A stretch of DNA of 56,327 bases from an uncultured Candidatus Saccharibacteria bacterium. Its GTDB lineage: Bacteria > Patescibacteriota > Minisyncoccia > Phycocordibacterales > UBA6899. The notes under the pieces are model-generated. The model saw only the letters and a list, made by a program, of their open reading frames with translations, was not told where the DNA came from and made no database searches. The translations under genes and the position numbers were made by a program. The stretch is from assembly GCA_964469335.1 (NCBI GenBank), contig CAYXYK010000005.1:1-56327 (forward strand), given 5' to 3'. Shown here piece by piece: positions 1-56,327 of this stretch (position 1 is the stretch's first letter; each line of letters begins with the position of its first letter).

Positions 1-27
1 CGGATAAGACTTTTCACTCGATCATCA

Positions 28-36
28 TGTTATAAT
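28..36 (+). promoter_or_regulatory. Extended -10 box (TG-T-TATAAT) 6 nt before the htpX ATG; leaderless promoter
   Basis: TATAAT at 31-36, ATG at 43, no SD. Confidence 0.7.
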
Positions 37-42
37 CCTCCC

Positions 43-930
43 ATGGCAACCCTATATACTCACCAGTCCGAGAATGTCACAAAAACCTGGGTGTTCATCA
101 CCGGTTTTCTTGTGCTCATCATCGCGATTGGTTTCGTTTTTGCGCAGGCACTCGGAAATCCCTCGATCCTCTACGGGGCAGTCGTACTCAGTATCATCAT
201 GAATATCGGCAGTTACTGGTATAGCGACAAGCTCGTGCTTTCGATGGTACATGCCCAACCGATCGAGAAAAAAGATAATCCTGAATTGTGGAACATTGTC
301 GAAAATCTCTCGATCACCGCAGGTCTTCCGATGCCAAAACTTTATATCGTCGACGACCCGTCGCCAAATGCATTTGCGACCGGGCGGGACAAGGAACATG
401 CGGCAGTAGCGGTGCATACTGGGATACTGCGGATATTGAACAAGACCGAACTAGAGGGAGTGCTCGCCCATGAACTTTCCCATGTTGGCAATCGCGACAC
501 GCTCATCTCGACCATCGTTGTCGTGCTCGCGGGTATGGTGTCACTTCTCTCACATTGGTTCCTGCGCGCATCATTTTTCGGCGGTCGTGACCGTGAGAAT
601 AGGGCGGGGCTTGCGTTCATGTTGGTGGGTGTCGTCCTTGCTATCCTCGCGCCGATCTTCGCATCACTCATCCAACTCGCTGTTTCTAGAAAGCGTGAGT
701 TCCTTGCCGACGCATCGGGAGCACTGCTGACACGCTATCCCGAAGGACTTGCTTCTGCGCTCGAAAAGATCTCGAGTGCCGCTGTTCCGTCGACGACCGC
801 GACCAACGCGACCTCATCGCTATATTTCTCGAATCCGTTCCGCGTCGGGGTCAACATGTCTGCGCTATTCATGACCCATCCTCCTGTCGAGGAGCGTATT
901 GCCGCACTTCGTGACATGCACCTCTCCTAG
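43..930 (+). CDS. htpX: Zinc metalloprotease HtpX (M48B)
   Basis: Two N-terminal TM helices, DDPSPNAFATGRD, HELSH zinc motif, SRKREFLADASGA and THPPVEERI. Confidence 0.95.
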   Translation: MATLYTHQSENVTKTWVFITGFLVLIIAIGFVFAQALGNPSILYGAVVLSIIMNIGSYWYSDKLVLSMVHAQPIEKKDNPELWNIVENLSITAGLPMPKLYIVDDPSPNAFATGRDKEHAAVAVHTGILRILNKTELEGVLAHELSHVGNRDTLISTIVVVLAGMVSLLSHWFLRASFFGGRDRENRAGLAFMLVGVVLAILAPIFASLIQLAVSRKREFLADASGALLTRYPEGLASALEKISSAAVPSTTATNATSSLYFSNPFRVGVNMSALFMTHPPVEERIAALRDMHLS

Positions 931-947
931 AGGGGGCGGTATACTCA

Positions 948-976
948 TTGACTCGTCGTTTCTCGAGTGGTACACC
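948..976 (+). promoter_or_regulatory. Sigma70-type promoter for the small ORF at 1045
   Basis: TTGACT-17 nt-TACACC, followed by a hairpin at 978-1011 and SD AGGAG. Confidence 0.5.
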
Positions 977-1044
977 TAACATGGTTCCCCTTCAAAGAAG
1001 GGAACCATGTTCTGTTCCAATGTTCTGAAAAAAGGAGAGTGTTG

Positions 1045-1269
1045 ATGGCACAAAGGCAGCAACAACAAGTAGGGCAACTCGAAGCCATGGCCGATCAGCT
1101 GATCGGCGGCACCGGTGCTCCCGCTGGCGATGACTGTTTCTGCATGAAGCAGGTCTCGCTTGCTTCGATTGCAGGGATGGATCCGTCTCGGGTCTGCGAC
1201 TGCGCGGTGATCCGCGATGCACGAGATCCGTTCGACGTGATCTCCTCACACGAAGAAGAAGACGAATAA
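1045..1269 (+). CDS. Hypothetical 74-aa acidic protein with two CxC motifs
   Basis: SD AAAGGAG 4-8 nt before ATG 1045; own promoter and terminator. Confidence 0.6.
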   Translation: MAQRQQQQVGQLEAMADQLIGGTGAPAGDDCFCMKQVSLASIAGMDPSRVCDCAVIRDARDPFDVISSHEEEDE

Positions 1270-1337
1270 CGCCGCCGAGCATCCTCGGTAGTACTTTCCA
1301 CTCCGATTAGGCTCACAATGCCTCCTCGAAGAACGAC

Positions 1338-1365
1338 AAAGGCAGCTTACCCGGCTGCCTTTTTT
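1338..1365 (+). terminator. Intrinsic terminator
   Basis: AAAGGCAGC-ttacccg-GCTGCCTTT followed by a T tract. Confidence 0.8.
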
Positions 1366-1525
1366 GCTTCCCGCAGTATGTTATACTTTTTCCATCCAAG
1401 CGAAATGAATCCCGTTAGAAATATTCCTGTGAACATGATGAAATATCAATCTCGTTTGAATTTCTTGAAGCATATAAAATTACAAGATAGTCTCGGAAGT
1501 CTTTCGACTTCCTATTTCTAATGGG

Positions 1526-2380
1526 ATGAAAGATTTCATCGAGCACGTCCAGAAGAGTATCTATAGTCCAGAGTATTATCGCGCCATCACTGTGCGTCCG
1601 ACTTCGTATTCTTGGAAATATTACGGCAGTCTCGCACTGTTTCTTGCGGTCCTTATGACCATCGTCACCTCGCTCCCGCTCATACCACGTCTCAACACTT
1701 TTCTTGAGCGACTTCCTGAACAGGTGGCGGCATATTTCCCCGAGGAGCTCCGTGTCGACATCAGTGACGGAAGGGTCACCACCAATGTCACCGAACCGTA
1801 TTTCATCGATTTTCCCGGCAGTCCTTCACTTCAGGCGACGAGCTCTCCACTCTTGCGGCTTGCGGTGGTCGACACGAAAGCCGATATCACGCTCGATCAG
1901 TTCCGCGCGTACAACGTCGCATTCTGGCTATCTCGCGATTCAGCGATCGCACTCGACGGTGAAGAGAAACTTCGCATTGCTCCGCTCAAGGGGCTCACCG
2001 CCGTGATCGATGCCCAACACATCCGTGCGGCGATGAACGAATTACGCCCGTACTTCGTGGTGCTGACCCCGCTTCTGGTCATTCTCATATTCCTCGGCAT
2101 GTTACTTTCTTTTGTAGCCATGCTCGGTTATCTCTTGTTCGATGCGCTGCTTGTGTTCTTGTTAGGGAAGGTCATGAAGTATTCCTGGTCATATAGTGAC
2201 GCATATCACATCTCACTCCATGCAGTAACGCTCCCAGTTCTACTGAGCAGTGTATTCTACCTGCTTCCGGTCTCGGGGTTACAGTTGCCGTTCTTTTCTA
2301 CCATTCTTCTGCTTCTGGTTGTGTATGTGAATTTCAGGGGAGATACTCCAGCCCTGCCTGAGCTGAACAAAGAGGGGTAA
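1526..2380 (+). CDS. DUF1189-like membrane protein
   Basis: N-terminal TM, extracellular domain and three C-terminal TMs; SIYSPEYY and ALHAVTLP patterns. Confidence 0.7.
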   Translation: MKDFIEHVQKSIYSPEYYRAITVRPTSYSWKYYGSLALFLAVLMTIVTSLPLIPRLNTFLERLPEQVAAYFPEELRVDISDGRVTTNVTEPYFIDFPGSPSLQATSSPLLRLAVVDTKADITLDQFRAYNVAFWLSRDSAIALDGEEKLRIAPLKGLTAVIDAQHIRAAMNELRPYFVVLTPLLVILIFLGMLLSFVAMLGYLLFDALLVFLLGKVMKYSWSYSDAYHISLHAVTLPVLLSSVFYLLPVSGLQLPFFSTILLLLVVYVNFRGDTPALPELNKEG

Positions 2381-2397
2381 GAAAGTGGAGGTGATTC

Positions 2398-2482
2398 GGT
2401 CACGAGTCACTAATTCGCACTGCTCATAAGTGCTCGCGACCCCGACTCGGCACCTCGCAAAGCCTCGGTAGTGCCTCCGTCT
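2398..2482 (-). repeat. Structured repeat (GGTCGC...GTGACC family), copy downstream of tRNA-Ser
   Basis: Minus strand AGACGGAG...GAGTCGGGGTCGCGAGCACTTA...TAGTGACTCGTGACC, similar to copies at 22885, 45851, 48203 and 50252. Confidence 0.75.
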
Positions 2483-2549
2483 TTCGAATCTCTCCTCCTC
2501 ATCGTAATGGCAAATCAAAAAGACGCCTTCGCGTCCTTTTGAGCCATTG

Positions 2550-2636
2550 CGGAGGAGGAGAGATTCGAACTCTCGATGCCCTTTCGGACATGCCACCTTT
2601 CCAAGGTGGTGGAATAAACCGCTATCCGACTCCTCC
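2550..2636 (-). tRNA. tRNA-Ser(GGA)
   Basis: GGAGGAG acceptor, anticodon arm CCACC-TTGGAAA-GGTGG, long variable arm, GTTCGAATC T-loop, G discriminator, no encoded CCA. Confidence 0.97.
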
Positions 2637-2735
2637 GTGCTTCGAAAATATACCAAATAATGCCGTAAATGCACAGGTTTCCAAAAGGTGCGTATCTTTG
2701 TGTACTTTACTTCACATTCTTCTATAATGGATTCC

Positions 2736-3947
2736 ATGTCTATATTCGCTTCTGTCGGTCATGCGGCGGGCGGGAACCCCGCAGCAGTCGGAGCCGACGC
2801 ATATCAAAATGCCCTAAAGGGGCTGGGTGACCAAAGGCCCACACTCGCATTCGTGTTCTCGTCGGTCGCGTACGAGCAAGAAACCATGCTCAAAGGGGTG
2901 CAGTCTGTCGCAGGCTCAGTCCCGATCGTCGGTTGTTCGACTGCCGGAGAGATTGTCACAGACGGTCCACTTGAGACCTCGTCAGTCGCCATCATGCTCC
3001 TCGCTGCTACTCCGGAATCACTCACCGCAACGATCGGTATCGGGAACAATGCCAAAAATGACGAACGAAAGGCAGGGCAGAGTGCTGCACAGGAGGTTGT
3101 GAATCTTGTCGGAGGCAAAGAGAAGTTACGCGGCTTCATTATGCTTGCGGATGGTCTCGCGGGAAACGGTGCTGAGATCGTGCGTGGTGTACTCGACGTG
3201 CTTGGTGATCATTTTCCGGTCGTCGGTGGCTCTGCCGGTGACGATTTCAAATTCAAACAGACCTATCAGTACGGCAAGGGTTCCGTGCATACCGGTGATG
3301 TCGTCGGAGTGGGCCTTTCCGGTGACTTCGCATTCGGTATCGGCGTGAAGCATGGATGGGGAGTTCTCGGTGTCCCTTCCCGTGTCACCAGATCGAACGG
3401 GCACATCGTTCATGAGATCGACGGCAAGCCGGCAATGCAGCTTTACGAGAAATACTTCGGAGATCGCGCAAAGTCGATCAAAGAAGAGGTACTTGCGACA
3501 CTCGCCGTGTCATACCCGCTTGGAGTGAAAACCCCGGGCAGCGAAGAAGATTATCTCATTCGTGATCCGATGTTTGTCGACGAGAATGGTTCGATCACCT
3601 GCGCAGCTGAGATACCAGAAGGCTCAGAGGTTCGTATCATGATGGGGACGCGCGAAAGTGCGATCACCATGGCTACTCAGGCTGCCGAAAATGCCCGCAT
3701 TCAGCTCGGCGGGAAAACCCCGAAAGCGATACTGATCTTCAACTGCATCGCTCGCAAGAAACTGCTTGGCATGCGCGGAGGAGAGGAGATCGACGCGATC
3801 CGCAGCATCCTCGGACGCGACGTCCCCCTCATCGGTTTCTATACATATGGTGAACAGGCTCCTATCAACGGAGAGAGCCGCAACATCGAACGCTGCAATA
3901 CGGTGTTTCATAACGAGACTGTTGTCATCTACGTCATCGCAGAATAG
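2736..3947 (+). CDS. FIST N/C domain signal-transduction protein
   Basis: VGCSTAGEI, VVGGSAGDD, FNCIAR and IGFYTYGEQ motifs; start chosen 7 nt after TATAAT (2723-2728), alternative ATG at 2727. Confidence 0.9.
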   Translation: MSIFASVGHAAGGNPAAVGADAYQNALKGLGDQRPTLAFVFSSVAYEQETMLKGVQSVAGSVPIVGCSTAGEIVTDGPLETSSVAIMLLAATPESLTATIGIGNNAKNDERKAGQSAAQEVVNLVGGKEKLRGFIMLADGLAGNGAEIVRGVLDVLGDHFPVVGGSAGDDFKFKQTYQYGKGSVHTGDVVGVGLSGDFAFGIGVKHGWGVLGVPSRVTRSNGHIVHEIDGKPAMQLYEKYFGDRAKSIKEEVLATLAVSYPLGVKTPGSEEDYLIRDPMFVDENGSITCAAEIPEGSEVRIMMGTRESAITMATQAAENARIQLGGKTPKAILIFNCIARKKLLGMRGGEEIDAIRSILGRDVPLIGFYTYGEQAPINGESRNIERCNTVFHNETVVIYVIAE

Positions 3948-3992
3948 GTCGTCAAGCTTTTTCCTGGACCTCGCTATTGATATACTACGCGA

Positions 3993-4475
3993 ATGCTCTA
4001 CTTCGACGGCATCACCACTCCGCTCGGCAGACTCCATATTGTCGTATCCGACGAGGCGATCGTCCGTATCTACTTTCCTGGGGAAAAATGGACCGAGCGA
4101 TACGAGCGTACTCCGAAGCATGAACTCATCGTGCTCGCGAAGACACAGCTCGCGGAATACTTCGCCGGCGAACGCCGCAAGTTCGATCTTCCGCTCCTCT
4201 TGCAGGGTTCTGAGTTCCAGATCAAAGTGTGGAAGACCATTGCAAAGATCCCATACGGCAAGACCATTACCTATGCCGACGAAGCGAAGAAAATGAGGAA
4301 GCCTGACGCGGTCCGCGCAGTCGGAACCGCGAACGGCAAGAACCCGATTCCGATTATCATCCCATGTCACCGCATCATCCCGAAGGGTGGGGGACTCGGC
4401 GGTTACTCGGGTGGTGTCAGCCGCAAGAAACTCCTCCTCAAACTCGAGCAGCATTATTTGGGGATAAAAAAGTAG
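3993..4475 (+). CDS. ogt: Methylated-DNA--protein-cysteine methyltransferase
   Basis: GSEFQ..VW, IPYGKTITY, RAVGTANGKNP and the PCHR active site. Confidence 0.95.
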   Translation: MLYFDGITTPLGRLHIVVSDEAIVRIYFPGEKWTERYERTPKHELIVLAKTQLAEYFAGERRKFDLPLLLQGSEFQIKVWKTIAKIPYGKTITYADEAKKMRKPDAVRAVGTANGKNPIPIIIPCHRIIPKGGGLGGYSGGVSRKKLLLKLEQHYLGIKK

Positions 4476-4495
4476 TTTTAGATTTTATCTAGCAG

Positions 4496-4521
4496 AAAAC
4501 AGCTCTGTTGAGCAGTTTTTT
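4496..4521 (+). terminator. Terminator after ogt
   Basis: AAAAC-AGCTC-tgtt-GAGC-A-GTTTTTT imperfect hairpin with T tract. Confidence 0.55.
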
Positions 4522-4535
4522 ATTACTCCATAATA

Positions 4536-4564
4536 TTGACAAGTTGGCCATTATGTACTAGTAT
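4536..4564 (+). promoter_or_regulatory. Sigma70 promoter of the three-gene accessory operon
   Basis: TTGACA-17 nt-TAGTAT. Confidence 0.75.
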
Positions 4565-4677
4565 GCCTGCCGGTAGCTCATCACATCTTGTGAAAGGAAA
4601 AACGTAAGTAACGTGAAGTGAATAATGAGTTTTCTCTGGTCCGCAACGGGTATTATGCCCAGAAAGGAAGAACGCAG

Positions 4678-5583
4678 ATGGATACGACTCTCAAACTGCG
4701 AGGACAGACCCCTGTCTTCGAGATCAAGGGCGACGTCGCTCGGCCACTCGTGCCGATCGAATCACCCGAGGGCGCTGCGAAGTGGTACGAGACTGCCAAT
4801 CGCTCGATCACTGAATCGGCGAAGCAGGAACTCGACAACATCCGCAAGCAGGCGAGCGTGCGGGCCATGCTCATGGCCATCGCGACCGCTTTCGGCGGAC
4901 TCGTCGCGCTCTACCTCGCATGGCAGATCGCAACCGCGGTCGTCGGGCTCGGCATCGCCGCGCTCGGTGCCCTCGGACTGACCTGGCTCTACTTCAAGAA
5001 GGACTCGCTCCTCCTGAAGTGGCGGATCGAACGCGAAGTGGGCATCATCAAGCTCGCTGCGCTGCGTGACCGACTGGTCCTCGCAGCCAAGCAAGAAGCG
5101 CTCGAGCAGCTGAAGGCGCAGGCGGCCAAGAATCCGATTGCGACCCGACAACTGCAGGCAGAACAGCAGCGAGGCATCATCCAGCGCGCGCTCCAACGTT
5201 CGGCCAGCCTCAAGGGCAAGACCGAACGCGCTGCCGTGGCGCTCGAAGCGTACAAGGGCAAGTTTCCGGGACGTCCTCAGCCGACGATGGAACAAGAGGT
5301 CGCGTTCTATCGCGAACAGCACGACAAGATCGTGCGACTCGTGAATCAAGCCAGTGAAGACCTCAACGCCTTCGCCGCCGAGACCGAGCTGATGGAAACA
5401 CAGCTCGCGATGGCAGCGGAGGGCAAGGCCTTGGCCGAGTTCCTCGGTGCCTCCGGCGCCAACGAAGAACGCGACCGCATCCTGCGCAACTTCGCGACCT
5501 CGCAGGCAGTGACACAGTCGCAGCAGAGCATTGCCTTGCTGCAGAACGCCCTCTCGACCGACAACGTGTCGGGGAAGTTCTAA
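4678..5583 (+). CDS. Hypothetical membrane-anchored coiled-coil protein
   Basis: SD AAAGGAAG before ATG 4678, two adjacent TM helices, long Ala/Gln/Glu-rich helical C-terminal part; upstream GTG at 4618 possible. Confidence 0.75.
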   Translation: MDTTLKLRGQTPVFEIKGDVARPLVPIESPEGAAKWYETANRSITESAKQELDNIRKQASVRAMLMAIATAFGGLVALYLAWQIATAVVGLGIAALGALGLTWLYFKKDSLLLKWRIEREVGIIKLAALRDRLVLAAKQEALEQLKAQAAKNPIATRQLQAEQQRGIIQRALQRSASLKGKTERAAVALEAYKGKFPGRPQPTMEQEVAFYREQHDKIVRLVNQASEDLNAFAAETELMETQLAMAAEGKALAEFLGASGANEERDRILRNFATSQAVTQSQQSIALLQNALSTDNVSGKF

Positions 5584-5601
5584 CCCAAAGGAGAAGCACA
5601 C

Positions 5602-5874
5602 ATGAACGAAAGTCTCGGGGCTTCGAACGCCTCGTCCGTCCCTCCGGTTGCCGAGAGCCTCTCGGTGGAGCAGGGTGCGCAAGCATCCGAAGTCCGCACC
5701 AAGTGGATCATCGGCGCCGTCTTGGCAGCCCTCCTCATCGGCGGCGTGCTCGTCTTCATCCGAAGCAGCAACACTCCTGTCGAGGAAGTGCCCACCAGCA
5801 CTCAGGTCATCCCCGCTCAACCCGCGATCCCCCAACCCGCGTCCGTGCCCAAGGGCAAGGACTTCGGCTTCTGA
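5602..5874 (+). CDS. Hypothetical single-TM protein with Pro-rich tail
   Basis: SD AAAGGAG, TM WIIGAVLAALLIGGVLVFI. Confidence 0.7.
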   Translation: MNESLGASNASSVPPVAESLSVEQGAQASEVRTKWIIGAVLAALLIGGVLVFIRSSNTPVEEVPTSTQVIPAQPAIPQPASVPKGKDFGF

Positions 5875-5900
5875 TCTTCCACCCACGAAAGGAAACCCCC

Positions 5901-6962
5901 ATGAAGAAACTCACACTCTCCGTTCTCTGCATCGCCGCAAACCTCGCGATGATCGCCTCCGCCAGCGCCGCCGTCGCAGAGCCGGAACCGCCAGCGCCGC
6001 CGCCCGCAGCATGCGACATCACCTTCGCCACCGGCCCCACAGGTAAGGGCTACTCGAAGATGTACGCCAACCTCAAGGCGATGTGCCCGCAGATCCCGAT
6101 GTGCGAGAAGCCCACCGAGGGTGCGCTCGACAACTTCGGCCAGCTGAACTCCAAAGAAGCTGACATCGCGCTCGGCGACGTGTTCACTCTCCAGTCCCTG
6201 ATCCAGGGCGGCGGCGAGCAGTACAAGTCGCTCCAGGTGGTCGCGAGCCTGCACAGCAACATGCTGCACGCGGTCACGCTCTCTGGGGGCATCACGATTC
6301 CCGGCCCGATGGTGGCAGGCGAGAAGGTGAAGAATCCGAAGTACTCCAAGTACAACCCGCTCAACAAGGAACCCGAACTCATCGATGGGCCGCAGGTCCC
6401 TGGACCCGCGATCACGATCGAGATCAACAAGTTCTCTGACCTCAAGGGCAAGCCGGTGGGTGTCGTCGGTTCGGCGCAGCTGATCGGGCGCAAGCTCGAC
6501 AAGATCGCCGGGCACGGCATGCAGTTCATCGACTACGACAAGGACAGCGATGCGTTCACCGCCCTCAAGGCCGGCAAGGTCTACGGGGTACTGACGGTCG
6601 CGGCCTGGCCGCACGGCTCACTCAAGGATCTCAAGCAGAGCTCCGGCCTGCGTCTCGTGAGCTACGACCTCGCACCGACGCCGCCGATGTTCGTCACGAA
6701 GCGCGACTACAAGGGGCTCGGCCAGTACAACATCGACCTGCTCGCGGTCCCGAACGCGCTCTTCACTCGGCCGTTCACTGTCGGCGGCGAGAACGCCAAG
6801 CTGATTGCCGCGGTCAAGAGCTGCATCACGACCAACCTCGGCAAGTTCAAGGACGGCAAGTACGAGCCGGCGTGGAACGAGGTCAGTGACCTGAGCCAGA
6901 CCTACAGCCTGCCCGCGTTCGTCGGCACCGGCGGCGCCTCGGCCAAGCCGGTCAAGAAGTAA
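5901..6962 (+). CDS. TAXI-family TRAP-type solute-binding-protein-like secreted protein
   Basis: SD AAAGGA, signal peptide MKKLTLSVLC..., ATGPTGKGYS, GALDN..L..EADIAL, SDLKGKPVGV and TV..WPHG motifs; Pro-rich insert. Confidence 0.7.
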   Translation: MKKLTLSVLCIAANLAMIASASAAVAEPEPPAPPPAACDITFATGPTGKGYSKMYANLKAMCPQIPMCEKPTEGALDNFGQLNSKEADIALGDVFTLQSLIQGGGEQYKSLQVVASLHSNMLHAVTLSGGITIPGPMVAGEKVKNPKYSKYNPLNKEPELIDGPQVPGPAITIEINKFSDLKGKPVGVVGSAQLIGRKLDKIAGHGMQFIDYDKDSDAFTALKAGKVYGVLTVAAWPHGSLKDLKQSSGLRLVSYDLAPTPPMFVTKRDYKGLGQYNIDLLAVPNALFTRPFTVGGENAKLIAAVKSCITTNLGKFKDGKYEPAWNEVSDLSQTYSLPAFVGTGGASAKPVKK

Positions 6963-6987
6963 GCCTTTCACAAGAAGCACATTCCGC

Positions 6988-7025
6988 GAGCGCCAACCCC
7001 ACAAGGGCTGGCGCTCTTTTCTTTT
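6988..7025 (+). terminator. Intrinsic terminator closing the accessory operon
   Basis: GAGCGCCA...TGGCGCTC followed by TTTTCTTTT. Confidence 0.8.
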
Positions 7026-7076
7026 CCGGCGGGAACGGAACATGCGAGCCTCACGCGAATGCTTTATAATGTAGCC

Positions 7077-7490
7077 ATGCTTTCAATATCAAAGATCATC
7101 ATTCTCTATTTACTCACCATTCCGGTCTTCCTCGCCATCGATATGGCCTGGCTCGTGCTGGTCGCCCGCGGTTTCTATAAACAGCAGATGGGGAACCTCC
7201 TACGCACCGATGTCATCTGGTGGGCGGCGATCCTGTTCTACCTGCTCTTCATCGTCGGTATTCTCTATTTCGCGGTCTTGCCTGCGTATGCGACAGGGGA
7301 TTGGACTCGCGCACTTATCCTCGGTGCATTGTTCGGGTTCTTCACGTATATGACCTACGACCTCACCAACTACTCGACTACTCGCGATTGGCCGCTCCTC
7401 CTTGCTGTTGTCGACACGCTCTGGGGTACAGTACTCTCCGCGTCGGTCGCAACTGCGAGTTTCTTCATCGCCGGTAAACTTTTCTCATGA
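7077..7490 (+). CDS. DUF2177 family membrane protein
   Basis: IDMAWL, FY..QMG.LL, GALFGFFTYMTYDLTN and VVDTLWG motifs; ATG 6 nt after TATAAT. Confidence 0.9.
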   Translation: MLSISKIIILYLLTIPVFLAIDMAWLVLVARGFYKQQMGNLLRTDVIWWAAILFYLLFIVGILYFAVLPAYATGDWTRALILGALFGFFTYMTYDLTNYSTTRDWPLLLAVVDTLWGTVLSASVATASFFIAGKLFS

Positions 7491-8302
7491 ACGAGTCGCT
7501 TTTCATTCTGCTCTCCGTTCTTCCGTACGGCATCGCGATCGTGTTCGCGATAGGGCTGATAGGGTTCCTGCTCTCATTGTGGAGAAAGAACAACGGCATT
7601 GCTGATGTGCTTTATGGATGGCACTTCATCACGCTCGCAGTCGTTGCGGAACTCGTTTCATTCTCTCTCGCTTCATTCTTCGGAGGTAACCCCGCGTACT
7701 CGCTCACACTTACCGCACTGGTCTTATGTTGGGGGCTCCGACTTTCATGGCGCATTTATCGTAAGAATAAGGGGAAGCCAGAGGACTTCCGTTATGCAGC
7801 CTGGAGAGCATCATGGAAATGGTTCAAGACCAGAAGTCTCTTCCAGATCTACCTCTTGCAAGGTCTGATCGCACTTGTGATCGCCATGCCGGTCGCGCTT
7901 ACTATCATGCTTACGCCGGTGAAGATGAATCTCCCCCTGGGTCTGGGTATCGTCATCTGGCTGGTCGGATTCACGTTCGAAGCGATCGGAGACATGCAGC
8001 TCGATCGATTTATCAAAGACCCGACAAACAAAGGAAAGTTGATGAAGTCCGGACTTTGGAGTTATTCCCGCCACCCCAACTATTTCGGTGAATCTCTCGC
8101 ATGGTGGGGACTTTGGGTCGCTTCGCTCGGGGTTGCGGGAGAGATCTGGTATCTCACGCTCCTTAGCCCGCTGCTCATCACCTTCCTTCTGCTGAAGGTT
8201 TCGGGCGTACCACTCCTCGAGGCAAGGATGAGTCAGCACCCTGACTGGGCAGAGTATGTCAAAAAGACCCCCGTCCTCATCCCTCGGTTTCCGAGGAAAT
8301 AG
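7487..8302 (+). CDS. DUF1295 family (steroid 5-alpha reductase-like) membrane protein
   Basis: WGLRL, EDFRY, FEAIGD.QL and GLWSYSRHPNYFGE motifs. Confidence 0.9.
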   Translation: MNESLFILLSVLPYGIAIVFAIGLIGFLLSLWRKNNGIADVLYGWHFITLAVVAELVSFSLASFFGGNPAYSLTLTALVLCWGLRLSWRIYRKNKGKPEDFRYAAWRASWKWFKTRSLFQIYLLQGLIALVIAMPVALTIMLTPVKMNLPLGLGIVIWLVGFTFEAIGDMQLDRFIKDPTNKGKLMKSGLWSYSRHPNYFGESLAWWGLWVASLGVAGEIWYLTLLSPLLITFLLLKVSGVPLLEARMSQHPDWAEYVKKTPVLIPRFPRK

Positions 8303-8385
8303 GGAGGTACCTCCCGGATACTAGCCGCATAGCTGCACAATCCTGTATCATAGAGACTCAATAATTCATTCATCATCGAACCTAT

Positions 8386-8907
8386 ATGGAAAATCCTTAC
8401 TACACGTTCACCGTCCCAGTATTCATCAGCACACTCACCAATCTCAAGGCTATTCTTGCCAAGGGTGCCACATTCGCAAAAGAGAAAGGAATGGACGAAG
8501 CAGCACTCCTTGATGCGAAACTCGCCGACGACATGTATCCACTGATCAAACAGGTGCAGATCGCTGCGGACAATGCAAAGGGCGCTGCCGCACGACTTTC
8601 AGGAAAAGAGAATCCGAAACACGAAGACAACGAGAAGACCCTCGACGAACTCTATGCGCGCATCGACAAGACCATCGCATTCTTGCAGGAATTCACCCCG
8701 GAGGATTTCGAGGGTGCGAGTGAGCGTAAGGTCACACTCCCGTGGATGCCGGAGGGGACATACTTCGAAGCGCCTGATTACATGCACAACTTCGTGCTTG
8801 CGAACTTCTATTTCCATTACACCACCGCATACGACATCCTCCGCAGTCTTGGTGTCGTCATCGGCAAAACGGACTTCATTGGGAACATCCCGATGAAGCA
8901 GTCATAG
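8386..8907 (+). CDS. DUF1993 family protein
   Basis: LADDMYPL..QVQIA.D.AKG.AARL and NFYFHYTTAYDILR..GV.IGK.DF motifs. Confidence 0.9.
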   Translation: MENPYYTFTVPVFISTLTNLKAILAKGATFAKEKGMDEAALLDAKLADDMYPLIKQVQIAADNAKGAAARLSGKENPKHEDNEKTLDELYARIDKTIAFLQEFTPEDFEGASERKVTLPWMPEGTYFEAPDYMHNFVLANFYFHYTTAYDILRSLGVVIGKTDFIGNIPMKQS

Positions 8908-8910
8908 TCT

Positions 8911-9834
8911 ATGACCGCCGCATTAGCGATAAAGGGACTCAAGAAGACCTACGCCTCGGGTACCGTCGCACTGAAAGGGGTAGATCTCACCATCCCAAAA
9001 GGGGATTTCTTCGCGTTGCTTGGTCCGAATGGCGCCGGAAAATCGACACTCATCAACATCGTCTGCGGGCTCGTGAACAAGACTGATGGCACGGTGTACA
9101 TCGATGGACTCTCGATCGACGACAATGCACCGAAGGCGAAGATGCACGTCGGAGTAGTTCCGCAGGAATTCAACTTTGGCATCTTCGAGAAGATCATCGA
9201 CATCGTCGTGAATCAGGCGGGTTATTACGGTATTCCGAGGAAGGTGGCGATACCTCGTGCCGAGCATTACCTGAAGCAGCTTGGTCTATGGGAGAAACGT
9301 AACAATAAAGCGATGGAGCTTTCAGGTGGGATGAAGCGCCGTCTCATGATCGCTCGTGCGCTGGTGCATGATCCCGAGCTCCTGATCCTCGACGAGCCGA
9401 CCACGGGTGTCGATATCGAGCTTCGGCGTGGGATGTGGGAGTTCCTCACTGAGCTCAACAAGAGTGGTGTCACTATCATCCTCACCACGCACTATCTCGA
9501 GGAGGCCGAGCAGCTTTGCCGCAATGTCGCGATCATCAGTGGCGGTAGCATCGTTGCGGAAGGGGAGATCAAGAAGCTCCTCGCCAACATGGACGATGAG
9601 ACTTTCGTGTTCGATCTCGACAAGGACCCCGATGAGAAGCTCATTGCAGCGTTCAAGTCACATGCTGCGCACCGGCCACGCGAATCATCCCTCGAACTCA
9701 CGCTCACCAAGGCATACCCTCTGAACTCTGCGGTGCTCGAGCTGAACCGAGAGGGATATCACGTTCTGAGTCTCCGTAACAAGACCAACCGCCTCGAGGA
9801 ATTCTTCGTTAAACATACCAACAAGTCTGTATGA
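8911..9834 (+). CDS. ABC transporter ATP-binding protein (YadG-like)
   Basis: Walker A GPNGAGKS, signature LSGGMKRR, Walker B LLILDEP, H-loop TTHY. Confidence 0.93.
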   Translation: MTAALAIKGLKKTYASGTVALKGVDLTIPKGDFFALLGPNGAGKSTLINIVCGLVNKTDGTVYIDGLSIDDNAPKAKMHVGVVPQEFNFGIFEKIIDIVVNQAGYYGIPRKVAIPRAEHYLKQLGLWEKRNNKAMELSGGMKRRLMIARALVHDPELLILDEPTTGVDIELRRGMWEFLTELNKSGVTIILTTHYLEEAEQLCRNVAIISGGSIVAEGEIKKLLANMDDETFVFDLDKDPDEKLIAAFKSHAAHRPRESSLELTLTKAYPLNSAVLELNREGYHVLSLRNKTNRLEEFFVKHTNKSV

Positions 9835-10604
9835 ACCCATCACAAATGTGGACAAGCTACTACACCATCGTACGTAAAGAAGTCGTGCGACTCTTTCGTA
9901 TCTGGTCACAGACCTTTCTCCCGCCGGTGATCACCACCTCCCTCTACTTTCTGATCTTCGGGAAGTTTATCGGAAGCCAGATCGAGCCGATAGGGGATGT
10001 CACCTACATGCAGTTCATCGTCCCCGGTCTGGTGATGATGTCGGTGATCATGCAGTCATTCATGAACTCGGCGTTCACGTTCTACATGGCGAAGTTCCAG
10101 AAGACCCTTGAAGAGGTCGCCGTGTCGCCTACGCCGTATCTTATTGTGATACTCGGACATGTATCTGCTGCGGTCATCCGCGGAATGATCACCGCAGGGA
10201 TCATCCTCGGTGTTGCGCTGTTCTTCACTCCGATCCACGTCCACTCGTATCTCCTTACTGTCGTGTTCATCTTCCTTTCCGCGCTGCTGTTCGCCCTTGC
10301 TGGGCTCATCAATGGCGTGTTCGCCAACTCGTTCGATACCGTACAGATCTTCCCGACCTTCGTACTCACTCCGCTGACGTATCTTGGTGGCGTCTTCTAT
10401 TCGGTGCACCTCCTCCCGCCTATTTGGCAAACGATCTCCTACGCTAACCCGATCGTCTATATGATCAATGGCTTCCGGTACGGCCTCCTCGGTGTCAGCG
10501 ACACCAGTGTTTGGACCTCGTTCTCCGTATTGGTGGCTTTGGTGTTCGTGATGGTGTTTGCGAATTGGTATGTGTTCAAAACTGGCCGCGGCCTTAGGGC
10601 ATAA
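9831..10604 (+). CDS. ABC-2 type permease (YadH-like)
   Basis: RIWSQT.LPPVIT..LYF.IFG, YMQFIVPGL and LTPLTYLGGVFYS motifs; overlaps the ATPase stop. Confidence 0.93.
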   Translation: MNPSQMWTSYYTIVRKEVVRLFRIWSQTFLPPVITTSLYFLIFGKFIGSQIEPIGDVTYMQFIVPGLVMMSVIMQSFMNSAFTFYMAKFQKTLEEVAVSPTPYLIVILGHVSAAVIRGMITAGIILGVALFFTPIHVHSYLLTVVFIFLSALLFALAGLINGVFANSFDTVQIFPTFVLTPLTYLGGVFYSVHLLPPIWQTISYANPIVYMINGFRYGLLGVSDTSVWTSFSVLVALVFVMVFANWYVFKTGRGLRA

Positions 10605-10780
10605 TTCAACTTGAGCGACCTGCTCGTCATTCCTTCGGCAAGTCGAGTCACCATAGATGACTATGGCTTCTCGACATTACCTCAGTCCATGACTTCGCAT
10701 TTCTTCTCAATTTGAATCATGCCGTAATTGCAAGCGATATGAATCTCGCATTAGAAGATTCGCAGGTGTAGAATTATTCC

Positions 10781-11089
10781 ATGAAAAAGAAAGTTGATGA
10801 GCTAGTAACTATACCTGGGATAGGGAAGTCGCTTGCAGAAGATCTCAGGCTCATCGGGATCAGCAAGGTGCATGATCTCTCCGGGAAAGACCCGGAAAAA
10901 CTATACCGAAAGCTTGAGCAGGTGACTGGAGCGCATCAAGACCGCTGCGTGCTCTACACATTTCGCTGCGCGGTCTATTTCGCGAGCGAACAACAGCATG
11001 ATCCGGAATTACTCAAATGGTGGATGTGGTCGGATGAGCATATCTCAAAGAAAGAATTGCGTCACAAGAAAAAAACCCATATAAAATAA
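10781..11089 (+). CDS. Cdd1/pathogenicity-locus family helix-hairpin-helix protein
   Basis: IPGIGKSLAEDL HhH, DRCVLY.FRCAVYFA and LLKWW.W.D motifs. Confidence 0.85.
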   Translation: MKKKVDELVTIPGIGKSLAEDLRLIGISKVHDLSGKDPEKLYRKLEQVTGAHQDRCVLYTFRCAVYFASEQQHDPELLKWWMWSDEHISKKELRHKKKTHIK

Positions 11090-11194
11090 GGGTATATAGG
11101 CTTTCTTTCATAAAAGGCCTTTACAAACAGGGTACTTTCTGCAATGATGTGGGTGGAACAGAGCACTTGCCATCACTCCACCTCAGAGGTATCA

Positions 11195-11229
11195 GGCCCG
11201 TCACCACGAGATCGACGGGCCTTTTTTTT
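11195..11229 (+). terminator. Intrinsic terminator
   Basis: GGCCCGTC...GACGGGCC followed by T8. Confidence 0.8.
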
Positions 11230-11230
11230 A

Positions 11231-11322
11231 CCAATTTTGCCCACCGCACAGAGTGTCGGTGGCAGCAAAATTGAGTATTTCCTGAATCGTCATGAAGGGA
11301 CGATTCAGGAAGCTCCGACTTT
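11231..11322. repeat. Double-hairpin repeat, family B copy 1
   Basis: CCAATTTTGCCCACC...GGTGGCAGCAAAATTGAG then TTCCTGAATCGTC...GACGATTCAGGAA-GCTCC. Confidence 0.85.
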
Positions 11323-11570
11323 TAAGTATCTCGGCGAAAAATAGAGGACTTTCAAAATTTAGCGAAGCAACTTGAGTCTTTTACTTAGGACACATTGGTT
11401 CGCGAGTGTCATCTCGTAACGTCACTTGTTGGTCTCTCTGTCACCATTGTGTCGTAATGCTTTATCCACAGAAATACTCTTGTCGTAGAAAAATAACACG
11501 ATACTATTGTATATGAATCCTGTGGGTTCTTAGTAGCCGGTACCGTCAATGGTCCCGGCTTCTGTTTTTC

Positions 11571-11740
11571 CCAATTTTGCCCACCGCGCAAAGCGTCGGC
11601 GGCTGCAAAATTGAGGATGTCTTAAATCGCCATGTCGAGGCGATTTAAGACCCCCCCAGATTTTTCTCATTGCGCAAAGCGCAATGGTGAAAAATTGAGG
11701 ACTTCCGAAATTGCTATTGCAGAGCAATTTCGGAAGCTCA
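11571..11740. repeat. Double-hairpin repeat, family B copies 2 and 3 in tandem
   Basis: Units at 11571 and ~11658, each with a CAATTTT..AAAATTGAGG hairpin plus a second hairpin. Confidence 0.85.
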
Positions 11741-11816
11741 TTTTTTTTTGAATACTTCTGAAATTACCACAAGGCGACTTTCCTTTCGTTACCATACCCT
11801 GCTACAGTATGTTCCA

Positions 11817-12566
11817 ATGATCATGGATGCATCTGTGAATATACTCCAACTTAACATCGAGCGAGACACACATCTCGCACTCGTAGAAAACCTGCTGCGC
11901 GACAGAACCCCTGATATTGTGACCATGCAAGAAGTGTTCAGTGATGATGTCACTCGGCTTGAGTCGTGCGGCGACTATGCTTCCGCTTTTGTGTCGCTCA
12001 TGACGGATTTTCGTCCCGAATCCGGAGCAGTGAAGAAAGAGGGTTTGCTCATCATGTGGAACAAGCGTTTTTCGCTCGAGAAGAAAGAGGTGAACTTATA
12101 CTACAGTGATCCGAGGGCACATGAAGTACCGACCGGCATGCGTTCATCAAACGAAAGGGAACGCGCGCTCCTCACTGTTGTGCTCACCGAAGGCGAAAAG
12201 ACCTATCGGGTTAGTACCACACATTTCACTCGTACTCCCGATGCGCGTGTCGATGATCTGCAGCGTGCGCATTTTCGCATCATGTCGGGGCTCCTTTCCA
12301 GATACGATGATGCCCACGGTGTGATCCTGACCGGAGACTTCAATACCCCGAGAGGGGACGAATTGTACGACACTCTTGCCGCGACCTATTGTGACAATAT
12401 TCCTCCTGAGGTCGCCACGACTCTCGACCAGCGCCTCCATCGTGTGAACGGTCTCATGTACGTCGTCGACGGACTGTTCACGACGCCGAACTACAGCGTG
12501 AGTGACGTCGAAGTGATTGACGGAGTTAGTGACCACAAGGCGATCGTCGCAAAGATCACTTCGTGA
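11817..12566 (+). CDS. Endonuclease/exonuclease/phosphatase family protein
   Basis: QLNIE, DIVTMQEV, TTHF, ILTGDFN, VDGLF and SDH motifs. Confidence 0.9.
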   Translation: MIMDASVNILQLNIERDTHLALVENLLRDRTPDIVTMQEVFSDDVTRLESCGDYASAFVSLMTDFRPESGAVKKEGLLIMWNKRFSLEKKEVNLYYSDPRAHEVPTGMRSSNERERALLTVVLTEGEKTYRVSTTHFTRTPDARVDDLQRAHFRIMSGLLSRYDDAHGVILTGDFNTPRGDELYDTLAATYCDNIPPEVATTLDQRLHRVNGLMYVVDGLFTTPNYSVSDVEVIDGVSDHKAIVAKITS

Positions 12567-12602
12567 GAAATACGGAAAGTTGTACACAGATTGTCCACGT
12601 TC

Positions 12603-12689
12603 CCAATTTTGCCCACCACGCAAAGCGATGGTGGCTGCAAAATTGAGGACTTCTGAAATCGTCACGAGAAGACGATTTCAGAAGCTCCA
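12603..12689. repeat. Double-hairpin repeat, family B copy 4
   Basis: CCAATTTTGCCCACC..GGTGGCTGCAAAATTGAGGAC then TTCTGAAATCGTC..GACGATTTCAGAA-GCTCC. Confidence 0.85.
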
Positions 12690-12785
12690 AGTATCCACAT
12701 CTTATCCACGTAAAAAATAGGAGCAGGAGGTACAGGTTGTTACAATTATGACAAGCAAACGTTACCGCGTTGCGCGATTCTTTCC

Positions 12786-14789
12786 ATGAGTGACCAAGTG
12801 AGGAAAATCACCATCAATCTGCGTTCGGCTGTGAAAAAACACCCCGAAGCTGCTCCTGTGCACCATGAAGTAAAAGCGCCTCAACATCCTCCTCACGCTG
12901 AGGAGGAGAAAGTCCTCCCCGTGAAAAAAGCGGACAAGCCGCACGTGCGCGTACTCACTGCCCGTCATGCCGAAGAGAAGTCGATCCCGCTCGAAGTGGC
13001 TAAGACGCATCAGACCGCCGCGTCTCCCGTGGTACCCGTCACCCAGCATGCTGAGGCGTTGGTCCCATCAAAAATGGTGGTACCGAAGAAACCGACCCAG
13101 CTTGAGGGCGTCTCAATCGGAGCACTCTCGATCGGCTATTTTTGTATGGAAATGGGACTCGAGAGCGATGTCCCGACCTATGCGGGCGGCCTCGGCATCC
13201 TTGCTGGTGACATGATGAAAAGCTGCGCCGATCTCGACGTCCCCGTCGTCGGAGTCACCCTCTTGTACCGCAAGGGCTATTTCAAACAACGATTCGACCA
13301 CAGCGGCTGGCAGTTCGAAGAAGATGAGTTTTGGGATCCGCGAGAGCATCTGATCCCGCTCGCAAAGGAAGTCGTCGTCGAACTTGAAGGCCGAAGGGTC
13401 CACGTGCGCGCATGGATGTACAAACTCTCCGGAGCGCGAGGGAGAGTGAATCCGATTCTCTTCCTCGATACCGATATCGAAGGCAATAGCGACGACGACC
13501 GTCATCTCACTGACCGGCTCTATACCGGTGACTCGCGCTATCGACTGCTGCAGGAGGCGATCCTCGGCATCGCCGGAGTCCGGATGCTCATCGCTCTTGG
13601 TGCGACGAATATCCAGAAGTTCCACATGAACGAAGGGCATTCGGCGCTACTCACCATTGAACTCTATCGCCAGTATGCTTCCTGCGCTGAGCCGATCGAA
13701 GAGGTCCGCCGTCGTACGGTGTTCACCACCCATACGCCGGTCGCCGCAGGGCACGACATCTTCGGGCAAGACCTCGCACTCTCGGTTCTGGGTGTGCACT
13801 TCGTTCCGTCCGCTATCGAAAGTATCGTCTTCCGGAGTGGGGTCCTGCATATGACCGAACTTGCGATGCATTTCGCGGGATTCATCAACGGAGTCGCGAA
13901 ACGTCACGGAGAAGTGACTCGTCAGCTTTTCCCGGGCTACTCGATCGAATCCATCACCAACGGTGTCTATGCGGCAGGTTGGGTCGGCCCGGGCATGGCA
14001 CGCCTCTACGATCATTACCTTCCCGGCTGGAAGACCGATCCGTATTCACTTCGCTATGCGCTTTCCATTCCTACCGAAGATCTCTGGCAGGGGCACATGG
14101 ATGACAAGCGTGCGCTCATCAAGTACGTCAACGAGACGCACAATGCAGAGATGGACCCCGACGTCTTCACCATCGGTTTCGCTCGTCGTGCGACCGAGTA
14201 CAAGCGCGGCAACATGTTGTTCGCTGACGTCGAACGACTCGCGCGCATTGCAGAGAAGTCGAAGGGAATACAGATCATCTATGCCGGCAAGGCACACCCT
14301 GCAGACAACAACGGCAAACTGCTCATCCAGGAGATCATGCGCAACATGGAGCGTCTCGGTAGTAAGGTACGGTGCATCTATCTCACCAACTACGACATGA
14401 AGATGGCGAAGCGGCTGGTCGCCGGTGTCGACCTGTGGCTCAACACTCCGACGAGGCCGCAGGAAGCATCAGGAACATCAGGGATGAAGGCAGCATGTAA
14501 CGGCGTGCCACAATTCTCCATCCTCGATGGTTGGTGGATCGAAGGACACATCGAGGGAGTGACCGGCTATTCGATCGGTGCGCATCCGGAAGAAGGTGAG
14601 CGCCCGAATGCCAACTACGAGGATATCGAGGACATGTACCGCAAGCTCGAATATGTCATCCTTCCGCGTTTCGAGAACGAGCATGATCGTTGGGTCAAGA
14701 TGATGCGACAGGCGATCGCGGTGAACGGGTCGTTCTTCAATACTCATCGCATGGTCGAACAGTACGTCCTCGGGGCATATTTCAAATGA
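12786..14789 (+). CDS. glgP: Alpha-glucan (glycogen/maltodextrin) phosphorylase, GT35
   Basis: YFCMEMG, YAGGLGILAGD, HMNEGH, FTTHTPV, ITNGV, GFARRATEYKR and EASGTSGMKA (PLP lysine) motifs; ~115-aa low-complexity N-terminal extension, start uncertain. Confidence 0.95.
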   Translation: MSDQVRKITINLRSAVKKHPEAAPVHHEVKAPQHPPHAEEEKVLPVKKADKPHVRVLTARHAEEKSIPLEVAKTHQTAASPVVPVTQHAEALVPSKMVVPKKPTQLEGVSIGALSIGYFCMEMGLESDVPTYAGGLGILAGDMMKSCADLDVPVVGVTLLYRKGYFKQRFDHSGWQFEEDEFWDPREHLIPLAKEVVVELEGRRVHVRAWMYKLSGARGRVNPILFLDTDIEGNSDDDRHLTDRLYTGDSRYRLLQEAILGIAGVRMLIALGATNIQKFHMNEGHSALLTIELYRQYASCAEPIEEVRRRTVFTTHTPVAAGHDIFGQDLALSVLGVHFVPSAIESIVFRSGVLHMTELAMHFAGFINGVAKRHGEVTRQLFPGYSIESITNGVYAAGWVGPGMARLYDHYLPGWKTDPYSLRYALSIPTEDLWQGHMDDKRALIKYVNETHNAEMDPDVFTIGFARRATEYKRGNMLFADVERLARIAEKSKGIQIIYAGKAHPADNNGKLLIQEIMRNMERLGSKVRCIYLTNYDMKMAKRLVAGVDLWLNTPTRPQEASGTSGMKAACNGVPQFSILDGWWIEGHIEGVTGYSIGAHPEEGERPNANYEDIEDMYRKLEYVILPRFENEHDRWVKMMRQAIAVNGSFFNTHRMVEQYVLGAYFK

Positions 14790-14901
14790 TTTTGGGTCAT
14801 AGCATTGTTGCGTGCGTCACGAGTCGGCTCAATGTGCAGTCAGCACATCTCACCGACATCGTTCCTGCGCGCCTCGCTCTGACCTCAAAATAATTTGAAA
14901 T
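14779..14901. repeat. Long fold-back hairpin whose outer stem includes the glgP stop codon
   Basis: ATTTCAAATGATTTTGGGTCA pairs with TGACCTCAAAATAATTTGAAAT; inner stems GTCGG/CCGAC and ATGTGC/GCACAT. Confidence 0.8.
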
Positions 14902-14967
14902 AATATGTAAGTTTGCACTCGACGTCATTCCTCAGAATTTCAATAAAATATTTGCTATACTATATAT

Positions 14968-15831
14968 ATGAACGAAGCGAGTACTCAGAAGCTCATCTAT
15001 GTTGCGGTCGCGCTGATCGCGCTCACTGTCGGGATCTCGATCGCGAATATGCCGTCCGGGAAAGGGACGACTGACCCTGCATCGCTCTTTGCGACGCCGG
15101 ACGAAAGTGCCCCCTCGTGCAATGTCGCACTTATCCGACTCCATGGCGGACTCACGACCTATTACGACAGCTACTACGATCCGACCGACCCCAACGCCTA
15201 CAACCCGGGGACCATCGTCGATTCCGAATACCTTGTTTCAGAGATCGAGAATGCCGACGCATCGAGTTCTATAGAAGCCATCGTGCTCCAGGTCGACTCG
15301 ACTGGCGGGAGTCCCGTTGCGGCTGAAGAGGTCGCGAACGCGCTTCGTCGCGCCGACAAGCCGACCGTCGCACTCATCCGCGCCGAGGGGCTCTCTGCTG
15401 CATATTGGTCCGCGACCGGTGCGGATGTCATCTTCGCCGCCGAGAACGCTGAAGTCGGTTCGATCGGCGTCACTTCCTCTTACGTCGATCAAGCGAAACG
15501 CAATTCGAAAGACGGCTTCACGTTCCACTCGATCTCGACGGGTGTCTACAAGGACATGTTCAATTCCAACAAGGAACTCACCAAGGACGAAGAGCGACTC
15601 ATCCGCGAGGAGATCGCGGTCATTTTCGACAATTTCGTGAATACTGTCAGCCGCAACCGCGGACTTGCTGTCGCATCCATCACTCCGGAGCTCACTACGG
15701 GGGCACCGTTCACCGCACCGTTCGCGCTCGAGCGCGGGCTCATCGACCGTATCGGTGACAAGGAATCGGTCCGCGGTTATCTCTCCGAGATTCTCAAGAA
15801 GCCGAAACAAGAAGTCATCTATTGCCGCTGA
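14968..15831 (+). CDS. sppA: Signal peptide peptidase SppA (S49)
   Basis: N-terminal TM, VDSTGGSPVAA, SAAYWSA, VGSIGV and GVYKD motifs. Confidence 0.9.
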   Translation: MNEASTQKLIYVAVALIALTVGISIANMPSGKGTTDPASLFATPDESAPSCNVALIRLHGGLTTYYDSYYDPTDPNAYNPGTIVDSEYLVSEIENADASSSIEAIVLQVDSTGGSPVAAEEVANALRRADKPTVALIRAEGLSAAYWSATGADVIFAAENAEVGSIGVTSSYVDQAKRNSKDGFTFHSISTGVYKDMFNSNKELTKDEERLIREEIAVIFDNFVNTVSRNRGLAVASITPELTTGAPFTAPFALERGLIDRIGDKESVRGYLSEILKKPKQEVIYCR

Positions 15832-15832
15832 T

Positions 15833-16489
15833 ATGTTGTTCGCACACGAAACGCTCAAACGTGATCTCAGGAATGCTCGCCGGATACTCTGGTGGTCGTT
15901 CACGCTCGAGCTCCTCTCTGCGTCGCTCGCGGGTCTCGGTCTCTCCTATGGCGTCTATGCGCTCCTCGTCCTCGGCTTTTCGGTGACCTTACTCCTCGCA
16001 TATTACCTCCTCTTCCTCGGCTTCTCCCGACTCGCGAAGCATTTCCATGTCATGCCGCTCTTTTGGGTGTTCGTCGCGCAGATGATGTTCAGTGTCTTTT
16101 TCGCCGTCTTCGACGTGATTGAGAAACTCTCTTTCTATGGCATGGAGGACCCGTACCTCAAGATGGCGAGCAGTGTCGCACTCATTACCGGCGCTGTGCT
16201 CACATTCATGTACGGTGTCTATATCATGCGGTTCCCATACAAGAAATTCGGCGGCATCCTACTGCGCATCCGCATGGTGAACATCGCGAAAGCGTTCCTC
16301 ATGGTCGCACTCGTCTATATCGGCGCGACCGATGGTGGGGAGTATGGCAAGTCGGCACTCTTCGGCATCGTCTCGCTCGGCGCTCTTACGATGATCGTCG
16401 TTTGCAATATCTATGATTTCGTCCTTCTTGGGAAGTCACTTCGCCTCCTCGGGGGAGTGTTGCCGCATCCCGCGCCGCGTCCGTCCTAA
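15833..16489 (+). CDS. Hypothetical multi-pass membrane protein
   Basis: About six hydrophobic helices; ATG 2 nt after the sppA stop. Confidence 0.7.
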   Translation: MLFAHETLKRDLRNARRILWWSFTLELLSASLAGLGLSYGVYALLVLGFSVTLLLAYYLLFLGFSRLAKHFHVMPLFWVFVAQMMFSVFFAVFDVIEKLSFYGMEDPYLKMASSVALITGAVLTFMYGVYIMRFPYKKFGGILLRIRMVNIAKAFLMVALVYIGATDGGEYGKSALFGIVSLGALTMIVVCNIYDFVLLGKSLRLLGGVLPHPAPRPS

Positions 16490-16495
16490 GTCTCC

Positions 16496-16984
16496 ATGAA
16501 CACGTCACTTCGCACCGCACTTTTTCTCACCGCAGCTCTTGCCCTTGTGACCGTCCTCTTCGGCGCATACTTGTCGTATGCGAATGGACATCCGGTTCTC
16601 GAGCCTCGCGGGGAAGTAGCAACGGTCGCTCATCTTGTGGGTGGGACGACCACCATCGCGATCGAGTACGCGATCACTCCGGAAGCGCATGAGCGCGGAC
16701 TTTCGGGACGTGCGTCACTTGCAGAAGGGAGCGGACTCCTGTTCGTCTTCGACCGTGCTGATACTTATCAGTTCTGGATGCCGGATATGCATTTTGCGAT
16801 CGATATCATCTGGATCGGAGAGGACAAACGCATCGTCGATATCTCCGAAGGGGTCACTCCCGAGTCATATCCGACCCTGTTCCGTCCGCGCCTGCCCGCT
16901 CGCTACGTACTCGAGGTGAATGCGGGAGACACCCATAGATGGGGTTGGGGAGTCGGAACTCCGCTTTCGTTCGCGACTAATTGA
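16496..16984 (+). CDS. DUF192 family protein
   Basis: RGLSGR, GLLFVF, FWMPDMHFAIDIIWI and ARYVLEVNAG motifs. Confidence 0.92.
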   Translation: MNTSLRTALFLTAALALVTVLFGAYLSYANGHPVLEPRGEVATVAHLVGGTTTIAIEYAITPEAHERGLSGRASLAEGSGLLFVFDRADTYQFWMPDMHFAIDIIWIGEDKRIVDISEGVTPESYPTLFRPRLPARYVLEVNAGDTHRWGWGVGTPLSFATN

Positions 16985-18542
16985 ACTCGCGATCATAGAA
17001 CCTGCGCATCAGCTGTGCCGCCATGTATTCAGTGGGGGCGAAGTCGTCGGTGAGTATCGGATAGTTACTGAGATCTGCGTGCTCGACGCTCACATGGAGG
17101 GGGTACGTGCGCACTCCGTTTTTTGCGTTCGGGTCGAGCGTGCGATACTCGCCGTCGGTGCGTTCGATCGGAACATCGCTGCCCGCCAGAATGAAGTTCT
17201 GCATCATCGTCGAGGTCGATGACTCGACAGGGAACACCAGCACATGGGGGAATACCGAACGCATGGTGCGTATCTCACCGTAGAGCATCGACCCGGGGAA
17301 TTCCATGCTGCTGCCGATCACGTTCGCAAGGAAGATCCCTTGCGGCGCCAACTTCCGCTTCGCTTCCGCAAAGAATTCCTTGGTAGCCATATGGGCGGGG
17401 ACCGAGTTCATCGTATAGTACACGTCGCTGAAGATCAGGTCGTAGGTCGTCGTGCTTTCGAACAGGAACCTTCGCCCGTCAGCGATGTGTGTGCGGATAT
17501 TCGCACGCTCGGGCAGTCTGAACCATTCCGCAGCGATCCGCTCGATTCCTGGTTCGATATCGACGACGTCGATGACCGTGTCCGGCAGTTCCCGCTGCAG
17601 CAGCTTCGGCATGGTGTAGGCACCCGCTCCGATGAAGAGCGCGCGCTCCGGCTGCGCATTCGTGAGCCGATGCAGTCGATAGAAATCGGTATACGGGAAC
17701 ACCGACAGCGAATCATCACCGAGATACATGCCCGACGAAGTGGTCTTGTCCTGTACGAATAGTCGCACGGGCTTCCCGTTCATCTCTCTTTCCGTGACGG
17801 AGAGTTGTTCGTAGACACCATCTCGCACGAAGCGTACCTCACTCGCGCGATCATAGTGGCTGAACCCGTAGATGATGGATGCGATCACAACGAGGAACGC
17901 AAGATCAATGAGCCTTCTTCCTTTGTCGCGACCCTTCGCGTGCGTCGTCCTCCCGAGACTGCCGAGAAGGAGGATGCTGAGGGTGAGGATGAAGAGGATG
18001 TTCCTGATCCCGGCGTGGGGGAGGAGGATGAACCCTGTCCCGATGGCACCGACGATCGAACCGAAGGTCGACCAGAAGAACAACGAACCGATTTTGATGG
18101 AGACCTCATTTCCGTTCTTGGTCGCGAGCGCGATCGCGACCGGTGAGAGCTTGCCCATGAAATAACTCGGAAGAAAGAACATGAAGAGTGACCAGATGAC
18201 CGGTCCCGAGCGGAGCGAAAAGAAGTATCCTCCGTAGGGGAGGACCATCACCTGGATGAAGAAGAGGAGGAGCAGTGCCTCTCCGGCATGCTGGATGATC
18301 TGGTAGAACTGTTCGACATGCTGCACCTTCGCTCCTTCTTTCCCGCCGCGATAGTAGCCGAGCGAGAGCGCGCCGAGCGTCACCCCGATCACGCTCGAGA
18401 CGGTGTAGATGGTGTTTCCGTAGTATGGAGAGATGATGCGCGTCGCCGCCACCTCGACGATCAGCACCGCAGCGCCGGTAATGAAGAGGATGCACTCATA
18501 GCGGTGCCGATCCCACCAGTGCGATAGCGTTTCGCGTGTCAT
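16977..18542 (-). CDS. Fused MFS-like membrane / spermidine synthase-like SAM-dependent protein
   Basis: GAAVLIVEVAATRII.PYYG membrane part; FIGAGAY, VVDIEP, HIADGRRF, YDLIFSD and ILTDDFAP motifs; start MTRETL. Confidence 0.88.
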   Translation of the reverse strand: MTRETLSHWWDRHRYECILFITGAAVLIVEVAATRIISPYYGNTIYTVSSVIGVTLGALSLGYYRGGKEGAKVQHVEQFYQIIQHAGEALLLLFFIQVMVLPYGGYFFSLRSGPVIWSLFMFFLPSYFMGKLSPVAIALATKNGNEVSIKIGSLFFWSTFGSIVGAIGTGFILLPHAGIRNILFILTLSILLLGSLGRTTHAKGRDKGRRLIDLAFLVVIASIIYGFSHYDRASEVRFVRDGVYEQLSVTEREMNGKPVRLFVQDKTTSSGMYLGDDSLSVFPYTDFYRLHRLTNAQPERALFIGAGAYTMPKLLQRELPDTVIDVVDIEPGIERIAAEWFRLPERANIRTHIADGRRFLFESTTTYDLIFSDVYYTMNSVPAHMATKEFFAEAKRKLAPQGIFLANVIGSSMEFPGSMLYGEIRTMRSVFPHVLVFPVESSTSTMMQNFILAGSDVPIERTDGEYRTLDPNAKNGVRTYPLHVSVEHADLSNYPILTDDFAPTEYMAAQLMRRFYDREFN

Positions 18543-18646
18543 TTGAGGGGAATCATAGCACGCATTGCAAGCGATTTTCTGTACTCCGAAACAGGAAAAA
18601 AGGGACGTCAATACTATCAAAAAGTATAGTAATTATATTCGACCAT

Positions 18647-18721
18647 TTATTCACATGTGGATAGTAGTTTTCCACTAGGAAACTCCTTGATATTTCACAG
18701 TTTTCCCCGAAGTTATCCACA
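18647..18721. promoter_or_regulatory. Cluster of DnaA-box-like 9-mers upstream of nrdJ
   Basis: TTATTCACA 18647, TGTGGATAG 18656, TTATCCACA 18713. Confidence 0.5.
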
Positions 18722-18883
18722 GTTTGGAGCAGTGAAAATTGAGAGCTACAATGTGTCTACCAACGCCGTGATTTTTTACCATCTCATGATGCTGGTCGCG
18801 TGTAGAAAACTATCCAAAGAGACACTGTAGATTTGTCCTTTTGGATAGCCTTCTCGCGAATTTATTTCATTCACATTACCCAC

Positions 18884-21190
18884 ATGTCGAGCGCATCCAC
18901 ATCGAGAGCTGCCAAGGCGGTTGTCGTAAAGGCGAAAGCCGGTTCAGTATTAAAGGAGGTTCGTAAGCGCGACGGTTCAGTCGCCCCGTTCGACAAGGAA
19001 CATATCAAGAGCGCAGTCCTCCGTGCGATGCTCGCATCAGGCGAAGGAGGGGAGAAGGACGCAGATGTCGTCACTCACGCTGTCGTCAGTGCGCTTGAGA
19101 AGATCGTGAAGGGTCGCAAGGGCTATATCCCGAGCGTCGAAGAGATCCAGGACACCGCAGAAGCGGAACTCATCTACAAGAATTTCGCAAAGACCGCGAA
19201 GGGTTACATCATCTATCGCGAAGAGCACAAGAAGATCCGCGAAGTCACCGGCATCGTCCCAGAGGCGATCAAGGAGCTCGCACGTGAGTCGAAGAAATAT
19301 TTCCGCAATTCACTCGCGGAGTTCGTCTACTACCGCTCGTACTCACGCTGGATCGATCACGAACAGCGCCGCGAGACCTGGATCGAGACCGTCGACAGAT
19401 ACATGAACTTCATGCGCGAGAATCTCGACAAGAAGCTCACCGAGAAGGAGTACGACGAAGTGCGCGAGGCGATCCTTCGCCACGACGTGATGCCATCGAT
19501 GCGCCTGATGTGGGGTGCAGGCCCGGCAGCAAGGAAGACCAACGTCGTCGCGTACAACTGCTCGTTCATCGCTCCGTCGAAGCTCCGCGATTTCGGCGAG
19601 ATCATGTATCTCTCGATGTGCGGTACCGGCGTCGGCTACTCGGTCGAGTCACTCACCGTGCAGCAGCTTCCGCAGATCAAGAAGCAGACCGGCAAGGCGC
19701 ACAAAGTGCATGTGGTCGGCGACTCCAAGGAAGGTTGGGCAGATGCCTACGTCACTGGACTTGAGGCATGGTTTAACGGCGAGGACATCAAATTCGACTA
19801 CTCACAGCTTAGGCCAGCTGGTGCGCGCCTCATGACCATGGGCGGCAAATCTTCAGGCCCGCAGCCACTTGTGAATCTCATCGACTTCACTCGCGAGAAG
19901 GTATTCAAGCGCCAGGGTCGCCGCCTCTCGAACCTCGATGTCCACGATATCGTCTGTAAAATAGGTGAAGTCGTAGTGTCCGGCGGCGTAAGGCGTAGCG
20001 CACTCATCTCACTCTCAGACCTCGACGATTACGAGATGCGCCATGCCAAGGACGGACAGTTCTACGTCACCGAGCCACAGCGCATGATGGCGAACAACTC
20101 GGCCGTCTACACCCATCGCCCGTCGACTGCAGAGTTCATGGACGAATGGATAAGTTTGATGAAGTCAGGCTCAGGCGAGCGCGGTATCTTCAATCGTGGT
20201 TCACTCGAGAAGCAGATCCCGGAGCGCCGCAAGAAGACCCTGATGAAGGGGATCGACACCTGTGGTACCAACCCGTGCGGTGAGATCATCTTGAAGAGTA
20301 AGCAGTTCTGCAACCTCACCGAAGTCGTCATTCGCGCAGAGGACACCAAGCACACCCTCTTGAAGAAGATGCGCCTCGCAGCCATCCTCGGTACCTACCA
20401 GTCGACCCTCACCAACTTCAAGTATCTTTCGGCAGAGTGGAAGAAGAACTGTGAGGAAGAGCGCCTCCTTGGTGTCTCGATCACCGGCCAGTGGGACAAT
20501 CCGGAGCTCGTCCACGACCCGAAAGTCCTCGCAGACCTTCGCGACGAAGCAGTCGCCGTAAACAAGACCTATGCAAAGCGCTTCGGCATCAACCAGTCTG
20601 CAGCCGTCACCGCGGTCAAGCCTTCAGGCACTGTCTCGCAGCTCGTCGACGCATCAAGCGGTATGCACCCTCGCCACGCTCCGTACTACATCCGCCGCAT
20701 CCGCATCAGCGCCTCGGACGCACTCTTCAAGATGCTCCGCGATCAGGGCATTCCGTTCGCACCCGAAGTCGGACAGAGCGCAGAGAACGCCGTCACTTAC
20801 GTGATCGACTTCCCGGTCAAGTCTCCGAACCAAGCGGTCGTGAAGGATGACATCACCGCACTCGAGCAGCTCGTCCACTGGAAGCTCATCAAAGAGAATT
20901 ACACCGAGCACAATCCGTCCGTGACGATTTCGGTAGGGGAGAACGAATGGCTCGCCGTCGCATCATGGCTGTATGAGAACTGGGACATGGTGGGAGGACT
21001 TTCATTCCTGCCTCGCTCGGAGCACGTCTACCAGCTCGCGCCGTATGAGGAGATCACCAAGGAGAAGTATGAGGATCTCGCAAAAAGATGGGAGGATATC
21101 GATTTCTCGAAGATCGTGAGTTACGAGAAGCTGGATGAGACGCAGGGGGCGAAAGAGCTAGCCTGTGTCTCCGGCGTCTGCGAAATCTAG
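18884..21190 (+). CDS. nrdJ: Class II (adenosylcobalamin-dependent, monomeric RTPR-type) ribonucleotide reductase with N-terminal ATP cone
   Basis: ATP cone VRKRDG...FD..I, PSMRLMW.AG, GGVRRSALISLS, TNPCGEI, CNLTEV, AVKPSGTVSQL and C-terminal CVSGVCEI. Confidence 0.93.
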   Translation: MSSASTSRAAKAVVVKAKAGSVLKEVRKRDGSVAPFDKEHIKSAVLRAMLASGEGGEKDADVVTHAVVSALEKIVKGRKGYIPSVEEIQDTAEAELIYKNFAKTAKGYIIYREEHKKIREVTGIVPEAIKELARESKKYFRNSLAEFVYYRSYSRWIDHEQRRETWIETVDRYMNFMRENLDKKLTEKEYDEVREAILRHDVMPSMRLMWGAGPAARKTNVVAYNCSFIAPSKLRDFGEIMYLSMCGTGVGYSVESLTVQQLPQIKKQTGKAHKVHVVGDSKEGWADAYVTGLEAWFNGEDIKFDYSQLRPAGARLMTMGGKSSGPQPLVNLIDFTREKVFKRQGRRLSNLDVHDIVCKIGEVVVSGGVRRSALISLSDLDDYEMRHAKDGQFYVTEPQRMMANNSAVYTHRPSTAEFMDEWISLMKSGSGERGIFNRGSLEKQIPERRKKTLMKGIDTCGTNPCGEIILKSKQFCNLTEVVIRAEDTKHTLLKKMRLAAILGTYQSTLTNFKYLSAEWKKNCEEERLLGVSITGQWDNPELVHDPKVLADLRDEAVAVNKTYAKRFGINQSAAVTAVKPSGTVSQLVDASSGMHPRHAPYYIRRIRISASDALFKMLRDQGIPFAPEVGQSAENAVTYVIDFPVKSPNQAVVKDDITALEQLVHWKLIKENYTEHNPSVTISVGENEWLAVASWLYENWDMVGGLSFLPRSEHVYQLAPYEEITKEKYEDLAKRWEDIDFSKIVSYEKLDETQGAKELACVSGVCEI

Positions 21191-21311
21191 CCCATTTTCA
21201 GCGCATTACTTTGTCGCAATAAAGCGGCGACCCCATCACGGTACGAGAGTACCGCTCAGGGGTACGCCGCTTTTTGCTTCGCGTACTGCATCTGAAAATG
21301 GGCTAGATTTC
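21182..21311. repeat. Hairpin element A flanked by a perfect 20-bp inverted repeat that includes the nrdJ stop
   Basis: GAAATCTAGCCCATTTTCAG (21182-21201) and CTGAAAATGGGCTAGATTTC (21292-21311); core shared with 44400-44488. Confidence 0.88.
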
Positions 21312-21345
21312 TGGACTACTATCAGAATATAAGTAAAATTAATGT

Positions 21346-21684
21346 ATGTTATTTCAAGTAAAGACAGGAGCTTTCGAAGTCATTGATTCGGGAGTTCTTC
21401 ATGTGATTGAAGATGAGGTAACCATATTGAGATTAGGTGACGTTAGTTTTTCACTTATTTTTGAAAAAAATGATGATGGCAAACAAGCAGTAGCATTTGA
21501 GGCTTCTGATAAAAAAAATGCCAAACTCATTCTCACAAATGTGCAAGGCCCTTTAGGTTATGGAACGACAAAGCCATTTCAGGTTGGAGACAGAGACGGA
21601 AAAGGATTGTTTTTGACTTTTGTAACTAGATCCCTAAACGATACTTATCTTCGTACATTTGAATATACACTTTATACAAAATGA
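21346..21684 (+). CDS. Hypothetical protein, DUF6864-like
   Basis: EVIDSG, LGYGTTKPFQVG and FEYTLY resemble my recollection of this family; AT-rich codon usage. Confidence 0.6.
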   Translation: MLFQVKTGAFEVIDSGVLHVIEDEVTILRLGDVSFSLIFEKNDDGKQAVAFEASDKKNAKLILTNVQGPLGYGTTKPFQVGDRDGKGLFLTFVTRSLNDTYLRTFEYTLYTK

Positions 21685-21938
21685 GCAACGTTGAATTACA
21701 AGGAGATTCAAATCCGCCAGCCGGCTCGTCGATACCGGAGAAACAAGAAGATACTCGCGGGTGGTTAGCAAAGGGCGTTTTTATTCTCCTTTCATTATTT
21801 GTTTTTGCAATTTTTCTCGCCGTCGTATTTTTAGACATAACACAAGAGAAATTGACGATATTGCTGTCAGTATTTTCAGGAATTACAGGAATTCTTGGTT
21901 TTGTAATGGGTTTCTATTTTGGCCAAAATCAAAAATGA
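21681..21938 (+). CDS. Hypothetical two-TM protein
   Basis: ATGA overlap with the upstream gene; two TMs; GILGFVMGFYFG. Confidence 0.7.
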   Translation: MSNVELQGDSNPPAGSSIPEKQEDTRGWLAKGVFILLSLFVFAIFLAVVFLDITQEKLTILLSVFSGITGILGFVMGFYFGQNQK

Positions 21939-22052
21939 TCCAAGGAAATGGGCTGCCGTCTGCGAGGACGAGGAATCGGGGTCAGGCACCAATTAAATCG
22001 TAAAATGTATGGTGGGGTTTCGGGTTTGAGAGAGAGGGTATAGAGTGAATTT

Positions 22053-22346
22053 ATGGATACTGTCATCGAAATGTATTTCAAAATTCTGATATCAGTCATA
22101 ATGCTCTGCGGAGGGGTGTATGTGCTCACACACGTAAAATCACTCGCTCAACGCTTGCAGAATTCTTATATACAAAAAGCTGAGGAGTCACAAAAAGCCA
22201 CAGGGGTACTTGCCGCACTCAATCGCAGTAACCCCGAGAAGTGGAAGACACCTTACATGACGTTCATTTTTAAATTCATGGTGGCATTTTTCGGAGTGTG
22301 GTTGCTGCTCGGCATCGTTGCTGTTTTCGGTCCTATAGAACTCTGA
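22053..22346 (+). CDS. Hypothetical two-TM protein
   Basis: Hydrophobic N- and C-terminal helices. Confidence 0.6.
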   Translation: MDTVIEMYFKILISVIMLCGGVYVLTHVKSLAQRLQNSYIQKAEESQKATGVLAALNRSNPEKWKTPYMTFIFKFMVAFFGVWLLLGIVAVFGPIEL

Positions 22347-22399
22347 GTAGGCTTTGAGTCTGCCTTCACGGGGGCAGTGAGTGGGGTTATAGTTAATCC

Positions 22400-22816
22400 A
22401 TGCTTGAGCGTTCAATGGCGGCACTTATGTTGCTACTCTTGGGAATTGCAGCGGCAAACTCCCAAGGTTTTTTTCGCTATGTTCCTATTGCGGTCATGGT
22501 GCCGATTGCGTTCTGGTTCTTTGGTAAGTTATTTGAGTACCGCTTCGATACCGATAAAATAACGATAATATTCTGCACCATACTCCCGATATGGTCCATT
22601 CGGTACTCGAATATCGTGAAAGCGAATATGGTTGACCATATGCTTTGGGCAAGACCAATGTTCTCAACAACTTTCCGAAATACGTACGTCGGCCCTTATA
22701 TCGAACTTGAATTGGAACATGTTTTCTATAAGACAATTTTTATTGACCCTCCTGATAGAAAGAAATTCTTAAGTGAACTTGATCTGCACTCGCGAGCGAG
22801 TGGCAAAGTAAAATAA
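22400..22816 (+). CDS. Membrane-anchored bacterial PH-domain protein
   Basis: Two TMs, then YRFDTDKITI...IRYSNI...TIFIDPPDRKKFL..L. Confidence 0.6.
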   Translation: MLERSMAALMLLLLGIAAANSQGFFRYVPIAVMVPIAFWFFGKLFEYRFDTDKITIIFCTILPIWSIRYSNIVKANMVDHMLWARPMFSTTFRNTYVGPYIELELEHVFYKTIFIDPPDRKKFLSELDLHSRASGKVK

Positions 22817-22884
22817 ATGGAAATGCGGGCGGGGGGCATGAGTTAAGAAAAATGGAGGGAGAATTTTGGGGAATAAAAAACCAA

Positions 22885-22980
22885 GCCACAAGTCACTAGG
22901 CATATGCGGAGCAGAGCTCCTTATCTGCCAAGTGCTCCCGGCCCTGTCTCGTCGTCACAGGTGACATGACTCCGACTCGT
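22885..22980 (-). repeat. GGTCGC...GTGACC family copy not linked to a tRNA
   Basis: Minus strand GAGTCGG...GAGCACTTGG-CAGATAAGGAGCTCTGCTCCGCATATG-CCTAGTGACTTGTGGC aligns with the 48203 copy. Confidence 0.7.
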
Positions 22981-23027
22981 TTTCGTTCGGCAAAAGCAAA
23001 GCAGTTTGCTTTTGCAAATACTGAAAC

Positions 23028-23076
23028 GAAAACGCCCGAACATGTCGGGCGTTGTGGGTCTCGCGGTGGAGACGGG
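23028..23076 (-). repeat. Cassette junction type I (terminator plus GTCTC hairpin), orphan copy
   Basis: AACGCCCGAACATGTCGGGCGTTGTGGGTCTCGCGGTGGAGACGGG, near-identical to 23701 and 24517. Confidence 0.85.
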
Positions 23077-23094
23077 TGGGGAATATGTATTAGT

Positions 23095-23123
23095 TTGACG
23101 GAAGCTATATCGTATGGTAACGT
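23095..23123 (+). promoter_or_regulatory. Sigma70 promoter
   Basis: TTGACG-17 nt-TAACGT. Confidence 0.65.
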
Positions 23124-23164
23124 TTTCGTCAGTTCATAGTCCCCATTTCGCGAAAGGAATACCC

Positions 23165-23641
23165 ATGCCGAAGATCGAGTATGTGCTCTGGTGGCTCGAG
23201 GTCGCGTCACAAGAGATGCTGAGTGATCCCAAGAGCGTGCTCCACAGTCACACGCATCCGAACTACAGTGGCGGGAAACACGGTTGGGAACAGGAGATTC
23301 ATGAGATCTACTTGCACCCAGAGACCCTTGAGGAGTGGCTCTTGGCATGCGAAGTCAAGGCGACCCTCGAGGAAGCATTCAAGAGGTGCGTCGATGCCGC
23401 GCGCACCCCTCGCGACTTTTGCGGCACGTTCATCACATTCGACCCGTTCGACATCGGTGAGGTGTATCGGCTTGCGAGCTTGCTCGCGCTCCGCGACCCA
23501 CGCCATGTTGCAGCCAGCAAGGTCATGATGAATGGCTGGTGCTGCCGCCGCGGCAACTGCGCTGTCGACGATTCCTTGCTGCGACAAGTCCGCAAGGGTT
23601 TCGCTGGCTCGATGATCCCAACGAAAGAGTTCTCGTTGTGA
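23165..23641 (+). CDS. Hypothetical protein
   Basis: SD GAAAGGA before ATG 23165; own promoter; palindromic terminator at 23644-23680. Confidence 0.7.
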   Translation: MPKIEYVLWWLEVASQEMLSDPKSVLHSHTHPNYSGGKHGWEQEIHEIYLHPETLEEWLLACEVKATLEEAFKRCVDAARTPRDFCGTFITFDPFDIGEVYRLASLLALRDPRHVAASKVMMNGWCCRRGNCAVDDSLLRQVRKGFAGSMIPTKEFSL

Positions 23642-23643
23642 TC

Positions 23644-23680
23644 GTGTCCCCATCTCACGCGTGAGATGGGGACACTTTTG
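23644..23680 (+). terminator. Perfect palindromic terminator
   Basis: GTGTCCCCATCTCACG-CGTGAGATGGGGACAC-TTTTG. Confidence 0.75.
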
Positions 23681-23700
23681 TTAACTGCTGAATAAAAAAC

Positions 23701-23746
23701 GAACGCCCGAACTTGTCGGGCGTTGTGTGTCTCGCGGGGGGACGGG
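23701..23746 (-). repeat. Cassette junction type I / terminator of the 23747 gene
   Basis: AACGCCCGAACTTGTCGGGCGTTGTGTGTCTCGCGGGGGGACGGG directly after the stop. Confidence 0.85.
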
Positions 23747-24439
23747 TCAGTGGGGTGACGGGTAGTCCTTGCTCGTGAAGGCGTTGCCTGTCGCGGGGTC
23801 GACGAGGTAGAAGAAGCAGCCGTCTTCCTTGGTGCCGTCGGTCTTGGTGTAGATGAGCGGGATGCCGTCTGCATTCTTGCACGGCTCGAGCGTTGCGGGG
23901 TGGATGAGCACATCGTGCCCGAGCTCCTCGCGCCAGGTTGAGCGGGTGCGGGCGCGTTCGATGCGCGTGCCTTCGCGGAGGCCGATGCCCCAGTGATCTG
24001 CCATTGATTGAATGCCGGCGTAGTTCTTCACGAACACTTCGTCCACGATATCGGAGTGGGTCTCCCTGTTGAGTGCGATCTCCGGCGGCGTGCGCGGTTT
24101 TGCGGCGATCATCGCCACCTCGAGGGCGAGTGCGACCATGCCGGGCTCTCGGTCGAAGTGGGATGCGAGCGCGATGATGGAGTTCTTCGGGCTCGCACCG
24201 GCGCCGTGGCATTTCCACATCCAGCTGCTTGCCATCGAGATGGCACGCAGGGCGTTGTCGCCGTCGCCATCGCCATTCGAGATGAAGCTGAACCCGCCGC
24301 GCTGCATGAATGCGAACGGATTGAACTTTTCCGGCTTGATGCCAGGTGCCCAGTGCTCGTAGACGTAGATCGCATCTGCGGGGGTTGCGAATCCGCTGGC
24401 TTCACCGAAGAAAAGCATTTGCAGCAAGTTGGTACTCAT
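23747..24439 (-). CDS. Hypothetical protein
   Basis: SD GAAAGGG, strong codon bias, TTGACA at 24508-24503 upstream. Confidence 0.75.
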   Translation of the reverse strand: MSTNLLQMLFFGEASGFATPADAIYVYEHWAPGIKPEKFNPFAFMQRGGFSFISNGDGDGDNALRAISMASSWMWKCHGAGASPKNSIIALASHFDREPGMVALALEVAMIAAKPRTPPEIALNRETHSDIVDEVFVKNYAGIQSMADHWGIGLREGTRIERARTRSTWREELGHDVLIHPATLEPCKNADGIPLIYTKTDGTKEDGCFFYLVDPATGNAFTSKDYPSPH

Positions 24440-24516
24440 ATGAGGCCCTTTCCAATGAGCGAGTTGAAATTCCAAATATAGTTCTACGGTATTTCCTCAA
24501 TGTGTCAATAAAAACC

Positions 24517-24560
24517 AACGCCCCGGGTGGGGCGTTGTGGGGTCTCGCGGGGGAGACGGG
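24517..24560 (-). repeat. Cassette junction type I
   Basis: AACGCCCCGGGTGGGGCGTTGTGGGGTCTCGCGGGGGAGACGGG; T tract abuts TTGACA. Confidence 0.85.
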
Positions 24561-24676
24561 GTAAGGACACGATACATTACGATGCCTTTCCTCCGATATC
24601 CAGATGTGTTCGCCCTCCCGCTTTGCCTTGGGGATAACGTATTGGAGCTTTTTTATCGATATGAGACAGTGAAAGT

Positions 24677-25879
24677 ATGAAACAAACACTTTTTGTGCTC
24701 TTTGTGGCTTCGCTCATGTTCGCAAGTCCGTCGTTTGTTGTAGCACAAGAGGAAGTGGTTGCTGAACCAGTCATTGAGACTCAGGTTTCGGAGGAAGTAC
24801 CACCGCCGGAAATCGAAGCGAAAGGAACGCTGATCATAAAAGCAGCGTTTTCGGATGGAAGTGTTCCGCAGGAATTGCTCAATGATATGTGGTACAGAGT
24901 CTCTGATGTGTTTCAGAGTTACGACAGTCCCGCTGAATTATATAACTCCTACCGCTTTTCAGGTGAAGGGAAAGCGTTCCAACTCAGGAGGGGGATATAT
25001 AAGATCGAATATCTCAATCAAGGGAAATATCTCTATGCGTATACCAAAGATAACTGTGACAGCGTCTCCATTTTCCCTGGGTCCGTTGAGACATGCCTCT
25101 TCACGTTCGATAAAGCCAGCGGAGAGGAACGCAACGAATACGCGCTCTCCAACAGAGAAATAACCGGTTTACTCAAATTCGGCCTCTACATTCTTCTAGC
25201 GGTCATAATTGTGATATCGCTTCAGCGGTTGATAAAAAAAGCTGCTCAAAAAGCAGCAGTCATTCGCACCAGCATCCCCAAAGCTGATCAACTGCCAATA
25301 GCTGGTCCTATTTCAGAAGTCACATCTTCTGTTGAGCAGACCGCATCAGAAGTTGCTGATGCGCTGGGATCAGGCATAAAAGAGTTATTGCCGCCGGAGG
25401 CGAATGAAACACTTTCACGTTTGGCAAGCGTAGACCCAAGGCTCATTCTCACTGGTTCTGTGGTCAGTTATGTCGTGTCACTTTTCCTTCCCGCGATAAT
25501 AGAGGAGGGTGGCCAATCGATGTACGGAATCTATGTGCTCGCAGTCGGATTGTTGGGTGTGTTGTTCTTGGTCGGAATACCATGGCTTGCGAACCTGTTC
25601 TTTTTCCTTGGATTCATTGAATCTCGCGGCAAAGGAAAAGGGAATCGTTCCCCGATTGCGCTTGCCGCTCTTGCTGTCATCTTCGGACTTTCGTCGTTCA
25701 TCGTGACTGCTATTCCGTATGACTCAGGCTCTACTTCTATCGCCTACTACGGTCCAGGTTTCTATTTTTGGATCTTGGCATTCATCCTCCAGCTTTGGTA
25801 CTTCATCCTTCAGCGCAAAATGCTCAAAGGTGCCGCAGCGTCTCAAGAAAAACCCGACAGTACTTCCTCCGCTGGTTGA
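24677..25879 (+). CDS. Hypothetical exported/membrane protein
   Basis: Signal peptide, extracellular beta domain, internal TM and C-terminal 4-TM bundle. Confidence 0.75.
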   Translation: MKQTLFVLFVASLMFASPSFVVAQEEVVAEPVIETQVSEEVPPPEIEAKGTLIIKAAFSDGSVPQELLNDMWYRVSDVFQSYDSPAELYNSYRFSGEGKAFQLRRGIYKIEYLNQGKYLYAYTKDNCDSVSIFPGSVETCLFTFDKASGEERNEYALSNREITGLLKFGLYILLAVIIVISLQRLIKKAAQKAAVIRTSIPKADQLPIAGPISEVTSSVEQTASEVADALGSGIKELLPPEANETLSRLASVDPRLILTGSVVSYVVSLFLPAIIEEGGQSMYGIYVLAVGLLGVLFLVGIPWLANLFFFLGFIESRGKGKGNRSPIALAALAVIFGLSSFIVTAIPYDSGSTSIAYYGPGFYFWILAFILQLWYFILQRKMLKGAAASQEKPDSTSSAG

Positions 25880-25885
25880 TGCACA

Positions 25886-25914
25886 AACAAAAACGCCCCA
25901 GGTGGGGCGTTGTG
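25886..25914 (-). terminator. Junction type I terminator (partial copy)
   Basis: AACGCCCCAGGTGGGGCGTTGTG between convergent genes. Confidence 0.75.
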
Positions 25915-25918
25915 AGTA

Positions 25919-26668
25919 TCAGCGTTTGATGCCGAGTGCGGTGCGGACGGTGACCTTGCGCTCGATCATCCCGTCGACGAGGAAGCCTCTGCAATATGCT
26001 TCGAGCGCATCAGTTGCAGCGGCGACTCGCTCCTGTGGGATGAGGTTCCATAGGCTGACCGAGCGGAGGTAGTCCATCATCGCGGGGAGCGTGAGCCACT
26101 CGCTGACATGGACAGGGAACTCCGATACGGTATGGAATCCTCCTGCCAACAGGAGTTCTCCGGGGACGTAGTTTGCCTTCGCGTTCGGGAGCGGTCCGTC
26201 GACGAAGCACGAGAGGCAAGTGCGAAATCCCACTCGAAACTCGGTCTCGTCGTTCTTGTTCACCACCATCAAGACTCCGCTCGGGACGAGGACGCGCACG
26301 ATCTCTGCCACTGCGCGTGCGTTCGTGAACCAATGGAACGAACTGAACGCGGTCACTGCTTCGAATGACGCATCGAGGAGGGGGAGTACTTCGGTCGGCG
26401 CGGTGAGATAGATGATCGAACCATCATTCACCCGCATCGCCTCTCTCACCATCAAGGGATCGATGTCGGTGCCGATGACTTCTGCGCCCCGGGCACGTAG
26501 TTCGCGCGAGGCGATACCCGTGCCGCACCCGACGTCGAGTATTCGCGGGGTGTCTGTGTCGAAATGCTCCCACAGCCAGTCATAGACTTCGTCAGGGAAC
26601 CCGCTGCGGGCAGTGTTGTATTCGGTACTCCTTGAACCGAATTGGCCATAACCGCTTTCAATGTGCAT
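25919..26668 (-). CDS. Class I SAM-dependent methyltransferase (Methyltransf_11-like)
   Basis: YNTARSGFP, ILDVGCGTG, VIGTD, AFSSFHWF and RVLVPSG motifs; SD GAAAGGAAG. Confidence 0.9.
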   Translation of the reverse strand: MHIESGYGQFGSRSTEYNTARSGFPDEVYDWLWEHFDTDTPRILDVGCGTGIASRELRARGAEVIGTDIDPLMVREAMRVNDGSIIYLTAPTEVLPLLDASFEAVTAFSSFHWFTNARAVAEIVRVLVPSGVLMVVNKNDETEFRVGFRTCLSCFVDGPLPNAKANYVPGELLLAGGFHTVSEFPVHVSEWLTLPAMMDYLRSVSLWNLIPQERVAAATDALEAYCRGFLVDGMIERKVTVRTALGIKR

Positions 26669-26759
26669 GATCTTCCTTTCGGTAGTTGTACTGTCTGCAT
26701 CCTAAACCTCAGCTCCCCGAATAACAAGAATGTCCCGCCGGGTGGCGAGACATTCATGC

Positions 26760-26942
26760 TTAACCTTGCTCTTTTCCTTGTTTCCAAACATCGATCGGAA
26801 CGAGCGTTCCATTTGGTTGCTTGACGTATGTTGCTCGTCCGCCCCCATCCTGTTGAAGATGAGCCAAGCTCTCACCTTCGTTGAACAACCAAGAGTTACC
26901 CTCGGGGTCGCGGAATCCTCCTTCATTCTCTTCGTAAAGCAT
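26760..26942 (-). CDS. Hypothetical 60-aa protein
   Basis: MLYEENEGGFRDPEG... reads as a plausible small protein; AGGAGG lies 19-24 nt upstream, too far for a typical SD; followed by a hairpin at 26728-26755. Confidence 0.45.
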   Translation of the reverse strand: MLYEENEGGFRDPEGNSWLFNEGESLAHLQQDGGGRATYVKQPNGTLVPIDVWKQGKEQG

Positions 26943-27142
26943 ATGTTCCGGCAGTGCGCCTCCTGGTCTCTCTGGCATAGTGATTATGGTTGTATTAATC
27001 GTCCTATACGTGAAAGTATAGTACTGGTATTCCTGCAGGCAAAAATGGCACTACGAGCGGGGTGGTACATTACGAACATGCCAAAGAAAACCATCCACGA
27101 GCCATGGTAAAATACGGACAATTTATCATTAGCATCACTCAT

Positions 27143-27355
27143 ATGAAATTCGCGAAATTTATGTCAGGGTCAGCAGGGAGATCGCTGCGTGCGATCGTCG
27201 GCGCATTGCTCGTCTGGTGGGGCGTAACGATGGGAACCACAGTCGGCTACGCTGTCGCCATATTCGGACTGGTCGCGATCGCGTCAGGAGTTTTCAACTT
27301 TTGCCTGATCGCTCCGCTGCTTTCGGCACCGTTCTGGGGTAAAGACATCAAGTAG
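27143..27355 (+). CDS. DUF2892 (YgaP-like) membrane protein
   Basis: GR.LRAIVGALL...GLVAIASGVFNFCLIAPLL pattern. Confidence 0.8.
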   Translation: MKFAKFMSGSAGRSLRAIVGALLVWWGVTMGTTVGYAVAIFGLVAIASGVFNFCLIAPLLSAPFWGKDIK

Positions 27356-27526
27356 ATGGACGACAAGAAGGCGATCGAGGTGCTCAAGCAGTTGGTCGAG
27401 AAGGACTCGCTGAGTCCCGAAGAGAAAGAGGCGCTAACAACCGCGCTCGGAGTACTCATGCTCACGGTGAATGCGAGCGAGAGTTACTTGCGCCAACTCA
27501 AAGCGAAACGCGAACGGATGAGATGA
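27356..27526 (+). CDS. Hypothetical 56-aa helical protein
   Basis: MDDKKAIEVLKQLVEKDSLSPEEKEALTTALGVL...; ATG directly after the upstream TAG; not in the ORF track. Confidence 0.65.
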   Translation: MDDKKAIEVLKQLVEKDSLSPEEKEALTTALGVLMLTVNASESYLRQLKAKRERMR

Positions 27527-27565
27527 CGCTGAGACTCTTGCCTCATCTGAGATATACTGATGCTC

Positions 27566-28861
27566 ATGAATGAAGCAAAACGAGGAGAGGCTCAGTATTG
27601 GTGGAAGAACGCGACCATCTATGAGCTATACGTCGACAAATTCGCCGGTGACTTCAAGGGGCTAACGACAAAGCTCGACTACCTCGTTTCACTTGGAATA
27701 AATACGCTCCATATCCTCCCGCATTATCCGTCTCCGATGATCGATGAGGGGTATGATATCACCGACTACCGCAATGTTCGTCCTGAGCTCGGGACACTCG
27801 ATGACATGCGGGAGTGTATCGCACAGGCAAAAGCTCGCGGTATACATATCATCCTCGACATGGTACTCAACCATGTCTCTTCGCAGCACCCGTGGTTCAT
27901 TGCAGCGCGCTCATCAAAAGATGATACCAAAAGGGGATATTTCCTCTGGAGCGAAACAGGAACCGAGTACCCAGACTCGCTCAATGCGTTTCCTGACATC
28001 AAGCCATCGAACTGGATAGCCGATCCTCTCACCGGCGACTTTTATTTCGCAACTTTCTACCCCGAGCAGCCGGATCTCAACTGGGATAACCCAGAGGTCG
28101 TGGAAGGCATGCTCGCTAACATGGATTTCTGGGCTGAAATGGGAGTGGACGGATTTCGGCTCGACGCTGCTTGTTTCCTCATCAAGCGTGCCGGAACGAA
28201 TTGCAGGGGATTGCCGGAGACTCATGCGATGATCAAACGTGTCCGCAAACATCTCGATGAGAAGTACCCGCGCGGAGTTGTGCTGCTCGGGGAAGCAGCA
28301 CAAAGCATCGAAGAGACGAAAGCGTATTTCGGCGACGGGGATGAGTGTCAGTTGATGTATAATTTCCCGCTCATGGCTGAGATGTGGCTTTCATTGAAAG
28401 ATGGGAATCCTTCCGCAGCGAGACGGATGTCAGAGCTCTCAAATGGAATTCCCGAGACTTGTGAATGGGCGACCTTTGTTCGGAATCATGATGAGATCGA
28501 GCTCCGCTTTCTCGAGTCTGCCGAAGTGAGATCAGGATTGCTCGATTTTTTGGATCCTGCAAAGGAATATCTTTTCAACAAGGGTGTCGCAACATCGAAA
28601 CGTATCGCCAGTATATTCACGGATAAGAAAGATATGCTCGCTGCATTCGAACTTCTCTACGCTCTCCCTGGTGCTCCGGTCATGTATTACGGAGACGAGA
28701 TCGGAATGCGAAATCTTCCCGTTATGGTCGGCATCGTCGATACGCGAAAATATGTACGCGGCCCGTTCGACTGGGTCGAGGCAGAGAGGCAGGAGGAGGA
28801 TCCCTCTTCTTTGCTCGTTGAGGTGAGAAGAGTGATCGCGAATCGCAACACTTCTTTATAA
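27566..28861 (+). CDS. GH13 alpha-amylase family, trehalose synthase (TreS)-like
   Basis: DEGYDITDY, DMVLNHVSSQHPWF, QPDLNWDNP; catalytic GFRLDA, LLGEA and RNHDE; lacks the C-terminal beta domain. Confidence 0.88.
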   Translation: MNEAKRGEAQYWWKNATIYELYVDKFAGDFKGLTTKLDYLVSLGINTLHILPHYPSPMIDEGYDITDYRNVRPELGTLDDMRECIAQAKARGIHIILDMVLNHVSSQHPWFIAARSSKDDTKRGYFLWSETGTEYPDSLNAFPDIKPSNWIADPLTGDFYFATFYPEQPDLNWDNPEVVEGMLANMDFWAEMGVDGFRLDAACFLIKRAGTNCRGLPETHAMIKRVRKHLDEKYPRGVVLLGEAAQSIEETKAYFGDGDECQLMYNFPLMAEMWLSLKDGNPSAARRMSELSNGIPETCEWATFVRNHDEIELRFLESAEVRSGLLDFLDPAKEYLFNKGVATSKRIASIFTDKKDMLAAFELLYALPGAPVMYYGDEIGMRNLPVMVGIVDTRKYVRGPFDWVEAERQEEDPSSLLVEVRRVIANRNTSL

Positions 28862-28893
28862 AAAAGCACCCGCCGGGTGGCGGGGCTTGGGGG
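28858..28893. repeat. 36-bp direct repeat (junction type II), left copy
   Basis: ATAAAAAAGCACCCGCCGGGTGGCGGGGCTTGGGGG, identical at 29935-29970. Confidence 0.92.
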
Positions 28894-28905
28894 AAGTTGG
28901 CTTTG

Positions 28906-29340
28906 CTACGGATTCTCGCCGTAGGTCTTGAGCACTTCGATGAACGGATAGTGCTTGCCGCTGAAGGCGTAGCCTCGGATGATGTCCTTCATCCCGCGGT
29001 ATTCGTCGTCGTAACCGAAGTTGAAGGAGATGCGGTTCGACCACCACCAGTAGCGGAAGCCTTGAGTGGCGACGAACTCTCTGTACGCTTCACGCTTGAA
29101 CTCGACCAGCTTGCATCCGACATCACGCCCGCTGGTTGGCACGCACACGCGCTGTGGGGTGGTGTCGATGACCGACACCGACACCCAGGGCGCACTGATA
29201 TGCCAACCACTGTCTTGCAATGTCAGCGTTCCGTACAGCCGATTCCATGCGATGCCGGCCTCGATAGGCTCGGTGTAGTTCACGAACATGAGGTAGAAGA
29301 CGAGGATGCCTCCGACCATTGCGGCAATGAGCCGCTTCAC
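28906..29340 (-). CDS. Hypothetical TM-anchored protein, SPFH-N-like, paralog 2
   Basis: GTG start overlapping the upstream TGA; GIAWN..G..SGWH..PWV.V..ID..P..VC...CKLV.F. Confidence 0.75.
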   Translation of the reverse strand: MKRLIAAMVGGILVFYLMFVNYTEPIEAGIAWNRLYGTLTLQDSGWHISAPWVSVSVIDTTPQRVCVPTSGRDVGCKLVEFKREAYREFVATQGFRYWWWSNRISFNFGYDDEYRGMKDIIRGYAFSGKHYPFIEVLKTYGENP

Positions 29341-29837
29341 TTCGTGACCTCGTCGCTGGTGTTCTTCTTGATGATGAGGAACGGGTAGTCGGTGCCCTTG
29401 TCGTCGTACGCGTACACCTTGAGGATCTCGCAGAACTGTGTCGTGCAGCCTTGGATCCCGACGGTCGTGTTGCCCGGGCCGGCATAGTCGCCGCGGCCGT
29501 GCCACGACAGGAACAGGTCGAGACCCTTCGGGTTGAACTGAACCAGTTTGCAGTTGAGGACACGGCCGTTCGCGCTGATGCAGACCTGCATGGGGCGCAG
29601 GTCGATGGTGTCGACCTCGGTGATCAGGGGAATCGCTTTCACGTATCCGGTCCCTTCGACGAGGGTGATCTTGCCGCCGCCCCACTTGTTGAAGGCGTAG
29701 GCGAGCTGGTACGAGTCGACGTACTTGTAGCAGGCGGCGAAGTACACCAGCCCGAGAAGCGCCAGTCCCACAGCCAGGCCGATGACCCAGACCACGAGCT
29801 TCCCGAAGAAGGAAGTAGGCATTTGGACGTTATCCAT
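29337..29837 (-). CDS. Hypothetical TM-anchored protein, SPFH-N-like, paralog 1
   Basis: SD AAGGAG; shares IDLRP..VC....CKLV.F and YA...YPFL with the downstream paralog. Confidence 0.78.
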   Translation of the reverse strand: MDNVQMPTSFFGKLVVWVIGLAVGLALLGLVYFAACYKYVDSYQLAYAFNKWGGGKITLVEGTGYVKAIPLITEVDTIDLRPMQVCISANGRVLNCKLVQFNPKGLDLFLSWHGRGDYAGPGNTTVGIQGCTTQFCEILKVYAYDDKGTDYPFLIIKKNTSDEVTK

Positions 29838-29906
29838 CAAATTCTCCTTGTTGCGGTTGTGAAGTGTAACAGTAGCCAACTTTTGAAGGTGCTGTTAGCT
29901 GTTTCA

Positions 29907-29935
29907 ATTATACTATATTTTTGTTATAAAGTCAA
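29907..29935 (-). promoter_or_regulatory. Near-consensus sigma70 promoter fused to the junction terminator
   Basis: TTGACT-17 nt-TATAAT on the minus strand. Confidence 0.85.
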
Positions 29936-29970
29936 TAAAAAAGCACCCGCCGGGTGGCGGGGCTTGGGGG
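29935..29970. repeat. 36-bp direct repeat (junction type II), right copy
   Basis: Identical to 28858-28893. Confidence 0.92.
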
Positions 29971-29988
29971 GTCAACTGCAGATGACCG

Positions 29989-30624
29989 TCATTTTTCTGC
30001 GGTGGGACGATCGTTGCTTTCACCGTAGCTTCCTGTGTCTTCCGCATCGCTTTTTTCGAACAGCGAAAGTCGTGCTTCGATCGTACGGATCAGCAATTCG
30101 CGTTTTCTCGCCGCATAGAGTGCCGCGACGATCGCACGAAGGACTTCAGCAGTCTCCGCTCTGGATGAGAAACGTCTTGCGACACTCCGGTCGAGCACCA
30201 ATTCGCAGGGGATGTATTCGGGGAGCGCCTCGAAATCGCAGATGCCGCTTTCGTCGGGATAGCGGAGCAGTTCCCGGCCGATTGCATAGCGGAAGAAAGG
30301 TTCGGCGGGAAGTGGCAAGAGTGCGTCGTTGACCCAGATGACAAGTGTTCGTGAGGACTCTTGGCGGAGGACCTCGGAGGTGACAGCGACATCCCCATCG
30401 CCCACGAGCACGCACACGAGTATCTCCGTCTCCGGTGGAACCTCGGCGTTCATCGCGTTGATGAATTTCATGACAGAAGCATTCGTTGGGACTGCAACAC
30501 GCTCTCTGAACGTACACAGTTCATTGCGGGTGTCCTGGCTCATTTTTGTGGCACAGCCGAACAGGATGACAAGCAAGCACAGACCGAAAGTGCCGCGGGC
30601 AAGAACACGTATGTGCGTATGCAT
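29989..30624 (-). CDS. Putative lipoprotein, M48-like fold with degenerate zinc motif
   Basis: Lipobox LFGC; aligns with the 33368 protein but has GRELLR in place of HEFGH; SD AGGAG. Confidence 0.7.
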   Translation of the reverse strand: MHTHIRVLARGTFGLCLLVILFGCATKMSQDTRNELCTFRERVAVPTNASVMKFINAMNAEVPPETEILVCVLVGDGDVAVTSEVLRQESSRTLVIWVNDALLPLPAEPFFRYAIGRELLRYPDESGICDFEALPEYIPCELVLDRSVARRFSSRAETAEVLRAIVAALYAARKRELLIRTIEARLSLFEKSDAEDTGSYGESNDRPTAEK

Positions 30625-30714
30625 GAACTTCTCCTGGTTACGTCAAAGAAGGGACCGTCTCTCTTCATTAACTTCCTGTTCGAAAGTACTGTCAATTTTT
30701 CCACGCAAAAAAAC

Positions 30715-30739
30715 AAGCCCCGCAAATGCGGGGCTCATG
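30715..30739 (-). terminator. Junction type III terminator
   Basis: AGCCCCGCAAATGCGGGGCTCATG, near-identical at 31241. Confidence 0.8.
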
Positions 30740-30743
30740 GCTC

Positions 30744-31142
30744 TCAGGTGTGCTTTGGGGTCAAGTCGAATCCATGCGCGTCTTCGGGGTCTTCGCGCGG
30801 AGGTTTCGGCGGGTCACTTCCGGGAGCGATTGCGTACTTCCGCACTTTTGCAGTGAGTTCTCTGACGGCACGTTCGTGAATAGTGACGACGAGGATTCCT
30901 TCTCGAACCATTTCGTCGAGGATGTCGTAGAGTTCAGAGTCCGAGATCTTCGGGAGCGAGAGGATCTTCTCCAGCTCACGGTTGATCTGGAGGCACATCA
31001 ACGGTTCCGGCTGTCGATTGAGGACGTTCCAGATCGGCCGCTTGTAGAGGACCTTCTTTTCTTCGAAGAGGAGTCGTTGTGCGCGCTTGCCTTGCCAGAC
31101 GACGAGGACGATCAGCGCAATGAGTGCGAGTGCATAGAGCAT
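30744..31142 (-). CDS. Hypothetical protein: N-terminal TM plus winged-helix-like domain
   Basis: SD GAAGGAGG; IWNVL..QPEPL..LQI.REL...ISDSELYDIL.EMVREGIL...RKYAI. Confidence 0.65.
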   Translation of the reverse strand: MLYALALIALIVLVVWQGKRAQRLLFEEKKVLYKRPIWNVLNRQPEPLMCLQINRELEKILSLPKISDSELYDILDEMVREGILVVTIHERAVRELTAKVRKYAIAPGSDPPKPPREDPEDAHGFDLTPKHT

Positions 31143-31234
31143 GGTGCCTCCTTCGGGCATATTGAACAGACTGTCTGAACGCTACGTTATCCGATGGCTC
31201 GAGTCAACGACGCCCATGAGCAGCATCGATACAA

Positions 31235-31264
31235 AAAATGAGCCCCGCAGATGCGGGGCTCATG
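31235..31264 (-). terminator. Junction type III terminator
   Basis: AAAAAATGAGCCCCGCAGATGCGGGGCTCATG. Confidence 0.8.
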
Positions 31265-31277
31265 AGGTCGGAACGCT

Positions 31278-31862
31278 TCAGTTCATGACCGGTGCGAAGC
31301 TGATGTTCTTGTCTTCTTCGGAGCGCAGGTCGTCGCCGGCGATACGCTTCAGCGCCGATGTGAGTCGTTCGAGCTCTTCGATGTCGGAGAGGATCATCTT
31401 GTACGTCCTCGCGCTCTGCGGTTCCGGTTGCGTGCGGAAGGCCTGGTCCTCGGTCTTCGTCAGCATGCCGACATAGTCGATCAGCCGGTAGGTCACATGG
31501 TAGGGGACACCGGCGAAGAGCGAACCGAGGTCATCGGGGTGCTTCCGCATGAACGGGACGAGATGGGCGAATACGAACCCCTCGAACTCGCGCGACTCGC
31601 CCGGGCTCTCCGTGAGCGTCTTCAGCATCTTGCCGAGAACCTTGGTGTGGCCATCGGAGTTGATTAGCGCTTTCCCGAGGGGTTCCTGCGTTGCCAGCAG
31701 TACTGCGATGGCGAACACCGTGGTAACGAGCGGACCGATGATGACGACGAAGGTCGAGGCATCGTATCTGCTCAGCGTCGCGATCCAGATGCCCATCACG
31801 ACGATGAAGGTGAGCAGCGTGACGAGCTGTACTCGATTGAACTTCTGCAGAATGGTGTTCAT
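31278..31862 (-). CDS. Hypothetical two-TM protein
   Basis: Two N-terminal TMs, SD GGAG, promoter TTGACG-16-TAATTT. Confidence 0.75.
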   Translation of the reverse strand: MNTILQKFNRVQLVTLLTFIVVMGIWIATLSRYDASTFVVIIGPLVTTVFAIAVLLATQEPLGKALINSDGHTKVLGKMLKTLTESPGESREFEGFVFAHLVPFMRKHPDDLGSLFAGVPYHVTYRLIDYVGMLTKTEDQAFRTQPEPQSARTYKMILSDIEELERLTSALKRIAGDDLRSEEDKNISFAPVMN

Positions 31863-31996
31863 TCAGTTTCTCCGTGAGAGGTGTGCATGCTGTGGTCCGC
31901 ACAGCGCGGGTTTCCGTCCACAAATTACCACGGATACTGATTCCGTCAAACTTCGGCATGTCACATGGCCCAACGTTCTGCGTTATACTAGTACGT

Positions 31997-32953
31997 ATGA
32001 AAAAACTGTTCGCTGTCATCTGCTTCATGCTGCTCTTCCTCCCGTCACTCTCCTTGGCAGCAACCGTTCGCAACATTGAATTCCCGGTCAATGGTCCCAA
32101 CAGTTTCCGCGACGACTTCGGTGACCCACGCGGAGGAGGAACCCGTTCACACAAAGGTAACGACATCATCGCCGCAAAGATGACCCCGCTCGTCTCCACT
32201 ATCGACGGCAAAGTACTGTTTGTCGTCTCGCCGCAGCCGTCGTGGGGTTATGAGATCTGCCTGATCGATTCCGATGGGTATCAGTATGATTACCTGCATG
32301 TGAACAACGACGTCCCAGGTACTGACAACGGCAAGGGAGGGGAAGGCAACGCCTATGCACCCGGTATCATCACGGGAGCTACGGTGACCAAGGGTCAGCT
32401 CATCGGCTGGGTGGGGGACAGCGGTAATGCCGAAGACACCGTGCCGCATCTCCACTTCGAGATCCATGACCCGAGCGGCATGGCGATCGATCCATACGAC
32501 AGTTTGATTGTTGCATCAGGTCCATATCGCTCGAGCAATGACTCACGCGGTATCACTCCCGACATGCGTGCATCACTCGAGAATGTCATCGACGGACGCC
32601 CCGATGACGTCTTCAAGACAGGTCTTGATGTTGGCTCAAGTGGTGATATCGTCAGGCAGCTGCAGATCTCACTCAAGGTGCTCGGGCTTCTTCAAGCAGA
32701 TAGTGTCACAGGTTACTATGGTCCGAAGACTCGCGCCGCAGTGATGGCATTCCAGAAACGCCAAGGACTCGATCAGCTCGGCAATGTCGGTCCAAAGACT
32801 CGTGCGGCACTCAATCGCGGGCTTGCGTCCGGAGTACTTCAGGAATACAAACCGTTTTACAACGACGCCGAGAAGAAGGCGATCGAAGAAGCACAGCGCC
32901 GTGACGCCGCGGCGAAACTCGATGCGTGGAAGAAGGCGACCGGGCAACTCTAA
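31997..32953 (+). CDS. M23 family peptidase with C-terminal peptidoglycan-binding domain
   Basis: Signal peptide, HKGND and HLHFEI zinc motifs, G.SG..VRQLQ..L...TGYYGPKT..AV..FQ PG-binding motif. Confidence 0.92.
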   Translation: MKKLFAVICFMLLFLPSLSLAATVRNIEFPVNGPNSFRDDFGDPRGGGTRSHKGNDIIAAKMTPLVSTIDGKVLFVVSPQPSWGYEICLIDSDGYQYDYLHVNNDVPGTDNGKGGEGNAYAPGIITGATVTKGQLIGWVGDSGNAEDTVPHLHFEIHDPSGMAIDPYDSLIVASGPYRSSNDSRGITPDMRASLENVIDGRPDDVFKTGLDVGSSGDIVRQLQISLKVLGLLQADSVTGYYGPKTRAAVMAFQKRQGLDQLGNVGPKTRAALNRGLASGVLQEYKPFYNDAEKKAIEEAQRRDAAAKLDAWKKATGQL

Positions 32954-32961
32954 CCTACAGC

Positions 32962-32995
32962 AAAAAAGAACACTACCGGGGATTCCGGTAGTGTC
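32962..32995. terminator. Terminator between convergent genes
   Basis: ACACTACCGG/CCGGTAGTGT stem with an A tract on the left. Confidence 0.75.
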
Positions 32996-32998
32996 AAT

Positions 32999-33259
32999 TC
33001 AGAGGACGAACAGCGTCCCGCCGACAAGGATGGTGAGCGACCAGCCGAATAGCGTCGTACCGTTCACTGCGTTCGGCACCTTGTCGATGAACCTGATACG
33101 CCGCTGTTCGATCGGAACGAAATTCCATGCGAGCACGATTCCGAACAGGGTGAGGGTGAGGAGCCAGGGTATTCCGCTGTAGAGAAAGAACACGACACCG
33201 AGGAGCGAGATCACTCCGTCGAGGATACCGAAGAAGAACGAGCGCCAAGCATCGTACAT
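32999..33259 (-). CDS. Hypothetical small three-TM protein
   Basis: SD GGAGG; hydrophobic. Confidence 0.7.
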   Translation of the reverse strand: MYDAWRSFFFGILDGVISLLGVVFFLYSGIPWLLTLTLFGIVLAWNFVPIEQRRIRFIDKVPNAVNGTTLFGWSLTILVGGTLFVL

Positions 33260-33367
33260 GATGACCTCCCGAAGTGATGGAATGCTACCAACCTTATTCT
33301 TGCGTACTGCGAAAAAATGTCAAACAAAAGCCGCCGGTATGAACCGGCGGCGAGGAACTCCTGTGCG

Positions 33368-33976
33368 TCAATCGAGCGCATGAGTTTTAAGGAGATCGAT
33401 CCGTGACTTCACGAGTGCGATATCCGGTGCGTTCGCGCCCCGTGTCGTCATCAGCTTCATGACTTGTGTGAGTCCGAGCACTGCGGAGTTCTGTCCGACG
33501 ATCTTCGCCGCGAGTCGATCGATCATGTGCTCGCAGTAGAGGTAGTACCGCCGCTCGTTCTCAGGACAGCCTCCTCCGACGATGTGGTGACCGAACTCAT
33601 GCGCGATGACGAAACGCAGTGGTTCATCGTCGAGTTCGTAGAGCAGTTTTCGCTCGAACCACAGCACCAACGTTTGCTGATCCGCGTCATCGCGTATGGT
33701 CGCCGATTCCGCATACGGGAGTTTCTGGTCCGGCATGAGACAGAGAAGCACTCCTCCCTTCGGGGCATGTTGACGTACGACAGACTCGATCACCTTGATG
33801 AACTTCGGGTCTGCGTTCGGGCGTGCAGCAGAGTGTTTGACCGCTTGGCATGCGTTGAGATCACGGACTCGTTGTGCGATCGGGTCGGTACTCGATGCAC
33901 AGGAGACGATCAAGGACAGTGAAGTGATGATGGCGAGCACTGCAAGCATCGCCCGCAATATGCGAGTTGAGGCCAT
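33368..33976 (-). CDS. Putative lipoprotein zinc metalloprotease (M48/M56-like)
   Basis: Lipobox-like IVSC, LRFVIAHEFGH, E..IDRLA; SD AAGGAG. Confidence 0.78.
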   Translation of the reverse strand: MASTRILRAMLAVLAIITSLSLIVSCASSTDPIAQRVRDLNACQAVKHSAARPNADPKFIKVIESVVRQHAPKGGVLLCLMPDQKLPYAESATIRDDADQQTLVLWFERKLLYELDDEPLRFVIAHEFGHHIVGGGCPENERRYYLYCEHMIDRLAAKIVGQNSAVLGLTQVMKLMTTRGANAPDIALVKSRIDLLKTHALD

Positions 33977-34085
33977 GGATGGCTCCTTAAGGGTGAACTA
34001 GGCTAAATCTAGATAACAACAAATATTCTGATAAGTCAACAATAAAAATACCGCAGGCGAGTGACCTGCGGCAGGGTGGTGAGGC

Positions 34086-34625
34086 CTACTTCCTCTTGAG
34101 TTGTCGCCTCATGACGGCGATCACGTCTTCGTGTATTCCCGTCTTCGCAAGTGCCCCACGACGGCGAGCTGCGGCGCGGAGCTTGTCCATGCTGTCGATA
34201 CCGGCGGCAAGAAGATCGTTGGCGCACGACTCGCTGCCCAATGCGGCAAGGAAGCGACGCAGTTCTTCGAGGCCAGGGTGCTTGTGGGCCATGGAGAGCG
34301 AGTGGCTCAGCACCGCATGTACGTGTTCGCTTGCTGTGAGCCGCGATTCGAGTTCGCGAATGCGGAGTGCAAGCTTCTCACGCTCCTCTTCGCTGTGTTC
34401 GATCCGCAGTGAGAGCATCTCAGCGTCGCTGTTCACCGTGATCAGGAGTCGCATCATGAATGCGGCGAACTCCCCGGTGTCCCACATGCACTTCTCGAGC
34501 ACACAGTCGATGAGCTCGAGCTGCGAAAGTACTTCGAGGGGTCCGCGGTTCTCTCCGCATTCTGCGAGAACGCGGATGAGCAGATTGCGTGTGTGCGCAT
34601 CGCGATTTCCTGGTAGTTGGGGCAT
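34086..34625 (-). CDS. Hypothetical coiled-coil protein with SAM-like C-terminus
   Basis: SD AAGGA; heptad-rich middle region; own terminator at 34051-34071. Confidence 0.7.
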   Translation of the reverse strand: MPQLPGNRDAHTRNLLIRVLAECGENRGPLEVLSQLELIDCVLEKCMWDTGEFAAFMMRLLITVNSDAEMLSLRIEHSEEEREKLALRIRELESRLTASEHVHAVLSHSLSMAHKHPGLEELRRFLAALGSESCANDLLAAGIDSMDKLRAAARRRGALAKTGIHEDVIAVMRRQLKRK

Positions 34626-34686
34626 TATCGATCCTTCTTGGTGATGGTTGGGAACTCCAAAGCGTATTCAATACTTTTTCCTAGTA

Positions 34687-34715
34687 TTGTCAAATATGCT
34701 TTTGTAGCGTAACGT
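34687..34715 (+). promoter_or_regulatory. Promoter with a -35 shared back-to-back between strands
   Basis: TTGTCA-17-TAACGT on plus; the same bases read TTGACA on minus. Confidence 0.55.
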
Positions 34716-34751
34716 GTGGGAGGAAATTTGTTCCATCGCAAAGGAAAAGCC

Positions 34752-35036
34752 ATGCAACTCTATGATTCACTTGCCCGCACTCCCGAAGAGATCGACGCCG
34801 CTCTCTCAAAGGACGGTGCCATCTTGGCACTCGACGTGAGTCAGTTCGTCGTAGTTGCCACTCCTTCCGGCATCATGCTTCAGCTACGAAGCCTCGACCC
34901 GGGGCTTCCGATCGCGATCCCTACAAACGCACTCCGCATCATGCTCCCGCACGAAGACCGGTTCACTCCACCACCGCCGGAAGCAGTCCGCTTCGCCGTC
35001 AGTGACCATGTTCGCGTCTGTGGCACCAGTTGCTGA
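34752..35036 (+). CDS. Hypothetical protein
   Basis: SD AAGGA; terminator GAGCACCCC/GGTGCTC-GTTTTTT at 35041-35067. Confidence 0.65.
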   Translation: MQLYDSLARTPEEIDAALSKDGAILALDVSQFVVVATPSGIMLQLRSLDPGLPIAIPTNALRIMLPHEDRFTPPPPEAVRFAVSDHVRVCGTSC

Positions 35037-35111
35037 TCATGAGCACCCCAAGGGGTGCTCGTTTTTTATATCCGTAGGGCGAGTGATATACTGAGCATTC
35101 ATCATCACCCT

Positions 35112-35561
35112 ATGCAACAAGCACAACATCCAGAAAAAAGATTCGTGATACGTTCACGCGCGGTCATCATGCACGAAGACAAGTTGCTCCTTGTTCGGCA
35201 TCCGCATCGTCCCGAGTCGCTCGTGCTTCCCGGTGGGCACCTTGAGTGGGGAGAAGACCCGCGCGAGTGTCTCAGGCGCGAGTTGGTCGAGGAGCTCGGT
35301 ATCGAACCGATCCTCGGACGGCTGTTGTATGTGAATACCTTCATGGACGGGAACAAGCAGTTATTCGAATTCTTCATCGAGGTCACGAATGGAAAGGAGT
35401 ATCGTGATGCGGACGCATATATCGGCATCATGACAAAAGAACTTGCCGAGGTGCTGTGGGTCACGCACGATGTCGATGCGCGCATTCTTCCGCTCGGATT
35501 CGCAAAAGACTTCCGCGAAGGGAAGCTCATCCGTGATGAGACCAGGTTCATCGACGGCTAA
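35112..35561 (+). CDS. NUDIX hydrolase
   Basis: Nudix box PGGHLEWGEDPRECLRRELVEELG. Confidence 0.92.
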   Translation: MQQAQHPEKRFVIRSRAVIMHEDKLLLVRHPHRPESLVLPGGHLEWGEDPRECLRRELVEELGIEPILGRLLYVNTFMDGNKQLFEFFIEVTNGKEYRDADAYIGIMTKELAEVLWVTHDVDARILPLGFAKDFREGKLIRDETRFIDG

Positions 35562-35670
35562 GTAGCAATGTCGTGGGGAGGTAGCCGAGAAGAAACAAGT
35601 AATGATAAAATATGAAGGTGATATGAAGGTCATATGAACCTCAGATATATAAGTTAACTTCAGATTTTTT

Positions 35671-36129
35671 ATGGACGAACAGAATACCAATCAGGCGAAC
35701 ACCGGTGCAGAAGCACAACCCGCTGCTCCGCAGCAGTCCGCACAGGACGACCTCAAGAAGGTCGCGGACCGCGCAAAGGCAGCTGCGACCGGTTTCGATT
35801 TCATGAGACTCTTCGTCGGCAGAGTCGATGCGACGAACTTTCTCTATTCCGTGATCATCGGCGTCGTTGCTGGAGCGGTACTGAGTATGATCCCCGTCAT
35901 CGGCTGGATCATCTCGATCGGACTTGCCGTACTCGGTGTCGGCATGAGTGTTCGCCGACTTCACGATATCAACGTGACCGGTTGGGCATCGATCGCGCTC
36001 TTCATTCCGGTACTCGGTTTGCTCGGCGTGATCTATCTGTGCTGGAAACACGGAGATGTCGGATCGAATCAGTACGGCGGTGTGCCTGATCCGAAGCGCG
36101 ACGTCTTCAAGGCGATCCTCAACACCTAG
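35671..36129 (+). CDS. DUF805 family membrane protein
   Basis: FVGR, VRRLHDINVTGW and G.NQYG..P motifs. Confidence 0.92.
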   Translation: MDEQNTNQANTGAEAQPAAPQQSAQDDLKKVADRAKAAATGFDFMRLFVGRVDATNFLYSVIIGVVAGAVLSMIPVIGWIISIGLAVLGVGMSVRRLHDINVTGWASIALFIPVLGLLGVIYLCWKHGDVGSNQYGGVPDPKRDVFKAILNT

Positions 36130-36151
36130 TCAGTAGAAAAATGGTTCATGA

Positions 36152-36178
36152 AGAAAGCCGCCCGAGGGCGGCTTTTCT
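36152..36178. terminator. Bidirectional terminator
   Basis: AGAAAGCCGCCC-GA-GGGCGGCTTTTCT. Confidence 0.8.
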
Positions 36179-36194
36179 GTCCAGCGAGCAGAGC

Positions 36195-36335
36195 TCAGTG
36201 GAACAGGCGGGTGGCGACGGCGATCAAGATGATCGAGCCGGCCATGGAGAGGATCGCGGTACGCGACCAGTTCACGCTCATGGACAGGAACGAGGTGTGG
36301 CAGGCGATGACGGTCTGGCGGCGGGCTTGGCGCAT
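36195..36335 (-). CDS. Hypothetical 46-aa protein with C-terminal TM
   Basis: SD AAGGAG; promoter TTGACT-17-TAATGT; terminator at 36152; not in the ORF track. Confidence 0.6.
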   Translation of the reverse strand: MRQARRQTVIACHTSFLSMSVNWSRTAILSMAGSIILIAVATRLFH

Positions 36336-36373
36336 GGCAGCTCCTTGGCTGGTTGAAAGAAGGGTACCTCACT

Positions 36374-36402
36374 ACATTACCATAAATACTTAATATAGTC
36401 AA
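36374..36402 (-). promoter_or_regulatory. Sigma70 promoter
   Basis: TTGACT-17 nt-TAATGT. Confidence 0.7.
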
Positions 36403-36417
36403 GTATTTTGTTCCAAC

Positions 36418-36445
36418 AAAAAACCGCCCGGGTGGGCGGTTTTTT
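36418..36445 (-). terminator. Intrinsic terminator
   Basis: AAAAAACCGCCC-GGGT-GGGCGGTTTTTT. Confidence 0.8.
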
Positions 36446-36462
36446 CGAAGGGCTGAAGGATG

Positions 36463-36810
36463 TCAGCGCGGCAGGTCGTGGACGTTGTAGACGCGCCGGT
36501 TCGAGCGGCGGGTGATGAGCGTGATCGCACGCCTGCGTTCGTTCTGGTTGCGAACCAGCGCGGGGTGCAGCAGCCATCGCGACGTCTCGCGCAAGTGCCG
36601 GATGAACTCCTCGGCGCAGCCATCGGGATTGCCGGCGACATGGGCGATCACTTCTTCGATCGCATCGTCGATGCGGATGCTGCCGGCAATCAGGCGCTGG
36701 CCGATCTCGTGTCTGAACTCGCAGAACTTCTTCGGGGGCTCTTTTGCCGCTTGGGGGTGAAAGCCGCGGTGCGCGGCAGGCTTCTCTTGTCGTGCGGTCG
36801 CGAATGACAT
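36463..36810 (-). CDS. Hypothetical protein
   Basis: SD GAAGGAG; promoter TTGACT-17-AACAAT at 36893-36865. Confidence 0.7.
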   Translation of the reverse strand: MSFATARQEKPAAHRGFHPQAAKEPPKKFCEFRHEIGQRLIAGSIRIDDAIEEVIAHVAGNPDGCAEEFIRHLRETSRWLLHPALVRNQNERRRAITLITRRSNRRVYNVHDLPR

Positions 36811-36930
36811 CGATGCTCCTTCTTTCTTCGGTTGTGGTTACGGGCGGGGAACAACTAATCGTCTATTGTTCATGAGTTCAAAATGAAAGTCAAGAGAAAA
36901 AACTACCGCCCGAATCTCGGGCGGTAAGGA

Positions 36931-37197
36931 TCAGATAGGGACGAGTTCGATGCTGATCGAGTTGAATACTGCTTCGTGTACGGCGGCGATATCGGCAGCC
37001 GGAACGAAAACCGGGAAGCGGCGATACTTCGGGTGAGCTTGCGAAACGTCGATTGCACCGCCGAATTCGTTGTAGACCAGGGTGCCGCGTCGTTTTCGGG
37101 TGTAGGGGATCTTGCCGTAGACGCACTCGTCAGAATAGCAGAGCAGGGCCTCTCCCGGACGAGTCTCGGGGTGGATGAAAGGGGTGCGGGTATTCAT
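36931..37197 (-). CDS. Hypothetical protein (HPE...KR.G..Y...G...PVFV family), paralog 2
   Basis: SD AAGGAG; promoter TTGACA-16-TACCAT; terminator at 36904-36926. Confidence 0.75.
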   Translation of the reverse strand: MNTRTPFIHPETRPGEALLCYSDECVYGKIPYTRKRRGTLVYNEFGGAIDVSQAHPKYRRFPVFVPAADIAAVHEAVFNSISIELVPI

Positions 37198-37313
37198 CAG
37201 AACTCCTTGCGAAGTGAAGGGGACCATCTGAGTAAAATGGTACTCTCGCGCGAAAGGGTGTCAATCAAAACGCCACCCCGGTTGGTGTAGGGTGGCGCAG
37301 AGGCGAAGCTGCT

Positions 37314-37580
37314 TCAGTCGGACGGTGCAAGCGGGACCAAAAGCCCCTTTCCTTGCCGATCCTCGAATTCTTCTCGGCTGACGAAGACCGGAACCAGTCG
37401 CTGTTCAGGGATCGTTCCGCCCTGCGGGATCTGCTCACCGCCTTGGTCGTAGCAGATTTGACCTTCGTACTTCATATTCCAGTCGAGCCGACGGAACGCA
37501 CTTCTCGGCATGTTGCCGATGAATACGTAGCCGTCCGGACACTCGGGGTGGATGAGCTTGATGTGCAGGTCCTTGTTCAT
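37314..37580 (-). CDS. Hypothetical protein (HPE...PVFV family), paralog 1
   Basis: SD GAAGGAG; promoter TTGACA-16-TAATCT; terminator at 37271-37297. Confidence 0.75.
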   Translation of the reverse strand: MNKDLHIKLIHPECPDGYVFIGNMPRSAFRRLDWNMKYEGQICYDQGGEQIPQGGTIPEQRLVPVFVSREEFEDRQGKGLLVPLAPSD

Positions 37581-37632
37581 GAGCACTCCTTCGGTGGGTT
37601 GTTCTTTGCTGAGATTACAATGGAATTCTTGA

Positions 37633-37660
37633 TTGTCAAATTTGTCTTTTTTGCTATACT
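37633..37660 (+). promoter_or_regulatory. rnpB promoter
   Basis: TTGTCA-16-TATACT with extended TG. Confidence 0.7.
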
Positions 37661-37669
37661 CCATTTGCC

Positions 37670-38007
37670 CTGCATTGGGCAGTCGCCGTCGATCTATAAC
37701 ATCGACGGAGGAAAGTCTGAACTCCCACTCTGTATAAGAGTTAAGAGGGTAGTGGGCAATTCCCATCGTCCGCAAGGATAGAGGTGCGAGCAGAGACGCT
37801 TCAGACGAAAGAACGAAGCATCCGTCGCAAGGTGGATGAGTCCTCATGGCAACATGAGGGGTGAAACGGCTAAATCCTTACTCGGGTGCAAGGCCGTGCC
37901 TTCCGCAAGGAGGGAGTGCCGCTTGAGCGTGTCGGTAACGATGCGCCTAGATAAATGACTGCACAGGATGCGTAAGTATCCGGACAGAATTCGGCTTATA
38001 GATGCAG
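37670..38007 (+). ncRNA. rnpB: RNase P RNA
   Basis: GAGGAAAGTC, GGTGAAACGG, ACAGAATTCGGCTTAT P4 motifs; P1 CTGCAT/ATGCAG. Confidence 0.96.
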
Positions 38008-38279
38008 AGCGCATGAAAGAACCACCCAAAAGGTGGTTCTTTCTCGATATTTTTTATCACGAAAACATGATGGTTGGCATCATCTCAGATTTATTGTGAA
38101 ATTTATGAATTGTGCACATTTTTCACACGATTTCATCCCGTACACATGTTATACTCTATGGGCTAAAACTCTTTTGGAGGAAGAGCGATATTTGCAAACG
38201 CGTTCGTGGATGAGAATATTTTTTCGTTCACGCACGAGACTGCAGTGTTCGATTTATTATAGGTATTCAATAGTTATTT

Positions 38280-40790
38280 ATGGAAGAACAACAACAAGAA
38301 GTCACTGTGCAGGAAAAGTCCGGAGGTGTCGCAAAAATGCTCCTCAGCAAAGTCGCCGGACACAAGATATTTTCGGATTCGGTGCTGAAATGGCTGTTGC
38401 TAGGAATAGCTTTTCTGCTCCCAGTATTCTTCGTTCCGGGGACTACGGTCGCACCAGAGTTCTCGAAGATGATCCTTCTGGAGGTCGTCGTCCTGTTCGG
38501 AACCTTCGCGTGGGCATTAAGTAGGCTTCGCGATGGACGCGTGATCCTCCCGAAGAGCTTCCTCCTTGTCGTCGCAGCACTCCTTGTCGTCGTGTTCATC
38601 GTTTCCGCGCTGCTTTCTCCGGCTCCGATCGTGTCGTTCTTCGGTTCAGGGTATGACATCGGGACGGTGAATACCTTCATTGTGCTCTTCCTCCTCATGT
38701 TCCTCTCCTCGAGTCTGTTCACAGACCGCAACAGGATACTTTCGCTCTATATCGCATTCCTCCTTTCCTCCGTCTTGATCATTGTCTACCAGCTCCTTCG
38801 TCGTGTATTCGGAGCAGATTTCCTCACCATGGGAGGAACATTCACATCGGCGGTCGCAACTCCGGTAGGAAAGTGGAACGACTTCGCCTCTCTCATCGGC
38901 GCACTGGAGATCCTTGTGCTCTCTACGCTCTACTTCTTCCCACAGAACAAGACCATTCGTATTCCCGCATACATATTATTCTTCGCGGGGTTGTTCTTCC
39001 TCCTGCTCATCGATTTCACCGTACTATGGATGATGCTCATCGTCTTTGTCGGCGGACTCATCGCGCTTTCTATCTATGAAGGAGAAGTTTCACATAAGCG
39101 CTTGGCTCACGAAGCTGCCGCAGAAGGTCGTGAACATAAACACAAAGCTGTCCACAAGCGTATGGCCTCGCATCTTCCTGCACTCGCAACCCTGCTTCTT
39201 GTCGTTTCACTCATCTATGGAACAGGTCTCTCGACCACACAGTGGGGAAAGAACAACGCGACGATTGCCACTTGGGTCAGTTCAGCGCTCAAGGCCTCGC
39301 CATACTCTGAAGTTGTGCTCACTCCGAAAACAACCTATGAGGTTGTTGCTGGGACACTCAAGGATTCGCCCGTCTTCGGTACAGGTCCGAACCGCTTCGC
39401 TTCAAGTTTCCTCGTCCACAAGTCATCGGACATGAATCGTACTCCGTTCTGGGATACCGCATTCGATTTTGGCCTCGGACGCATCCCTACGTACTTCGGT
39501 ACGACCGGCATCGCTGGTATGGTGCTGTGGTTCGCCTTCATTCTGCTGCTTCTCGTGAAGGCACGCTACATCAAGCGTTTGTTTCAAAAAGACCGCATCG
39601 CCGCTTACCTCGCATTCTCACTCTTTGTGCTGACACTCTACTTCTGGGGTCTTGCGTTCTTCTATCTTCCGAACATCTCGATATTCGCACTTGCGTTCAT
39701 CTTCGCCGGTGCACTCATCGCTTTCCTCTCGGGCGAAGGAGTCGTGAAGCATCTCGACGTGAAATTCGAAGAGAGTGCCCGCGCTTCATTCGTATTCACT
39801 CCGATCATCATCGTACTCCTCATCGGAACGGTCGCAGGTTCCTACATGCTCTATCGCCAGGTGTCGTCACTCGTTGCGTATCATGATGCGCAGCTCGCGA
39901 TCGCGGCAAGCAACGTCGACCAGGCTGAAGCCGCACTCAAGCGCGCGAACGATCTTTCCAGTCGGGATATTTACCTGCGCTCGCTTTCGAATGTCGCACT
40001 GCTTCGCCTCACACAGCTCGCAGGACAGCAACTTCCGCAGGCGGAATTTCAGGCAAAAGCGAATCAGCTCATCGCCGACGCGCGCATCAACGCTGAGGAT
40101 GCGGTGAAGCTCGACCCGACAAACTTCGAGAACTACCTTCAGCTTGGTGGTGTGTACGATACGCTCGGCTCGCTTGGTATTCAGGGCACGACCGATCCGG
40201 CGCGCCAGAACTACCAGCAGGCACTCCTTCTCAATCCGAAGAGTCCTCGCGTGTTGTTCACCATGGCACGACTCGAATACCTTGCCAACGATCATGCCAA
40301 AGCTAAGGAATATCTTGGACGCGCACTCGCAGAGCGTCCGAACTATCTCGAAGCGGTCTCGTTCCTCGTCCAGCTCGACCTTCAGGACAAGAATCCCGAA
40401 GATGCGATCGCCGCACTCAAACTTTCTATCGCAGCCGAGCCCACCAACTTCCTGCTCCACTTCGCTCTAGGGTACCTCCAGTATGCGAAGCGCGACTATG
40501 CGTCAGCGATCCCCGAATTCGAGGGTGCAGTCATCCTCAATCCTGTCTACGCAGATGCGAAGTACTTCCTTGGTCTATCGTACTATCGTGTCAATCGTAC
40601 AGCTGAAGCGGTGCAACAGTTCACCGATGTACAGACGCTCAATCCGGACAACAAGGATGTCACCAAGATACTCTCGAACATCAAAGCAGGACGTGATCCG
40701 TTCGATGCTGGGTATGTCGCGCCGACACAGCCAGTCTCGGATGCGCTCAAGGACCTCAATAAGGGGACACCTGCCAAAACGACGAATTAG
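38280..40790 (+). CDS. Multi-TM (O-antigen ligase/Wzy_C-like) protein with C-terminal TPR repeats
   Basis: About 12 TMs, PVFGTGPNRF motif, several TPR helix pairs. Confidence 0.8.
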   Translation: MEEQQQEVTVQEKSGGVAKMLLSKVAGHKIFSDSVLKWLLLGIAFLLPVFFVPGTTVAPEFSKMILLEVVVLFGTFAWALSRLRDGRVILPKSFLLVVAALLVVVFIVSALLSPAPIVSFFGSGYDIGTVNTFIVLFLLMFLSSSLFTDRNRILSLYIAFLLSSVLIIVYQLLRRVFGADFLTMGGTFTSAVATPVGKWNDFASLIGALEILVLSTLYFFPQNKTIRIPAYILFFAGLFFLLLIDFTVLWMMLIVFVGGLIALSIYEGEVSHKRLAHEAAAEGREHKHKAVHKRMASHLPALATLLLVVSLIYGTGLSTTQWGKNNATIATWVSSALKASPYSEVVLTPKTTYEVVAGTLKDSPVFGTGPNRFASSFLVHKSSDMNRTPFWDTAFDFGLGRIPTYFGTTGIAGMVLWFAFILLLLVKARYIKRLFQKDRIAAYLAFSLFVLTLYFWGLAFFYLPNISIFALAFIFAGALIAFLSGEGVVKHLDVKFEESARASFVFTPIIIVLLIGTVAGSYMLYRQVSSLVAYHDAQLAIAASNVDQAEAALKRANDLSSRDIYLRSLSNVALLRLTQLAGQQLPQAEFQAKANQLIADARINAEDAVKLDPTNFENYLQLGGVYDTLGSLGIQGTTDPARQNYQQALLLNPKSPRVLFTMARLEYLANDHAKAKEYLGRALAERPNYLEAVSFLVQLDLQDKNPEDAIAALKLSIAAEPTNFLLHFALGYLQYAKRDYASAIPEFEGAVILNPVYADAKYFLGLSYYRVNRTAEAVQQFTDVQTLNPDNKDVTKILSNIKAGRDPFDAGYVAPTQPVSDALKDLNKGTPAKTTN

Positions 40791-40808
40791 TTCGTCCTGG
40801 CAACCGAT

Positions 40809-42512
40809 ATGGTTGAGCGCCTCCTCAAAATGTTCAATAGAGAATGGAGCGGCCTGCATGAGGCCGCCTTTCTCTTGGCGGGAACTGCATTTTTCTCGCA
40901 GGCACTCGGCTTAGTTCGCGATCGTCTGCTTGCTCATCGATTCGGAGCAGGGGAGCAGCTCGACATCTATTACGCGGCATTTCGGATCCCTGACCTCATT
41001 TATGCGTCGGTCGCCTCGTTCGTCGCAGTGACCGTGCTGATCCCGTTTCTTCTGGAGCGGATGGACCAAGGAGAAAAGAAGGCGGGGAAGGTAGGAGAAA
41101 TAGAAGGGGCGAAGAAATTTGTGAATTCGATCTTCACCTCATTCGTACTGATGATGCTTGCCGCTTCGACGCTCGTCTATTTTCTGATCCCGGAGTGGGG
41201 GCATGCGATCGTCCCCGGATTCAGCGGCACGGCTTATGACGAGTATGTCCTCCTGACCCGTATCCTGCTCCTCTCACCGTTCCTGCTCGGTATCTCAAAC
41301 CTCTTCGGCAGTGTTACACAGTCACTTCGGCGGTTCTTCGTTTTCGCGGCAGGTCCGATCCTCTATAACCTCGGCATCATCATCGGTATCATCTTCTTGT
41401 TACCCAAGTATGGGCTTGTCGGCGTCGTCATCGGTGTCGTGTTTGGTGCCGTGCTCCATCTATCGATCCAGCTCCCTGTGCTCATCAGCGAACACATCGT
41501 TCCGCGCATCACCTTTTCCGTAAATTGGTATGACGTGAAGCGGGTCGTGATGCTTTCGATCCCTCGTACGATCGCACTCTCGGCGACACAGATCGCCACC
41601 ATCGTCTTGGTCCAGTTCGCTTCGAAGATCGAGGTCGGCTCTATCGCCGTCTTCACATTGGCGATGAATTTGCAGAGTATACCGCTCTCGATCGTGGGAA
41701 TGAGCTATTCGGTCGCAGCTTTCCCGACACTCGCAAAACTTTGGACAGGAGGGAACAAAGAACAGTTCGCTCACCAAATTGCGGTCGCCACTCGCCACAT
41801 CATGTTCTGGTCGTTCCCAGCGATCATACTTTTCATCGTACTTCGTGCCCAGATCGTCCGCACCATACTCGGGACCGGCGCATTCGATTGGACGGCGACC
41901 CGCCTGACCGCTGCGGCACTTGCGCTGTTCGCGATCTCGGTCGTCGCACAGAATCTTGTCCTCCTCTATACCCGAGCCTTCTATGCGATGGGGAAGACCA
42001 AGTTGCCACTTTGGGCCAATCTCTTTGGCGGCGTAGTCATCATTCTCATCTCATCGTTCTTGCTATCGCTCTATGACACACACCCGGTGTTCAGATATTT
42101 CGCCGAGACACTCTTACGTGTCGAGGATATCCGCGGTACGAAGATCCTGATGCTTCCTTTAGGCTACTCGCTCGGAATGATCCTCAACGTTACGATCCTC
42201 TTGTTCATTCTACGCGGGATCTTTTCAGATCTGTTCATCAAGGTGAAGAAAGCGTTCCTGCATAGCTTCTCATCGTCGGTCCTGCTTGGTTTCGTCTCCT
42301 ATCATTCGTTGCAGGCATTCGCACTTATTCTCGACCTCAATACCTTCTTGGGTATTTTCCTCCAAGGGGTATTCTCCGGAGCGATAGGGCTTCTCGCTTG
42401 GGTGTTCTTCCTTCGCCTGATGGAGAACGAGGAAATGGTCGAGATCTGGAATTCTTTGCATCATAAGTTCTGGAAGAAAGCCCCGATCGCTACCGAGGTA
42501 GAGAGTTTCTAG
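40809..42512 (+). CDS. murJ: Lipid II flippase MurJ (MviN)
   Basis: SQALGLVRDRLLA..FG.G..LDIYYAAFRIPD, AGPILYN and FPTLA motifs. Confidence 0.93.
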   Translation: MVERLLKMFNREWSGLHEAAFLLAGTAFFSQALGLVRDRLLAHRFGAGEQLDIYYAAFRIPDLIYASVASFVAVTVLIPFLLERMDQGEKKAGKVGEIEGAKKFVNSIFTSFVLMMLAASTLVYFLIPEWGHAIVPGFSGTAYDEYVLLTRILLLSPFLLGISNLFGSVTQSLRRFFVFAAGPILYNLGIIIGIIFLLPKYGLVGVVIGVVFGAVLHLSIQLPVLISEHIVPRITFSVNWYDVKRVVMLSIPRTIALSATQIATIVLVQFASKIEVGSIAVFTLAMNLQSIPLSIVGMSYSVAAFPTLAKLWTGGNKEQFAHQIAVATRHIMFWSFPAIILFIVLRAQIVRTILGTGAFDWTATRLTAAALALFAISVVAQNLVLLYTRAFYAMGKTKLPLWANLFGGVVIILISSFLLSLYDTHPVFRYFAETLLRVEDIRGTKILMLPLGYSLGMILNVTILLFILRGIFSDLFIKVKKAFLHSFSSSVLLGFVSYHSLQAFALILDLNTFLGIFLQGVFSGAIGLLAWVFFLRLMENEEMVEIWNSLHHKFWKKAPIATEVESF

Positions 42513-42582
42513 ATATTCGTCAGAAAAATCGTTCCACGCTCGATTTTCGGGGTTCTATGCTAGTATAGAACCCACAACAGTC

Positions 42583-44385
42583 ATGGACCGGAAACACATA
42601 AGGAATTTCAGTATTATCGCCCATATTGACCACGGAAAATCGACCCTCGCGGATCGGCTTCTTGAGATCACCCACACCATCGAAAAGCGCAAGATGCAGG
42701 AGCAAGTACTCGACTCGATGGAGCTCGAGCGCGAGCGCGGTATCACTATTAAGATGCAGCCGGTACGGATGAGCTACAAGAAAGGGGATGAAGAGTACCT
42801 GATCAACCTGATCGACACCCCGGGGCATATCGATTTTTCCTACGAAGTCTCTCGTGCGCTGAACGCGGTCGAAGGAACACTGCTCTTGGTGGATTCGACT
42901 CAGGGCGTGCAGGCACAGACGCTCACCACGCTCCAGATGGCGCGAGAGCATGGCCTCACCATCATCCCAGTACTCTCGAAGATCGATTCACCGCTCGCGC
43001 GCGTGGACGAAGTGCGGGACGAGATCGTCTCGCTCCTCAAAGTGGATCCGAGCGAAGTGATGCTTGTCTCCGGACGTACCGGCGAAGGAGTCCCAGAGTT
43101 GCTTGACGAGATAGTGAGGCGCATTCCTCCACCATCTGAGGAATTTGCCGGCACCAAGAGTGCCCGCGCGCTTATTTTCGATTTTTCATACTCCAACCAC
43201 CGTGGTGTCATCCTTTATGTGCGCGTGCTCGACGGAAGTGTGAAGAAAGGAAGTGAACTCATCTTCCTCGGCGCAAAAGAGAAGTTCTTTGCGGTCGAGG
43301 TGGGATATTTCGCCCCCGCACAGACCGAGAAGAACGAACTCATGGCAGGAGAGATCGGATACATCGTCTCCGGGATCAAACGTCCGGGAGTCGCGGGTGT
43401 TGGTGATACGGTCACCGTGTTCAAAGAGCAGCTACCAGCTCTTCCCGGCTATGCAAAGCCAAGGCCGGTGGTATGGGCTTCGGTCTTTCCGGAGAGTCAG
43501 GATGATCTTTCGATGTTGCGCCAAGCACTTGAGCGATTGCAGCTTTCGGATTCATCGCTGACGTTCGAAGAGGAGGCATCCGGAAATCTCGGCCGCGGAT
43601 TCCGTTGCGGTTTTCTCGGTATGCTCCATCTTGAGATCATCACTGAACGATTGAAACGCGAATTCGATCTCGAGCTCGTCGTCACCACTCCGACTATCAC
43701 GTATGAAATTACCCACAAACAGACCAAGGAGGTCGACATCATCTACTCTCCCGCGCTCTTTCCCGATGATGCGTTCATCGCATCAGTCCGTGAGCCATGG
43801 ATCGATGGAGAGATCATTCTCCCGCCCGATTACGTCGGTCCGGTCAATCAGCTCCTGTACGAACATGAAGCTGAGTCCGGCAATACCGACATCTTCGGAG
43901 AGAATCGTTTCAAGGTGGAGTTCAAGATGCCGCTACGAGAACTCATGCGTGGATTCTTCGATAAGCTGAAATCGGTTTCATCCGGTTTCGCGAGTCTCTC
44001 GTATGAGCTCGGCGGGTTTCGAGACGCCGAAGTAACCCGTATGGACATTCTCGTGAATGATGAGCCGGTGTCCGCATTCTCTCGCGTCGTATCCAAACGC
44101 CGCGCACAGGAGGAAGGGGAGGCAGCAGTGAAGAAACTCGCCAAGGCGATGCCTCGTCAGATGATCGTCGTGAAGATGCAGGCAAAAGTGATGGGCAAGA
44201 TCATCTCCTCAGAACGCCTCTCTGCACTCAAAAAGGACGTCACTGGATATCTCTATGGAGGAGACATCACCCGCAAAATGAAGCTGCGCGAGAAGCAAAA
44301 GAAAGGAAAGAAGAAGATGCAGGAGATGGGGAATGTGAATATTCCGCAGGATGTGTTTGTCGCCATGATCCGCCCCGATGAATAA
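42583..44385 (+). CDS. lepA: Translation elongation factor 4 (LepA)
   Basis: IRNFSIIAHIDHGKSTLADRLL, ERERGITIK, DTPGHIDF, GFRCGFLGMLH and K.KLREKQK.GKKKM motifs. Confidence 0.98.
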   Translation: MDRKHIRNFSIIAHIDHGKSTLADRLLEITHTIEKRKMQEQVLDSMELERERGITIKMQPVRMSYKKGDEEYLINLIDTPGHIDFSYEVSRALNAVEGTLLLVDSTQGVQAQTLTTLQMAREHGLTIIPVLSKIDSPLARVDEVRDEIVSLLKVDPSEVMLVSGRTGEGVPELLDEIVRRIPPPSEEFAGTKSARALIFDFSYSNHRGVILYVRVLDGSVKKGSELIFLGAKEKFFAVEVGYFAPAQTEKNELMAGEIGYIVSGIKRPGVAGVGDTVTVFKEQLPALPGYAKPRPVVWASVFPESQDDLSMLRQALERLQLSDSSLTFEEEASGNLGRGFRCGFLGMLHLEIITERLKREFDLELVVTTPTITYEITHKQTKEVDIIYSPALFPDDAFIASVREPWIDGEIILPPDYVGPVNQLLYEHEAESGNTDIFGENRFKVEFKMPLRELMRGFFDKLKSVSSGFASLSYELGGFRDAEVTRMDILVNDEPVSAFSRVVSKRRAQEEGEAAVKKLAKAMPRQMIVVKMQAKVMGKIISSERLSALKKDVTGYLYGGDITRKMKLREKQKKGKKKMQEMGNVNIPQDVFVAMIRPDE

Positions 44386-44506
44386 CACAAGATTCTGACG
44401 CATTGCTTTGTCGCAATACGGCGGCGACCCCATCACAATACAGGAGTACTGCTCAGGGGTACGCCGCCTTTTGCTTCGCGCACTGCATTCATAATCTTTT
44501 GTTATT
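44381..44506. repeat. Hairpin element A, second copy, flanked by a 14-bp inverted repeat that includes the lepA stop
   Basis: AATAACACAAGATT (44381-44394) and AATCTTTTGTTATT (44493-44506); core similar to 21202-21291. Confidence 0.85.
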
Positions 44507-44559
44507 GGCGTGAGAAGGGTAGAAAGTAGTAAAAATATTGCTCGTTTTGGTACATATGA

Positions 44560-44598
44560 AAAACCGCTCGGCACACTGGGGTGTGCGCGAGCGGCGGT
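44560..44598 (-). terminator. Terminator of the 44610 gene
   Basis: CCGCTCG-GCACAC-tggg-GTGTGC-GCGAGCGG with a T tract on the minus strand. Confidence 0.7.
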
Positions 44599-44609
44599 GT
44601 CAGGGGGGG

Positions 44610-44936
44610 CTACAGAGCGCCGAGCATCCACTCTGTCGGTGCGAAACCGATCGCTCCACGCATGATGATCATCTCGAGTGCGGCGTCTTCGGTCGGGGTC
44701 TCGGTCGCAAGACGCGCTGCGTGGAGCAGCTTCTTGACGGCTTCCTCGCCAGGGTAGAAGAGGCGGTTCGGCCTCTTGTGTCGTGCAGCCGAGCGTTCTT
44801 CGGTGAACGCCATCCAGTAGCGGATCAGCACGAAGTATGTCAGCTTGAGCGCCTCGTCTTTCTCGACCGCTCGGGTGAGGGCCGGGAGGGCAAGGAGGAA
44901 AACCTCCGAATTGGTTCCGTCGGGTTTCGATGGCAT
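44610..44936 (-). CDS. Hypothetical protein
   Basis: SD AGGAG; flanked by terminators. Confidence 0.65.
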   Translation of the reverse strand: MPSKPDGTNSEVFLLALPALTRAVEKDEALKLTYFVLIRYWMAFTEERSAARHKRPNRLFYPGEEAVKKLLHAARLATETPTEDAALEMIIMRGAIGFAPTEWMLGAL

Positions 44937-45049
44937 GTGTGCTCCTGTGTTGCTGGGAAAGAGTCCCGAAAAAGCGTAACACTAAATCCCATAAAAACAA
45001 ATCCCGACGGAGATTTCTCTCCGCCGGGATATTGTGATCAGGAAGCTGA

Positions 45050-45166
45050 TTATTCGAAGAACGGGGTGATGTAGAGGGCCACCATCGAAAAGGCGATGAA
45101 GACCACAATCACTCCCCATACTGCGTTCATGAGCTTCTTATGCTTCTTGTTTCTGAGGAATAGCAT
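45050..45166 (-). CDS. Small basic single-TM protein (38 aa)
   Basis: MLFLRNKKHKKLMNAVWGVIVVFIAFSMVALYITPFFE; terminator hairpin at 45000-45032; not in the ORF track. Confidence 0.6.
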   Translation of the reverse strand: MLFLRNKKHKKLMNAVWGVIVVFIAFSMVALYITPFFE

Positions 45167-45231
45167 GGTTTTTCTTGGGTAGTTCGGATAGTTATATTTC
45201 TTGACCGAATGCGCTGTAGTATACTATAGAC

Positions 45232-45642
45232 ATGCTCCGCGCGCTAGATTTCAGAGAAAGGACCCGAATTCGTCGTTTTGTCTATGCAAAACCGACCATT
45301 TTAGCGATGTTCGTCTTGTCGCTTCTCTCTCTGCATGGCGCATGGGGAATGTATCTGAAAAGCAAGGAAGCGCTTGCGAACAGGGACAAGGCGGTACTGG
45401 AAGCCAATGTGCTCATGGCTCATCAGCAAGAACTTCATGCAGATATCGGCAAACTTTCTTCCGACCGTGGGCAAGAAGAAGAGATACGCAACAGATTCAT
45501 GGTTGCGAAAGACGGTGAAAAAGTTATCATAGTATCCGAACCGGACGATGAAGTGCTGCATAGCGTCACGGTCGATGACAACAATCAGACCAGCACACTC
45601 ATCGACAGGTTCAAGGCAGCAGTCGGTTTGTCAGGCAATTAA
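45232..45642 (+). CDS. Septum formation initiator (FtsB/DivIC-like)
   Basis: TM, coiled coil, L.SDRGQEEEIRNRFMVAKDGEKVIIV motif. Confidence 0.8.
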   Translation: MLRALDFRERTRIRRFVYAKPTILAMFVLSLLSLHGAWGMYLKSKEALANRDKAVLEANVLMAHQQELHADIGKLSSDRGQEEEIRNRFMVAKDGEKVIIVSEPDDEVLHSVTVDDNNQTSTLIDRFKAAVGLSGN

Positions 45643-45645
45643 ATT

Positions 45646-45719
45646 GCGAGATTAGTTTAGTGGCAGAACTAGTGCTTCCCAAGCATTGGGCGGGAGTTCG
45701 ATTCTCCCATCTCGCACCA
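45646..45719 (+). tRNA. tRNA-Gly(CCC)
   Basis: GCGAGAT/ATCTCGC acceptor, AGTGC-TTCCCAA-GCATT, GTTCGATTC, encoded CCA. Confidence 0.97.
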
Positions 45720-45850
45720 AAACAAAAACCGGCAGGGAAGCCGTTTTTTGTTTTGGTGCGAGAAGCAAAGTGCCTGCGCACTTTGCGTGGGAGAATCGAA
45801 GCCCTTCTCCGTTATTTGTGAAGAATTATTATTCTGAGCAAATCGGAAAG

Positions 45851-45902
45851 AGGTACTGAAGCTGTAAGCTTCGATTCCGCATTTGCTTAGTGACTTGTGA
45901 CC
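45851..45902 (+). repeat. Partial GTGACC-family copy
   Basis: GAAGC..GCTTC hairpin followed by CTTAGTGACTTGTGACC. Confidence 0.6.
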
Positions 45903-46105
45903 AAAACGAGACTCAAAGAGCGCCCTGCGGCGCTCTTTGTATGGGGAAATCAAAAAACTTTCCGTATTCGTGGGAAGCTCGGCATCGAGCAAAACACCAA
46001 AAGTGTACAAAAGCGACAAACTTCAATTTCTCATTATCCTTTGTCCCATATGGCTATTTTGGCGGCATCACACAAACCCCATTTGTTCATGGTAAAATCA
46101 TGCAT

Positions 46106-46723
46106 ATGCTTGAGAAAATAAAACAAAACCCATCATTATTCGTAGGTTTCGCGATTCCAGTGTTCATGGTGCTTTTCATCGCAGGGGTGATCTATGTGCC
46201 CCAACTTTGGAATAGTACGCCACCACCGCAGTACGATTTCGTTTATGCGACCGGCGAGGGAGTGATCTATCCTTCCTATGGCGCAGGATACTACTCTTAC
46301 CCCTATGCCGCGAATGGCGCGCGACTCAAATACGTCTATCGTGTCGTGGACGGCAAGATCGTCAAAGAGGAACCTGAGCTCGATCAACCTGCGGCGATGA
46401 AGACTGCACCTTCGATATCTCCGACTGTTGTCGTTGATATCGAGCCGAAGTTTTTCCGCTTCCACGTCAGTGATGGCACGAGTGAAGCACTCAACGCCAC
46501 ATCGGCAATGCAGCTTTCGCTCGACACGAATGCGAAAAGTCCGGACGGATATGAGCTCGTGAGAGGTAATTACAATGGAGGGGAATTCTTCCCGTTCTAT
46601 TATGGAGGGTCAGGTGACTATTACAGTAAATATCTCAAGCGGGGAAGTTTTGCGAAAAAGATCGAACTGAATCTCCCGCAGAATTACTATGGCGAGTATT
46701 TCCTCGGCTGGGTAGCGAAATAA
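46106..46723 (+). CDS. Hypothetical single-TM exported protein
   Basis: TM then P.P.YDFVYA and SPDGYEL motifs; Tyr/Gly-rich. Confidence 0.75.
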   Translation: MLEKIKQNPSLFVGFAIPVFMVLFIAGVIYVPQLWNSTPPPQYDFVYATGEGVIYPSYGAGYYSYPYAANGARLKYVYRVVDGKIVKEEPELDQPAAMKTAPSISPTVVVDIEPKFFRFHVSDGTSEALNATSAMQLSLDTNAKSPDGYELVRGNYNGGEFFPFYYGGSGDYYSKYLKRGSFAKKIELNLPQNYYGEYFLGWVAK

Positions 46724-46724
46724 T

Positions 46725-47711
46725 ATGGAAAAGACACTTCTTATCGAAAGTCTCCGCAGTGCACTTCGGGATGGCACCGTCACTGAAAAGGAACTCCGCT
46801 CACTCTTAAGTGGGGATGGGGCGCCGATCACTGATCATGCCGTTTCCGATCACCGTGTGACACTTTCAGATGTGCTGTATTACGTAGGCGGGGGAATCGT
46901 TTTCATCGGCATCGGCATCTTCGCAGCGAATCACTGGGAAGACATGGGTAGCGCGATGCGCATCTTCGTCACCCTCGGGTTAGGAATCGCATCGTTCATT
47001 TCTGCCGTTTTACTCACGAAGAGCGGGAAAATGGATCGCCTCCCGGATGCACTACACCTCGTTGCCGGACTACTTATCCCCGGTGGAGTATTCGTCACAC
47101 TCGACGAATTGGGCTTCCGGGGCGGTTCGTGGGGGCCGGGGCTTATCTTCTTGGGCTTCACGCTGCTTTACCTGCTTGCGTATCTGTTCTACCGGCGCGG
47201 AGTCCTGGCGCTGTTCGGGGTGCTCTACGGCACATTTGCGACGCTACTCCTCTCTTCAGCGGTCATTGGCGACTTGCCGGTATTCAGTGGGGATAAATTC
47301 GCTGCATATCGCATTTTAGGCCTTGGAGCTGCATATCTTTTCCTCGCTTACGGTATGGTAGAAACGCGACTCCGGCCACTTGCATGGTGGCTGTACGGAT
47401 CAGGCTCTCTCGCTGTGCTATCTGCGGCGCTATGGCTTTCCGGCTGGAAGCCCGAGCAGTCGATGTTCTGGGAACTATCCTACCCGCTCTACGTTTTCGG
47501 CGCGATGTTCATCTCTACGAAATTGAAGTCACGGGCGATGTTGTTCTTCGGGGCTGTATTTCTCGTTGGGTACATCTTCAAGATTACCGCGGAGTACTTC
47601 CAAGACAGTCTTAGTTGGCCACTTCTCCTCATTCTCGCCGGTTTTCTCTTGATGGGAGTAGGGTACCTTACGTTCTACCTGAACAAGAGATACCTCAAGG
47701 CAGTGAACTAA
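46725..47711 (+). CDS. DUF2157-like multi-TM protein
   Basis: VLYYVGGGIVFIGIGIFAANHWEDM motif; about 9 TMs. Confidence 0.8.
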   Translation: MEKTLLIESLRSALRDGTVTEKELRSLLSGDGAPITDHAVSDHRVTLSDVLYYVGGGIVFIGIGIFAANHWEDMGSAMRIFVTLGLGIASFISAVLLTKSGKMDRLPDALHLVAGLLIPGGVFVTLDELGFRGGSWGPGLIFLGFTLLYLLAYLFYRRGVLALFGVLYGTFATLLLSSAVIGDLPVFSGDKFAAYRILGLGAAYLFLAYGMVETRLRPLAWWLYGSGSLAVLSAALWLSGWKPEQSMFWELSYPLYVFGAMFISTKLKSRAMLFFGAVFLVGYIFKITAEYFQDSLSWPLLLILAGFLLMGVGYLTFYLNKRYLKAVN

Positions 47712-47827
47712 CCTCGGTAACTTTGCGGTGCCATAGGGTCTATAGATCACCCTCTTTTTTAGTCGGTGGGGTGTGTGCTACAATAGCATCATCAAAGAGC
47801 ATAATTATCCGGTTAATTCTCATTACC

Positions 47828-48073
47828 ATGAAACCAGTCGCAATCTACACAACAGAGACATGCAGTTACTGCAAACTCGCAAAAGAGTTCTTCCAGAAGA
47901 ACAACGTTCAGTATCAGGAATTCAACGTCGGCACCGATCTTGAGAAACGTCAGGAAATGATCGAGAAGAGCGGACAGATGGGAGTCCCGGTCATCACCAT
48001 CGACGGAGAAGTTGTCGTCGGTTTCAATAAGCCTCGACTCCAAGAACTCCTCGGCGTTGTTGAGACAGCATAA
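47828..48073 (+). CDS. Glutaredoxin-like protein (NrdH/YruB family)
   Basis: YT..TCSYC and SGQMGVPVI.I.G..VVGF motifs. Confidence 0.92.
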   Translation: MKPVAIYTTETCSYCKLAKEFFQKNNVQYQEFNVGTDLEKRQEMIEKSGQMGVPVITIDGEVVVGFNKPRLQELLGVVETA

Positions 48074-48136
48074 AGTTGCATCGTTGTCTGCAAAGACCTA
48101 TTATGACAAAAGCTCACTCCGGTGAGTTTTTGTTTT

Positions 48137-48313
48137 GCCCCCATAGTTTAATGGATAGGAATCAATCGAGACTCAAAATGTGGAACATTTTGCGATTGAT
48201 TCGACCGGAGCTATGCCGAGGTATTACGAGGCGCGAGGTGGGGTCGCAAGCACTTAGTAGATGAGAAGCTTTGCTTCGAATATACTTAGTGACTAGTGAC
48301 CAGCTCCGTCCTA
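48137..48313 (+). pseudogene. Interrupted 5' half-copy of tRNA-Arg
   Basis: GCCCCCATAGTTTAATGGATAG (48137-48158), ~142-nt structured insert, then CAGCTCCGTCCTA (48301-48313). Confidence 0.7.
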
Positions 48314-48338
48314 GTGAAATGCATAAGTACGAAAATTT

Positions 48339-48413
48339 GCCCCTATAGTTCAATGGATAGAACAGCTCCGTCCTAAGGAGTAGATGTAGGTTCGATTCCC
48401 GCTGGGGGCACCA
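48339..48413 (+). tRNA. tRNA-Arg(CCT)
   Basis: GCCCCTA/TGGGGGC acceptor, GCTCC-GTCCTAA-GGAGT anticodon arm, encoded CCA; G32 and one T-stem mismatch. Confidence 0.9.
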
Positions 48414-48843
48414 TATGAAATAACAGCCTTTTGGCTGTTATTTCATATGGTGCCCCAAACAAGCAGACTACTCTGCTTCGTGCGGGAATCGAAAGGGTTT
48501 TCATTATCGAGTCATCGAGATTGAAAACCACCCGCGGCGGTTGCCGAGATTCCCGCTGGGGGCACAAGTCAGACACAAAACCTTCCCTGCGGAAGGTTTT
48601 GTGCTACTTGTGAGCCGCAGCGATGTTTCGCCAGCAGGCGAAACCGCGAGGTGGGGTCGCGGAAATCCCAGCGCGACGGCGATGGGATTATCCGTGACCC
48701 ATACTCCCAATGCCATACAATCTCTTTCGCTGTAGGTACGTTTTCCAGAGAGTCTCTTCGCGGAAATCCCAACGCGACGGTGAGAAAGTTATCCGTGACC
48801 AAGGTGACCCACATACACCACCTGCGGCGGTAGCCGAGATTCC
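48414..48843. repeat. Nested repeat cluster downstream of tRNA-Arg
   Basis: Inverted tRNA 3' copy (48448-48493), direct copy GATTCCCGCTGGGGGCAC (48548-48565), repeat pairs 48658/48759 and 48527/48817. Confidence 0.85.
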
Positions 48844-48913
48844 TCTCACATTGCTTCTTCCCGCGTTGAATGTATGATATCCGCAGTCCATCGTTATTTG
48901 AAAGGGGATTCAC

Positions 48914-49855
48914 GTGACCCAAAAAAGACCAGGCCTGCCTGCGGTCAGGACACAAGTTGCGGCATTCGGAACCTCCGTTTTTGCGCCATCTCAGGATGTG
49001 TTTGGGGAGAATGCGAGCGAATGGGCGAGACGAGTCCTCCTTCGCGTTCCCACTGGATCCGCTGTCGAGATGGCACTCTCCCTCGTCAGCCTCGTCGGTG
49101 TTCGCTATGTCCGCGAATTGCTTGCGCAAGCGATATTGATGAAGAAAATCGGTCGATGTGATCTCGAACAACTGTACCTCTCGCAGCGTGACGAAGTATT
49201 TGCCGAACTTCCACTCGTCACGCTCGAATTCCTTGCGTCGATCAACTCTGACGGAGTGCAGATCTTCACCCTCGAAGACCTGCACCAGCTCGAAGCGAAG
49301 CGACATGGGGACGTCGATACCATGCGGCACGTACCGTACGAGCGCGATCTGTCCTATTTCCTGTTCGATGAAGAGCGCCGCAGGACGGTATCCACGGAGG
49401 TCCTTACGCGCTGGGGTGACAACCTTCAAGGCCGTGACATGAACATGCTTGCTGTCATCGATGTCGAGCTGATAAAGAGAAAGGTCCGTAGGCTTTCCCA
49501 GGGCGACATCGGACACCGACTGAAAGTCGCTGCGAAGCAGGACCCGAAAGGGAACGCTGTGCGGGTCTATCTCGAGCTCCTGTTCTCAAGGTCCGCGAGA
49601 AAAGGAAGCGTCCGGTCTGAGGTCGTCAGTGTGCTGCTTGAGATGCTGTCGCCCGCAGAGCGGACCGGAAAGATCGATTTCACAGCGGCAAGCGAAGTCT
49701 TCAAGTTCTATGTCAACAACCCGCTCATCCCGCTCGAAGATCGTGAATGGGTCATCAGGGAGATCACCCAGTATTGCAACGCATTCGCCAGTCATTACCT
49801 GCGGTTCGTCGAAGAGGGCGTCAACGAGAACCCTTTTCGTACTAGGCGGTCGTGA
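48914..49855 (+). CDS. Hypothetical helical protein
   Basis: GTG start with SD GAAAGGGG; long open frame; terminator-like hairpin at 49874-49906. Confidence 0.7.
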   Translation: MTQKRPGLPAVRTQVAAFGTSVFAPSQDVFGENASEWARRVLLRVPTGSAVEMALSLVSLVGVRYVRELLAQAILMKKIGRCDLEQLYLSQRDEVFAELPLVTLEFLASINSDGVQIFTLEDLHQLEAKRHGDVDTMRHVPYERDLSYFLFDEERRRTVSTEVLTRWGDNLQGRDMNMLAVIDVELIKRKVRRLSQGDIGHRLKVAAKQDPKGNAVRVYLELLFSRSARKGSVRSEVVSVLLEMLSPAERTGKIDFTAASEVFKFYVNNPLIPLEDREWVIREITQYCNAFASHYLRFVEEGVNENPFRTRRS

Positions 49856-49920
49856 CCTATCCATGTGCGCTCGGAACGGTGGCTTTGTGTCACCGTTCTT
49901 TTTTTTGCTATAATCATCAT

Positions 49921-50211
49921 ATGACCGAACAATTCGACTATGACAAGATCGATGAGATACTCGACCTTACTCGCGAGAACAATCGTATCTTGCGCACCAT
50001 GCACCGAAGAATGCTGTGGAGCCAGATCTTCACCTTCATATACTGGCTGGTCATCCTTGGTATCGCCGGTTGGTCATATTATTTCTTGCAGCCGTATTTG
50101 ACCAAGTATCTCAATAGTTATGAGACGATCATGAACGCCCTTGATACCATGGATCAGGGTGGAAAAGCCTTGCCGTCGAATCTCCAGGGACTTCTCGATA
50201 AGGTGAGGTAA
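49921..50211 (+). CDS. Hypothetical single-TM protein
   Basis: L.RENN.ILR.MHR...W..I...YW..I pattern; ATG 6 nt after TATAAT. Confidence 0.8.
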   Translation: MTEQFDYDKIDEILDLTRENNRILRTMHRRMLWSQIFTFIYWLVILGIAGWSYYFLQPYLTKYLNSYETIMNALDTMDQGGKALPSNLQGLLDKVR

Positions 50212-50251
50212 AAAAGAAAAATCGCACGTTCGGCATTACCTCAATAGGGTT

Positions 50252-50330
50252 GGTTCAAGTTGCAAACTCGCTGAGCTCGTAAGTACTTGCGACCCGACTC
50301 GCCGCCTCGAAGACTCGGCATGCTCCGTCT
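50252..50330 (-). repeat. GTGACC-family copy downstream of tRNA-Phe
   Basis: Minus strand AGACGGAGCATGCCGAG...GAGTCGGGTCGCAAGTACTTA...CTTGAACC. Confidence 0.75.
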
Positions 50331-50403
50331 TTCAACCCTTTGTAAACTTTCAGTTTTCATCCTCGGCACCAAAAGAAAAAATCCCATATGGGATTTTTTC
50401 TTT

Positions 50404-50479
50404 TGGTGCCGAGGACCAGGGTTGAACTGGTGACCCCTCGCTCTTCAGGCGAATGCTCTACCAACTGAGCTACCTCGGC
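50404..50479 (-). tRNA. tRNA-Phe(GAA)
   Basis: GCCGAGG acceptor, TCGC-CTGAAGA-GCGA anticodon arm, GTTCAACC T-loop, encoded CCA. Confidence 0.97.
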
Positions 50480-50634
50480 AAATTTTCGTATTCTGCTCAA
50501 AACGTAAACCCAGTGATGCTTTGATGTTATCTACCAAAACAGCTACCTCGGCATTCTTGGGTGCCTTGCAAGGATATCAGATTAAGCCAATTTTTCAAGC
50601 TCAGACTGAGTTGACCAATACTCGATAACTCTTT

Positions 50635-51153
50635 CTACTGTATAGACTTCACTTTGAGCTCCTGTGTCCGAGCAACATCGAGCTTCGGGAGCCTTATGAT
50701 CAAGAGTCCGTATTTTTCGACCGCCTCGGCTCCTTCGGTATCCACTTCGTACGGAAGCTCGATCACGCGCGAGAATGATCCCCAGTAGAGTTCGCGAGAG
50801 ATATAGTGTTCTTCCGGAATACCTTGCGGTGCGTTGCGCTTACCTCTAATGGTGACGCTATTTCTGGTGATAGATATATGCAGATTCTCGGGAGTTACCC
50901 CGGCGATCATTCCCTGAAGTACGAGTTCGTTGTCCGACTCATAGATGTCGACTGCAAGTCCCGGCTCCTCATCTTCCTCGTCATCTTCATATACCTCTAC
51001 CTCTTGTTCTGCTTCCTCATCACGTACCTCTACTTTATTGTCATAGCGCTGTGCGGGGCGTGAGCGGGGTGCTTCTTCTTCGAACGAGTGCTCGTCAGTG
51101 ACCACTTGGGTCCCCGTGAGTCGTTCAAGGAAAGACTGTTTTCTTGGTGTCAT
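50635..51153 (-). CDS. Hsp20/alpha-crystallin small heat-shock protein
   Basis: LAVDIYE, LHISIT, RELYWGSFSRVIELP and GLLIIRLPK motifs. Confidence 0.92.
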   Translation of the reverse strand: MTPRKQSFLERLTGTQVVTDEHSFEEEAPRSRPAQRYDNKVEVRDEEAEQEVEVYEDDEEDEEPGLAVDIYESDNELVLQGMIAGVTPENLHISITRNSVTIRGKRNAPQGIPEEHYISRELYWGSFSRVIELPYEVDTEGAEAVEKYGLLIIRLPKLDVARTQELKVKSIQ

Positions 51154-51905
51154 GATAGATATGATTTACGAGGAATAATGATTCTTCCAGTATGCGGATG
51201 TTCAACGTGGCTTCGGGGCGCCATTCGCTTGATCTTCTCACATACGAGTAAAAGTCCGAGAATGAAGGTCCATAGACCAATGAATATTTCGTACAGATAA
51301 GACCCCTCGCTCACAATTATAGAGAAGTTGAATGTCGTGTGCAATACGATGGCGGCCAAAAGTCCGACGAATAGCCAGACCCGTTTTTCCCACTTCTCTG
51401 CATAGTACGAAAGCGCGATAGCGACACCGACCGTTCCACTTGCTGCAACGTGTAGTAGTGTGGCTCCAATGAAGCGAAAATCGCCGAGGAGCACTGTTGC
51501 CAAGGCATCACCTGAGCCGAGCGGATTGATCAAGAACATGGTATTTTCGAGCGCGGAGAACCCTAGCGCGATCGTGATCAGGTAGACCACACCGTCAATT
51601 GGCTCATCGAAATACTTGCTTTTCAGAGCAACGATGTAGATTCCGAGGAATTTCAGAGTTTCCTCGGTAATAGCCCAAAAAGTGAGCAAGGTGAGGTCAT
51701 TCGCGCTGAGATTTGCTGCTATGAACTTCTCGATCGGGTATGCGGATGCGGTTGCGAGCATTCCGACCAGGAAGGCAAGTATCAAGAGTCCGCGTGGCTC
51801 AGGATGAAGGTCATCTTCCTTGAGCCAAAACCATAACCAGAACACCGTCGGGAGTATCCCGCCAAGGAGGGCGAAGAACACCATTGTCGGTGTTAGATCA
51901 TGCAT
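51150..51905 (-). CDS. prsW: PrsW family intramembrane metalloprotease
   Basis: EPRGL, ITEETLK, ALGFSALEN, LLH and LHTTFN motifs. Confidence 0.9.
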   Translation of the reverse strand: MHDLTPTMVFFALLGGILPTVFWLWFWLKEDDLHPEPRGLLILAFLVGMLATASAYPIEKFIAANLSANDLTLLTFWAITEETLKFLGIYIVALKSKYFDEPIDGVVYLITIALGFSALENTMFLINPLGSGDALATVLLGDFRFIGATLLHVAASGTVGVAIALSYYAEKWEKRVWLFVGLLAAIVLHTTFNFSIIVSEGSYLYEIFIGLWTFILGLLLVCEKIKRMAPRSHVEHPHTGRIIIPRKSYLS

Positions 51906-54043
51906 CAATGTTTAGGCCACGGGGCGATGATAAGGGACTCATGTCGATCAGGGAGCGATTGCCAGATCTCTTCGGTGATGAACGGCATGAAGGGATGAAG
52001 GATGACCACGCTTCGCTCTAATAGAGTATACAACATTAGCTGTGCCGAGCGCTTATCAGTTTCATCGCTCGAAGTGAGACGTGCCTTATTTTCCTCGAGG
52101 ATCTTGTCGGCGAAGGTGTTCCATACATAGTGGTAGATCTTTTCTGCCGCGAGATAGAAACGGTAGTTTTCCATGTCTGTCGTGATGTCTTTCGTCATTT
52201 CGTCGAGTTCATTCACTATCGCTCGGTCGTTCTCATTCAACGTCGCTTTCTTGATGCTCCCCATGTCGTCATATGTAGAAGAGAGTACAAAGCGGGTGAT
52301 ATTCCAAAGTTTATTTGCGAAGAGCTTGTATGCTTTGATCTTGTCTTCACGAAGGGCGAGGTCGGACCCCGGTGTATTTCCGATGATGAGTCCCATGCGG
52401 AGCGCATCTGTTCCGTATTTTTCCGTCAGGTCGAGTGGATTCACCACATTGCCTTTGCTCTTGCTCATCTTCTTTCCCTGAGCGTCGTTCACAAGTCCAT
52501 GGAGGTACACAGTGTGGAACGGTGCCTTTTTTGTCAGGTAGAGACTAAAGATGATCATGCGCGGTACCCAGATGAATATAAGATCGTGCCCTGTCTCCAT
52601 GACATCGGTGGGGAAGTATGTCGAGAAATCCTTTCCATCTGGGTACCCAGTCGTCAGAAGTGGCCATTGTCCCGAAGAGAACCAGGTGTCGAACGTATCA
52701 GTATCTTTACGCATCGGCTTCTTGCATGTAGGGCAGGATGGAGCAGCGTCGCCGACGGAAGCGGCGTCAGTATTACACTCATCACAGAGCCATGCGGGTA
52801 TCGGTATCCCCCAGACGATTTGCCTCGACACATTCCAGTCGATAGTGTTCTCCATCCAGTGGCGGAATATCTTCTCGTAGTTATCTGGGATGAATCGCAC
52901 CTCTCCTTTATCAACAGACGCAAGTGCCATTTCTGCGAGAGGTTTCATTTTTACGAACCATTGGTCTTTCACTTGGGGCTCGATTGCAGCATTGCATTTA
53001 TAGCACCGTTTCACTGCGTTGGTATATTTTTCGTCGGTTTTTACCAGTAGTCCTTTTGCGTTCAGTTTTTCGACAATTTTCTCTCTCGCTTCTTTGATGT
53101 TCACCCCGGCGAACTCTCCAGCAATAGGCAAGAGCTTCCCACGCCAGTCGATGATCTGCTCGACATCGAGGTTGTGTCTCTTCGCTATCTCAAAGTCAAT
53201 TTGTGAATGCCATGGAGTGATCGTCATGACTCCTGAGCCGAATTCCATTTCTACTGCACTGTCTTTGATGACAGTGGCAGTGATAGGGCCATTGATCCAC
53301 TCAAGGTCGATTTTCTGTCCATGTGAATATTCCGCATAACGTTTATCATCAGGATGCATCACGACATACTTATCACCAAACTTGGTTTCGGGGCGCACGG
53401 TTCCGATAGTGAATGGTCCGTATTTGAAATAGTAGAAGGGCGTGACTTCTTCGACACTCACTGTCTCAAGCTCAGAAAGGGAAGTTTGGTGTTTGGGACA
53501 CCAATTGATCGTACGTTTTCCTCTGTATGCAAGCCCATCAGTGTGCATCTTTACGAAAGTATCCTGAACCTTAGTAACGATTTCTGGTTCGAGTGTAAAG
53601 CGTTCACGTGACCAATCACACGATGCACCGAGTTGTTTGACCTGGGCTTCCATGTTTGCCTTGTTCATGATGGTGAAGTCATAGATCTCTTTGTAGAGAT
53701 CTTTCGGGTCCATTCCGAAACGTGAACGACCTTCTTTTTCTAGTTTCTTTTCGTAGACGACTTGTGTTTCGAATCCCGCGTGGTCAGCTCCAGGGATCCA
53801 CAGCGCGCGGTATCCTTGCATGCGCTTAAAACGAGTCATGATGTCTTCGAGAGTTATGAACAGTGCATGTCCGGCGTGAAGGTTCCCGTTTGCATTCGGT
53901 GGAGGCATGACGATCGTGAATGGCTTCTTCTCTGAGTTCTCTGGCAGGTTGTCTGGATTGAAATAGCCTGAATCAAGCCAGAATTGGTAGATCCGGTTTT
54001 CGGTATCTCCAGGTTTGTATGGGGATAAAAACTTTTCGTGCAT
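51905..54043 (-). CDS. valS: Valine--tRNA ligase (short form)
   Basis: MPPPNANGNLHAGHA, DHAGFETQ, LG.SCDWSRERFTL, DWNVSRQIVWG, DTWFSS and KMSKSKGN motifs. Confidence 0.97.
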   Translation of the reverse strand: MHEKFLSPYKPGDTENRIYQFWLDSGYFNPDNLPENSEKKPFTIVMPPPNANGNLHAGHALFITLEDIMTRFKRMQGYRALWIPGADHAGFETQVVYEKKLEKEGRSRFGMDPKDLYKEIYDFTIMNKANMEAQVKQLGASCDWSRERFTLEPEIVTKVQDTFVKMHTDGLAYRGKRTINWCPKHQTSLSELETVSVEEVTPFYYFKYGPFTIGTVRPETKFGDKYVVMHPDDKRYAEYSHGQKIDLEWINGPITATVIKDSAVEMEFGSGVMTITPWHSQIDFEIAKRHNLDVEQIIDWRGKLLPIAGEFAGVNIKEAREKIVEKLNAKGLLVKTDEKYTNAVKRCYKCNAAIEPQVKDQWFVKMKPLAEMALASVDKGEVRFIPDNYEKIFRHWMENTIDWNVSRQIVWGIPIPAWLCDECNTDAASVGDAAPSCPTCKKPMRKDTDTFDTWFSSGQWPLLTTGYPDGKDFSTYFPTDVMETGHDLIFIWVPRMIIFSLYLTKKAPFHTVYLHGLVNDAQGKKMSKSKGNVVNPLDLTEKYGTDALRMGLIIGNTPGSDLALREDKIKAYKLFANKLWNITRFVLSSTYDDMGSIKKATLNENDRAIVNELDEMTKDITTDMENYRFYLAAEKIYHYVWNTFADKILEENKARLTSSDETDKRSAQLMLYTLLERSVVILHPFMPFITEEIWQSLPDRHESLIIAPWPKH

Positions 54044-54159
54044 ACTGCGAATTGTAGCATTTTTTCTGCCTTTATGAAGATGCGGTGTTACCTCGGTATT
54101 CGATGTCCTTTATAGATTTGGCTTAACAGCATTACCGTTGAGAAAATTATAAAGGACAC

Positions 54160-54189
54160 TTTAAAGGACATGAAGAAATGTCCTTTAAA
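54160..54189. promoter_or_regulatory. 12-6-12 perfect inverted repeat (operator-like or recombination-site-like)
   Basis: TTTAAAGGACAT-gaagaa-ATGTCCTTTAAA, with an extra direct half-site TAAAGGACA at 54150. Confidence 0.45.
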
Positions 54190-54423
54190 TGGCTTGGTTG
54201 AGCGGCTACACGATAAACCACATATTGACTATTTGTAAAGTTTTGGTAGTATGATCAGTGAATTCACTTGTAGTTCTCTTCGTCAGAAACAATCGCAAGC
54301 CTCATTGTTTTTCCGTGGTTCATGCTCTCTCAATTTCTTTGGAGTGCATGATTTATTTACGCAAAAATTATTTTTAGCAGTCAATTATCAGCATCTCTCT
54401 CGTTATTAATCATCGCAAAAATT

Positions 54424-56327
54424 ATGAAAACCAACATCTTCACTTCGGTCAATAAAAAAGGTTTCGGTCACACAGTACTCGGGGTATTCCTGATGCTTTC
54501 ACTCGTGCTCCAGAACGCGGCATATGTACAATATGCTTTCGCAAACACCACCGAGGAAAGCTCGTCAGCAGTAGAGACGAGCATTGTCGTGGCGTCGAAC
54601 GATACTTCTACTGAAGAGCATGTGTCGCTTCAGACTGAAGAAAAGCATGACTCTGATGAGCACTCGAACGAGGGTGAGCGCGGAGAGAAGGAGGCGGTGC
54701 GACATGATGATGCCGACAGCGAAGAGCGTGGGGAAAAGCATGATGAAGAGCATGCTTCATCCCTCGGCGAGCATCATGATAGCGATGAAGACAACAACAA
54801 CGACGATGAGAACCATCACGTCGGAACGATCAAGGACATCTTCCACGGCATGAACGGTGCAAAGCCTGCCGTCACCATCGTTGCGCAAAAGGTCGTCTGT
54901 TCAGACGAATCGAAGCTTCCGAATTGGGGGCTCGGCGGTCCGGATATCACCGCACAAACTGCGACAGATTATGTCGCGTCGCACCCTGGCTGCGTCCTCA
55001 CTCCTGACTGGAAGTTCCAGTGGGGATTCTCCGGAGTGAAGGATCTCGGTGGCAGCTTCATCGGTGAAGCAGACGGATCGAAGGGAATCGGCTCGAACAC
55101 CGGTAGTGGACTTTCGGACTGGAAGACATTCGGTCCGAGTGATGCTAGCGGGGTTGCGACTGTGAAGGTATACGACCTTCAGGGTTCACCGAAGATATGG
55201 GTGCGCGAAGTCATGAAGGACGGCTATGTCCCGTTCAGCTATGACCCTGCACATCCGGTCAACGACAATCCGGTAAGCGCGGAGATGTACTGCAACTCTG
55301 ACGTACTCAATTATGATAACTATGACTTCATTGCGAATCCTTCACTTGGAGCAACCTACCACTGTGTTGCCTTCAATGCTGCGAAATCGGTAGTCCCTCC
55401 TCCTGTTGTGGTCAGCGCAAGCTGTCCTTTCACCGCGGCGACCGGTACCTATGTCGTCAATTATGGTACTGCTCGCAGCATCATCTCCAGCGGCAGTCAT
55501 GCTGATGCCAATGTCACCAAAGACATCAATATCCCAGTAGGTACCTATGAGGTATCGCTCTTCTCATATGATACTTCGGCGACTCGAAGCACTGAAACCC
55601 AGCCGAATGAGAAGTGGTACCTCCGGATTCATAATGGAACGACGCTGATCTCGACCTCAAGTGCGATCGGAGATCTTGCGGATAATGTCACCGAAGCATC
55701 GCGCACACAGTATGTCGGTGATGTCGTACTCAGTACCCCCGCCACGATGGTCATGGCGAAACACGCTGCTTGGCCTGACACCTCTTCGACGAACGCGCTC
55801 TATCCCGTATGTGCACAGCTCAAACTGAAGACCACTCCGGTCAACCAGGCTCCGGTTATCACTGTTGTCGGTGAGAACCCGCTCACGATCGTTCAGAATA
55901 CTGTCTTCACTGACCCAGGAGCGACCGCATTCGATCTCGAAGACGGAACCATCACTCCTGTAGCGACAGGCACTGTAAACTCATCAGTCATCGGTTCATA
56001 CGTCATTACGTACACCGCCACTGACTCGAAGGGCGCCACAGCGACCCCGAAGACGCGCACCGTGAACGTCGTGCCGCAGGGAGGCGGTTGCACCTCGAAC
56101 TGCACTGCGACTAACACCGCTCCGGTCATTACCGTCATTGGTCTGAACCCGCTCACGATCGTTCAGAATACTGTCTTCATTGACCCAGGAGCGACCGCAT
56201 TCGATCTCGAAGACGGAACCATCACTCCTGTCGCAACTGGGACCGTGAATACTGCTGCAACCGGCACATATATCATTACGTACACCGCCACTGACTCGAA
56301 GGGCGCCACAGCGACCCCGAAGACGCG
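54424..56327 (+). CDS. Large secreted surface protein with DUF5011/HYR-like Ig repeats (3' end runs off the window)
   Basis: Frame open from ATG 54424 to the window end; N-terminal TM/signal; His/Asp/Glu-rich linker; APVITVVGENP...F.DPGATAFD.EDG...Y.ITYTATDSKG repeats; missing from the ORF track because no stop is present. Confidence 0.88.
   Translation, partial: MKTNIFTSVNKKGFGHTVLGVFLMLSLVLQNAAYVQYAFANTTEESSSAVETSIVVASNDTSTEEHVSLQTEEKHDSDEHSNEGERGEKEAVRHDDADSEERGEKHDEEHASSLGEHHDSDEDNNNDDENHHVGTIKDIFHGMNGAKPAVTIVAQKVVCSDESKLPNWGLGGPDITAQTATDYVASHPGCVLTPDWKFQWGFSGVKDLGGSFIGEADGSKGIGSNTGSGLSDWKTFGPSDASGVATVKVYDLQGSPKIWVREVMKDGYVPFSYDPAHPVNDNPVSAEMYCNSDVLNYDNYDFIANPSLGATYHCVAFNAAKSVVPPPVVVSASCPFTAATGTYVVNYGTARSIISSGSHADANVTKDINIPVGTYEVSLFSYDTSATRSTETQPNEKWYLRIHNGTTLISTSSAIGDLADNVTEASRTQYVGDVVLSTPATMVMAKHAAWPDTSSTNALYPVCAQLKLKTTPVNQAPVITVVGENPLTIVQNTVFTDPGATAFDLEDGTITPVATGTVNSSVIGSYVITYTATDSKGATATPKTRTVNVVPQGGGCTSNCTATNTAPVITVIGLNPLTIVQNTVFIDPGATAFDLEDGTITPVATGTVNTAATGTYIITYTATDSKGATATPKT
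55849..56327 (+). repeat. Intragenic tandem repeat, 270-nt period
   Basis: Units start at 55849 and 56119 with long identical stretches. Confidence 0.9.

Follow-up and report, generated by a model that had tools for sequence, protein, structure and literature searches.

The 126-nt imperfect palindrome that follows lepA in an uncultured Candidatus Saccharibacteria bacterium is probably a resident copy of an old, multi-copy repeat family of the ERIC/IRU type (enterobacterial repetitive intergenic consensus, an imperfect palindrome of ~127 bp; Sharples and Lloyd, 1990; Hulton et al., 1991; reviewed in PMC3184786 and PMC2267715). Only its core would have been exchanged with another copy, and it would act as a hairpin at the gene end; the reading is given a probability of about 0.6. 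The window analysed is the whole stretch of 56,327 nucleotides (GCA_964469335.1 CAYXYK010000005.1:1-56327). The feature is real, and its family stands in a phylum new for the ERIC type, with an outer stem that engulfs the stop codon and is tailored to the locus with unusual clarity. The features of the window are collected in Table 1.

Table 1. Copies of the element and neighbouring reading frames in the window.
Feature	Position	Strand	Remarks
Fourth copy, subfamily with CGTCATTCCTTCGG...CAGTCCATGAC	10596-10727	+	2 nt after a co-oriented ORF
Third copy, after an alpha-glucan phosphorylase-like gene (12786-14789)	14776-14906	+	5' arm TATTTCAAATGATTTTG holds codons Y F K and the stop, mirrored by CAAAATAATTTGAAATA
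nrdJ copy, arms GAAATCTAGCCCATTTTCAG / CTGAAAATGGGCTAGATTTC (20/20), core 21202-21291	21180-21313	+	nrdJ TAG (21188-21190) in the arm; orthologous copies in the genus
lepA (elongation factor 4)	42583-44385	+	ORF; Pfam GTP_EFTU, LepA_C, EFG_C
lepA copy, 5' arm of outer stem, AATAACACAAGATTCTGA	44381-44398	+	16/18 paired with the 3' arm
lepA copy, core, CGCATTGC...TCAC-(apical hairpin CAATAC AGGA GTACTG)-CTCAGGGG...GCACTGCAT	44399-44488 (90 nt)	+	89% identity to 21202-21291; covariance model R1, 113 bits; covariation
lepA copy, 3' arm, TCATAATCTTTTGTTATT	44489-44506	+	Its outer GTTATT is complementary to AATAAC at the lepA terminus
108-aa ORF	44610-44936	-	Pfam/PADLOC no match; own minus-strand terminator-like hairpin at ~44560-44600
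45-aa ORF	44982-45119	-	Adjoins lepA in relatives also (by eye)

The lepA gene ends in GAT GAA TAA, and its last codon GAA and the stop TAA (44383-44385) lie within the 5' arm. The whole length of the element (44381-44506) folds as one hairpin, with a folding energy of -53.1 kcal/mol (z = -4.9) on the plus strand and -62.8 kcal/mol (z = -8.2) on the minus strand. The nrdJ copy likewise forms a single long hairpin, with a stability well above that of shuffles. The original prediction had described a core shared with the nrdJ copy apart from substitutions, enclosed by arms that are complementary at 13/14 positions, include the lepA TAA and have no sequence in common with the arms at nrdJ. This anatomy was reproduced throughout. 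The cores are 89% identical, ACGGCGGCG/CGCCGCCTT form the outer stem and CAATAC-AGGA-GTACTG the apex as listed; the arms pair at 13/14 positions in the stretches named earlier and at 16/18 over the full arm, and they are unrelated to the nrdJ arms, which pair at 20/20. Chance complementarity of AT-rich sequence, the stated objection, is disfavoured by composition-preserving shuffles (p ~5e-5 for 13/14, ~5e-6 for 16/18). A genome-wide scan with an 18/90/18 geometry found a pairing of at least 16/18 at 5e-6 of the positions. The element was also considered as an intrinsic (Rho-independent) terminator and rejected, for want of the U tract that directly follows the GC-rich stem of such terminators. 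There is no T run after the lepA or the nrdJ copy, and a consensus scan of 44250-45250 returned no plus-strand intrinsic terminator.

A search at BLAST level finds in this genome just two near-identical copies, those at lepA and nrdJ, and covariance models were needed for the rest of the family. R1 was built from six sequences and R2 is a second model, both containing CPR copies only. The designation of the lepA element as a second copy was thus correct in its match to the nrdJ core but understated, as R1 has four matches in the window (10606, 14786, 21192 and 44389) and 51 in the 1.28-Mb genome, each of 125-130 nt. In the order, 125/401 genomes have R1 matches, many of them with at least nine copies; R2 has a patchy distribution across the phylum, with matches in 43/401 genomes sampled. 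The core of ~90 nt is conserved and asymmetric and is enclosed by an outer stem of 15-19 bp. Its unpaired conserved motifs are TCAC, CTC and CGCAT..CTGCAT, and weak matches in relatives show conserved ends (CGCATT...CTGCAT), a conserved centre (TCAC-hairpin-CTCAG) and compensatory changes. Alignment of the copies, which had been proposed as a check, revealed covariation: in 63 aligned copies, 93% of the cells are paired versus 63% in shuffles, and double-sided changes occur in 28/28 modelled pairs. Pairing in this alignment is somewhat inflated, because it was fitted to the model, and the margin is still large against a slid-partner control (31-48%). Rfam gave no relevant match for the whole window at gathering thresholds or for 44300-44600 at E<=10. 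Retron msr-msd, 6S RNA and SRP RNA were dropped as identities, owing to a lack of Rfam similarity or a wrong conservation pattern.

The copies share a single orientation, in which the stem base coincides with or adjoins the stop codon of the preceding gene. On crude ORF calls, 39/51 copies have the 5' end of the model match no more than 15 nt from the stop of a co-oriented ORF, and a convergent ORF ends at the 3' side in 2/51. Nearly all copies have complementary arms outside the conserved core, while the left arm of one copy scored against the right arm of a different copy yields approximately zero. Arm length has its mode at 15-19 nt (35/51 copies), and the first base of the stop codon falls at -5 to +9 relative to the first arm base in 29/34. 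In thirteen copies the paired arm takes in 6-12 nt of the coding sequence, the total arm length being constant irrespective of the stop position. The copies are scattered behind housekeeping genes, and most are followed by ordinary co-oriented genes. The minus-strand orphan cassettes that had been noted behind the lepA copy exist in the form of two ORFs, of which the 108-aa one has no Pfam or PADLOC match. The description is only loosely true: a link of these ORFs to the element is unsupported, and the 45-aa ORF stands beside lepA in relatives.

ERIC repeats have served as typing markers for decades. Their spread, upkeep and function are unsettled, and they are regarded as an enterobacterial peculiarity. 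The joined ERIC primers are present in 5,426/5,426 E. coli genomes. At 10/10 K-12 loci, searched as fetched loci with filters off, both R1 and R2 had their best, full-length match on the ERIC, in the same orientation. The R2 matches on K-12 ERICs range from 30 to 13.8 bits (E 1.7e-5 to 0.26; 30-60 kb searched), with one unrelated match at E<=1. A strict-filter scan of the whole K-12 chromosome with R1 returned nothing. Since the single E-values are modest, the evidence lies in the coincidence at all ten loci, which identifies ERIC/IRU as the closest known kind. Judged by sequence, the family is of the ERIC type, in a new host phylum. A literature search found no published description of such elements in CPR bacteria.

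The CPR element resembles ERIC in its length, in its single long hairpin and in the motifs CGTTG, ACCCC(A/G)GTCAC, a TAC...GTA apical stem, CTC..GGGGAT and CTTGCCGCCT...CTGCA. Both are placed intergenically, in a position that would be co-transcribed in the CPR genome as well, and their stop-flush copies have the same orientation: the K-12 ERICs flush with a stop (ybhI, cusC) are oriented as the CPR copies, and those at dxs and pgk (nearest stop 47 and 70 nt away) are opposite. For Yersinia ERICs, De Gregorio et al. in 2005 reportedly described an orientation pattern near stops like this K-12 pattern and a duplication of TA only. The strand asymmetry is also common to both, the strand antisense to the stop-docked orientation folding better by ~10-11 kcal/mol in 48/51 CPR copies and in 6/6 ERICs tested. 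The outermost ~7 bp of E. coli ERICs are copy-specific and complementary, as in the CPR element. Many CPR copies have, as ERIC does, TA at both ends; this applies to the lepA copy, the nrdJ copy and most copies of genome G089, with no clean empty site for comparison. In reviews, ERIC is a MITE of ~127 bp that carries inverted repeats, is flanked by TA and influences mRNA decay (PMC3184786, PMC2267715), and insertion in Yersinia is reported to duplicate TA only (PMC3184786). The CPR family differs in its host, Patescibacteria (CPR) instead of Enterobacteriaceae/Vibrionaceae, and in a far higher divergence, with a median core identity of 51% within the genome. Unlike ERIC, almost all CPR copies are orientation-locked on stop codons; most of their outer-arm sequence is specific to the locus and in some cases reproduces native coding sequence as its inverted complement.

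REP, BIME and REPIN sequences are similar in being multi-copy extragenic palindromes at gene ends with effects on the mRNA 3' end. According to Liang, Rudd and Deutscher (in 2015), REPs within ~15 nt of a stop codon are said to stall ribosomes and to trigger trans-translation. However, REPs measure 20-40 nt, bear a GTAG tag and are coupled to RAYT (Y1) genes, whereas the CPR element occurs here without a Y1_Tnp gene (PF01797; 0 matches in this genome, G000). Y1_Tnp is absent from 42/125 element-positive genomes of the order, and over 401 genomes it shows a weak association with the element (OR 1.8, p 0.012, no phylogenetic correction). An identity with the REP/REPIN-RAYT system was rejected on the basis of these absences. 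IS630-type DDE_3 was not found in this genome either. Terminal inverted repeats, a TA target and co-transcription into RNA hairpins that RNases process characterise bacterial MITEs such as Correia/NEMIS of Neisseria, RUP and Nezha (PMC3184786). The CPR element shares their size (~100-160 bp) and inverted repeats, and it may share the TA target, the co-transcription and the RNA hairpin. From copy to copy, MITEs keep the same inverted repeats, which correspond to those of an autonomous IS, whereas the CPR outer arms are at most loosely conserved and no Y1 or DDE_3 partner was found.

Among 496 pairs of cores, the 89% identity between lepA and nrdJ is the maximum and the single outlier (median 51%, 95th percentile 65%). 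It ends exactly at the core boundaries, the inner arms being 17-20% identical, and this break fits an exchange of the core only. Several of the ten core differences are compensatory. The outermost core helix reads GCATTGC/GCACTGC at lepA (G013, G001) and GCATTAC/GTACTGC at nrdJ (G019), which is suggestive of a helix that tracks the locus lineage, in a character of two states only. Core subfamilies are shuffled among the orthologous loci of different species, with the lepA offset fixed. The high identity is therefore most likely due to a core-only exchange between two old resident copies and not to a fresh insertion. Gene conversion or core replacement would have transferred the core between lepA and nrdJ and left both sets of arms untouched.

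The lepA, nrdJ and phosphorylase loci were compared over 22 genomes of the genus, and the occupation of the lepA site is old. In nine species an element is located 13-14 nt after the lepA stop, at a constant offset. The arms at this site have diverged between species yet are still complementary, and in 7/10 the whole stop codon is paired in a register without gaps. These data contradict the proposal that the lepA copy is a recent arrival that made its own arms. G003 and G002 are without an element after lepA and have classical terminators instead. In G003, TTTGTTATTG directly after the lepA stop is the same 10-mer as in the 3' arm of this genome; it is suggestive of a deletion remnant and too short for reliance. 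At the nrdJ site, most species of the genus have an element. This genome and G019 have the inner arm and the core ends in common there, and where they differ (TAG/TAA, ATC/ATT), the 3' arm differs accordingly (GGGCTAGAT vs GAATTAAAT). As the changes of TAA to TAG and of ATT to ATC are mirrored, the pairing has evidently been maintained after insertion.

The gene ends themselves are native. The C-terminus ...PDE* of LepA is kept in relatives with and without the element, NrdJ ends in ...GVCEI across Patescibacteria (sometimes with one or two residues more), and in 15/15 species AYFK* closes the phosphorylase that stands before the 14786 copy here, whether or not an element follows. The phosphorylase coding end TATTTCAAAT is mirrored at 10/10 nt in the 14786 copy of this genome; the nearest relative with an element at that site has a different offset and different arms. 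Since native gene ends are paired by the 3' arms, the outer 3' arm is indeed moulded on local sequence. On these comparisons, each locus evidently has an outer stem of its own, which is passed on with it and whose complementarity, also to the native last codons, is preserved. The suggestion that the arms were copied from the local target stands in part. The arms are locus-specific, and the outer part of the 3' arm mirrors native codons and nothing that travels with the core, but the lepA copy is no fresh insertion. No true filled/empty pair was found among the lepA and nrdJ sites of relatives. The short metR-metE allele of E. coli was also examined and rejected as an empty site, as it retains a remnant of the ERIC right end and represents a deletion. 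Strain-level relatives of this genome were not seen, and the NrdJ cluster is on one contig only.

The mirrored codons speak for an alternative that is considered rather unlikely and that spells out the idea of locally copied arms. It proposes a mobile unit of the core and short inner arms, whose folded 3' end would be extended on the upstream flank, at insertion or during a later hairpin repair. The product would be an inverted copy of ~8-12 nt of local sequence, i.e. the stop and the last codons, as outer 3' arm. Such a step would account for the outer 3' arms that mirror GAAATC and TAG at nrdJ and the ten phosphorylase nucleotides, for an arm length that is constant wherever the stop falls, for the scarcity of wobble intermediates and for a core that moves without its arms. 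Young copies in G089 also speak for it: nine copies have cores that are 95-99% identical and arms that differ by 30-40%, and four of them are perfectly paired (18/18). Slow compensatory evolution alone explains poorly both these arms and the mirroring at the 14786 copy. The G089 pattern may reflect either arms re-made by a templated step or cores homogenised while the arms were not. Against templating, the arms of G089 and G174 have a loose consensus (TAGAACTTnnnnATTTGG; TAAATCTAAATTTGG) bounded by TA...TA, which would fit repeats borne by the element and a TA target that the first base of the element extends to TAA or TAG. The TA-only duplication reported for Yersinia (PMC3184786) points in the same direction, and the stepwise compensatory changes in orthologous copies require no template. 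No empty/filled pair displays the event, and the search for an enzyme gave no candidate, Y1_Tnp and DDE_3 being absent. A broader version is somewhat more doubtful still. It would unite the ERIC-type elements from CPR to E. coli as a single ancient class of gene-end modules, with an outer stem written from the host gene by a hairpin-primed or templated step; inverted copies of the stop and the last codons would then make each copy engulf the stop of its own gene.

Insertion of the core into the loop of a pre-existing local hairpin, such as the terminator of the gene, would turn the old terminator stem into the arms. It would agree with arms that are unrelated between copies and with an element that functionally replaces the terminator. 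It is nevertheless very improbable, as the arms are AT-rich, 15-19 bp long, overlap coding sequence and are without a U tract, while the real terminators of this genome are GC-rich stems followed by T runs. Moreover, no palindrome embracing the stop is present at the element-free sites (lepA in G003, G002 and G006/G016; nrdJ in G011 and G021). The strong covariation and the conserved unpaired motifs would be expected of a stand-alone small RNA gene or a self-cleaving ribozyme. This identity has slightly less in its favour again, given 51 divergent copies per genome that are flush with stop codons, no promoter-like site, a palindrome on both strands without G.U bias and no Rfam match even at E<=10. 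Least probable is an integron attC-like or other recombination site bounding gene cassettes, proposed from an imperfect palindrome of attC-like length and from low-GC or unassigned ORFs downstream of the nrdJ and lepA copies, since conservation lies in the centre and variability at the ends (the reverse of attC), RYYYAAC/GTTRRRY ends are missing, the copies are scattered behind housekeeping genes without arrays and mostly with ordinary co-oriented genes next, and, across the genus, elements recur at these loci regardless of the downstream content.

Under the preferred reading of an old, resident ERIC-type repeat, the element would, as ERIC and REP suggest by analogy, share a transcript with the gene before it. 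A hairpin would thus form at the gene end, and its 5' arm would be melted by the terminating ribosome. By the same analogy, a role at the transcript end that interacts with termination is inferred; the hairpin may tune 3'-end stability, processing or translation termination of the upstream mRNA. A very stable hairpin right at the stop codon may be harmful, so that only the weaker-folding, C/U-rich strand would be tolerated there. Survival of this orientation alone at stops could explain both the orientation lock and the folding asymmetry. The mismatches are harder to fit. In the cores, G.U is not enriched (40 G.U vs 36 A.C); in the arms, mismatches between pyrimidines predominate and A.C exceeds G.T (17 vs 4), which accounts for the better folding of the antisense strand. 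This spectrum does not favour the sense RNA; the reverse would normally be expected of a hairpin selected in the sense RNA.

Ultra-small CPR genomes contain very little non-coding DNA. The retention of ~6.5 kb of hairpin repeat in this genome, comprising the lepA copy and 50 siblings, therefore suggests a function. An ERIC architecture in such a genome extends beyond the supposed enterobacterial limits of these repeats. If the ancient, templated module were real, it would represent a target-templated inverted terminal repeat, undescribed for any transposon, and would imply a conserved factor that reads the invariant core loops. The complementarity of the hairpin base to the stop and the last codons, in one orientation, points to terminating ribosomes or to a strand-specific DNA process. 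In CPR genomes without recognisable terminators, the element could aid the annotation of gene ends.

The outermost helix of the E. coli K-12 copies of ERIC, the enterobacterial palindromic repeat of about 127 bp, comprises approximately 7 bp. It differs from copy to copy yet remains complementary (loci L106, L110, L115 and L111), as in AAATCCT/AGGATTT, AATTTCC/GGAAATT, CATACCC/GGGTATG and TATACTC/GAGTATA. Occupancy of the metR-metE promoter region by ERIC is polymorphic among E. coli strains (K-12, NC_000913, 4012914-4013023; locus L115 versus L142). The full copy is present in 2,100 of 5,426 complete genomes, while the remaining genomes carry an allele shorter by 119 nt, in which only a remnant of the right end of ERIC is left.

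Directly 3' of the ERIC-like copy at nrdJ, a block of low GC content (39-45%) extends from 21330 to 23200. It encodes a DUF6864 protein, and several of its ORFs had no family match. Relatives have a different sequence at the corresponding place. The distance between nrdJ and lepA is about 21 kb in this genome versus 12-16 kb in the syntenic regions of three relatives (G003, G010, G019). Terminator-like hairpins with the same or nearly the same sequence (AAAAAAGCACCCGCCGGGTGGCGGGGC) recur in the part of the window between 23 and 37 kb. A class A RNase P RNA was also detected; with the gathering score set at 100, it reaches only 122.7 bits and is thus a divergent molecule of the CPR type.

A repeat family of about 99 nt, distinct from the ERIC-like element, occurs three to five times inside 1.5 kb. 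Each repeat contains two hairpins, CCCACCG...CGGTGG and GAATCGTC...GACGATTC. A direct repeat of 225 nt extends to the window end and looks like a repetitive coding region.

Coordinates of features in the window and of element copies elsewhere
Feature	Position	Remarks
DUF6864 protein	21346-21684	within the low-GC block
Terminator-like hairpins	28858-28893, 29935-29970; also 24508, 25885, 36415	families D3/D11
RNase P RNA (class A)	37667-38014	
~99-nt repeat, full copies	11225-11323, 11565-11663, 12597-12695	families D2/D5
~99-nt repeat, 24-nt relatives	11335, 11688	
Direct repeat, 225 nt	55833-56057, 56103-56327	family D1; 85% identity, spacing 270
Further tandem or inverted element neighbours	L011:1623-1735; contig C3:197914/198274 of this genome (G000)	
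Perfect-armed copies away from co-oriented stops, high-copy genome G089	C7:26508-26616, C1:135109-135218	L161, L160

Neighbouring ERIC-like elements are frequently arranged in tandem or inverted. After lepA in three relatives, G019 (L074), G020 (L079) and G010 (L068), a second copy begins no further than about 10-20 nt from the first. In the high-copy genome G089, some copies with perfect arms, the complementary outer-stem halves, do not sit on a co-oriented stop codon: they occupy promoter spacers between divergent genes, or they run antisense to the gene end closest to them. Docking at stop codons is thus not universal in young copies.

Follow-up and report, generated by a model that had tools for sequence, protein, structure and literature searches.

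The tRNA-tail modules described here are a widespread, Patescibacteria-wide family of tiny, protein-less folded modules. A complete unit was found directly behind the tRNA-Arg(CCT) gene of the window (the whole stretch of DNA that was analysed, 56,327 nt). This unit, E1, is non-coding and is composed of a copy of the tRNA 3′ end, a hairpin, a split antisense arm, and a module of type C, that is, every part in the definition of a tRNA-tail module and in the same order. We consider it rather probable that the modules are non-autonomous insertion elements, gained and lost by recombination within the segment that runs from the T loop to the 3′ end of the tRNA (X).

The tRNA-Arg(CCT) locus

The tRNA-Arg(CCT) gene was called by ARAGORN at 48339-48413 and its Rfam tRNA score was 58.5 bits. 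The features recognized around it were the following.

48076-48104 (+): possible promoter, TTGCAT, 17 nt, TATTAT, directly 3′ of the glutaredoxin stop codon (by eye)
48108-48131 (+): A-run/stem/T-run hairpin (CTCAC TCCG GTGAG) in the position from grx to the tRNA
48137-48160 (+): putative old tRNA-Arg 5′ part, positions 1-24, where the original gene stood (21/24 identity with the intact gene)
48158-48203 (+): 46-nt hairpin within the putative old 5′ half (fold −17.6 kcal/mol, z −4.5)
48203-48301 (+): type B module nested in the putative old 5′ half (nhmmer E 5e-14)
48300-48313 (+): putative old tRNA-Arg positions 25-37, CAGCTCCGTCCTA, with the anticodon loop and the 5′ strand of its stem (repeat comparison)
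48314-48338 (+): 25-nt spacer between the putative old 5′ part and the intact tRNA
48339-48413 (+): intact tRNA-Arg(CCT), CCA encoded (ARAGORN, Rfam)
48394-48547 (+): E1, 154-nt unit from the first 18-mer through the end of module C (equivalently 48412-48565)
48405-48456 (+): hairpin with 24-nt arms, 100% complementary (48405-48428/48433-48456)
48448-48456 (+): antisense acceptor TGGTGCCCC, part of the 24-bp-arm hairpin
48461-48478 (+): HP1, small hairpin splitting the antisense arm (fold)
48482-48493 (+): antisense T arm GCGGGAATCGAA, exactly complementary to 48391-48402 (T loop and 3′ strand of the T stem)
48494-48548 (+): type C module, 55 nt, with P2 hairpin, invariant ACC, and P3 hairpin with GTA loop
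48548-48565 (+): direct copy of the tRNA 3′ end on the distal side, lacking CCA, abutting the original flank
48563-48614 (+): second terminator-type hairpin, CACAAGT..ACACAAAACCTTCC CTGC GGAAGGTTTTGTG..ACTTGTG
48615-48699 (+): second type B module (nhmmer E 6e-10; −56 kcal/mol, z −6.8)
48657-48757 (+): 101-nt segment between two 43-nt repeats, a strain-level indel
48758-48800 (+): 3′ half of a further type B module (repeat comparison)
48817-48850 (+): 3′ end of an older type C module with a decayed tRNA-tail copy, GATTCCTCTCAC (repeat comparison)

The motif TTGCAT-N17-TATTAT may represent a promoter. It scores under the threshold of the promoter/terminator scan, and a TTGC..N17..TATnAT layout is likewise present upstream of the tRNA-Arg genes of relatives. 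The position of the hairpin at 48108-48131 is kept in all orthologous loci.

Upstream of the intact gene there is a partial copy of it: 48134-48158 matches 48336-48360 (92% over 25 nt) and 48298-48313 matches 48360-48375 (94% over 16 nt). The copy comprises tRNA positions 1-24 and 25-37, separated by an insert at 48161-48299. The first-pass annotation, made from the letters alone, had described a structured insert of about 142 nt at this place; the insert is real, its length is 139 nt, and it is formed by the 46-nt hairpin (z −4.5) and the type B module (z −3.4). The 46-nt hairpin is retained in a relative (G003) despite four changes on both sides of the stem. The B module is laid out as GGAGC, hairpin, CGAGGTGGGGTCGC, long hairpin, and GTGACC, with the pairing GGAGCT/AGCTCC closing the fold, and it is also found in G003 and in 9/9 conspecific contigs. 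In orthologous loci, GGTTC..GAACC fold-back pairs were seen in the upstream copies, and gene conversion between the two 5′ copies was observed in sister strains.

This half-copy appears to be the 5′ half of the original gene, left at its original position, because in a sister species (L044) an intact tRNA begins exactly at the start of the half-copy, after the same flank and without a module on either side. The same observation led us to reject a gene awaiting splicing. An intron of the tRNA group I type was also discarded: the insert comes after position 24 and not in the anticodon loop, there was no Intron_gpI match, and the upstream copy is also devoid of positions 38-76, that is, of a 3′ half. 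The 25-nt spacer that follows is probably the remnant of a 5′-side element, because ..TGCATAAGT.. resembles ..GTGCATAAAAGT.., the spacer end of upstream elements of the A2 type (in G002 and others).

On the 3′ side, the direct 18-mer GATTCCCGCTGGGGGCAC occurs at 48394-48411 and again at 48548-48565. This repeat of the tRNA 3′ end had been reported in the first reading and was confirmed with a spacing of 154 nt; the intact tRNA, the 24-bp-arm hairpin, the antisense T arm with its inserted hairpin, and the further direct repeats were all found as described. The 24-bp-arm hairpin includes GGGGCACCA of the tRNA and runs through the tRNA 3′ strand with CCA, an A/T-rich spacer, a terminator-like core (AACAGCC TTTT GGCTGTT), and the antisense acceptor, a layout that recurs behind other tRNAs. 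HP1 has homologues with a CTGC-type loop and covarying stems in other elements. The antisense T arm, which is followed by a hairpin at 48496-48529, is, genome-wide, specific to the element's own tRNA. No imperfection is seen in the arms, repeats, and hairpin of E1, in contrast to the decay of its homologue in G003 and of the distal remnants in the window, so that E1 is either young or actively maintained.

Beyond E1, the second terminator-type hairpin (48563-48614) is 85% homologous to a unit behind tRNA-Glu (C6:64-159) and has a homologue in G010 too, and the piece at 48817-48850 has one in G003. The further direct repeats of the locus are 48527-48553/48817-48843 (93%), 48657-48699/48758-48800 (84%), and 48232-48247/48645-48660 (100%). 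The repeats of the locus lie far beyond chance, as these parts turn up again behind other tRNAs in this genome and in relatives.

A module family behind tRNA genes

In the 1.28-Mb genome, which is of the Candidatus Lloydbacteria type, 34 module copies of two or three families were counted (12 of type B and 22 of type A/C). Twenty-four of them follow a tRNA or tmRNA on the same strand at a distance of at most 450 nt, and about five more are linked to a tRNA or tmRNA. When each trailer was searched for the reverse complement of the last 24 nt of the tRNA, a match of at least 9 nt was found in the own trailer of 23 of the 46 tRNAs, against 5.6% of the non-own tRNA/trailer pairs; half of the tRNAs are without a module.

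The family is not confined to this genome. A 21-mer of module C was found at 46 loci in Patescibacteria species genomes and is conserved across candidate phyla; 37 of its 49 occurrences lie at most 300 nt behind a tRNA, and at least 15 kinds of tRNA are concerned. The order of the parts within the unit is the same behind numerous tRNAs of numerous genomes, independent assemblies included, with a terminator-type hairpin usually placed between the tRNA and the module, and with direct repeats that vary between loci from about 5 to 26 nt. Near-identical cores (85-98%) stand behind unrelated tRNAs and in different species: the module C of the window and a copy behind tRNA-Pro(CGG) in G008 are identical in 54/55 positions, and near-identical C cores are found behind Arg-CCT, Cys, and Pro-CGG, of which Arg-CCT and Cys share the T arm. 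In relatives it was also possible to see a further mini-module nested within the C, A, and B cores. In Rfam, only tRNA was credible for this locus and four orthologous loci, both in the gathering scan and in the scans at E ≤ 10 and E ≤ 0.1. The microRNA-family matches of the hairpin at E ≤ 10 were discarded as trivial long-hairpin matches, far below gathering scores, and the other matches at E ≤ 10 were also far under them. Literature searches gave no description of a tRNA-tail module family.

The folds of the modules are conserved as well. Nineteen copies of module C align without gaps and with covariation; in P2, six of the eight pairs change on both sides, 98.7% of the cells are paired, and the observed score was reached in 0/500 shuffles. 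Type B has a P3 base GGTCGC/GTGACC and a covarying upper stem, as read from alignment A1. The fold z-scores of the module structures range from −3.4 to −6.8. The tRNA-sense strand is the more stable one in 29/34 modules (p = 1.5e-7), and G.T and A.C were counted 13 and 3 times, respectively. We dropped a reading of the modules as convergent pseudo-tRNAs of the minus strand because the sense strand folds better (29/34) and the orientation is fixed relative to the tRNA.

Differences between strains and relatives

Nine conspecific metagenome contigs, with flanks 99.1-99.9% identical, were compared with the window. In the seven that span the site (L035-L039, L041, and L043), exactly 154 nt are missing and one 18-mer is kept, while L042 breaks inside the 18-mer and L040 stops before it; E1 is thus present in 0 of the conspecific contigs that span the site. 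In the contigs without E1, the equivalent of 48548-48565 is the tRNA's own 3′ end. This exact 154-nt polymorphism offers a testable handle, because the filled and the empty allele are both defined and the public samples behind the contigs without E1 can be named: JGI 3300045354, 3300045353, 3300045330, 3300045345, 3300045347, 3300045350, and 3300045333, and ENA ERZ4216102 for the contig that breaks inside the 18-mer. A second strain-level indel is the segment at 48657-48757, absent from L037, L039, and L043. Among the conspecific contigs, the elements that follow tRNA-Gly(CCC) and tRNA-Phe are fixed throughout. The proposal of repeated insertion and repair cycles of a miniature element at this tRNA therefore stands as a pile-up of small insertions, one of which is a clean presence/absence polymorphism among conspecifics; the att site of an integrase, which was part of the same proposal, is not supported, and the family extending over the genome and the phylum had been missed.

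An artefact was also weighed, in which E1 with its 52-nt palindrome would be a chimeric or fold-back product of metagenome assembly. The absence of E1 from the site-spanning contigs is consistent with it, and so is the search of JGI metagenome contigs, where the E1-specific words had no match in other public contigs, although the collections searched may lack records of the window's own genome. However, E1 lies midway in a 62-kb contig, it has an antisense arm that fits tRNA-Arg specifically and a standard arrangement of parts that the family shows in independent assemblies, and G003 has a decayed homologue in the same place, so that an artefact is scarcely credible.

E1 was either gained in the lineage of the window or precisely lost in the sister strains, and the flanking SNPs do not polarize the two. 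Near the tRNA, the window has the outgroup states and the other nine share derived states; farther away the pattern is mosaic. Slippage between the 18-nt repeats around the palindrome could have deleted the 154 nt precisely, with no need for mobility. The structures might also have arisen in place, by replication template switching at terminator palindromes and unequal crossing-over and without any mobile element, an origin that has been suggested for the RtT repeats of E. coli tyrT. The perfect palindrome extends through a non-functional spacer, fold-back duplicates exist elsewhere (the hairpin at 48158-48203 and the GGTTC..GAACC pairs), the 5′ copies undergo gene conversion, and the indels are bounded by direct repeats, all of which agrees with such an origin. 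It does not account, however, for cores that are nearly identical (85-98%) although they stand behind unrelated tRNAs or in separate species, for their conserved covarying folds, or for the nesting of module types, and we give it very little probability.

The region downstream of the tRNA differs between relatives. The tRNA-Arg(CCT) gene carries module C in the window and G027, module A in G007, G009, and G019, and module B in G002, G004, and G010, and it has no module in G005, G008, G013-G015, and G020-G022; G003 retains a decayed E1 homologue in the same place. An identity of the locus across distant relatives, which would have spoken against the first-pass annotation, was thus not found; the locus differs strongly between relatives.

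The modules might also be functional tRNA-linked RNAs, transcribed in the tRNA sense, that mimic the acceptor/T helix and act on the tRNA 3′ end, possibly controlling folding or processing of the precursor or serving as a sponge or as a decoy for enzymes or toxins that bind to the tRNA tail by recognition, with DNA turnover being secondary. The covarying helices with some invariant loop nucleotides (ACC, GTA), the strand-specific fold with G.U pairs on the tRNA-sense strand, the orientation fixed relative to the tRNA, the arms that match the own tRNA, the 21-mer conserved across candidate phyla, and the fixed elements behind tRNA-Gly(CCC) and tRNA-Phe all speak for it. On the other hand, E1 is dispensable, being absent from all site-spanning conspecific contigs, modules are lacking at half of the tRNAs, congeners differ in the type of module at a given tRNA or have none there, decayed and truncated copies accumulate, and the module is usually set apart from the tRNA by a terminator-type hairpin. 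We regard a primary function as RNA as possible, though rather doubtful.

Origin of the modules

The direct repeat of the tRNA 3′ end had been read as the attL/attR signature of an integrase. No integrase or recombinase domain was found by Pfam in the ORFs in or near the locus, and no recombinase is linked to any module. The single tyrosine recombinase of the genome is Xer-like and lies elsewhere (PF00589 match at C1:230989-231513). At other places the genome also encodes four large serine recombinases and a single retron-like reverse transcriptase, and nothing ties them to the modules. The IS110-type recombinase (PF01548) had no match in the genome, and the Y1 HUH/RAYT domain (PF01797) is absent from it, while control genomes give matches. 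Free, circular, or phage-borne copies of the modules were not found among JGI metagenome contigs and IMG/VR viral contigs. In addition, the repeat lengths vary between loci, and the antisense copies are constant here and absent from classical att sites. The att signature is thus not supported.

tRNA genes are well-known integration sites, and the repeats could also be scars of kilobase elements with tyrosine integrases that inserted repeatedly at the tRNA-Arg 3′ end and were then nearly all deleted. Such scars would account for the 18-nt direct repeat, whose proximal copy restores the gene, and for a downstream region that varies between relatives. Nevertheless, the 154-nt unit is complete in itself and its internal order recurs elsewhere, att sites are characterized neither by antisense copies nor by conserved folded cores, the locus has no integrase remnant in a genome with only one Xer-like tyrosine recombinase, and no module was found in viral contigs. 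We consider this history improbable. Measured against a tRNA-targeting integrative element, the locus has the tRNA 3′ repeat with restored gene and has neither integrase nor kilobase size or cargo. CIMEs and genomic islands in tRNA 3′ ends are alike in the direct repeat, the proximal copy that rebuilds the gene, the tandem accretion, and the strain variation; they are, however, kilobases long and descend from elements that have an integrase, with a fixed core site and without an antisense copy of the target, whereas the modules are folded, 85-155 nt long, and placed behind about half of the tRNAs, and no cognate integrase was found.

Other short repeats were compared in the same way. The RtT repeats (rttR, RF00391, behind E. 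coli tyrT-tyrV), whose function is unknown, are also non-coding units downstream of a tRNA, co-oriented with it and carrying a copy of its 3′ end. They differ in being tandem units of about 178 nt at one enterobacterial locus, without an antisense tail copy and without a core shared behind many tRNAs, and RF00391 had no Rfam match at our locus. RtT repeats are mentioned in bioRxiv 10.1101/2024.07.17.603846.

REP/BIME, REPIN, MITE, and Correia elements are likewise short, hairpin-rich, protein-less, multi-copy, and intergenic, often at gene ends and nested or in tandem; in contrast to the modules, they have fixed termini and no target-specific arms. A MITE was rejected since the inverted arms of the modules are not fixed and copy the local tRNA, and since their direct repeats, about 5 to 26 nt, have no fixed length. 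REP/REPIN was rejected as PF01797 is absent from the genome, REPINs requiring RAYT (Y1 HUH) transposases. The absence of PF01548, the DEDD recombinase, excluded an IS110/IS1111 bridge-RNA element. The EBS/IBS of group II introns and the IS110 bridge RNA resemble the modules in having bipartite segments complementary to the insertion site with structured RNA between them, but the tRNA is intact here without splicing and there is no IS110 recombinase; neither a group II nor a group I fold was matched in Rfam, and no intron-encoded protein was found. As a working analogy only, CTX-phi, which integrates as single-stranded DNA by XerCD recombination of a folded attP hairpin, also has a folded strand in which inverted segments rebuild a target-like duplex. 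It uses a housekeeping tyrosine recombinase of the host, to which the Xer-like enzyme, the only tyrosine recombinase of the genome, might correspond; it differs in being a phage genome that targets dif and not tRNA genes.

In the insertion-element reading that we favor, the locus consists of stacked modules that are small (about 85-155 nt), protein-less, and strand-specific and that sit at tRNA/tmRNA ends. A complete unit has a sense copy of X, in many cases a terminator-type hairpin, the reverse complement of X (X′), which HP1 usually splits, and a two-hairpin core A, B, or C; X′ and X pair around the core and form a helix like the acceptor/T-stem helix of the tRNA, of which it is a copy. We infer that mobility occurs by recombination within X, and the modules would then be selfish. 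Each gain would rebuild an intact tRNA beside the unit and push the old 3′ end and all the older units downstream, which would give the order tRNA, E1 (C, pristine), terminator 2 with B, half B, and C tail. A mirror-image event on the 5′ side would have left the original 5′ half (48137-48160, 48300-48313) beside the original flank, and the B module would have landed in it later. This order of events is itself inferred.

A more specific mechanism, which we put forward as a speculation and regard as unlikely, is that of a self-targeting mobile element without a protein of its own, in which a folded single strand, RNA or DNA, mimics the acceptor/T-arm helix of one tRNA and host enzymes complete the insertion. 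The bipartite antisense arm split by HP1 would be a programmable guide that pairs with the strand from T loop to 3′ end of the matching tRNA gene or precursor. The lone Xer-type recombinase, the retron-like reverse transcriptase, or an enzyme of tRNA processing would be the candidates on the host side. An element could be redirected to another tRNA by exchange of its arms, as hinted by the near-identical C cores behind Arg-CCT, Cys, and Pro-CGG.

Although the ultra-small Patescibacteria have streamlined their genomes to about 1 Mb, modules accompany about half of the tRNA genes of the genome analysed. If the modules are selfish, they would be an unusual parasite of the most conserved genes of the cell, one that rebuilds the tRNA it hits, and they would explain many of the "att-like" tRNA-end repeats, split pseudo-tRNAs, and contig breaks in Patescibacteria. 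If they are guide-programmed or mimic tRNAs functionally, the principle by which they choose targets or control tRNAs would be new.

Organization of the tRNA-Arg(CCT) locus

The features that the first-pass annotation had listed here from the sequence alone (split 5′ copy, hairpin, antisense T arm, 18-nt copy and repeats) were all present. Modules A, B and C are small folded DNA units, coding for no protein, found near tRNA and tmRNA ends; HP1 is a small hairpin splitting the antisense arm.

Parts of the locus (window positions)
48134-48160: 5′ copy of tRNA-Arg, its first 24 nt with three preceding T's
48203-48301: B module, which with a 46-nt hairpin forms the insert in the upstream half-copy
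48298-48313: tRNA-Arg positions 25-37, second piece of the split copy
48339-48413: tRNA-Arg(CCT)
48405-48456: perfect hairpin with 24-bp arms, starting within the acceptor 3′ strand
48461-48478: HP1 of E1
48482-48493: antisense T arm GCGGGAATCGAA, exactly complementary to the T loop plus the 3′ strand of the T stem
48494-48548: module C of E1
48548-48565: second copy of the terminal 18 nt of the tRNA body
48563-48699: second terminator-type hairpin and B module, older unit
48758-48800: half B module, older unit
48817-48850: tail of a C module and decayed tRNA-end copy, older unit

The two pieces of the split copy are separated by a gap of 139 nt, and the closing stem of the B module inserted there is GGAGCT/AGCTCC, in which AGCTCC is the anticodon-stem strand of the tRNA itself. 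The unit found downstream of the tRNA, E1, is complete and measures 154 nt; it is formed by a tRNA 3′-end copy with CCA, the hairpin, the antisense acceptor TGGTGCCCC, HP1, the antisense T arm and module C, and followed by the second 18-mer. There are three further direct-repeat families downstream of the tRNA, and the hairpin and B pair at 48563-48699 is 85% identical to a unit behind tRNA-Glu on contig 6. Folding was significant, with z-scores of −5.6 for E1, −3.4 and −6.8 for the B modules and −4.5 for the 46-nt hairpin of the upstream insert. E1 is predicted to fold so that its antisense and sense arms close a helix whose 3′ strand is that of the tRNA acceptor/T-stem stack; HP1 would leave at the position of the D and anticodon arms, and the core would replace the T loop.

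At 48076-48131, and in the orthologous loci, a conserved TTGC..N17..TATnAT directly follows the glutaredoxin stop codon, and after it, just 5′ of the tRNA position, comes an A-run/stem/T-run hairpin; the motif may be a putative promoter whose transcript would begin at this terminator-like hairpin. The ORFs near the locus encode a glutaredoxin, a DUF2157 membrane protein, Hsp20, a PrsW protease and others with no Pfam match. Genes between tRNA-Arg and tRNA-Phe (48914-50400) have no Pfam match and are unlike the small conserved membrane-protein gene of most congeners at this position, and tRNA-Phe is inverted relative to relatives, which points to a rearrangement or an island.

A family of folded modules behind tRNA genes

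Pieces of the locus were found again in the genome (1.28 Mb, 8 contigs) at 85-91% identity, every time beside a tRNA gene. When the trailers of all its tRNAs were compared, a recurrent layout emerged: the tRNA, often an A-run/stem/T-run hairpin, the antisense acceptor 3′ strand, HP1 (usually with a CTGC-type loop), the antisense copy of the T-stem 3′ strand and T loop (its last bases TCGAA), a two-hairpin core, and GAWTC, which extends to variable length as a direct copy of the tRNA 3′ end. Core A consists of a long hairpin, GTAC and a short hairpin with a YGTAR loop; core C is a near variant with ACC and a GGTA loop; and core B is formed by GGAGC, a hairpin, CGAGTCGGGGTCGC, a long hairpin and GTGACC. 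Since pieces and layout recur behind many tRNAs, the locus is not a single-locus oddity; its origin by purely local fold-back duplication is unlikely.

With nhmmer, 12 B and 22 A/C copies were found in the genome. Twenty-four of these 34 modules lie on the same strand as a tRNA or tmRNA and no more than 450 nt downstream of it; about five more are linked otherwise (a truncated tRNA at a contig start, just 5′ of the tmRNA, a contig-edge tRNA-Ile, the window pseudo-copy). The antisense arms are tRNA-specific: the reverse complement of the last 24 nt matches the own trailer over at least 9 nt in 23 of 46 tRNAs, compared with 5.6% of non-own pairs. At the tmRNA gene (C1:345936-346326, minus strand) a B module lies just downstream (C1:345755-345827) and an A-type module 43 nt upstream (C1:346369-346420), repeating the two-sided arrangement of tRNA-Arg.

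An alignment of 19 distinct C cores, taken from different tRNAs and species, needed no gaps. In their P2 helix (8 bp) six pairs vary on both sides while 98.7% of cells are paired, a covariation score reached by none of 500 shuffles and collapsing in slid controls; two elements are invariant, the ACC that separates the hairpins and the GT of the P3 loop. In the C-core helices G.T exceeded A.C by 13 to 3, and for 29 of the 34 modules the strand of tRNA sense gives a more stable fold than the complementary strand (mean −4.0 kcal/mol, p 1.5e-7). Therefore the selected form is a single strand of tRNA sense, RNA or DNA. Considering that the cores are folded, strand-specific and covarying, their structure matters, for propagation or for an RNA function. 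The same properties favor the modules being functional RNAs, a reading that we hold to be possible but rather doubtful.

The window C core is identical at 54 of 55 positions to one behind tRNA-Pro(CGG) of another species, and 91% identical to that behind tRNA-Cys of the same genome, a tRNA with the same T arm TTCGATTCCCGC. A C-core 21-mer was found at 46 loci in assemblies of Lloydbacteria, Nomurabacteria, Paceibacterota and other Patescibacteria, 37 of its 49 occurrences lying within 300 nt behind a tRNA; several relatives bearing the same elements are named Candidatus Lloydbacteria.

Presence and absence among strains and relatives

Nine conspecific contigs (L035-L043) from different samples, selected by an identical 81-aa glutaredoxin, had flanks 99.1-99.9% identical to the window. 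In each of the seven that span the site, exactly 154 nt are missing and one 18-mer remains, the tRNA reading ...GGTTC, GATTCCCGCTGGGGGCAC, AAGT; the eighth stops within the 18-mer and the ninth before it. Since exactly this length is missing and one 18-mer kept, E1 is a discrete unit with the 18-mer as its boundary. In all nine, the half-copy upstream retains its B module, and the neighboring tRNA-Gly(CCC) and tRNA-Phe are still followed by their modules. The 101 nt between the two 43-nt repeats (48657-48757) are missing in three.

Near the tRNA the window has the outgroup SNP states and the other nine share derived ones; farther off the pattern is a mosaic, and either insertion of E1 in the window or its precise deletion in the sister strains would fit. 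The pseudo 5′ copy (48137-48160) has C6 (outgroup state) and T13 in the window; in the nine contigs it has T6 and C13, as in the intact gene 202 nt downstream, which suggests gene conversion between the two copies. By our own rough estimate, based on about 25% non-coding divergence between the window's genome and the relative G003 and not a tool result, the probability that some 70 sites in the arms and repeats of E1 stay perfect under neutrality is of the order of 1e-4. This perfection argues against an old neutral relic; E1 is either young or maintained.

In a sister species (L044; flanks 89% identical, same Grx protein) an intact tRNA with no module on either side begins precisely at the start of the window half-copy, after the same flank. 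It follows that the half-copy is the 5′ half of the original gene. The L044 tRNA (2294-2366, Logan SRR21621038) itself looks chimeric: its 5′ acceptor is GCCCCCA as in the window lineage, and its 3′ strand CGGGAGC suits the GCTCCCG-type gene of other congeners, leaving two acceptor mismatches. Synteny with the window stops inside this tRNA, suggesting that recombination had its breakpoint there.

The first-pass annotation had proposed comparing the locus in relatives. The orthologous region from grx to tRNA-Arg(CCT) was compared in 17 related genomes, and the module at the same tRNA does differ among species: C (window, G027), A (G007, G009, G019), B (G002, G004, G010) or nothing. Decayed pieces homologous to E1 are kept in G003 and G010. 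Upstream, the flank hairpin directly adjoins the tRNA in nine genomes; G003 shares the arrangement of the window, about 75% identical in sequence, with nearly unchanged tRNA-like parts and four stem pairs of the hairpin altered on both sides. Six genomes (G002, G009, G012 with two copies, G013, G014, G022) carry a pseudo-tRNA (positions 1-40) followed by a hairpin and an A-like core (GCAAGACCTTTTGAG..CCAAAAGGTGTACWGCGCC..GGCG), decayed positions 41-62 with antisense GAATCGAACC, a spacer and the intact gene. Because the 25-nt spacer of the window resembles the end of theirs, its upstream copy is probably a 5′-side element of this kind whose core was lost and which a B module entered later.

In L020 (G013:C7) the intact tRNA-Arg lies between perfect 14-nt inverted repeats (TTTCCTGCAACAAC..GTTGTTGCAGGAAA), and 23 nt further on a different tRNA-Arg 3′ end (TTCGATTCCGGCCAGGGGCACCA) pairs with the 5′ strand GCCTCTG of the upstream pseudo-copy; it looks as if DNA bearing an entire replacement tRNA had split an older gene. 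A further mini-module of about 55-65 nt (CCARWTTTT..hairpin..GAAGTACTC..GTGGTG), absent from the window's genome, occurs inside C and A core hairpin loops of relatives (L053/G015, L014/G008), and a variant outside the strict search pattern inside a B core (L026, G004).

Proposed recombination within tRNA ends

Repeated insertion of a small element at tRNA-Arg, as proposed initially, agrees with the stacked units, strain polymorphism and nesting. Its attribution to integrase att sites was not supported: the search for an integrase in trans gave one Xer-like tyrosine recombinase, unlinked to any module, and scars of classical integrases are unlikely. Misassembly is unlikely too. The genome has no IS110 recombinase and no Y1 HUH transposase; its four large serine recombinases, all on contig 1, and its one retron-like reverse transcriptase are likewise unlinked to modules. 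The former (C1:131854-132291, 144386-144844, 162717-163157 and 404702-405139) belong to ORFs of 441-579 aa, two lying less than 2 kb from tRNA genes (tRNA-His; tRNA-Arg GCG and tRNA-Ser TGA). The latter (C3:131576-132958, minus strand) shows a distant likeness to retron enzymes (NCBIfam retron St85 family, 61 bits, well under the cut-off); an A-type module (C3:137065-137109) lies about 4 kb away.

Tests defining a MITE, a REPIN, a tRNA intron and an IS110 element exclude the locus. It resembles tRNA-targeting integrative elements and CIMEs in making a direct repeat and rebuilding the gene, and RtT repeats in units bearing a tRNA tail behind a tRNA, but their defining tests exclude it as well.

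New for the tRNA-Arg locus are filled and empty alleles defined to the base in named samples, the demonstration that the split copy is the 5′ half of the original gene, and a B module nested within a tRNA 5′ half. Several observations lead us to infer that these are insertion modules gained and lost by recombination within the segment from the T loop to the 3′ end of tRNAs: the strain polymorphism is exact, the units are stacked with the pristine one closest to the gene, the module type at a single tRNA changes between species, unrelated tRNAs and different species carry almost the same cores, and the modules are nested and dispensable. The 5′-side upstream copies would represent the mirror-image mode. 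Such insertion is compatible with an RNA function, and both can hold.
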